Shown here piece after piece: positions 1-39,469 of a stretch of DNA of 39,469 bases; the first letter of the stretch is position 1; every line of letters starts with the position of its first letter. The position numbers were made by a program, and so were the translations under genes. The notes beneath the pieces were generated by a model. The model was not told the origin of the DNA. It saw only the letters and a list, made by a program, of their open reading frames with translations, and made no database searches. The stretch is from Thermoplasmata archaeon (GTDB lineage Archaea > Thermoplasmatota > Thermoplasmata > Lutacidiplasmatales > UBA184): NCBI GenBank assembly GCA_028864975.1, contig JAGWLG010000033.1:1-39469 (forward strand), in the 5' to 3' direction.

Positions 1-7662: not shown

Positions 7663-8415
7663 ATGCCCCGCCCCGAGGCCGCGCGAGGGACCCCTCTGGC
7701 CACGGCCACAGGGCCACGAAAGGGGGGGGATCTTCTCCTCTTCCCTAGCATCTTCCTGGAGCACGGGGCCATCGTCTTCCCGAAAGAGGGGGGGGAGGCA
7801 GGAGGAGAGGAGTACCAGGCTCTGATGGGTGTCTCGGGGGCCCCGGTCGACCTGTTCGACGCCGTGGACCACCTGCTGGCCCTCTACCATCGTATCTACG
7901 TCGTCGACGTCGAAGGTGTCCGGGAGGAACGGCCCCAGTTCGAGTACCTCCAGGAACTGACCAAGGGGCAGGAGGAGTGGGTCGATGCCGGTGCGCGGGA
8001 CTCGGACCAGGTCATGGATGTTCTCGTGGCGGGGGCCTCGAGGGCGGTGTTGAGCACTCCGACGCTCCGCAGCGCGCGGGAGATCGCCACATCGCTCAAG
8101 CTCACTTCCCAGGTGGCGTTGGAGATCGTCCACGACCACGGACGAGTGGCGGCGCACGACCGAGGCCTCGACAACGCCCCCGTAGAGGAACTGGCCAGCG
8201 AGGCCCGTGCGGCGGGGGTCTCCCACATCATCCTCTCGAGCGACGAGAGGACCGTCGACTGGTCGTTGGTCCGGCGTGTGGCCGAAGGGGGTCCCACGTT
8301 CGTCGGAGGCCGGTTCTTCACCGAATCGAGGAGCGAGCTCGCCTCGGCGGGTGCGCGCGGGGGCATATTCTCCGCCAAGGAGCTCTTGGAGCGATGGACG
8401 ACCTCCGGCTCGTAG
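7663..8415 (+). CDS. HisA/HisF-related TIM-barrel protein
   Basis: 'IYVVDVEG', 'WVDAGARDSDQVMDVLVAGASRAVLST' and 'FVGG' match the HisA-fold repeats. Start uncertain. Confidence 0.7.
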   Translation: MPRPEAARGTPLATATGPRKGGDLLLFPSIFLEHGAIVFPKEGGEAGGEEYQALMGVSGAPVDLFDAVDHLLALYHRIYVVDVEGVREERPQFEYLQELTKGQEEWVDAGARDSDQVMDVLVAGASRAVLSTPTLRSAREIATSLKLTSQVALEIVHDHGRVAAHDRGLDNAPVEELASEARAAGVSHIILSSDERTVDWSLVRRVAEGGPTFVGGRFFTESRSELASAGARGGIFSAKELLERWTTSGS

Positions 8416-8873
8416 TCACCCGGCTCTGGGACCTCCTGGGGCGCCGCCCGGTCTCCTCCAAGGAGCTCGTCGAGGCGCTCTACGCCCGGCTCCACTGGTT
8501 CCGCCCGAGCGAGGCGGAGGAGCTCGTCGCCGAGATGCAGCGGCAGGGGCTCTTCCAGCACGGCCCTTCAGAGGGGATGCTCGTGGCCTCTTCCGAGATC
8601 GAGGGCATCGTCGTGCCGATCACCTACCGACCTCCGCCGAACCTACGACCCTCGGCGGCGGCGGTCGCACGACCCGACCTCCTCGCGCGAATCTTGGAGA
8701 CGACGGCCGCCCGGTCGGAGGTGGGCATGGAAGCCCTGCGGGAGGAGACCCAGAAGCTGGCGGGAGAGCTCGGGGTCTGGCCCGAGGCCGCCGCGCTCCT
8801 CGTGGCCAGACGGCATGGCCTGGACCTCCCCGAGCTCCGGGAGGAGCTTGATCGGCGTCTGCGCGAAGGGTAG
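8394..8873 (+). CDS. DUF2240 family protein
   Basis: 'SSKELVEALYARLHWFRPSEAEELV...VPITYRP' matches this archaeal family; overlaps the upstream stop. Confidence 0.75.
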   Translation: MDDLRLVVTRLWDLLGRRPVSSKELVEALYARLHWFRPSEAEELVAEMQRQGLFQHGPSEGMLVASSEIEGIVVPITYRPPPNLRPSAAAVARPDLLARILETTAARSEVGMEALREETQKLAGELGVWPEAAALLVARRHGLDLPELREELDRRLREG

Positions 8874-8961
8874 GAGACCGCGCCTTTCCGCGGGAGAGGC
8901 TCCCCCCGAAGAGCCACAAGAGAAGGCGACAGCTTTACCCTTCGCCGGCGGATGGTGCGGC

Positions 8962-9022
8962 CGCCAGATGATGAGGCCTAGAACCAGCTGAACGCTGATG
9001 AATGATGGGCGAGCTGATGGCG
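8962..9022 (+). ncRNA. Box C/D methylation guide sRNA
   Basis: Terminal stem CGCCA/TGGCG; C box ATGATGA (8968-8974), D' CTGA (8988-8991), C' CTGATGA (8995-9001), D CTGA (9014-9017); 13- and 12-nt guides; TTTA at 8934-8937 upstream. Confidence 0.82.
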
Positions 9023-9099
9023 TGAGCCCCCCGGGAGGCGTTCCTGGAGGGGAATCTCCTCGAGGGAAGGATTAACCTCCTGGAGGTCCATAGAGGGGC

Positions 9100-9333
9100 A
9101 TGAGCCCTTCTCGCCGCCAGAGGTTCCTCCCGATCGACTTCCGGATGGAGGAACACCGAGGTGAGTGGATCGTCCTGGTCAACGACTGCGTCGTGGAGAC
9201 CGGGACGGACCTCTGCACCTGCCTCGCGCGGACCCGCGAGAAGCATCCGCGGGAGGAGCCGTTCGTGATGAAGGTCCTCCCTCGGGGGGGGGCGCCGCGG
9301 CTGCGCCCTCCGCACCCACCCCGTCGCCGATGA
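9100..9333 (+). CDS. DUF5678-domain small protein
   Basis: 'HRGEWIVLVNDCVVETGTDL...REKHPREEPFVMKV' fits the DUF5678 pattern; ATTAA about 27 nt upstream of the ATG. Confidence 0.7.
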   Translation: MSPSRRQRFLPIDFRMEEHRGEWIVLVNDCVVETGTDLCTCLARTREKHPREEPFVMKVLPRGGAPRLRPPHPPRRR

Positions 9334-9346
9334 GGGGTAGGGAAGG

Positions 9347-9814
9347 ATGGCGCCGAAGCGCGCGCGTCGAGCGCGCCGGAGACCCGAACCGGGACGGTAC
9401 ATCCAAGACTACCTGCTCTTCACGCTGGACCGCCGTCGTGTGGCCTTCCCCTTGCTCCACGTCCGGTTGAGGGGCCGCAAGGGAACCCTCCGGACGGTCG
9501 CGCTCACGGACTCGGGAGCGACGAGCTCCTTCGTCCCCGTGGAGATCGCCGAGGAGGTGGGTCTCCGCCTGACCCCCGGTCCGACCGCGGGAGGGGGAGG
9601 AGGGGACTTCTCCACCTACGACGGACATCTGTCCCTCGAGGTCCTGCACCGGGGGCGGGTGATCCACCGGTTCCCCCACCTCCCCGTCTCGGTCCCTCGA
9701 GAGCCTGGCCGCATCCCCTACGTCGTGCTGGGACGCGATTCGATCTTCCAAGCGTTCTCCCTGACGTTCGAGGAGAGGAAGGGACGGCTCGTCCTGAAGC
9801 GGGCCGATCGATAG
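9347..9814 (+). CDS. Retropepsin-like (clan AA) aspartyl protease
   Basis: Catalytic 'ALTDSGAT' (D-S-G) and C-terminal 'VVLGRDSIF' motifs; 13 nt after the DUF5678 gene. Confidence 0.85.
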   Translation: MAPKRARRARRRPEPGRYIQDYLLFTLDRRRVAFPLLHVRLRGRKGTLRTVALTDSGATSSFVPVEIAEEVGLRLTPGPTAGGGGGDFSTYDGHLSLEVLHRGRVIHRFPHLPVSVPREPGRIPYVVLGRDSIFQAFSLTFEERKGRLVLKRADR

Positions 9815-9837
9815 GCTCGGGAGCCCGGGGTGGCGCT

Positions 9838-12800
9838 CTACGAGCTCGGCGCGGCGGCGGAAAGGTCGTCGACGCGCTTCTTCGCTTCCTGCACGCCTTC
9901 GGCGTTCCCCAGGCTCTCCGCCGCCGAGAGCACCCGTCGGGCGACCTCGAGGGCCCGCTCTCGGTCGCCGTGCTTTTCGAGTAGCTCCGAGTAGGTCTTG
10001 AGCGCGTTCGTGGCCTGCAGGGCCCCCTCGAAGAGACCTTCCCGGTCCATCGCCTCGAACTCCTTCAGCGCACCCGGAAGGTCGCCGGATCGTCCGAGGA
10101 TCTCGGCGCGGAGCCCCCGGCAGTCGCGCACGTCGTCGGGTCGCTCCGTCCGCAGGGCATCCTTGAGCGAGATCTCCGCCCATCGGAGCGCTTCCTCGGT
10201 GTGGTCGCGGCGGAGCTCCACCCGGGCCATGATGAACGAACCGGAACAGGAGATCCTGGGGAGGGCGAACTTCCTACCCACGTCATAGAGGTGGAGTCCC
10301 GCGGGCTCCGCCCTGTCAAGCTCGCCCAAGGCGAGCAGGATCGCGGCCGCGTTGTACTCGTCGATGGCGGCCGCGCTCATCATGCCCGCACGCGAGAAGA
10401 GCTCCGAGGCCTCTTCGGCGTAGCGGGCCGCGAGCCGGGGGTCCCCCGTGTGGGCCGTGACCATCCCGCGCGCGTGGCGGGCTTGCGCGAGGGCCTCCCC
10501 GTCCCCCGCGGCGACGCGGTCGGCCTCCTCGAGCACCTCCCGCGCCCGGTCCGGTCGACCGAGCTGCACCTCCGAATAGACGATATCGGTCAGGGCGCGG
10601 AAGAGTACCTCGTGGTCGACCTCCGCTCGGGGGGCGTTGGCGACCTGCTCGAGGAACTTGAGCGCCTCCGCCCAGCGGGATCGGGTGAAGAGCAGGAACC
10701 CTCGGAGCATGAGGATCCCGTTCGCGAGCCGGGGAGACGGGGGAGGGCGCTCCCCCGCCTCCATCTCCTGGACCAACCGCTCGACGACCGGACGCACCTC
10801 CCCCGCGCCGTACTGGTCGAGGGCTCGGGCCTTGCTGTACTCGACCTCCCACCAGCTCTCGGGGTCGAGGTCCCCGGGGGCGGAGAGCCCTTCGAGGAAG
10901 CGGAAGGCCGCTCGGGCCCCTCCCGCTTTGGCCAAGCGACGTGCCCGCTGGGCCTCCTCCTGCACCTCGGCGGGGGCGGGACGGCGACCGGAGGAGCGGA
11001 GCAGCTCGTGGAGCCACCCCAGGTAGACCCCCGCCGCTTCGGGGGCGAGGCGCGCGGTGGAGAGGTCGAAGGCCCGCCGGACCCACGCCGCGCCCCGCAC
11101 GAGGTCCTGAGCGTCGTGCGCAAGACGGGCAAGCGTCTCCACTTCTTCGGGGCGATGGGCCTCCCACCAGTCGAGTAGCGAGAGGGCTTGTGGACGGAGC
11201 CGCTCCGAGGGGATCTCGGAGCGTACGACCTCCCAGACGAGAGGGTGCGCGAAGGTCCACCCGGCCTCGGGCGAGCCGACAGCCGTGGAGGGCTCCAACA
11301 ACCGCTCCCTCACCTCAAGGTCGTGGACGATCTTTCGCGCCTCCTCTAGGGAGATCCCCCGAACGCTGGCCACTGGCTCGAGCGGGAACTCGCTCCCCGC
11401 GACGGCCGCGACATCGAGGAACGAGCGCAGCTCGGGAGCGAGCTGCGTGAGACGGCGGTGCGTCAGGCGTTGGAGGCTGGTCGGGACACGGTCGATCGGC
11501 CCCGAGCTTACAGTGCCTCGGGCCCACGCGAACCCTTCCGGGGTCGATTCGAACCCCCCCTCGGATCGGATCTGGAGCAGGGTCTCCCGGAGGAAGTAGG
11601 GGTTCCCTTTCGTCCTCCGCAGGAGCGAGGAGAGCTCGGCCCCCTCGCGGACGATCGGCGCGCCAAGGACCTGCGAGGCGAGCTCGTACGCCTCAGGCTC
11701 CTCGAAGGGATGCAGGGGGAGGCGCTGGAGGAGCCCCTCTCCCTCGAGGGCCTCCACACGCTCCCGGACCGAGGTCCCCTCCTCCTCCGACGAGGAGGGC
11801 AGCTCCTCCTCTCGCGCCCCCCCCACGATCACGACCGGTAGGTCGCGGGCATTCCGGCACAGGAACTGCAGGGCGAGGCCAGAGAGGGCATCGATCCAGT
11901 GAAGGTCGTCGACGACGAGCAGGACCGGGGCCCGCTGGGAGAAGGCCTGGAGGAGACCCAAGTATCGCAGCAGGGTCTGGGCCGGAGGCTCCGAAGCTCC
12001 CGGGGCAAGCGGGGAGTCCCCCGCAGGGTCTGAGCTCGAGGGTGACGGTGTGCTCCGGACGACCTCGGAGTCGGATTCGAGAAGGGAGATCTCGCGGCGG
12101 TCGAAGGTGGAGGGACGAACCGCGACCAAGAGGTGTCCGCCCTGCTCTTGGGCCACGTCGCGCAGGAACTGGAGGAGGCGTAGGACCGGGGGAAAGCCGT
12201 TCTGGCTGGTGAGATACTCCAGGCCCTCGAGCGCGACCAGGCTCCCCGGGCGAGTACGGAAGTGGCGGACGATGACCTCCCCCAGGGCGTCCAGGTTCCC
12301 CGGGGAGATGCGGCCCTCGCCCTCGAGGCGGGTGATCCAGACCGAGGCGGCCCCCTCGGGGAGGGCCCTCGAGCGCTCCGCGGCTCCGCTGGGGTTTTCG
12401 CGGGAGACGAGCAGCAACCTCGAAGATGGGGGGAGCTCCCGCAGGGCCTCGCGGAAGCGGAGAGGGCGCTCCTCTTCGAAGAGCAGGCAGGAAGGCCACG
12501 GGGGCGGGGGCAGCCCTCGGGGTCGCGAGGTCGCGTCGGCTTCTCGCTCTTCGACGTGAGAACGGCGGAACACCTGTTGGAAGGCGAAGAAGGGCCCGAC
12601 CGCCTCCTTGAGCCCATTCCCCCAGAGGACCTGGAACCCCTCGCGACGGGCCTCATCTTCCAGGGAGCGGAGGACCCTGGTCTTGCCCATGCCGCCAGGT
12701 CCTACCACGAGCCAGGCCGATCCCTGGCCGCGACGGCCCCGGACGAGCGCGGCCCGAAGCCGCTCGAGCTCCTGCGACCGGCCGACGAGCGCCGATGCGA

Positions 12801-12843
12801 GCGCCGAGGAGGACGCCAAAGGAGGAGTGGAGGGGGGAGACAT
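9838..12843 (-). CDS. STAND-type (AAA_16/MalT-like) ATPase with inserted DUF835-like domain and C-terminal TPR-like repeats (paralog 1)
   Basis: Walker A GPGGMGKT, Walker B LLVVDDLHW, GNPYF, FAHPL motifs; 'LEGLEYLTSQNGF..VLRLLQFLRD' between the Walker motifs; helical repeat C-terminus. Start set at ATG 12843. Confidence 0.85.
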   Translation of the reverse strand: MSPPSTPPLASSSALASALVGRSQELERLRAALVRGRRGQGSAWLVVGPGGMGKTRVLRSLEDEARREGFQVLWGNGLKEAVGPFFAFQQVFRRSHVEEREADATSRPRGLPPPPWPSCLLFEEERPLRFREALRELPPSSRLLLVSRENPSGAAERSRALPEGAASVWITRLEGEGRISPGNLDALGEVIVRHFRTRPGSLVALEGLEYLTSQNGFPPVLRLLQFLRDVAQEQGGHLLVAVRPSTFDRREISLLESDSEVVRSTPSPSSSDPAGDSPLAPGASEPPAQTLLRYLGLLQAFSQRAPVLLVVDDLHWIDALSGLALQFLCRNARDLPVVIVGGAREEELPSSSEEEGTSVRERVEALEGEGLLQRLPLHPFEEPEAYELASQVLGAPIVREGAELSSLLRRTKGNPYFLRETLLQIRSEGGFESTPEGFAWARGTVSSGPIDRVPTSLQRLTHRRLTQLAPELRSFLDVAAVAGSEFPLEPVASVRGISLEEARKIVHDLEVRERLLEPSTAVGSPEAGWTFAHPLVWEVVRSEIPSERLRPQALSLLDWWEAHRPEEVETLARLAHDAQDLVRGAAWVRRAFDLSTARLAPEAAGVYLGWLHELLRSSGRRPAPAEVQEEAQRARRLAKAGGARAAFRFLEGLSAPGDLDPESWWEVEYSKARALDQYGAGEVRPVVERLVQEMEAGERPPPSPRLANGILMLRGFLLFTRSRWAEALKFLEQVANAPRAEVDHEVLFRALTDIVYSEVQLGRPDRAREVLEEADRVAAGDGEALAQARHARGMVTAHTGDPRLAARYAEEASELFSRAGMMSAAAIDEYNAAAILLALGELDRAEPAGLHLYDVGRKFALPRISCSGSFIMARVELRRDHTEEALRWAEISLKDALRTERPDDVRDCRGLRAEILGRSGDLPGALKEFEAMDREGLFEGALQATNALKTYSELLEKHGDRERALEVARRVLSAAESLGNAEGVQEAKKRVDDLSAAAPSS
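12149..12179. repeat. 31-bp exact inverted copy of 20332..20362 (DUF835 core of the two STAND paralogs)
   Basis: TGGGCCACGTCGCGCAGGAACTGGAGGAGGC is the reverse complement of GCCTCCTCCAGTTCCTGCGCGACGTGGCCCA. Confidence 0.85.
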
Positions 12844-12992
12844 GAGCCGGCTCCGGGGGAGGGAAGTAGGGCCCCCCCACCATGTACGTAGCGGAAGGCC
12901 CAAGGGGCTCGCCCCACGTCGCCCCGTACGACCCGAAGAAGGCCCCGGGCGCCGTCTCCGCAGGTCGAGCGCCCTCCCCCCTCCGCGAGGTC

Positions 12993-13000
12993 TTTTATAA
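12993..13000 (+). promoter_or_regulatory. TATA box for hppA (possibly bidirectional)
   Basis: TTTTATAA in a GC-rich intergenic region, 40 nt upstream of the hppA start. Confidence 0.7.
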
Positions 13001-13039
13001 GGGGGTCCGTCCGCCCCGCGAGCAACGGGGGAATCGTCT

Positions 13040-15154
13040 TTGAACACCCAGACCACCGCCGAGATCCTCGTCGTAGTCTCTGCCATCCTTGCCCTGGGCT
13101 ACGCCGGGCTGCGCTCGATGTGGGTCCTGCGAGCGAAGGACGGGGACGAGAAGATGCGTTCCATCTCGGCCGCCGTCCGCGAGGGGGCCGAGGCCTTCCT
13201 TGTACGTGAGTACCGGACCGTGGCCATCGTAGGGGCGGTCCTGGCGGTCCTGATCGCCGGTGGGCTCTACACCCCCAAGGACCCGGCGTTCAGTCTCCAT
13301 CTTGCCCTCGGGTTCGTCGTGGGGGCCGCGGGGAGCGCCCTCGCGGGGTACGTAGGGATGTACGTGTCCGTTCGGGCGAACGTCCGGACCGCGGAGGTGG
13401 CCAAGGGCGGGAAGCTCGACCCCGCTATGCGCTTCGCCTTCCACGCGGGGTCGGTGACCGGGCTCTCGGTGGCCGGGTTCGCCCTGCTTGGGCTCATCGG
13501 GTTCTACGTCGGCTTCGGCGGGAACATCGACGAGATGGTCGGGTTCATCTTCGGGGCCTCGCTGATGAGCCTCTTCGCGAGGGTCGGGGGCGGGATCTAC
13601 ACCAAGGGGGCGGACGTTGGGGCCGACCTCGTGGGGAAGGTCGAGGCCGGGATCCCCGAGGACGACCCCCGCAATCCCGCGGTCATCGCGGACAACGTGG
13701 GGGACAACGTCGGGGATTGCGCCGGCATGGCGGCGGACCTGTTCGAGACCTACGTCGTGACGGCGGTCTCCACGATGCTCCTCGCCTACCTGTTCGACAC
13801 GACGTTGCCCTCGTTCAAGATCACACTTCCGAACGCGGTCATCTTCCCGCTGGTCATCGGGGCCTGGGCAATCGTGGCGACGATCATCGGGTTCCCCTTC
13901 GTGCGCCTCTCCGAAGGGAACACGAAGATCATGAGCGCGCTCTACAAGGGCATGTTCGCCACCACGGGGGCGGGCATCGTCGGCCTTGCGGGGCTCTCGT
14001 ACTGGCTGATGGGCTCCGAATGGGTCCCGGTCTTCGTCGCGAGCACGATGGGGCTCATCGTGATGGTCGTGATCATCTTCTCGACGGACTTCTACACGGG
14101 GACCTATCGCCCGGTGAAGTCGATCGCCAAGGCTGCCGAGAGCGGCCCTGGGCCCGTCGTCATCGAAGGGATGGCGGTGGGGCTGGAGTCGACGCTCATC
14201 CCGGCGGTGAGCATCATCGCGGGGACGCTCGTCGCCTTCGGGGTCATGGTCCTTGCGAACCCCGGGCCGAACTGGGCCCAGTTCGGGCTCTACGGCATCG
14301 GGCTCGCGGCCGCGAGCATGCTCTCCGCGACCGGGATGATCATCTCCATCGACGCGTTCGGTCCGATCACGGACAATGCAGGAGGGATCGCCGAGATGGC
14401 GAACCTTCCCAAAGAGGCCCGGGAGATCACTGACCCTCTCGACGCCGTAGGGAACACCACCAAGGCCGTCACCAAGGGGTACGCGGTGGGCTCGGCGGCG
14501 CTCGCTGCCTTGGTCCTCTTCGCGGCCTACACCCAGGCGGGGGCCGCCCTCGACCCCTCGATCTTCAGCGGGAGTGCGTTGGCGATCTACAGCCCCCAGG
14601 TGGTCGTGGGTCTCATCATCGGCGCGACCCTGCCGTTCTTCTTCACCGCGTTCCTCATGCGCGCCGTGGGGACGGCCGCGCAGGCGGTGGTCCAGGAGGT
14701 CCGGCGCCAGTTCCGCGAGATCAAGGGGATCATGGAGGGGACGGGGAAGCCCGAGTACGGGAAGTGCGTCGACCTCGTCACCAAGACCGCGCTCCACGAG
14801 CTGATGCCTCCCGCGGTCATCGGGGTCGTGACCCCCATCCTGGTGGGCATGTTGCTAGGCCCCGTCGCCCTGGGCGGGCTCTTGATCGGCGTCATCCTCT
14901 CCGGCCTCCCGCTCGCCATCTTCATGACCACGGGAGGCGGCGCCTGGGACAATGGGAAGAAGTACATCGAGCTCCAGGGACGCAAGAAGACCGACGCGCA
15001 CAGAGCGGCGGTCGTGGGCGACACCGTCGGGGACGCGACCAAGGACACGGCCGGGCCGGCGATCAACCCGCTCATCAAGGTGGTCAACACGATCTCGATC
15101 CTGTTCATCACGGTCATCGTGCAGTACAATCTGCCGCACCTGCTCGGTTACTGA
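13040..15154 (+). CDS. hppA: Membrane-bound H+-translocating pyrophosphatase, K+-independent type
   Basis: [68 protein letters not shown] and GDTVGD motifs; many transmembrane segments; TTG start. Confidence 0.97.
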
Positions 15155-15343
15155 GGGGCCAGTCCCTCCCCCGCGGGGGATCGCTCGCCCACCCTGTCTC
15201 GCGAGAAGGACCTTCTCGTGCACGGCGGCCCCCCCGACCCCAGGGGGCCGACTGGAGTCGGGGTCGGAACCTTCGAGCCCCTCACGGAGCAGAGCTCCTC
15301 TGGGCGCCTGGAGACGGGTCCCCCTCCGCGTTCGAAGCTGAGC

Positions 15344-15742
15344 TCACTCCTCTTGCATCAGGAGGATCTCGTTCCCATCGGGGTCGCGGATCATCGCGTC
15401 CCAGACCCCCCAGGGCTGTTTCGTCGGTTCGTGGACGAACTCCACGCCGCGCTCCTTCAACTTCGCGCACTCGGTCTTCAGGTCGCCGTCCACCATCACG
15501 AGGATTCCCGTGTTCCCGGGCTCGAGAGGGAGACCTCCGATCTCCGACCCGAGGCAGAGATGGATGGCACCGCCACGACCCTTCCGACCCACGGTGACCC
15601 AGTGTCCCCCCTCCTCTTGGAGAACGGAGAACCCGAGCTTGTCGGTGTACCACTTCTTCGATCTCTCTCGGTCCGCGACCATCACGGCCACGCTCGCCAT
15701 CCACGGTCCCATCGACCCTGTCGGTCCCTTCTTTGGCGGCAT
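15344..15742 (-). CDS. VOC/glyoxalase-family protein
   Basis: 'VMVADRERSKKWYTDKLGF' and 'PTKQPWG..AMIRDPDGNEILL'. Confidence 0.9.
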   Translation of the reverse strand: MPPKKGPTGSMGPWMASVAVMVADRERSKKWYTDKLGFSVLQEEGGHWVTVGRKGRGGAIHLCLGSEIGGLPLEPGNTGILVMVDGDLKTECAKLKERGVEFVHEPTKQPWGVWDAMIRDPDGNEILLMQEE

Positions 15743-15835
15743 CCTCTTCGCGCTCCTCGGGTGGGGCCCGGAATTCTCCCTCGTTCTTGAAGATGGGGAG
15801 GAGGGCGCGGTCGGTCCGTCTCGGGACCGCCGTGC

Positions 15836-16501
15836 CTACGCTCCACCCGGAGGTCGGAGTTCCCCAGGAGGAGGTCCGCCCGAGTATCCGGCCAGTCCCG
15901 CGCCGCTCGAGGACGGCGGGGGTGGAGGTGCAGGGGGAGGGGGCGCGCCCGGCACCGCCGCCAGGGTCCCGGCAGCTATGGGGGCCTTCCCGCCGAAGCC
16001 TGCGGCCCGTGCGCCGGCCTTCTTCGGCTTGGCGAGGATCCCTCCGACGAGGGCCAGGACGCCCAGGACCGCGAACAGCGCCCCCACGAACCCCCCGAAC
16101 AGGGGGCCGTTGTAGGTCACGTCGAGCACTGTGCTCCCGCTCGCGTAGACCTCGTAGCCGGTTCCCGCCTTCCCGCTGAAGAGGAGGTCGAAGCTCTGCT
16201 GGTTCCCTCCGCTGCCCTGCGCGACGAGGTTCGAGGCGGTCTTGTACTGGCTCCCCGCCGAACAGGAGGTGTCCGAACCACACGAGTAGACCTGGACCGA
16301 GACCGAGGTGGTCGACCAGGCGTTGACGTCGAAGGTGAGGGCCCCCGGGGTGTAGGCGGGCTCGAAGAAGACGTAAGGGGCCGTGGACGGGGAGATGGTC
16401 TCGACCCCGACCGATTGACCATTGAACGGAACGAAAAGGAAGACCGCTCCGATGATCAGGAAGGCGATGCCGGCGCCCACGGCCTGGGGTCGCATACGCA
16501 T
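15836..16501 (-). CDS. Hypothetical membrane protein: two hydrophobic segments flanking an S/T/G/Y-rich extracellular beta domain, Pro-rich tail
   Basis: Hydrophobic N-terminus (AVGAGIAFLIIGAVFLFV), second TM (GGFVGALFAVLGVLALVGGILA), PPPPAPPPPP tail. Start 16501 or 16495. Confidence 0.7.
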   Translation of the reverse strand: MRMRPQAVGAGIAFLIIGAVFLFVPFNGQSVGVETISPSTAPYVFFEPAYTPGALTFDVNAWSTTSVSVQVYSCGSDTSCSAGSQYKTASNLVAQGSGGNQQSFDLLFSGKAGTGYEVYASGSTVLDVTYNGPLFGGFVGALFAVLGVLALVGGILAKPKKAGARAAGFGGKAPIAAGTLAAVPGAPPPPAPPPPPSSSGAGLAGYSGGPPPGELRPPGGA

Positions 16502-16604
16502 TCGGGAGGCGTGAGACCATGTCAATCCTTCGGACCTTAACGGTCTGGGAACGCCGAGCCGGAACGGAGCCTTCTTAGCCAGCGCCCGTGTCCAATCCCT
16601 CTCG

Positions 16605-17798
16605 ATGGAGCTCACGCGCGACGAGGAGGCCATCCTGCGGGGCGAGAAGGGACCCCGCCAGCAGGAATGCATGCGCATCCTTGCGACCCTGGGGGAGATG
16701 TACGGGGCGCGGAAGCTCCTCCCCGTCTACTCGGTCCAGCTCTCCGGGATCTCCTACAAGACCATGGGCTCCGCGGGGACCGAGTTCCTGGAGGAGATGG
16801 CCGAAGGCGGGGCCAAGTTCGCGGTCCGGACCACGATCAACCCCGCGGGGTACGACGTCGGAGGACCGGGTCTCGTCCGGACCCACGAGGACTTCCGGGC
16901 GAAGCAGGACCGTCTAGTGAAGGCCCTGATGACCCTCGGGGCGACCCCCACGTTCACCTGCACCCCCTACACGACCGAGTTCGCGCCGCCTCCGGGGGCG
17001 CACCTCGCCTGGGCCGAGAGCTCGGCGGTGATCTATGCGAACAGCGTCATCGGGGCGTTCTCCAATCGCGAAGGGGCTCCCAGCGCCCTCGCCAGCGCCG
17101 TCCTGGGAAAGACCCCGGACTACGGTCTTCACCGCCCGGAGGGGCGGAGGGCCCAGGTCGTGGTCGACGTGGACCTCTCCAAGGGGCCCATGCGCTACAC
17201 GGTGGTCGGCGCGTACCTGGGGAAGATCCTGGGGCAGCGTATCCCCTACTTCCGCGGGTTCCGTCCGCTACCCGATGTGGACGCGATGAAGGAGCTCGGA
17301 AGCAGCCTCTCCGCATGGGGCGCCGTGCCGATGATGCACGTGGAAGGGGTGACCCCGGAGGCCGGGAAACAGGACCTCGAAGGGCTCGAGCACCTCTCAG
17401 TGGACGCGCAGATCGTCGGGGAGTTCCAGAAGTGCCTGGGGTGCGACGAGAGCCCGAACCTGGTCGCCATCGGTTGTCCGCACTGCACGAAAGGCGAGCT
17501 CATCCAGATCGCCCAGGCGGTGAAGCAGAAGGGGCGGAGGTTGAAGCCGGGGACGGAGCTCTGGGTCTGTTCGAACCGTAAGGTGATCCAGGAGAACGCC
17601 GCGGCGATCCAGGTCCTCCGTCAGGCGGGCGCGAAGGTCATCCAGGACACCTGCATGGTCGTGGCCCCGCTCTCAGAGCAGTTCCCGGTGGCCGCTGTGA
17701 ACTCGGCAAAGGCCTCGTTCTACATGAACAAGAAAGCGTTCTCGGGGCAGAAGATCGTCTTCGACACGACCGAGAACTTGGTCGAGAAGTACCTCTGA
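16605..17798 (+). CDS. Aconitase X catalytic (large) subunit; probable phosphomevalonate dehydratase large subunit
   Basis: 'MELTRDEEAIL.GE.G', TCTPY, WAESSAV, NREGAPSALA, GCPH and DTCMVV motifs; three cluster cysteines present. Confidence 0.88.
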   Translation: MELTRDEEAILRGEKGPRQQECMRILATLGEMYGARKLLPVYSVQLSGISYKTMGSAGTEFLEEMAEGGAKFAVRTTINPAGYDVGGPGLVRTHEDFRAKQDRLVKALMTLGATPTFTCTPYTTEFAPPPGAHLAWAESSAVIYANSVIGAFSNREGAPSALASAVLGKTPDYGLHRPEGRRAQVVVDVDLSKGPMRYTVVGAYLGKILGQRIPYFRGFRPLPDVDAMKELGSSLSAWGAVPMMHVEGVTPEAGKQDLEGLEHLSVDAQIVGEFQKCLGCDESPNLVAIGCPHCTKGELIQIAQAVKQKGRRLKPGTELWVCSNRKVIQENAAAIQVLRQAGAKVIQDTCMVVAPLSEQFPVAAVNSAKASFYMNKKAFSGQKIVFDTTENLVEKYL

Positions 17799-17860
17799 GG
17801 CCCCTTCCGCCGCCCTTCGTGGTTTAGATATACACGAACCCGCCGTTCCGCGCCGGGGCT

Positions 17861-18598
17861 ATGATCAAGGCGGTGGTCTTCGACCGCGGCGGGACCCTCA
17901 TCCGCGAGCGCAGCGGTGAGGAGGTCCTCTACGAGATCCTGAACCCCATGGGTTTCCACCTCACCCCGGTGCTCCTGAACAAGGCGGAGGAAGCCTCACG
18001 AGCTCACTGGCGGGAGAAGTACCAGTCCCTCCCCCGTGGCCAGCGGTGGACCCACGAGATCCGACGCGACTGCCTCGAAGAGGCCCTCAAGACCCTCGCC
18101 CTGCCAGGGGACGAGGAGACCCAGCAGGACCTGCTGCGCCGGTTGGACGAGTACTGGGACGCCTTCCGCATCCTCGGTCTCTACGCCGGCGTCCGTCCCT
18201 GCCTGGGGGCCCTGGCAGCGGAGCGGATCCCGTTGGGGGTGCTCGGGCAGACGCTCCGCAGCTCGATCGAGGTCCGAGCGGAGCTGGAGCGTCTGGGGGT
18301 CGGGCGATACTTCCGGACCGTGGTCTCGGTCGAGGACACGGAGTGGGACAAGCCCGATCCTCGGTTGTTCAAGCTCGTCGCCGAGAAGTTGGGTCTCCCT
18401 TCCGGGGAGGTCCTCTTCGTCGGGGACGACTACGAGCGGGACGCTGGCGGGGCCAGGGCCGCGGGCATGGTCCCGTTGATCGTCGACCGTCACGACGCGG
18501 TCCACGTCAATGACGTGACGGTCGTGAGGTCCCTGGCCCAGATCCCGGGGGTCCTTCCGTCCTTGAGCAAGGGCCCTACGCAAAGCGTCAGTCCCTGA
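17861..18598 (+). CDS. HAD-superfamily hydrolase
   Basis: Motif I variant VVFDRGGTL, KPDPRLF, FVGDDYERD; TTTAGATATA at 17823-17832. Confidence 0.88.
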   Translation: MIKAVVFDRGGTLIRERSGEEVLYEILNPMGFHLTPVLLNKAEEASRAHWREKYQSLPRGQRWTHEIRRDCLEEALKTLALPGDEETQQDLLRRLDEYWDAFRILGLYAGVRPCLGALAAERIPLGVLGQTLRSSIEVRAELERLGVGRYFRTVVSVEDTEWDKPDPRLFKLVAEKLGLPSGEVLFVGDDYERDAGGARAAGMVPLIVDRHDAVHVNDVTVVRSLAQIPGVLPSLSKGPTQSVSP

Positions 18599-18635
18599 AC
18601 AACGTGTTTAAGTCGCCTGTCCCGTCCATCGAAAC

Positions 18636-19580
18636 GTGCGAAGGCTGATCGTCCACGGGGGAGCCGGACGCATCGCCCCCGAGCACGGCGCCGAGGCCCT
18701 GGAGGGGCTCTCCGGGGCCCTCGAGGCGGGATGGGGCGAGATCGACGACGCGACGGAGGCCGCGGTGGCCGCGGTCCGATGGATGGAGGATTCCGGGAAG
18801 TTCAACTGCGGACGCGGGGCGGTCCTCAACCTGCAGGGCCGGGCAGAGCTCGACGCCGCCCTCATGACGGGGCGGCAGCAAGCCGGGGCCGTCTCGAACT
18901 TGACCTACACTCCAAAGGCCATTGCCGTGGCCCGGAAGGTGATGGAAGAGACGCCCCACGTGCTGCTCTGCGGACGGGGGGCGGACCGTTTCGCGAAGGC
19001 CATGGGGTTCCCCCGGGAGACCATCGGCACTTCCGCCCGTCGAAAGCTCTACCGCGAACTACGCAGCGACCTGGTGAACGGGCGGGGGGGGCACGGACGA
19101 TGGTCGGACCGCAAGCCCTCGCGCCATCCGGCCTGGTGGGAGCCGCTGAAGCGGCTGGTCCACGTCCACCCGGAGCTCCTGCACGGCACGGTGGGCGCCG
19201 TGGCCGTCGACGCACGGGGTCGGATCGCGGCCGCGACCTCGACGGGCGGCATCTTCCTGAAGATGGAGGGAAGGGTCTCGGACAGCTCTCTCGTGGGATG
19301 CGGGACCTACGCGGACCGCGACGTGGGCCTCTCCGCGACGGGGATCGGGGAGGTCATCATCCGCTACACGCTGACCCGTTCCATCGCCGAGCTCTATCAC
19401 CTGCGCCACGAAGGGGTCCAGGCCGCCGCCGACCGGGCGCTGGCGACCCTTCCCCGCGACGCCGTGGGGGTCATCGCCCTGGACCGGAAGGGGCGGTTCG
19501 CGGTGGCCAAGAACACGAAGAACTTGGCGTGGGCGACGCGGTCCGACGGGGAGCGCTCGGTCCGGCAGGGCCTCTCCTGA
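18636..19580 (+). CDS. Isoaspartyl peptidase/L-asparaginase (Ntn hydrolase)
   Basis: IVHGGAG, FNCGRG, ELDAALM, HGTVGAVA (Thr nucleophile), ATSTGG, GRVSDS; TTTAAG at 18607-18612. Confidence 0.92.
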   Translation: MRRLIVHGGAGRIAPEHGAEALEGLSGALEAGWGEIDDATEAAVAAVRWMEDSGKFNCGRGAVLNLQGRAELDAALMTGRQQAGAVSNLTYTPKAIAVARKVMEETPHVLLCGRGADRFAKAMGFPRETIGTSARRKLYRELRSDLVNGRGGHGRWSDRKPSRHPAWWEPLKRLVHVHPELLHGTVGAVAVDARGRIAAATSTGGIFLKMEGRVSDSSLVGCGTYADRDVGLSATGIGEVIIRYTLTRSIAELYHLRHEGVQAAADRALATLPRDAVGVIALDRKGRFAVAKNTKNLAWATRSDGERSVRQGLS

Positions 19581-19658
19581 ACTGGTGCGGTAGGGTGGCG
19601 GAGCTAGGGCGGTTGACTCCCACGCAGGTCTATCAACCACGCGGGATGAACGCTCGTC

Positions 19659-22600
19659 GTGCGCGCGCAGGGACCCGCGTGGAGCCCCCGAGCCGCTTCG
19701 GAGCTCCCATTCGTCGGCCGGACCTCCGAGCGGGAGGTCCTCTCAGGGGCGCTGAAGGAGGTCGCGCGAGGGCGGGGGGCCTGCTGGATCGTCGAGGGCC
19801 CGGGAGGGATCGGCAAGACGCGCCTCGCACGGTGGGCCGAGGAGCTCGCGGAGCGCGAAGGGTTCCGGGTGCGTCGGGGTTCCTGTCTCGAGGAATCCCT
19901 CGACCCTTTCTTTCCATGGGCCCAGGTATTCCGCAGGTCGAAGGCCCGAAGGACACCTCTGACCTCGGCGGGAACGAAGGGTCCGTCGGAGGAAGCGTCG
20001 GACCGCCCTCCGACAGTCCGCGTGTGGACCGAGGAAGGCTCGGCCACAGGGCCCCTCCGTTCCGAGCTTGCGGGGTGGTCAGGGACTTCTCCTACGCTCC
20101 TCGTGACCCGAGACCGCCCCTCGACGCTCCGTGAGCGGCTGCCCCAGCTTTCCTCGAGCGCCACGGTGCTCTGGCTCTCCCGAGTGGAGGGGCCGGATTC
20201 CGTGCTCCCGGGGCGGCTTGACGAGCTGGGCGAGCGGTTGGAGAAGCACTTCCGTTCGGAGGAGGGAAGTATCGTGGCCATCGAAGGTCTCGAGTACCTG
20301 TCGAGCCAGAACGGCTTCGGGCCGGTCCTGAGCCTCCTCCAGTTCCTGCGCGACGTGGCCCAGGAGACCGGGGGGCACCTCCTCCTCTCGATGCGCCCGG
20401 CGGCGTTCGAGCCCCGTGAAGCGGCCCTTCTCTCGACCCTCGACGACGGCGCCGGAGGGAACCTTGGCCGAGGTGTCCAGGGGGAGGGGAGCGCCAGTAC
20501 CTCGATCGAGATCCGGGTCGGGGACCCGCCCTCGCTCGTGTGGATGCGGCTCCTGGACGCGCTGGAGAAAGAGGCCGAAGGGAGCCCGGTGATGATTTCC
20601 CTGGACGACCTGCAGTGGGCGGATCCCGCCTCGGTCCGGGCGGTGCAGTTCCTCGTACGCAACCTGCGCGAAAGCCCCGTGCTCCTCCTGGCGACACTGA
20701 GGACCGATCTGCGGGGACCCGTGGAGGGGCGGGAGGTCCCGGTCGTCGAGGAGGTCCTCTCGGCCATGGAGCGCGAGGGGCTGCTCAGGCGCCTCCATCT
20801 TCAGGGGGTCGATGCGCTGGCGACGGAGCAGCTCCTCGAGGCCTTCTTCGAAGAGCCTCTCGCGACGCCGGGGGTCTTGGACGAGCTCCTTCAACGCACG
20901 GCCGGCAATCCGTACTTCGTCCTTTCCAGCGCGCGGATGCTCTTCGAGGAGGGACGGGTCACGCGGGAGGAGGGCCGCTCGGTGGTCCGTTGGGTCCCCG
21001 GGGAGGACCTACGGGTGCCTGAGGACCTTCGCCGAACGGTCGAGCGCCGTCTCGCACGCCTCGGCCCGCAGGAACGTGAGGTGCTGGAGAGGGCCGCGAT
21101 CCTGGGTCAGGAGTTCGACCCCGCTCCCGTCGCCGCCACACGTGGCGGGACGGAGGGGGAGCTCTTCGCCTTGATGGAGCGGCTCGGCCGAGACGGGGGG
21201 TTCCTGCGGAGAGTGCGGGGGGGCGACGGGCGCTGGAGCTTCGACCATCCTCTCACCTGCGCCATCGTCCGGGCGAACTCGCCCCAGGAGACCACCCGGG
21301 AGCGGGCGAAGCAGCTTGCGGGGTGGTGGGCGGCCCACCTACCGGAGGAGGTGGAGCATCTCGCCCGGCTCTACCATGCGGCGTCCTCTCCCCTGGAGGG
21401 GCTGCCGTGGGTTCGCCGCGCGATCGAGCAGGCGGTCCGCGCTCGGGACGCCGAGCGGGTCGAGCTCATGGAGAGGTGGCTCCAGGACCTGCTCCAGGTG
21501 TCAGGGGCGCCGAAGGAGACCTGCACCGAGGAGGGGTGCCGCGTCCTCCGCTCGCTTCTCGATGGGGTGGGGCCGGGTGTTCCCACCGCCGAGCGCATGG
21601 CGGAAGGGCTGGTCCTCGAGGGCGTGCCGGGGAAGGCCCTGAGGAAGGCCGAGATCCTTCGGCTCCGCGTCCTGGCGAGCCGACGACCGGACCGGGCCCT
21701 CGAGGAGCTCGCCCGCATCGGAGCGGAGGTCGCGAAGGACCCCGAGGCGCTCCCCGAGGGGTACCGGGGGGCGTTCGCTGCCGCGCACGTGCGGCTCCTC
21801 ACGGACCACTTGCACCGGGAGGAGGAGGCGATCGGGGTCATCGACGCGACGCTCGCGGTGCTCCCTCCCGGGACGGAGGGGGAGGAGCGGGAGTACCTTC
21901 AGGTGACCAAGGCGTGGTGCCTCGGCGAGATGGGGCGATTCCAGGAGGCCGAGGCGGCGCTCGGCGCGATGGGCCCCCTCCCGTCCCACGGACCGTACAC
22001 CCGGAGCGATGGCCGCCGGATAGGGACCTCGGCGCGCCTCGACACGCTCCTCGACCGCTATCGTGAGGCCTCCGAGCTCTATCGTCGGTCCGCCGAGGCC
22101 TTCCGGGAGACCGGAGACGTCTCGAACCTGAGCACGTCGCTCTACAATGTCGCGAGCGCCCTGTCGATGGCGGGGGAGCTTTCGGGGGCCGAGCGCGCGC
22201 TCGAGGAGCTGGGGGCCCTCGCGAAGAAGTTCGACCTTAGAGTTCGGGGAGCCACCTCGGTGCTCCTCGCGGCCGAGGTGCACGGGCGCCGCACGGGAGA
22301 TTGGGAGGGTGCGGGTCGCCTCGTGGAGGAGGCGAGGGAACAGGCCCAACGCGCGGGATATGCCGCGCTCGCCCCCTACTGCGACGCGCTCGGGGCGTCG
22401 GCCCTGCTCCACTGCGGGAAACCGAAGGAGGCGTTCGAGCTCCTGGAGCGGATCGGGGACGGCCGCGCGACGAACCTGCCTCGCGAGCTCCAGGTCGCTG
22501 TCCACATCGTGCGGGCGCAGGCGAATGAAGCCCTCGGGAACGCGACAGGGTCTCTGGAGGAACTTCGACGCCTTCGAGCCCTGGAGGAAGGGCCCGGCGC

Positions 22601-22769
22601 CTCACGTCTGGGGCGCGCCCGGGTCGCTTCGCTCTGCGCCCAGTGGGAGGAGCGGCATGGCGAGGCGGTAAGGGCCGATGAGGAATGGAAGGTGGCTAGG
22701 ACCCTATTCGAGGAGTGCCAGCTCTCGCAGGAGGCCCGGGCGTTCTACAGTTGGTGGCCCTCGGGTTGA
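19659..22769 (+). CDS. STAND-type ATPase with inserted DUF835-like domain and TPR-like C-terminus (paralog 2)
   Basis: FVGRTSE, Walker A GPGGIGKT, 'IEGLEYLSSQNGFGPVLSLLQFLRD', Walker B ISLDDLQWAD, GNPYF, FDHPL; helical repeats. Confidence 0.85.
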   Translation: MRAQGPAWSPRAASELPFVGRTSEREVLSGALKEVARGRGACWIVEGPGGIGKTRLARWAEELAEREGFRVRRGSCLEESLDPFFPWAQVFRRSKARRTPLTSAGTKGPSEEASDRPPTVRVWTEEGSATGPLRSELAGWSGTSPTLLVTRDRPSTLRERLPQLSSSATVLWLSRVEGPDSVLPGRLDELGERLEKHFRSEEGSIVAIEGLEYLSSQNGFGPVLSLLQFLRDVAQETGGHLLLSMRPAAFEPREAALLSTLDDGAGGNLGRGVQGEGSASTSIEIRVGDPPSLVWMRLLDALEKEAEGSPVMISLDDLQWADPASVRAVQFLVRNLRESPVLLLATLRTDLRGPVEGREVPVVEEVLSAMEREGLLRRLHLQGVDALATEQLLEAFFEEPLATPGVLDELLQRTAGNPYFVLSSARMLFEEGRVTREEGRSVVRWVPGEDLRVPEDLRRTVERRLARLGPQEREVLERAAILGQEFDPAPVAATRGGTEGELFALMERLGRDGGFLRRVRGGDGRWSFDHPLTCAIVRANSPQETTRERAKQLAGWWAAHLPEEVEHLARLYHAASSPLEGLPWVRRAIEQAVRARDAERVELMERWLQDLLQVSGAPKETCTEEGCRVLRSLLDGVGPGVPTAERMAEGLVLEGVPGKALRKAEILRLRVLASRRPDRALEELARIGAEVAKDPEALPEGYRGAFAAAHVRLLTDHLHREEEAIGVIDATLAVLPPGTEGEEREYLQVTKAWCLGEMGRFQEAEAALGAMGPLPSHGPYTRSDGRRIGTSARLDTLLDRYREASELYRRSAEAFRETGDVSNLSTSLYNVASALSMAGELSGAERALEELGALAKKFDLRVRGATSVLLAAEVHGRRTGDWEGAGRLVEEAREQAQRAGYAALAPYCDALGASALLHCGKPKEAFELLERIGDGRATNLPRELQVAVHIVRAQANEALGNATGSLEELRRLRALEEGPGASRLGRARVASLCAQWEERHGEAVRADEEWKVARTLFEECQLSQEARAFYSWWPSG

Positions 22770-22873
22770 CGCCACCTTCTCGTGACGTCCGCTCGATGGG
22801 ATTCGGTCGAAGAGGTGCCTTTCACTGTCGTCCCCCTGTTTTCAAGAACACGGTAGGGTCCTCCGGGGTCTCG

Positions 22874-23293
22874 ATGCAAGCCCGGGCATGGACCTTCGTC
22901 CTCCTGCTCACCTCGGCGTTCCTCATCGCGATCTGGGGCCAGCTCTGGCCTTCCTATCTCTGGATGCCATGGGCCATGTCATTGGCCACGACGCTCGTCG
23001 CGCTGGCTCTGGGGATGGGAGTGGTCTGGCTGTCAGGGTGGCGAGCGCGGGCGACCGCGGGGTGCTGCTTCTGTGCGGTAGGCGCTTTTGTGGGGGGCTT
23101 AGGATTGCTTTGGACTCCAGCGCCCCCGCCGAGCTATTGCGCACCCTGGGACACGGGGTGCCCTCCGCTGCTGAGCAATCCTGCCTGGAGCGTGTTCCTC
23201 CTCCTGTCCGGTGGGGCGTTGCTCGCGGTGGGGATCTCGCGGCCGGTGGTCATCACGTTCGAAAGGGAGGAGCGATCCCGGAGCGTGAGCTAA
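22874..23293 (+). CDS. Hypothetical multi-pass membrane protein
   Basis: About four hydrophobic segments, Trp-rich, with a Pro/Cys loop (CAPWDTGC). Start ATG 22874. Confidence 0.6.
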   Translation: MQARAWTFVLLLTSAFLIAIWGQLWPSYLWMPWAMSLATTLVALALGMGVVWLSGWRARATAGCCFCAVGAFVGGLGLLWTPAPPPSYCAPWDTGCPPLLSNPAWSVFLLLSGGALLAVGISRPVVITFEREERSRSVS

Positions 23294-23434
23294 CGATAGA
23301 GGGGACAGGCGACAGAACGCCTGTCGGCACCTGGGAGGGTCCTCCCTGGGCCATCCTCACCTTCCCGTAAGGGCCGATCGACGGGGGCCAACACGTTCAA
23401 GTAGAGGCATGCGCATAACTACAGCTGCCAAGGT

Positions 23435-24106
23435 GTGGGCGCAGCCTCCCTTGGGCTTCTGGTGCAACAGGTGAGCGGCAGCCAGGTCCATCACGCGGAA
23501 GGAGAGGACGGGAGGGTCACGATCACGATGTGGGCGGCGCGCGGAAGGGAAGAGGAGGCCCCGACGACGGGGGGGGAGGACCCGTCGGTAGTGGCCCCAA
23601 GCGCCCGCGGGGGAGATGTCCCCCGGTCCGCGAAGGGTCACCGGTGGCACCCTTCCTTCCGCGCGCGCCAGGCTCTCGAGGGGAGGGCGGGAACGCCCCT
23701 CGAGAACGCTCGGAAGCTCTTCGTACGGGCGGAGGTCATGGGTGAGATGTTCCGCGACTCGGGCTTGAGCGCCCCCGACCTCTTCGTCGTGGCAAGGGAG
23801 GACCTCCCCGGGGAGGGAGGAGTGGGCTTCTCCTCCATTCTGGTCGTTTGGGTCCCGGGTGACGGTTTTGGCCTCATGACCTGGGAGGATGGCGAGAGCC
23901 ACCTGCTCGAGACCTACCACTCCCCGGAGGAGCTGGCGCGAGGCCGGGCGCCCTACCGATTGCTGATCGCGGCGACCCGCAATCTCCTTGCTGAAGACGC
24001 AGGGGCACGCCTTGTCCGACTCCAGGAGAATTCCCGCCGATTGCAAGAATGGCAACGGGAGGGGGCCGAACGGCTTGAGCCGCTTGCTCCCCAAGCATCC
24101 CCCTGA
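23435..24106 (+). CDS. Hypothetical protein
   Basis: Long ORF filling the intergenic gap with a globular-looking C-terminal half. Start uncertain (23435, 23471 or 23528). Confidence 0.5.
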   Translation: MGAASLGLLVQQVSGSQVHHAEGEDGRVTITMWAARGREEEAPTTGGEDPSVVAPSARGGDVPRSAKGHRWHPSFRARQALEGRAGTPLENARKLFVRAEVMGEMFRDSGLSAPDLFVVAREDLPGEGGVGFSSILVVWVPGDGFGLMTWEDGESHLLETYHSPEELARGRAPYRLLIAATRNLLAEDAGARLVRLQENSRRLQEWQREGAERLEPLAPQASP

Positions 24107-24226
24107 ACCTCAACCCTAGGCTCAGGCCCGGTTAGCCCCTCCCGCCGCCCCGACCTTGAGACCCATGACGCCGGACGAGGACACCCTCAGGGCCCGAGGA
24201 TTCCCGGTCCTTTGCCCAGGGGCATC

Positions 24227-25318
24227 TCAACCCGCGAGAAGGTCGTCGGGGCTCTCCCGCCTTGGGATCTCGGCACGAGCCCCGAGGTAGAGCAGGACCC
24301 CGCCCAGAATGGCGAGTCCTCCTCCGATCAGGACATCCTGGACGCGAGCCAGAGCGAGCTGAGGGCTTCCGGGGTAGAGGATGTTCTGGACGACGAGCAG
24401 GTAGGGGGTGGAGAAGACCATCATGAGCGCCAGGTTCACGTACCGCAAGGCGAACAGGGCGGCGCAGAACACGAAGAGGAGGGGAAGCAGCTCTCCCGGG
24501 TCCCCGACGTTCGCGATGACCGCAAAGCCGATCACGGCGCCACCGATGGTGCCGACGACGCGCTCCAGCACGTCGGTCACCACCGAGACCCCCTTGTCGT
24601 TGAGCGCGGCGACCAGGGTGACCAGGACCCAGAACCCCCGCGTCAGGTCGAAGGAGAGGTCGATCGCGAGACCGACGGCCGCCATGATGGCGATGATCAG
24701 CGCCCGACGGACGACGTAGCCGTCCAGCGACCCTCCCGCGAGCAGGGGGACCTGCTGCGGCTCGGGAACTCCTCCGGAGAAACGGAAACCGCGTCCGGCC
24801 CGCTCGTTCCGGGCGACCCGTTGGGCGAAGAAGGCCACGACCGCCGCGAGGAGTCCCCCGGCGAGCATCAGCTCGCCCCGGAGAAAGGGAGCGGCCCACG
24901 AGACCGGCCCGAGCCCGACCCCCACGACGAAGGAGAACGAGCCGACGAAGCTCACGCGATAGAGCTCGGGGCAGGCGGAGATCAGGGTCAGGAGAAGGAT
25001 CCCCGCCGCGGTCAGTACGATGGAGAGGGCACGGAACGAGGCGGCGAACGAGCCGAACGTGTAGGCCCCGGCGTTGAGGAATGCGGCCAGGAAGAGCTTC
25101 ACCGAGGGGGTCTCCTCCGGCGCGGGGTTCTCGATGAGGGAGAGGAAGTACGCTCCGAGCGTCGCCACGGCTCCCAAGAGGAGATCATGGGCGAGCCACC
25201 CGATGACGAGGGGGGCGACCAGGACGGGCGCCACCCTCAACCCCGTGCGGGGGGCGAAGGCTTGGACCCTGAGACGGGAGAGGGTCTGGAGAGGTCCCGG
25301 GGGGATCGGTTCCTCCAC
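24227..25318 (-). CDS. FUSC-family (aromatic acid exporter-like) membrane protein
   Basis: 'RGFWVLVTLVAAL...VLERVVGTIGGAVIG...ARVQDVLIGG' is typical of FUSC_2. Confidence 0.8.
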   Translation of the reverse strand: MEEPIPPGPLQTLSRLRVQAFAPRTGLRVAPVLVAPLVIGWLAHDLLLGAVATLGAYFLSLIENPAPEETPSVKLFLAAFLNAGAYTFGSFAASFRALSIVLTAAGILLLTLISACPELYRVSFVGSFSFVVGVGLGPVSWAAPFLRGELMLAGGLLAAVVAFFAQRVARNERAGRGFRFSGGVPEPQQVPLLAGGSLDGYVVRRALIIAIMAAVGLAIDLSFDLTRGFWVLVTLVAALNDKGVSVVTDVLERVVGTIGGAVIGFAVIANVGDPGELLPLLFVFCAALFALRYVNLALMMVFSTPYLLVVQNILYPGSPQLALARVQDVLIGGGLAILGGVLLYLGARAEIPRRESPDDLLAG

Positions 25319-25403
25319 GCTCCGGGGATTCCTTCCGCGCTAAAACTGCCGCGCGTCGGGCGGGGGTCGCCCAGCGACCTTCGAGCCGGTCCTGCCCGGC
25401 GCT

Positions 25404-26375
25404 TCAGCCCCAGAAGGTGAGCGCCCGTGGGAGGATCTCGTACCTCACGGGCAGTCGACCGACAATGTCGCCGTCGGCCTCGACCAGATGCTCCTCGGGT
25501 CGACCGTCCTTGGCCTCGACCTCGAGGGTGGTCCCCTTCCACACGATGACGTCCTTCAGGGTCAGATGCCGCCCGGTGCGGAACTTCGACAGGTTCGATA
25601 GGAGGCGCCCGCGTGAGGTCGGGCCCACGGCGATCATGTCGAAGATCCCGTCCGCGGGGTCAGAGTTGGGGGAGCTCAGCATCCCCCCGCCGGAATAGCG
25701 CCCGATCGCCACCACGAGGTTGGAGAGACCGAAGCTTCCCTGGGGCGCACCCACCCCCTTGAGCTCGATCAGCAGTGGACGGTGGTGAACGAGCTCGGGG
25801 AAGACGGCGCGGGTGTACGCCCCCTCGCTGCGGGCCCCCTTCTTCTCGTTCACGCGGCGCACGACCTTGGCGCCGAACCCCACGTAGGACTGGTTGACGA
25901 AGTGCCGCACCCTGGGAGGGGTCTCCCCTGGGAAGGTGAGGCGGCCGACGTCCAGGCGACGAGGCGGGCCGCTCGCGATGCGCGGGACCTCCTGCGCGGG
26001 GTCGCGCGGGAGCTCAAGTCCCCGGGCGAAGTCGCTACCGGTGCCGACGGGCAGGACCGCGACCGGAGGCGTGGAGCGGTTCGTCGGCGGAGGCTCGGAG
26101 AGGACCCCGTCCACGACCCCGGAGAGGGTACCGTCCCCTCCCGCGGCGATGATCAGGTCGGCGCCCTCCCGCACCGAGCGTCGGCCGAGCTCGGCCTCCT
26201 CCTGGGGACGCGTGGTCCGCAGCACCGTCAGGACCGGGAAGCGGGTCTTGAGCGGGAGCTCGAGCTCCTTCCACCTCTCCTCTCCCTTCCCTCCCCCGGC
26301 CCGGGGATTGAGGACCACGTAGACCCGCTGGGGGGGCGGAGGGGTCTCGGTGCCGGGGGTGCTGCTGCTGCTCAC
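25404..26375 (-). CDS. Diacylglycerol kinase-family (YegS/Rv2252/BmrU) lipid kinase
   Basis: NPRAGGG, AAGGDGT, LPVGTGSDFAR, ADGD; GTG start overlaps the GlpD stop. Confidence 0.9.
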   Translation of the reverse strand: MSSSSTPGTETPPPPQRVYVVLNPRAGGGKGEERWKELELPLKTRFPVLTVLRTTRPQEEAELGRRSVREGADLIIAAGGDGTLSGVVDGVLSEPPPTNRSTPPVAVLPVGTGSDFARGLELPRDPAQEVPRIASGPPRRLDVGRLTFPGETPPRVRHFVNQSYVGFGAKVVRRVNEKKGARSEGAYTRAVFPELVHHRPLLIELKGVGAPQGSFGLSNLVVAIGRYSGGGMLSSPNSDPADGIFDMIAVGPTSRGRLLSNLSKFRTGRHLTLKDVIVWKGTTLEVEAKDGRPEEHLVEADGDIVGRLPVRYEILPRALTFWG

Positions 26376-27994
26376 GTCGAGGTCCTCGGGGTCCGGCGCA
26401 GGGCCAGGACCGCCTCGGTCTCGAAGTGGACCCGGGAGAGATAATCCTCTCGCTCGCGGACGCGCTGCTCGTCGGTCCACCCGAGGAGGGGTTGGGCGAG
26501 CCTCGCCACGTCCTCCACGAGCCTTTCGAACCCGGGGTCGAGCCGCTGAAGGGTGTGGAACCGTCGGTCGATGAGGTCGGAGAGGGTCGCCGCCCCCGCG
26601 ACCCGCACCGCGGCGTCGACCCAGGGGGTGAGCCGGGCCTCTGGGGAAGGCGAGGAGGGGTTGGTCGGGGTGGAAGTGGATCCCAGCGCCTCGGCAAAGG
26701 CGAGGGCCCCCGGACACGGGGTCCTCTCCCACCGCGGCGGATAGGACCAAGACGACCAGGAGCTTCCCCCCTTCGTTGGGGTACCGCCCTTCGGAATGCC
26801 AGGGGTCGGGAGCTTCGCGAGCTCCAGCGCCCGCTCGGCCATCGCTCGGTGGGTGGTCAGCTTCCCGCCGGCGACGGAGAGCAGCCCGCTCGCGTCCGTA
26901 TGGACCACGTCCTCTCGCGAGAGGTCCCCCGGGCGTTCCGCGCCTCCAGCGAGGAGCGGGCGCAGTCCCGCATAGACGTCCACCACGTCCTCAGCCGTGA
27001 GATGGAGCGTCGGGAAGTTCTTCTGGGCGACCTCGAGGAGGTACCCCACGTCGTCCGCTTCCGCTCTCACGCGGTCCGGGTCGCCGGGAAAGTCCGTGTC
27101 GGTCGTCCCGATGATCGCGAGATGGCCGTACGGTAGGGCGAAAACCCAGCGGCCCTCCGGGGCAGCGAGCACGACCGCGACGTCGAGCGGCAGGCGGTCC
27201 TTGCGAAAGACAAGGTGCACCCCCTTGGACGGACGAAGTCGCGGGGTCCTCTCGGTCCCTGCCCAGCGGGGGGACCAGACGCCCGTGGCGTTGATGACGC
27301 GCTTTGCCCGCACCTCTCCCGTCCTCCCGGAGAGGCGGTCCCGGACCTTGACGCCCGTGATCCGTCCCGCATCGAGGAGGGGGGCGAGGGCCTCGACGTG
27401 GTTCACCGCGACCGCACCTCGTCGGACGGCCTCCCCCACTCGGACCAGGGTGAGGAGGGTGTCGTCGACGACCCCCTCGAAGTAGAGGACCCCGCCGCGC
27501 ACCCCTTTGGTCTCGAGGAAAGGGACCCGCCCCCGCACCTGCTCCACCGATAGGAGGCGGCGCGGGCCGAGCGCGAGCGGGCCGCAGAGGCGCTGATAGA
27601 GCCATGTCCCGAACCGGAGGGAGAGCCGGTGGCCGAGGGTCCCATCGAGCGGGAGCAGGAAGGGGGTCACCTGGACCCGTTGCTCTCCCAGGGATCGGAC
27701 GAGGAGCCCGCGCTCGTGGAGCGCTTCCTTCACGAGGCCGATCTTCCCGTGCTGCAGGTAGCGCAGCCCCCCGTGCAGCATCTTCGAGGTGGCCCCGGAG
27801 GTGCCGCTCCCGAAGTCCTCTCGCTCGATGAGCGCAACTTCGGCCCCCCGCGCGGCGGCCTCGGAGGCGATCCCCGCGGCGGTGATCCCGCCACCGACGA
27901 CGAGCAGGTCGAACGACCGGCCGACGAGCTCCCGCCAGCAGGCCTCGCGTGCGTCGCGAGGCGCCTCCTCACTTGGAACGGGAGCTGGGGGCAT
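26372..27994 (-). CDS. glpD: FAD-dependent glycerol-3-phosphate dehydrogenase/oxidase
   Basis: DLLVVGGGITAAG, DFGSGTS...SKMLHGGLRYL, INATGVW, SKGVHLV, GTTDTD, YAGLRPL, GGKLTTHRAMAE. Confidence 0.9.
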   Translation of the reverse strand: MPPAPVPSEEAPRDAREACWRELVGRSFDLLVVGGGITAAGIASEAAARGAEVALIEREDFGSGTSGATSKMLHGGLRYLQHGKIGLVKEALHERGLLVRSLGEQRVQVTPFLLPLDGTLGHRLSLRFGTWLYQRLCGPLALGPRRLLSVEQVRGRVPFLETKGVRGGVLYFEGVVDDTLLTLVRVGEAVRRGAVAVNHVEALAPLLDAGRITGVKVRDRLSGRTGEVRAKRVINATGVWSPRWAGTERTPRLRPSKGVHLVFRKDRLPLDVAVVLAAPEGRWVFALPYGHLAIIGTTDTDFPGDPDRVRAEADDVGYLLEVAQKNFPTLHLTAEDVVDVYAGLRPLLAGGAERPGDLSREDVVHTDASGLLSVAGGKLTTHRAMAERALELAKLPTPGIPKGGTPTKGGSSWSSWSYPPRWERTPCPGALAFAEALGSTSTPTNPSSPSPEARLTPWVDAAVRVAGAATLSDLIDRRFHTLQRLDPGFERLVEDVARLAQPLLGWTDEQRVREREDYLSRVHFETEAVLALRRTPRTST

Positions 27995-29837
27995 CCGACG
28001 GGGCACCTCCGGAGGGTCCCGGGGTCTTCGCACGGGCGGAAGAACGTTCCGCCGACGCGGCCCCCGCCGGAGGGCGCGGCTCGGGGAGCGTCTTCCCGGG
28101 GTTCAGGATGCCTTTCGGGTCGAAGGTGCTCTTCGCCGCCTGGAGGGAGAGGCCCCCTAGGTTCTTCCGGTAGCTCGCGACCCAGGGGCGGTGCATCCGC
28201 CCCACGCCGTGGTGGTGGCTCAGGACGCCACCGGCCCGCAGCAGGGCTTCGGTGGCCGCCTCCTTGAGCGAGAGCCACTGCCCGACGGGGTCCTGCGGCG
28301 ACTGGGGAGCGATGATGGTGAAGTAGACGCCAGAGCCCGTGGGCGAGGTGTGGGAGAGGTGCGCCCCGACCCAGACGGCGAACTTGCTCCGCCGGGCGGC
28401 CGCATGCAGCGCCTCGCGGACCTGGCTCTCGAGCCCCTTCACGTCGCTCCAGGCCGCCCCGGTCTCGAGCGTCTCGATGAGCCATCCGTCCTCGATGAGG
28501 TCGTCGCGCAGGTAGGGAAGGAGGAAGCGCTCCTTCTGCCAGGACTCGCCTCCGTGGGAACCGACGTCCGTTCCGCCGTGCGCCTTCAAGGTCTCCTTCC
28601 GCCGCTCCTCCCCGTGACGGACCTCGCGGTCGCTTCCTTCGTATCCGATGATGGCGAGGCACATCGACCCTTCCTCGAGCTTCTTGAGCCCAAGGTAGCG
28701 GCTCTCCAAGGAGGCACGGACCTTCTCTCCCGCGGTCTCCGCGGGGGCGCGCCCCTCCAGGGTCAGGATGGTCTCCTGAGGACCTGAGAGACGGAGGACC
28801 GCGGGAGATGGAGGGGATTGGGAGAGCTCCCGCATGGCGTCGACCCCGCTCTCCCAGTCCGGGAAGAGGGCGACGCGGTAGGAGCGATGGGCGGGGAGGG
28901 GGTCCACGGCCAGCGTGGCCTCGACGAAGATGCCGAGCGTGCCTTCGGAACCGGGGAAGATCGAGGAAGGGTCGGGCCCGGAGGACTCGGTCACCCCGCG
29001 TTCCCATCGGTAGGTCCCGACCGGGGTGACGATCGTGGCGCCGCGCAGCCGCTCGGTGATCTCCCCGTACCGGGAGGAGGCCTGGCCGCTCGAGCGGGTC
29101 GCGAGCCACCCACCGAGCGTGGAGAACTCGAAGGACTGGGGGAAGTGGCCCAGGGTCATCCCGTGGACATTGAGATGCTTCTCCAGGTCGGGGCCGTGGA
29201 TCCCGCACTGGAAACGCGCGAGGTGGCTCGTCTCGTCGACCCCTAAGGGGTCCATCAAGCGTTGGAGGGAGAGCGTGATGACCCCGCGGTGGCTCCCCGC
29301 CTCGGGGTCCACGCCCCCGACGACCGAGGTCCCCCCTCCCCAAGGGACCACGGCGAGGTCATGCTCCTGCGCGTAGCGGAGGATGAGCTCGACCTCGTCC
29401 ACGCTCGCCGGATGGACGACGAGGTCCGTGAGCGCTCGGAGGTGCCCGCGCCGGGCCGTCGTTACGTCGACGTACGAGCGGCCGAAGGAGTGGAGGAGTC
29501 GCTCCTCACGCTCGTCGCTCGCGGCGCCCGCCGTTAGGAGGGCGCGGACCGCCTGGACCTCGGAGGTCGGGAGGCGGCCCGGGGGGATTCTCAGGGTCTC
29601 GAGGTCCAGGGCCGGCCCTCCCGCGCCCATCGGGGGGACCCCCAGCTCGTGTCGGAGGAATTCTTTCACGCGTTGCGCTCTCGCGGGGGGGAAACGGGTG
29701 TGGATGTTCCCCCAGGCCCACCAGCGGGCGCCGGAGAAGTGGGCGGCGGGCGCGGGCTTCGAGGAGGAGGGAGGGCCGGAGCGAGGCCGGGCGGACGGCG
29801 CGGGTGAGGCCGCGGGGTGCGCCTCCGGGGCGGTCAC
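27969..29837 (-). CDS. FAD-linked oxidase, alkyl-dihydroxyacetonephosphate synthase (AGPS/ADAPS)-like
   Basis: PWGGGTSV, GHFPQSFEFSTLGGWLATRSSGQ, GSEGTLG, LIETLET, GVYF and LSHHHGVG motifs; TTAA about 28 nt upstream. Confidence 0.85.
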   Translation of the reverse strand: MTAPEAHPAASPAPSARPRSGPPSSSKPAPAAHFSGARWWAWGNIHTRFPPARAQRVKEFLRHELGVPPMGAGGPALDLETLRIPPGRLPTSEVQAVRALLTAGAASDEREERLLHSFGRSYVDVTTARRGHLRALTDLVVHPASVDEVELILRYAQEHDLAVVPWGGGTSVVGGVDPEAGSHRGVITLSLQRLMDPLGVDETSHLARFQCGIHGPDLEKHLNVHGMTLGHFPQSFEFSTLGGWLATRSSGQASSRYGEITERLRGATIVTPVGTYRWERGVTESSGPDPSSIFPGSEGTLGIFVEATLAVDPLPAHRSYRVALFPDWESGVDAMRELSQSPPSPAVLRLSGPQETILTLEGRAPAETAGEKVRASLESRYLGLKKLEEGSMCLAIIGYEGSDREVRHGEERRKETLKAHGGTDVGSHGGESWQKERFLLPYLRDDLIEDGWLIETLETGAAWSDVKGLESQVREALHAAARRSKFAVWVGAHLSHTSPTGSGVYFTIIAPQSPQDPVGQWLSLKEAATEALLRAGGVLSHHHGVGRMHRPWVASYRKNLGGLSLQAAKSTFDPKGILNPGKTLPEPRPPAGAASAERSSARAKTPGPSGGAPSDAPSSRSK

Positions 29838-30030
29838 GGTAAGAGGTCCGTAGCCAACGCATGGTTAAGGGCTGCGTATCGACCTCGCCCAGCCTCTCGA
29901 GGCACGGGAGGGTGGGGGCCCAGGGCCGCGGTCCATCGCTCGACCGGCCCCCCTGCGCGGCAACCGGCCGCGTGCGACTGGGGGGCCCCGGAAAGAGTCG
30001 TTATACGCGTCAGCCCGTCGGACCCTTCCG

Positions 30031-30963
30031 ATGAGCGCCGACGCCGTCATCACCGTGGAAGGGCTGGCCAAGGACTACGGCCACCTTCGGGCCGTGGACG
30101 GCATCGACTTCCGGGTCCTCCGGGGGAAGGTCTTCTCCTTCCTGGGGCCGAACGGGGCCGGGAAGACGACGACCGTCGAGATCCTCGAGGGTCTTCGCCG
30201 GGCCACCTCGGGGCATCTGTCGGTGCTGGGCCTCGACCCCTGGAAGCATGCGTCCGAGCTCCACCGCAAGGTTGGGGTGATGCCCCAAGGGTTCCGGTTC
30301 TTCGACAAGGTCACGCCCCGCGAGGCGGTGCGCTACTACGCGCGGCTCTTCGGGGTCCGGACCGACCCCGACGCACTCCTTCGCCGCGTGCTCCTCTCCG
30401 ACAAGGCGGACGACACCTACGACAAGCTCTCCGGGGGGCAGAAGCAGAAGCTGGGCGTGGCGTTGGCGATGGTCAACGACCCGGAGCTCCTCTTCCTGGA
30501 CGAGCCTACGACGGGGCTCGACCCCCAGGCACGGCGGGCGGTCTGGGAGCTCCTGCGAGAGCTCAAGAACGAGGGACGGACGATCTTCCTCACCACCCAC
30601 TACCTGGAGGAGGCCGAGCAGCTCGCGGACTGGGTCGCGATCCTGAACCACGGTCGGATCGTCACTGAAGGCACTCCGACGGAGCTCATCGAGAAGCATG
30701 GCGAGGGCCCCCGGCTCGTATTGCAGGCCTCCCCCGAGCTCGTCTCCCTCCTCTCCCAGCAGGCGCGCCTCGGGCTCACGATCAGGGATGGGACCATCCA
30801 GATCCCGATCCACCAGAAGGCGGTGCTCCTGGACGCCCTCAACACCGTGGCCCGCTCGGGGCTTCCCTGGCCGGAGATCAACACCGAACGCGACACCCTG
30901 GAGAACGTCTTCATCTCCATGGTCGGGGAGATCGATGAGAGCGGGGAGGTCCGTGGCGCATGA
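30031..30963 (+). CDS. ABC transporter ATP-binding protein (ABC-2/drug-export type)
   Basis: GPNGAGKTT, LSGGQKQK, LFLDEPTTGLD, TTHY; TTATAC at 30001-30006. Confidence 0.95.
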   Translation: MSADAVITVEGLAKDYGHLRAVDGIDFRVLRGKVFSFLGPNGAGKTTTVEILEGLRRATSGHLSVLGLDPWKHASELHRKVGVMPQGFRFFDKVTPREAVRYYARLFGVRTDPDALLRRVLLSDKADDTYDKLSGGQKQKLGVALAMVNDPELLFLDEPTTGLDPQARRAVWELLRELKNEGRTIFLTTHYLEEAEQLADWVAILNHGRIVTEGTPTELIEKHGEGPRLVLQASPELVSLLSQQARLGLTIRDGTIQIPIHQKAVLLDALNTVARSGLPWPEINTERDTLENVFISMVGEIDESGEVRGA

Positions 30964-32153
30964 CCCTCCCTTCGTCCTCCACCTCCGCCCCTTCGACCCC
31001 ACGACCCCCCGCGCGCTCCGGGGGCCCGCTCAACCCGGGGCGGGTGTGGGCCGACTTCGTCGTCTACGCCCGCTCCTACATGCGAAGTCCAGAGGCGGTC
31101 TTCTTCACGCTCCTCTTCCCGTTCATCTTGGTCCTGATGTTCGGGGCCATCTTCTCCGGCTCCACCGCTCCCTCTTCGGTCCCGCTCTACGTCCAGAACC
31201 AGGACAGCACCAACGCCACCACGCTGGCCTTCTACCACGCTCTCTCCGAGACCGGCCTCGTGACCCTCCACAACGTCTCCGCGAGCGTTGGGAACATGAG
31301 CCTCTACATGTCCCAGCACTCGTACTCGAACGGACTGGTGATCCCTCCAGGGTTCGGGGAAGAGGTCTGGAACCTGACCAAGGGCCATCAGTCGGGGGCT
31401 CCGGTCCCGGTTCGGATCTACATCAATCCGTTCGATCAGACCTCCGCGGGCATCGTGGAGCAGGCCGTGCAGCTCGCGTTGACCCACTTCAACCAACAGG
31501 GCCCCCCCGTCGCCTACGCCCTGCCTCCTAGCGCCGTGAGCTCTCAGAGCTTCCAGCCGAAGACCATCGACTACGAGGTGCCGGGGCTGATCGGGTTCGC
31601 GATCCTGATGAACCCGATGTTCGCCATGGTGAACGTCACGGCCGAGTACAAGAAAGAGAAGCTGTTCAAGGCCCTCTCGTTGACGCCGCTCACCAAAGGG
31701 GAGTGGCTGCTCTCGAAGATCCTGTGGAACTGGGCCATGACCTTCCTCTCGGCGGCGATCCTCTTCGCGACCGGGGTGGCGGTCTACGGAGCCCACGTCA
31801 TCGTCGGGCCCCTCATCCTTCCCTTCCTGATCCTGGGACCGCTCTTCTTCGCTTCGCTAGGCATGCTCATCGGGACGCTCTCGAAGAAGGCCGAGACCGC
31901 GGGGATCATCGGGAACTTGTTCGCCTTCCCGATGATGTTCCTCTCGGGGGCCTTCATCCCGGTCTCGGTGATGCCCGGGTGGCTCCAGCCCTACGCCCGG
32001 GTCTGGCCGCTGTACTATGTCATCGACGGGATCCAGGCGGTGAGCGTCTTCTCGAACACGGCCCAGGCCCTTTTCGACCTTGCCTTGATCACGATCATGG
32101 CCGCGTTGAGCTTCGTCGCGGCCGTGCTGCTCTTCCGCTGGCGGGAGGAGTGA
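30960..32153 (+). CDS. ABC-2 type transporter permease
   Basis: 'FFTLLFP', extracellular loop, 'DYEVPGLIG', 'PMMFLSGAFIP' and six C-terminal TMs; ATGA overlap with the ATPase. Confidence 0.9.
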   Translation: MTLPSSSTSAPSTPRPPARSGGPLNPGRVWADFVVYARSYMRSPEAVFFTLLFPFILVLMFGAIFSGSTAPSSVPLYVQNQDSTNATTLAFYHALSETGLVTLHNVSASVGNMSLYMSQHSYSNGLVIPPGFGEEVWNLTKGHQSGAPVPVRIYINPFDQTSAGIVEQAVQLALTHFNQQGPPVAYALPPSAVSSQSFQPKTIDYEVPGLIGFAILMNPMFAMVNVTAEYKKEKLFKALSLTPLTKGEWLLSKILWNWAMTFLSAAILFATGVAVYGAHVIVGPLILPFLILGPLFFASLGMLIGTLSKKAETAGIIGNLFAFPMMFLSGAFIPVSVMPGWLQPYARVWPLYYVIDGIQAVSVFSNTAQALFDLALITIMAALSFVAAVLLFRWREE

Positions 32154-32244
32154 GAGGATCTCCGCTCGGAGCGGCCCGAACCGCTCGGCGCCGAAGGGCG
32201 CCCCTGCGATCTCGCACATCGACCCCGACGCGTTCCGCGGCCTC

Positions 32245-32781
32245 ATGGGACGCTTCGCGACAGGGGTGACCGTGGTGACCGCCCACCACCGCGGGGTCGA
32301 TGCGGGGATGACCGTCAACGCGTTCGTCTCGGTGACCCTGGAGCCCCCAACGGTCCTGATCTGTCTCAACCGTCGGGCCGACACCACCCCCGTGGTCGAA
32401 GCCTCCGGGAAGTTCGCCATCACGATCCTCTCGGCCCGCGAGCGACATCTGTCCGAGCTCTTCGCCTCCCGGGCGCCTTCGCACGAGAAGTTCCAGGGCG
32501 TCCCGTTGCACCGAGGGACGCTGGGTCCTCCCCTCCTGGACGGGGGCCTGGGAAGCCTCGAATGCGAGGTCGTCCATCGTGTCGAGCACGGCTCGCACGT
32601 CCTGTTCTTCGGTCAGGTCGTGGCGCTGGAGACGGGGGGAGAGGAGCTTCCGCTCGTCTTCTGGAAGAGCGAGTACGCGAGGCCTTCGCAGGGGGGCCTC
32701 CTCGTTATGTGTCCTTCACGGAATCTGTCTCTATCCTCCAAAGGGTCCAAAGCGACCCCCAAGGAGAGGAAGGAGAGATGA
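32245..32781 (+). CDS. Flavin reductase-like protein (DIM6/NTAB family)
   Basis: 'MGRFATGVTVVT...GMTVNAFVSVTLEPP...GSHVLFFGQV'. Confidence 0.9.
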   Translation: MGRFATGVTVVTAHHRGVDAGMTVNAFVSVTLEPPTVLICLNRRADTTPVVEASGKFAITILSARERHLSELFASRAPSHEKFQGVPLHRGTLGPPLLDGGLGSLECEVVHRVEHGSHVLFFGQVVALETGGEELPLVFWKSEYARPSQGGLLVMCPSRNLSLSSKGSKATPKERKER

Positions 32782-33815
32782 CGGCCGCCGCCTCACTGCG
32801 CACCCGCGTGGCCATCCTGGGCAGCGGCCCGGCGGGGCTCACCGCGGCACTCTACACCGCCCGGGCGAACCTACGACCTGTCGTGATCGCCGGAGTGCCG
32901 GCGGGGGGGCAGCTCATGATCACGAACGAGGTGGAGAACTACCCGGGATTCCCCGAGGGCATCCAGGGACCGGAGCTCATCGACCTCTTCCGCAAGCAGG
33001 CGGAGCGCTTCGGCACGCGGATCCTCGACGACAGCGTCTCGCGCCTTGACGTGAAGCACCGTCCCTTCCGGCTTTGGACGGCGGGGGGCACCGAGATCGT
33101 CGCGGACTCGGTGATCGTGGCCACGGGGGCCCAGGCGAAATGGCTGAACGTCCCTGGGGAAGAGAAGCTGCGGGGAAAGGGGGTCAGCGCCTGCGCCACC
33201 TGCGACGGGTTCTTCTTCAAGGGGAAGGAGCTCATCGTGGCCGGTGGCGGGGACACCGCCATGGAGGAGGCGACCTTCCTCACCAAGTTTGCGACGAAGG
33301 TCACGATCGTGCACCGCCGCGACGCGTTCCGGGCGAGCCGGATCATGGCGGAGCGGGCGCAGAAGAACCCCAAGATCCGCGTGATGTGGAACTCGATCAT
33401 CGAAGAGGTCCTCGGCGACGCTTCGGTCACGGGCGTCCGGGTCCGAGATACCCGTACCGGTCAGGTGAAGGACGTTGCCTGTGGCGGGGTCTTCGTCGCG
33501 ATCGGCCACGAGCCGACGACCTCCCTGTTCCGCGGGGTCCTCGACCTCGACCAGGTGGGCTATCTCAAGAGCGTCGAGCACACTCGGACGAGCGTCACCG
33601 GGGTCTTTGCTGCGGGCGACGTCCATGACCACCGCTACCGTCAGGCGGTGACGGCCGCCGGGATGGGGTGCATGGCCGCGATCGATGCCGAGCGATGGTT
33701 GGCCGAGGAGGGGATGGAAGGTCCCGCGGAGGAGACCGCGGGGGCCCCTGCGGCGGAGGCCGCCCGAGCTCCGCCGGCCCCTCGAGTTTCGGCGGTGTCG
33801 GGGGCGAAAGGTTAA
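32778..33815 (+). CDS. trxB: Thioredoxin-disulfide reductase
   Basis: GSGPAG, GGQL, ENYPGF, CATCDG redox motif, GGGDTAMEEA, HRRDAFRA (NADPH site), FAAGDV; AGGAG ribosome-binding site. Confidence 0.95.
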   Translation: MTAAASLRTRVAILGSGPAGLTAALYTARANLRPVVIAGVPAGGQLMITNEVENYPGFPEGIQGPELIDLFRKQAERFGTRILDDSVSRLDVKHRPFRLWTAGGTEIVADSVIVATGAQAKWLNVPGEEKLRGKGVSACATCDGFFFKGKELIVAGGGDTAMEEATFLTKFATKVTIVHRRDAFRASRIMAERAQKNPKIRVMWNSIIEEVLGDASVTGVRVRDTRTGQVKDVACGGVFVAIGHEPTTSLFRGVLDLDQVGYLKSVEHTRTSVTGVFAAGDVHDHRYRQAVTAAGMGCMAAIDAERWLAEEGMEGPAEETAGAPAAEAARAPPAPRVSAVSGAKG

Positions 33816-33852
33816 TAGCCCGGAGGTCCGCCCGAGGACATCCTGGGGGGCC

Positions 33853-34044
33853 ATGCCCAGCAAGAAGGACCTGCACATCGATTCTCAAGGCGAGATCTGC
33901 GTCTCGTGCGGCGCCTGCGTGGGCATCTGCCCGCTCAACTGCATCTACCTGGACGAGTGGAGGATCGGGTTCGACGAGGAGGTCTGCACGCGCTGCAACA
34001 TCTGCGTGCGAGCCTGTCCCGTCGGCGCGATCTCGATCCACTAG
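33853..34044 (+). CDS. 2x[4Fe-4S] ferredoxin
   Basis: CVSCGACVGICP and CTRCNICVRACP motifs; ATG 33853. Confidence 0.92.
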   Translation: MPSKKDLHIDSQGEICVSCGACVGICPLNCIYLDEWRIGFDEEVCTRCNICVRACPVGAISIH

Positions 34045-34107
34045 GCACGGGGTAGTTCCGCTCGAGGTCCGTCTCCCAAGGAAGTTCGCAAACGGGGTGC
34101 AGGAAAG

Positions 34108-35301
34108 ATGGTCGCAGATGTTCGCTGTGATGTTCTAGTCGTCGGCGCGGGCCCTGCCGGGAGCATGACCGCCAAGTGGGCGGCGAAGCACGGCGCGAGG
34201 GTTGTGATGATCGAGAAGCGCCAGGAGATCGGGTCTCCCGTCCGCTGCGGGGAGGGCATCTCCAAGGCCTGGCTCCACGACGTTGGGATCACCCCTTCCT
34301 CCCGCTGGATCAACGTCGAGGTGGAGGGCGCGCGCATCTTCTCTCCTTCCGAGAAGGTGATGGAGATCAACGAGAAGCACGCGGGGAACGAGGTGGGCTA
34401 CGTCGTCGAACGCGACCAGTTCGACAAGGCGCTCGCCATCGACGCCGCGAACGCGGGCACCACCATCCACCTCAAGACCCACGCGAAGGACCTGCTCCGC
34501 AAGGACGGGAAGATCGTCGGCATCAAGGCCTCCCACATGGGGCAGCCGTTCGAGATCCACGCCAAGGTCACGGTCGGGGCCGACGGGTTCGAGAGCCAGG
34601 TGGGGCGCTGGGCCGGCCTTCCGACGAACCTCCAGCTGCGCGACATGGACTCCTGCCTGCAGTACCGGATGACCAACGTCGACTGCGACCCTCGCTACTG
34701 CGACTTCTATCTCGGTAAGGTCGCGCCCGGCGGGTACGTCTGGATCTTCCCAAAGGGGGAGGGGCTCGCGAACGTCGGGATCGGCGTGCAGGTCTCGCAG
34801 ATCAAGAACGCCGCCGAGGCGAAGGCCTACCTCGACCGGTGGATCGAAGCCCACCCCGGGTATGCCAAGGGGAAGAAGATCGACATGGTCGGGGGAGGGG
34901 TCTCGATCTCCCCACCGATCAAGCAGTCCGTGACCGACGGGCTCCTGCTCGTCGGCGACGCGGCCCGGATGATCGACCCGATCACGGGGGGAGGGATCGC
35001 GAACGGTTGCATCGCGGGGAAGATCGCGGGAAAGGTCGCGGCCGAGGCGGCCGCGAAGGGGGACTCCTCCAAGGAGTTCCTGATGGCCTACGACAGGGGA
35101 TGGCGTGCGCTCCTGGAGGAGAAGCTGCTGCGGAACTGGATCGCGAAGGAGAAGCTCGTCTCGCTACCTGACGAGACCTTCGACAAGATCATCGACGCGC
35201 TCGCGGGTGTCAAGCTGGAGAAGCTCTCGGTCCTCCACATCCTAAAAGCCGTGAAGGAAAAGTACCCCGAGGTCACGAAGGAGTTCGAGAGCCTCCTTTG
35301 A
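34108..35301 (+). CDS. Digeranylgeranylglycerophospholipid reductase (archaeal GGR)
   Basis: VVGAGPAG, PVRCGEG, YVWIFPKG (PxxYxWxFP), VGDAARMIDPITGGGI. Confidence 0.92.
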   Translation: MVADVRCDVLVVGAGPAGSMTAKWAAKHGARVVMIEKRQEIGSPVRCGEGISKAWLHDVGITPSSRWINVEVEGARIFSPSEKVMEINEKHAGNEVGYVVERDQFDKALAIDAANAGTTIHLKTHAKDLLRKDGKIVGIKASHMGQPFEIHAKVTVGADGFESQVGRWAGLPTNLQLRDMDSCLQYRMTNVDCDPRYCDFYLGKVAPGGYVWIFPKGEGLANVGIGVQVSQIKNAAEAKAYLDRWIEAHPGYAKGKKIDMVGGGVSISPPIKQSVTDGLLLVGDAARMIDPITGGGIANGCIAGKIAGKVAAEAAAKGDSSKEFLMAYDRGWRALLEEKLLRNWIAKEKLVSLPDETFDKIIDALAGVKLEKLSVLHILKAVKEKYPEVTKEFESLL

Positions 35302-35990
35302 GCGCCTCGCCTCCTGGAGGAGGGGGTCGTCCCCTTGTCCCGGCGCGAGAACGACCTGCCCGGCGTCGCTCCCAGGGTCTGCTGACGGAGCTGGTCCCTG
35401 CCACCGTCCGGGACGTCCTGTGGGCCTTCGCGCTCGCCGAGGCACAGAACGACGAGCGGCATGATCGGTGCTACAGCAAGGGGCTCGGTGAGGTCCTCTT
35501 CCAACGGGTCCGGGGGGGAGATCGCAACTCGCTGAGCGCGGGGGACTGGAAGACGCTGCGGTCGACCGTCGTCGGTACCCGGCCAGGGTATCTGCCCCAG
35601 CTCTTCTCCCTCGGACTCCGTTGGTACTCCGGGAAGATCGAGACCTCGAAGCTTGGGGCCCTGCAAACTCCCGACCTCAACATCTTCCGTCCCCTTGCCC
35701 CTTCTCGGACCGTCGAAGAGTTCTCCGCGACGCTGGAGAGAGGTGCTCGCACGCCGGGGACCTCGGTGGGGGAGAACTACCGGCGGATGCGAGGGACCTT
35801 CGATTACCCACGCATGCTCGGGTCCCCTGTGGTCATCGGCGAGAGGCGGGCCGGGCCCTTCACGTTCGTGGAGGGGGCCACCAGGCTCTCGATCCTGTGC
35901 GCCAAGGCTCGAGCGGGGGAGAGGGTCCCCGCCCGGGTCACCGTGATGGCGGGGATCGGGCGCCTGGCCAAGGAATGGGAGTTCTACTGA
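35298..35990 (+). CDS. Hypothetical protein, possible ParB/Srx-like C-terminal motif
   Basis: TTG start overlapping the GGR stop; 'SPVVIG...FTFVEGATRL' resembles the ParB-N (D/E)GxxR motif. Confidence 0.55.
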   Translation: MSASPPGGGGRPLVPARERPARRRSQGLLTELVPATVRDVLWAFALAEAQNDERHDRCYSKGLGEVLFQRVRGGDRNSLSAGDWKTLRSTVVGTRPGYLPQLFSLGLRWYSGKIETSKLGALQTPDLNIFRPLAPSRTVEEFSATLERGARTPGTSVGENYRRMRGTFDYPRMLGSPVVIGERRAGPFTFVEGATRLSILCAKARAGERVPARVTVMAGIGRLAKEWEFY

Positions 35991-36071
35991 GCGTCTTCGG
36001 GAGGGCAAGGTCATCCGACCCCGCGAGCGCGCGGCTTCCCGACAAGGAATATGAGTCCCGAAGGCCTGTGA

Positions 36072-39469: not shown

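Follow-up and report, generated by a model that had tools for sequence, protein, structure and literature searches.

Two paralogous genes in the window, the whole stretch of 39,469 nucleotides of Thermoplasmata DNA that was analysed, encode STAND NTPases with a DUF835 domain, predicted to be a catalytically dead member of the RecA/KaiC fold, nested between the Walker A and Walker B motifs of the host NBD. In the STAND switches (MalT, Apaf-1, NLRs and Avs), the output domain is almost always found at one end of the chain. The nested domain probably takes the place of this usual end-attached output module in a layout that is itself probably undescribed, as no description of a STAND-nested DUF835 was found in the literature (in line with the preliminary description of this DNA, which held the layout to be functionally undescribed), a mention in Makarova, Galperin and Koonin 2017 (KaiC hub) being possible, and the only database name for these proteins is "DUF835 domain-containing protein". 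The apparent output would be a folded, dead ATPase-like domain within an ATPase domain, on the surface that serves to keep related switches closed. Based on alignments and structure models, the reading favoured here, with modest confidence, is that of a soluble single-chain switch of the MalT/PH0952 type that uses the nested dead-KaiC domain as its output.

Architecture of the two STAND proteins

The first paralog, P0002, is encoded on the forward strand (19659..22769; 1036 aa, GTG start) and is supported as a gene by its ORF, translation, Pfam matches and AlphaFold2 (AF2) model. The second, P0001, lies on the reverse strand (9838..12843; 1001 aa from M82; ORF, Pfam and database form). The longest ORF for P0001 (9838..13086, reverse strand) begins with 81 Arg/Pro-rich codons, and the database form of the protein (P0039) starts at M82 with 1001 aa; the true start is probably M82, with the preceding 81 codons not translated. 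The two proteins share 38% identity over 656 aa (E 6e-106).

The preliminary description had read Walker A, a long conserved motif, Walker B, GxP, FxHPL and TPR-like repeats in both of these ~1000-aa paralogs, all of which were located in the two ORFs; the outer ends of these ORFs agree exactly with the coordinates given there. In P0002, Walker A is GPGGIGKT (aa 47–54; 19797..19820, forward) and the Walker B strand is VMISLDD (aa 311–317; 20589..20609, forward), the latter recognized in the sequence and alignment and corresponding to strand E311-316 of the model. The P0001 counterparts, numbered on the long ORF and assigned from the sequence, are GPGGMGKT (aa 129–136; 12679..12702, reverse) and VLLVVDD (aa 388–394; 11905..11925, reverse). 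Both proteins possess the GNP (GxP) and F-x-H-P-L motifs, which in P0002 fall in the helical domain (aa 416–418) and, as FDHPL, in the winged-helix domain (WHD), respectively. Across a 42-protein family alignment (P0002 numbering), G50, G52, K53 and D317 are invariant, D316 is present in at least 90% of the sequences and G416-N417-P418 are invariant or near-invariant. At the level of these motifs (Walker A, Walker B, GxP and the winged-helix His motif) the ATPase core is shown to be intact.

Beyond the Walker A region, the C-terminal half of the P0002 NBD, the helical domain and the winged helix span aa 288–560 (20520..21338, forward; alignment invariants, model and HMM segment), followed by a TPR-like sensor array that occupies aa 561–1036 (21339..22766, forward). 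This array is assigned from TPR_12, helical hairpins in the model and PDB sequence matches to TPR proteins, the MalT sensor 1HZ4, PH0952 and AfsR, and the array of P0001 (9859..11154, reverse) from Pfam TPR_12, TPR_2 and TPR_MalT and an HMM segment. TPR_12 matches the C-terminus of both proteins and AAA_16 matches each of them (E 3.6e-18 and 2.4e-16) in two stretches that flank DUF835; NCBIfam yielded nothing specific. The full-length AF2 model of P0002 (pLDDT 88.2, pTM 0.78) has a helical domain, a beta-hairpin and a WHD after the NBD, ends in all-helical hairpin repeats and has as its best fold match PH0952 (6MFV; E 3.7e-10), followed by Avs3, MalT, CED-4 and Apaf-1. The STAND-TPR identity proposed earlier is borne out, and P0001 and P0002 are confirmed as STAND NTPases of the AAA_16 / MalT-PH0952 branch with a C-terminal TPR array. 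As had also been proposed, there is no N-terminal effector, LuxR or cyclase domain: at E ≤ 1, the Pfam families matched in P0001 and P0002 are limited to AAA, DUF835 and TPR, with neither an HTH nor a cyclase nor any other effector, and in P0002 Walker A begins at aa 47 and the TPR array continues to the C-terminus.

The nested DUF835 domain

The nested domain occupies aa 116–262 of P0002 (20004..20444, forward; PF05763 and the model of the insert) and aa 197–339 of the long ORF of P0001 (12070..12498, reverse; Pfam, genome search and HMM), where the PF05763 match itself covers aa 220–338 and the genome search match 12073–12438. Both matches (P0001, E 4.6e-25, 88.4 bits; P0002, E 7.9e-24, 84.4 bits) exceed the Pfam gathering cut-off for DUF835 of 33.1 bits, and in both proteins the domain sits between the two AAA_16 stretches and, in agreement with the preliminary description, between Walker A and Walker B. 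The motif quoted there, EGLEYLxSQNGFxPVLxLLQFLRDVAQExGGHLL, is found within the insert at aa 296–330 of P0001 and aa 209–243 of P0002.

In the full-length monomer model, which is of high confidence, the insert is a separate five-stranded alpha/beta domain on two disordered linkers (aa 95–114 and 265–278 in P0002; linker range 12–29 aa), and when modelled alone the P0002 insert reaches a pLDDT of 93.9. Its fold matches ArlH/FlaH (Z 14.1; 149 aa, 3.2 Å), RecA (12.8) and KaiC (12.2), with PH0284 and Sso2452 also within Z 11.8–12.8, and the top Foldseek match is 4YDS (TM 0.69). The alignment contains no P-loop in the insert, which has the consensus EEERPxR at the P-loop position, and no conserved Walker B Asp. 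The earlier assignment of a P-loop-less RecA/KaiC-like fold holds, and the insert is confirmed, by alignment and model, as a DUF835 domain of predicted catalytically dead RecA/KaiC fold.

The insert is conserved. Amongst the 14 paralogs of this genome (see below), mean pairwise identity is 50% for the N-terminal part of the NBD, 43% for the insert, 39% for the C-terminal part of the NBD with the WHD and 25% for the TPR array, and divergence of the insert tracks that of the backbone (Mantel r 0.44, p 0.004). Nested inserts possess a conserved signature of their own (EYLxSQNxF...LLQFLRD, with Q217 invariant), and R151, Y213, Q217, F220 and Q228, conserved in nested inserts alone, map to the two helices that follow the fourth strand. 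A neutral insertion, tolerated in a surface loop of the NBD but without function, is a very improbable reading of the insert: repeated loss without destruction of the host protein would fit it, but the identity of the insert exceeds that of the WHD and TPR parts, it carries family-specific invariant residues, it folds in the model with a pLDDT of 94 and it is kept in about 60 clusters (50% identity) plus a distant second clade.

Based on the order of secondary structure elements and PMC6468293, the insertion site in the model lies between the ISM helix (after strand beta2) and H2 (before the Walker B strand); a search of PDB sequences using an NBD-plus-insert profile returned only P-loop-level matches and no residue-level map onto PH0952. 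In PH0952 and MalT, the equivalent site is the autoinhibitory interface between NBD and sensor, to which gain-of-function mutations map (PMC6468293). A position at the tip of the NBD facing the sensor would fit equally well with the nested DUF835 being a regulatory input or latch that gates opening of the NOD, the output being the STAND oligomer or a TPR scaffold, and the residues specific to nested inserts could form the intramolecular interface of such a latch. In one variant, the insert would hold the switch shut; in another, it would receive a second signal by binding a partner, such as a small ligand, the DUF835 domain of a receptor or a KaiC-like ATPase. The two long disordered linkers suggest, against this, a freely tethered domain and not a rigid latch, and, as set out below, both the placement of DUF835 in other proteins and its distribution amongst family members argue for an output; a latch is regarded as unlikely, though it is the most credible of the alternatives.

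The output role of DUF835 is proposed because the domain occupies the transmitter position elsewhere and because insert-less sister proteins carry winged HTH (wHTH) or cyclase domains. In Galperin, Makarova, Wolf and Koonin 2018, DUF835 is listed under the name 'iKaiC' among the output domains of archaeal response regulators, in the architectures REC-DUF835 and REC-PAS-PAS-DUF835 (PMC5847659), and as a concept it is not as wholly uncharacterised as the preliminary description had it. Within this genome and class, the non-nested DUF835 is always C-terminal, after receiver or membrane-sensor domains and often after TM-like segments or Kelch/PKD ectodomains, such that in every other architecture it lies downstream of a sensor or receiver, counter to the expectation for a latch. 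The DUF835 ORFs of 1200–1450 aa from other families were considered as nested forms and rejected, as their DUF835 is C-terminal and they have no Walker A. The insert had been described as 'signal output or input', and it is the output half of this claim that gains support, both from the C-terminal DUF835 elsewhere and from the wHTH and cyclase domains of the insert-less sisters.

Insert-less relatives, paralogs and gene neighbourhoods

P0044, a relative without the insert, can be aligned on either side of it but has no counterpart of about aa 100–290, which points to a clean insertion. Amongst the other insert-less relatives, L113, L115, L117, P0186 and P0192 possess a C- or N-terminal wHTH (mostly at or slightly under the Pfam cut-off, 23–27 bits), and P0165, sister to the nested P0006/P0007 (SH-aLRT 100%), has an N-terminal adenylate cyclase domain. 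Neither effector occurs in any of the ~40 nested proteins, a mutual exclusivity with the DUF835 insert that weighs further against a latch. No effector was detectable in the insert-less L114, P0044, P0164, P0167 and P0169; the insert therefore need not be 'the' output, an effector-less STAND seems viable and, in favour of a latch, such proteins may do without an output domain. Nested and insert-less proteins are interleaved on the backbone tree (AU test p 5e-57, for a clade named after the tree was seen; tree searches were quick, with SH-aLRT as the only support measure), which implies, as far as these sequence trees can be read, repeated losses of the insert that did not destroy the host protein.

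The genome, a 3.6-Mb Thermoplasmata MAG, contains 14 STAND-DUF835-TPR paralogs, dispersed and solo, and a further 14 proteins with a C-terminal DUF835. Relatives with genomes of 1.9–3.0 Mb have 1–7 nested copies, a scaling of copy number of the signalling type, and family members without nested forms have 1–2 DUF835 genes. The nested layout is confined to a few genera of Thermoplasmatota; a profile search of the genome contigs was flooded by ordinary AAA_16 STANDs through generic Walker A/B patterns. The 12.9-kb span from P0001 to P0002 does not form a single unit: the genes between the two encode an H+-pyrophosphatase, a glyoxalase, an aconitase X, a HAD hydrolase and an asparaginase. About 4 kb from P0001 lies a low-GC islet (DpnI / Hypoth_Ymh / Fic).

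Comparison of the neighbourhoods of the 14 paralogs identified no recurrent neighbour family within 6 kb, and the idea of a multi-gene system was dropped for this reason. The window genes are two of the 14 members of a lineage-specific expansion, with housekeeping genes between them, and not the two-gene system that had been suggested for the locus. Four of the 28 DUF835 genes have KaiC-like genes within 5 kb, against a random mean of 0.97 (p about 0.014, with windows chosen post hoc), a weak hint of a KaiC link; the true KaiC-like genes of the genome are located elsewhere than the nested insert.

An immune role had also been suggested, and an NLR/Avs-like repertoire, in which variable TPR sensors detect virus proteins and clustered DUF835 triggers defence, would be in keeping with the many paralogs, the hypervariable sensor (25% identity) beside a conserved signalling half, Avs3 as the second-best fold match and the islet near P0001. 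This is nonetheless considered improbable, given that PADLOC returned only BrxD (E 3.6e-6), at the level of the P-loop region of P0002, and had no match for P0001, no defence neighbour recurs amongst the 14 paralogs, P0001 and P0002 are flanked by housekeeping genes, the nearest relatives are STANDs of the transcription-factor and cyclase types and DUF835 has no catalytic motifs for a toxic effector.

Proposed mechanism and comparison with known systems

If the nested DUF835 is the output, the resting protein would be ADP-bound, with the NOD kept closed by the TPR sensor and arm, in the manner of PH0952 and MalT. Binding of a paralog-specific ligand to the TPR array would open the NOD, ATP would replace ADP and head-to-tail multimerisation would follow, exposing and clustering the nested DUF835 domains. 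The clustered domains would form the output module, in replacement of the terminal wHTH or cyclase of the sister proteins, and could feed the same downstream pathway as the membrane-receptor-DUF835 and REC-DUF835 proteins, plausibly a network of KaiC-like ATPases. Such an arrangement suggests a possible route from cytoplasmic STAND sensors into the proposed KaiC-based archaeal signalling network. In eukaryotic NLRs, an adaptor role is filled by CARD, TIR and death domains. That DUF835 is an archaeal homotypic adaptor, with ligand-triggered STAND clusters nucleating mixed RecA-type assemblies with the DUF835 tails of membrane receptors and active KaiC-like ATPases, is a speculative and rather improbable extension; if true, it would provide a physical link between two archaeal signalling networks, that of the STANDs and the 'KaiC hub'. 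Amongst the close relatives, some have the insert, some a DNA-binding domain, some a cyclase and some none of these, which constitutes a natural experiment: what the insert does, and what DUF835/iKaiC does generally, is testable by module swaps.

Compared with known systems, the nearest solved folds to the insert are ArlH/FlaH and the stand-alone KaiC-like ATPases (4YDS, 4WIA, 2DR3 and 2W0M; Z 11.8–14.1 over about 145–150 aligned residues). These ATPases retain Walker A and B and bind ATP, whereas the insert lacks both motifs, is about 80 aa shorter and is 10–14% identical to them, and for the same reason does not qualify as an active KaiC-like ATPase (PF06745), a family recognized by Walker A and B. 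With the REC-DUF835 iKaiC proteins, the insert shares the Pfam family and the P-loop-less KaiC/RecA fold, and the C-terminal DUF835 domains of the genome can be aligned with it over their full length; the difference lies in placement, as iKaiC elsewhere forms the C-terminus, preceded by a receiver, PAS or membrane/ectodomain sensor, and the window DUF835 is nested in another P-loop domain. Avs3 (8DGC) has a STAND core and a TPR sensor, as do the window proteins. Avs proteins carry N-terminal nuclease or other effectors; the window proteins, in contrast, have no N-terminal nuclease-type effector and no PADLOC Avs match. The closest likeness is to PH0952 of Pyrococcus horikoshii (6MFV) and MalT, with which the window proteins share the NBD-HD-WHD-arm-TPR order, the Walker A, Walker B, GxP and WHD His motifs and, presumably, the ADP/ATP switch with double autoinhibition (PMC6468293), and from which they differ in having, instead of a terminal effector, a RecA-fold domain of ~145 aa inside the NBD.

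Nested DUF835 domain and predicted structure

As proposed in the preliminary description, both of the STAND proteins encoded in the window carry a DUF835 domain (PF05763) inside AAA_16, with Pfam placing it at aa 220-338 of P0001 (E 4.6e-25) and aa 143-259 of P0002 (E 7.9e-24), flanked in each protein by two AAA_16 stretches. TPR families occupy the C-terminal third. In neither protein did Pfam detect an effector at E ≤ 1, whether HTH, cyclase, or another type, which bears out the suggested absence of an N-terminal effector and of LuxR or cyclase domains. The P0002 ORF (19659..22769, plus strand) encodes 1036 aa. The long ORF of P0001 spans 9838..13086 (minus strand), but the database form has 1001 aa, so that translation probably begins at M82, at 12843; the first 81 codons (~13087-12844, minus strand) are Arg/Pro/Gly-rich, missing in the database form, and probably represent the kind of ORF lengthening often seen in high-GC DNA rather than an N-terminal domain. 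The two proteins share 38% identity over 656 aa; the C-terminal arrays can hardly be aligned. Across a family alignment (n = 42), G50, G52, and K53 of Walker A and D317 of Walker B are invariant, and D316, W320, D322, the GxP motif (G416-N417-P418), and the F-x-H-P-L motif of the winged-helix domain are conserved. With these four motifs retained, the ATPase core of the family looks functional.

A full-length model of P0002, generated with AlphaFold2 on the family alignment (mean pLDDT 88.2, pTM 0.78), contains beta1 (41-47), the P-loop, alpha1, beta2 (70-75), and a short helix (85-90), followed by the insert as a five-stranded alpha/beta domain (120-260) between disordered linkers (95-114 and 265-278). 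The nucleotide-binding domain (NBD) then resumes with a helix (291-308), the Walker B strand (311-316), and its remaining part, and the chain continues through a helical domain, a winged helix, and helical hairpin repeats up to the C-terminus. The top fold match in Foldseek was the STAND-TPR protein PH0952 (6MFV; E 3.7e-10), with Avs3, MalT, SAMD9, CED-4, and Apaf-1 next.

In P0044, a relative without the insert, both flanks are 42-48% identical to P0002 and ~aa 100-290 are absent. Judged by the order of secondary-structure elements, the insert occupies the loop that connects the helix following beta2 (the ISM helix found in STAND/AAA+ initiator-type NBDs) to helix H2, which precedes Walker B. 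The gain-of-function mutations M96T and H102Y of MalT map to ISMb (PMC6468293), suggesting that the insert hangs from a surface involved in autoinhibition, a placement drawn from topology rather than residue-level superposition.

Modeled alone from 54 sequences (pLDDT 93.9), the insert matches ArlH/FlaH 4YDS (Foldseek TM 0.69; VIA-align Z 14.1, 149 aa, 3.2 Å) and RecA, PH0284, KaiC, and Sso2452 (Z 11.8-12.8), with the inactive RecA-fold proteins Elp456 and Psy3-Csm2 also among its fold matches. Further, it can be aligned over its whole length with the genome's C-terminal DUF835 domains. With EEERPxR in place of the P-loop in the insert/DUF835 consensus and no conservation at the Walker B Asp position, the insert is, judging from sequence and model, a KaiC/RecA-fold domain that is catalytically dead. 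This agrees with its initial description as P-loop-less and RecA/KaiC-like and with the label ‘iKaiC’ given to DUF835 by Galperin et al. 2018 (PMC5847659). Five residues (R151, Y213, the invariant Q217, F220, and Q228) are conserved only in nested inserts.

Genomic setting and paralogs

The 39.5 kb contig that makes up the window belongs to a 3.61 Mb assembly (~90% complete, ~70% GC), and the named relatives of the contig's proteins belong to MAGs labeled “Thermoplasmata archaeon” and “Candidatus Thermoplasmatota archaeon”. P0001 and P0002 are separated by genes for an H+-pyrophosphatase, a glyoxalase, aconitase X, a HAD hydrolase, and an asparaginase, and outside the pair are oxidoreductases, an ABC-2 transporter, and a geranylgeranyl reductase. 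Because the genes between and around them are housekeeping genes, P0001 and P0002 are two separate genes and the span 9838-22769, previously treated as one unit, does not constitute a single locus.

Positions 1-6000 have a GC content of ~0.59 compared to ~0.70 in the remaining contig and encode a DpnI-like methyl-directed restriction endonuclease (615-1388, plus strand; PF06044 E 1.5e-51 plus DpnI_C), a Hypoth_Ymh protein (1465-2439, minus strand; PF09509 E 8e-29), and a Fic/DOC protein (4674-5573, minus strand; E 1.8e-23). This stretch is probably a horizontally acquired defense or mobile islet at the contig end. At the junction of the islet and the high-GC backbone is a 398-aa protein (5860-7056, minus strand) with two AsnC/HTH_24-type winged-helix regions, in which no ligand domain was recognized.

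The genome has 28 DUF835 matches, of which 14 are of the STAND type, in which ~250 aa separate Walker A from Walker B, and 14 have a C-terminal DUF835 only. Two of the latter (L022, C115:27458-30916, and L023, C124:32278-36567; 1152 and 1429 aa as a pair) are giant receptor-like proteins with a Kelch beta-propeller, PKD/Ig domains, and TM-like segments ahead of the terminal DUF835, and in most of the others, TM-like hydrophobic segments precede the domain. Comparable ORFs of 1200-1450 aa that terminate in DUF835 are widespread in the class. No gene family recurred within 6 kb of the 14 STAND paralogs; the STAND-DUF835 genes are a large dispersed family, not a locus. Among these paralogs, mean pairwise identity decreases from the N- to the C-terminus, being 50% for the N-terminal part of the NBD, 43% for the insert, 39% for the C-terminal part of the NBD plus the winged-helix domain, and 25% for the TPR array. 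The linkers around the insert are 12-29 aa long and G/P/S/E-rich, and insert divergence follows backbone divergence (Mantel r 0.44, p 0.004). That the domain is merely a neutral insertion is contradicted by its conservation and seems highly improbable.

Distribution and history of the insert

Four censuses were conducted using a profile of the NBD plus insert. Across 201 genomes of the class, full-span matches were confined to the window's own family, while in other families the DUF835 part alone was matched (157 of 201 genomes). The nested form occurs in 10 of 121 family genomes, comprising all four from the window's own genus, g1 (14 copies in the window's genome, 4-6 in the others), all five from g3 (3-7 copies each), and one of eight from g4 (one copy), with none among the 91 genomes of g2 or in g5, g6, and g78. 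DUF835 is present in 117 of the 121, with just 1-2 copies in genomes in which no nested form was found. Two unpublished g2 genomes (G098 and G235), each with two DUF835 matches and no nested form, are included in the family counts, and the conclusions are independent of both. A phylum sample of 401 genomes added full-span matches in two genomes of other classes (G378 and G422) and a partial match in G406, these three genomes being 3.6-4.0 Mb in size. An exhaustive HMM search of 1.84 billion representatives returned ~60 full-span clusters of the core family and a more distant nested group confirmed with Pfam (P0162, P0163, P0181, P0182, P0189, P0206, P0218, and P0194). The annotation of all named members goes no further than “DUF835 domain-containing protein” or “TPR repeat protein”.

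In P0227 (953 aa), a related AAA_16-TPR protein, ~208 aa separate the NBD halves at the same site as the insert. This stretch matched neither Pfam DUF835 nor the insert HMM and could represent either a highly diverged DUF835 or some other nested domain.

About nine close AAA_16-TPR paralogs in the genome lack the insert, including L113 and L115 with a C-terminal wHTH (MarR_2/HTH_Crp_2, 23-26 bits, just below the cut-off) and L117 with an N-terminal wHTH. Database relatives without the insert include P0192 (C-terminal PadR/MarR wHTH, 27.1 bits, at the cut-off), P0186 (C-terminal TrmB-like wHTH), and P0165 (N-terminal adenylate/guanylate cyclase domain, E 5.8e-19); in others, no effector was detected. 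None of ~40 nested proteins has a wHTH or cyclase effector, such that insert and terminal effectors are mutually exclusive. The relatives without an effector, along with the insertion site, speak for the insert serving as an input or latch, a role considered rather unlikely. Another reading, that of an NLR-like immune repertoire, draws on the repertoire-like variation, but the lack of a defense-family match, the housekeeping contexts, and the transcription-factor-type sisters count against it and make it improbable.

Quick-search trees inferred from the backbone alone, after deletion of the insert columns, place proteins with and without the insert among one another. The insert-less P0165 and P0173 group with nested P0006 and P0007, and the insert-less L114, P0188, and P0202 group with nested P0018, P0023, and P0028 (SH-aLRT 100% for both), while the distant nested group branches below the entire core clade. 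Forcing all nested proteins, a group named after the tree was seen, into a single clade cost 403 log-likelihood units (p-AU 5e-57). Given the identical site and the divergence of the inserts in step with their backbones, the most economical account would be an ancient insertion that was then precisely lost on repeated occasions, some of them in lineages bearing a terminal effector in its place.

Putative signaling role and relation to known systems

We lean toward P0001, P0002, and their paralogs being cytoplasmic ligand-gated STAND switches with the nested DUF835 as output. The TPR arrays, variable between proteins, would sense different ligands, and ATP-dependent multimerization would expose and cluster the nested domains, which as output may feed the same pathway as the receptor-DUF835 and REC-DUF835 proteins. 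Candidate partners are KaiC-like ATPases, which have at least 13 loci in the genome; the stand-alone ones number five or more (loci L107-L111). Inactive RecA-fold proteins usually act by packing on other RecA-fold subunits, as is established for Rad51 paralogs and Elp456, both of which are represented among the fold matches of the insert. A KaiC-like gene lies within 5 kb of four of the 28 DUF835 genes (random mean 0.97, p ~0.014, with windows chosen post hoc), a weak enrichment. The four pairs, each a KaiC-like (PF06745) and a DUF835 gene, are C28:1683-3716 with C28:4280-4969, C65:7869-8147 with C65:8650-12498, C59:86366-87640 with 90179-90790, and C119:25905-26951 with 31591-32244. They are 0.5-4.6 kb apart, and one of the four DUF835 genes is a STAND-type paralog.

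Of the preliminary proposal of a STAND-DUF835 signaling or immune system, the signaling part is thus retained, with the output reading favored, and the immune part is not, given the missing defense-family match and the housekeeping contexts. Full-text literature searches, outside which the 2017 KaiC-hub paper falls, returned no description of the nested layout, consistent with the expectation of an architecture without functional description. Compared to the MalT/PH0952-type STAND family, the host protein is alike in every tested feature except the terminal effector, and compared to DUF835/iKaiC, the insert is the same in sequence and fold but differs in position.
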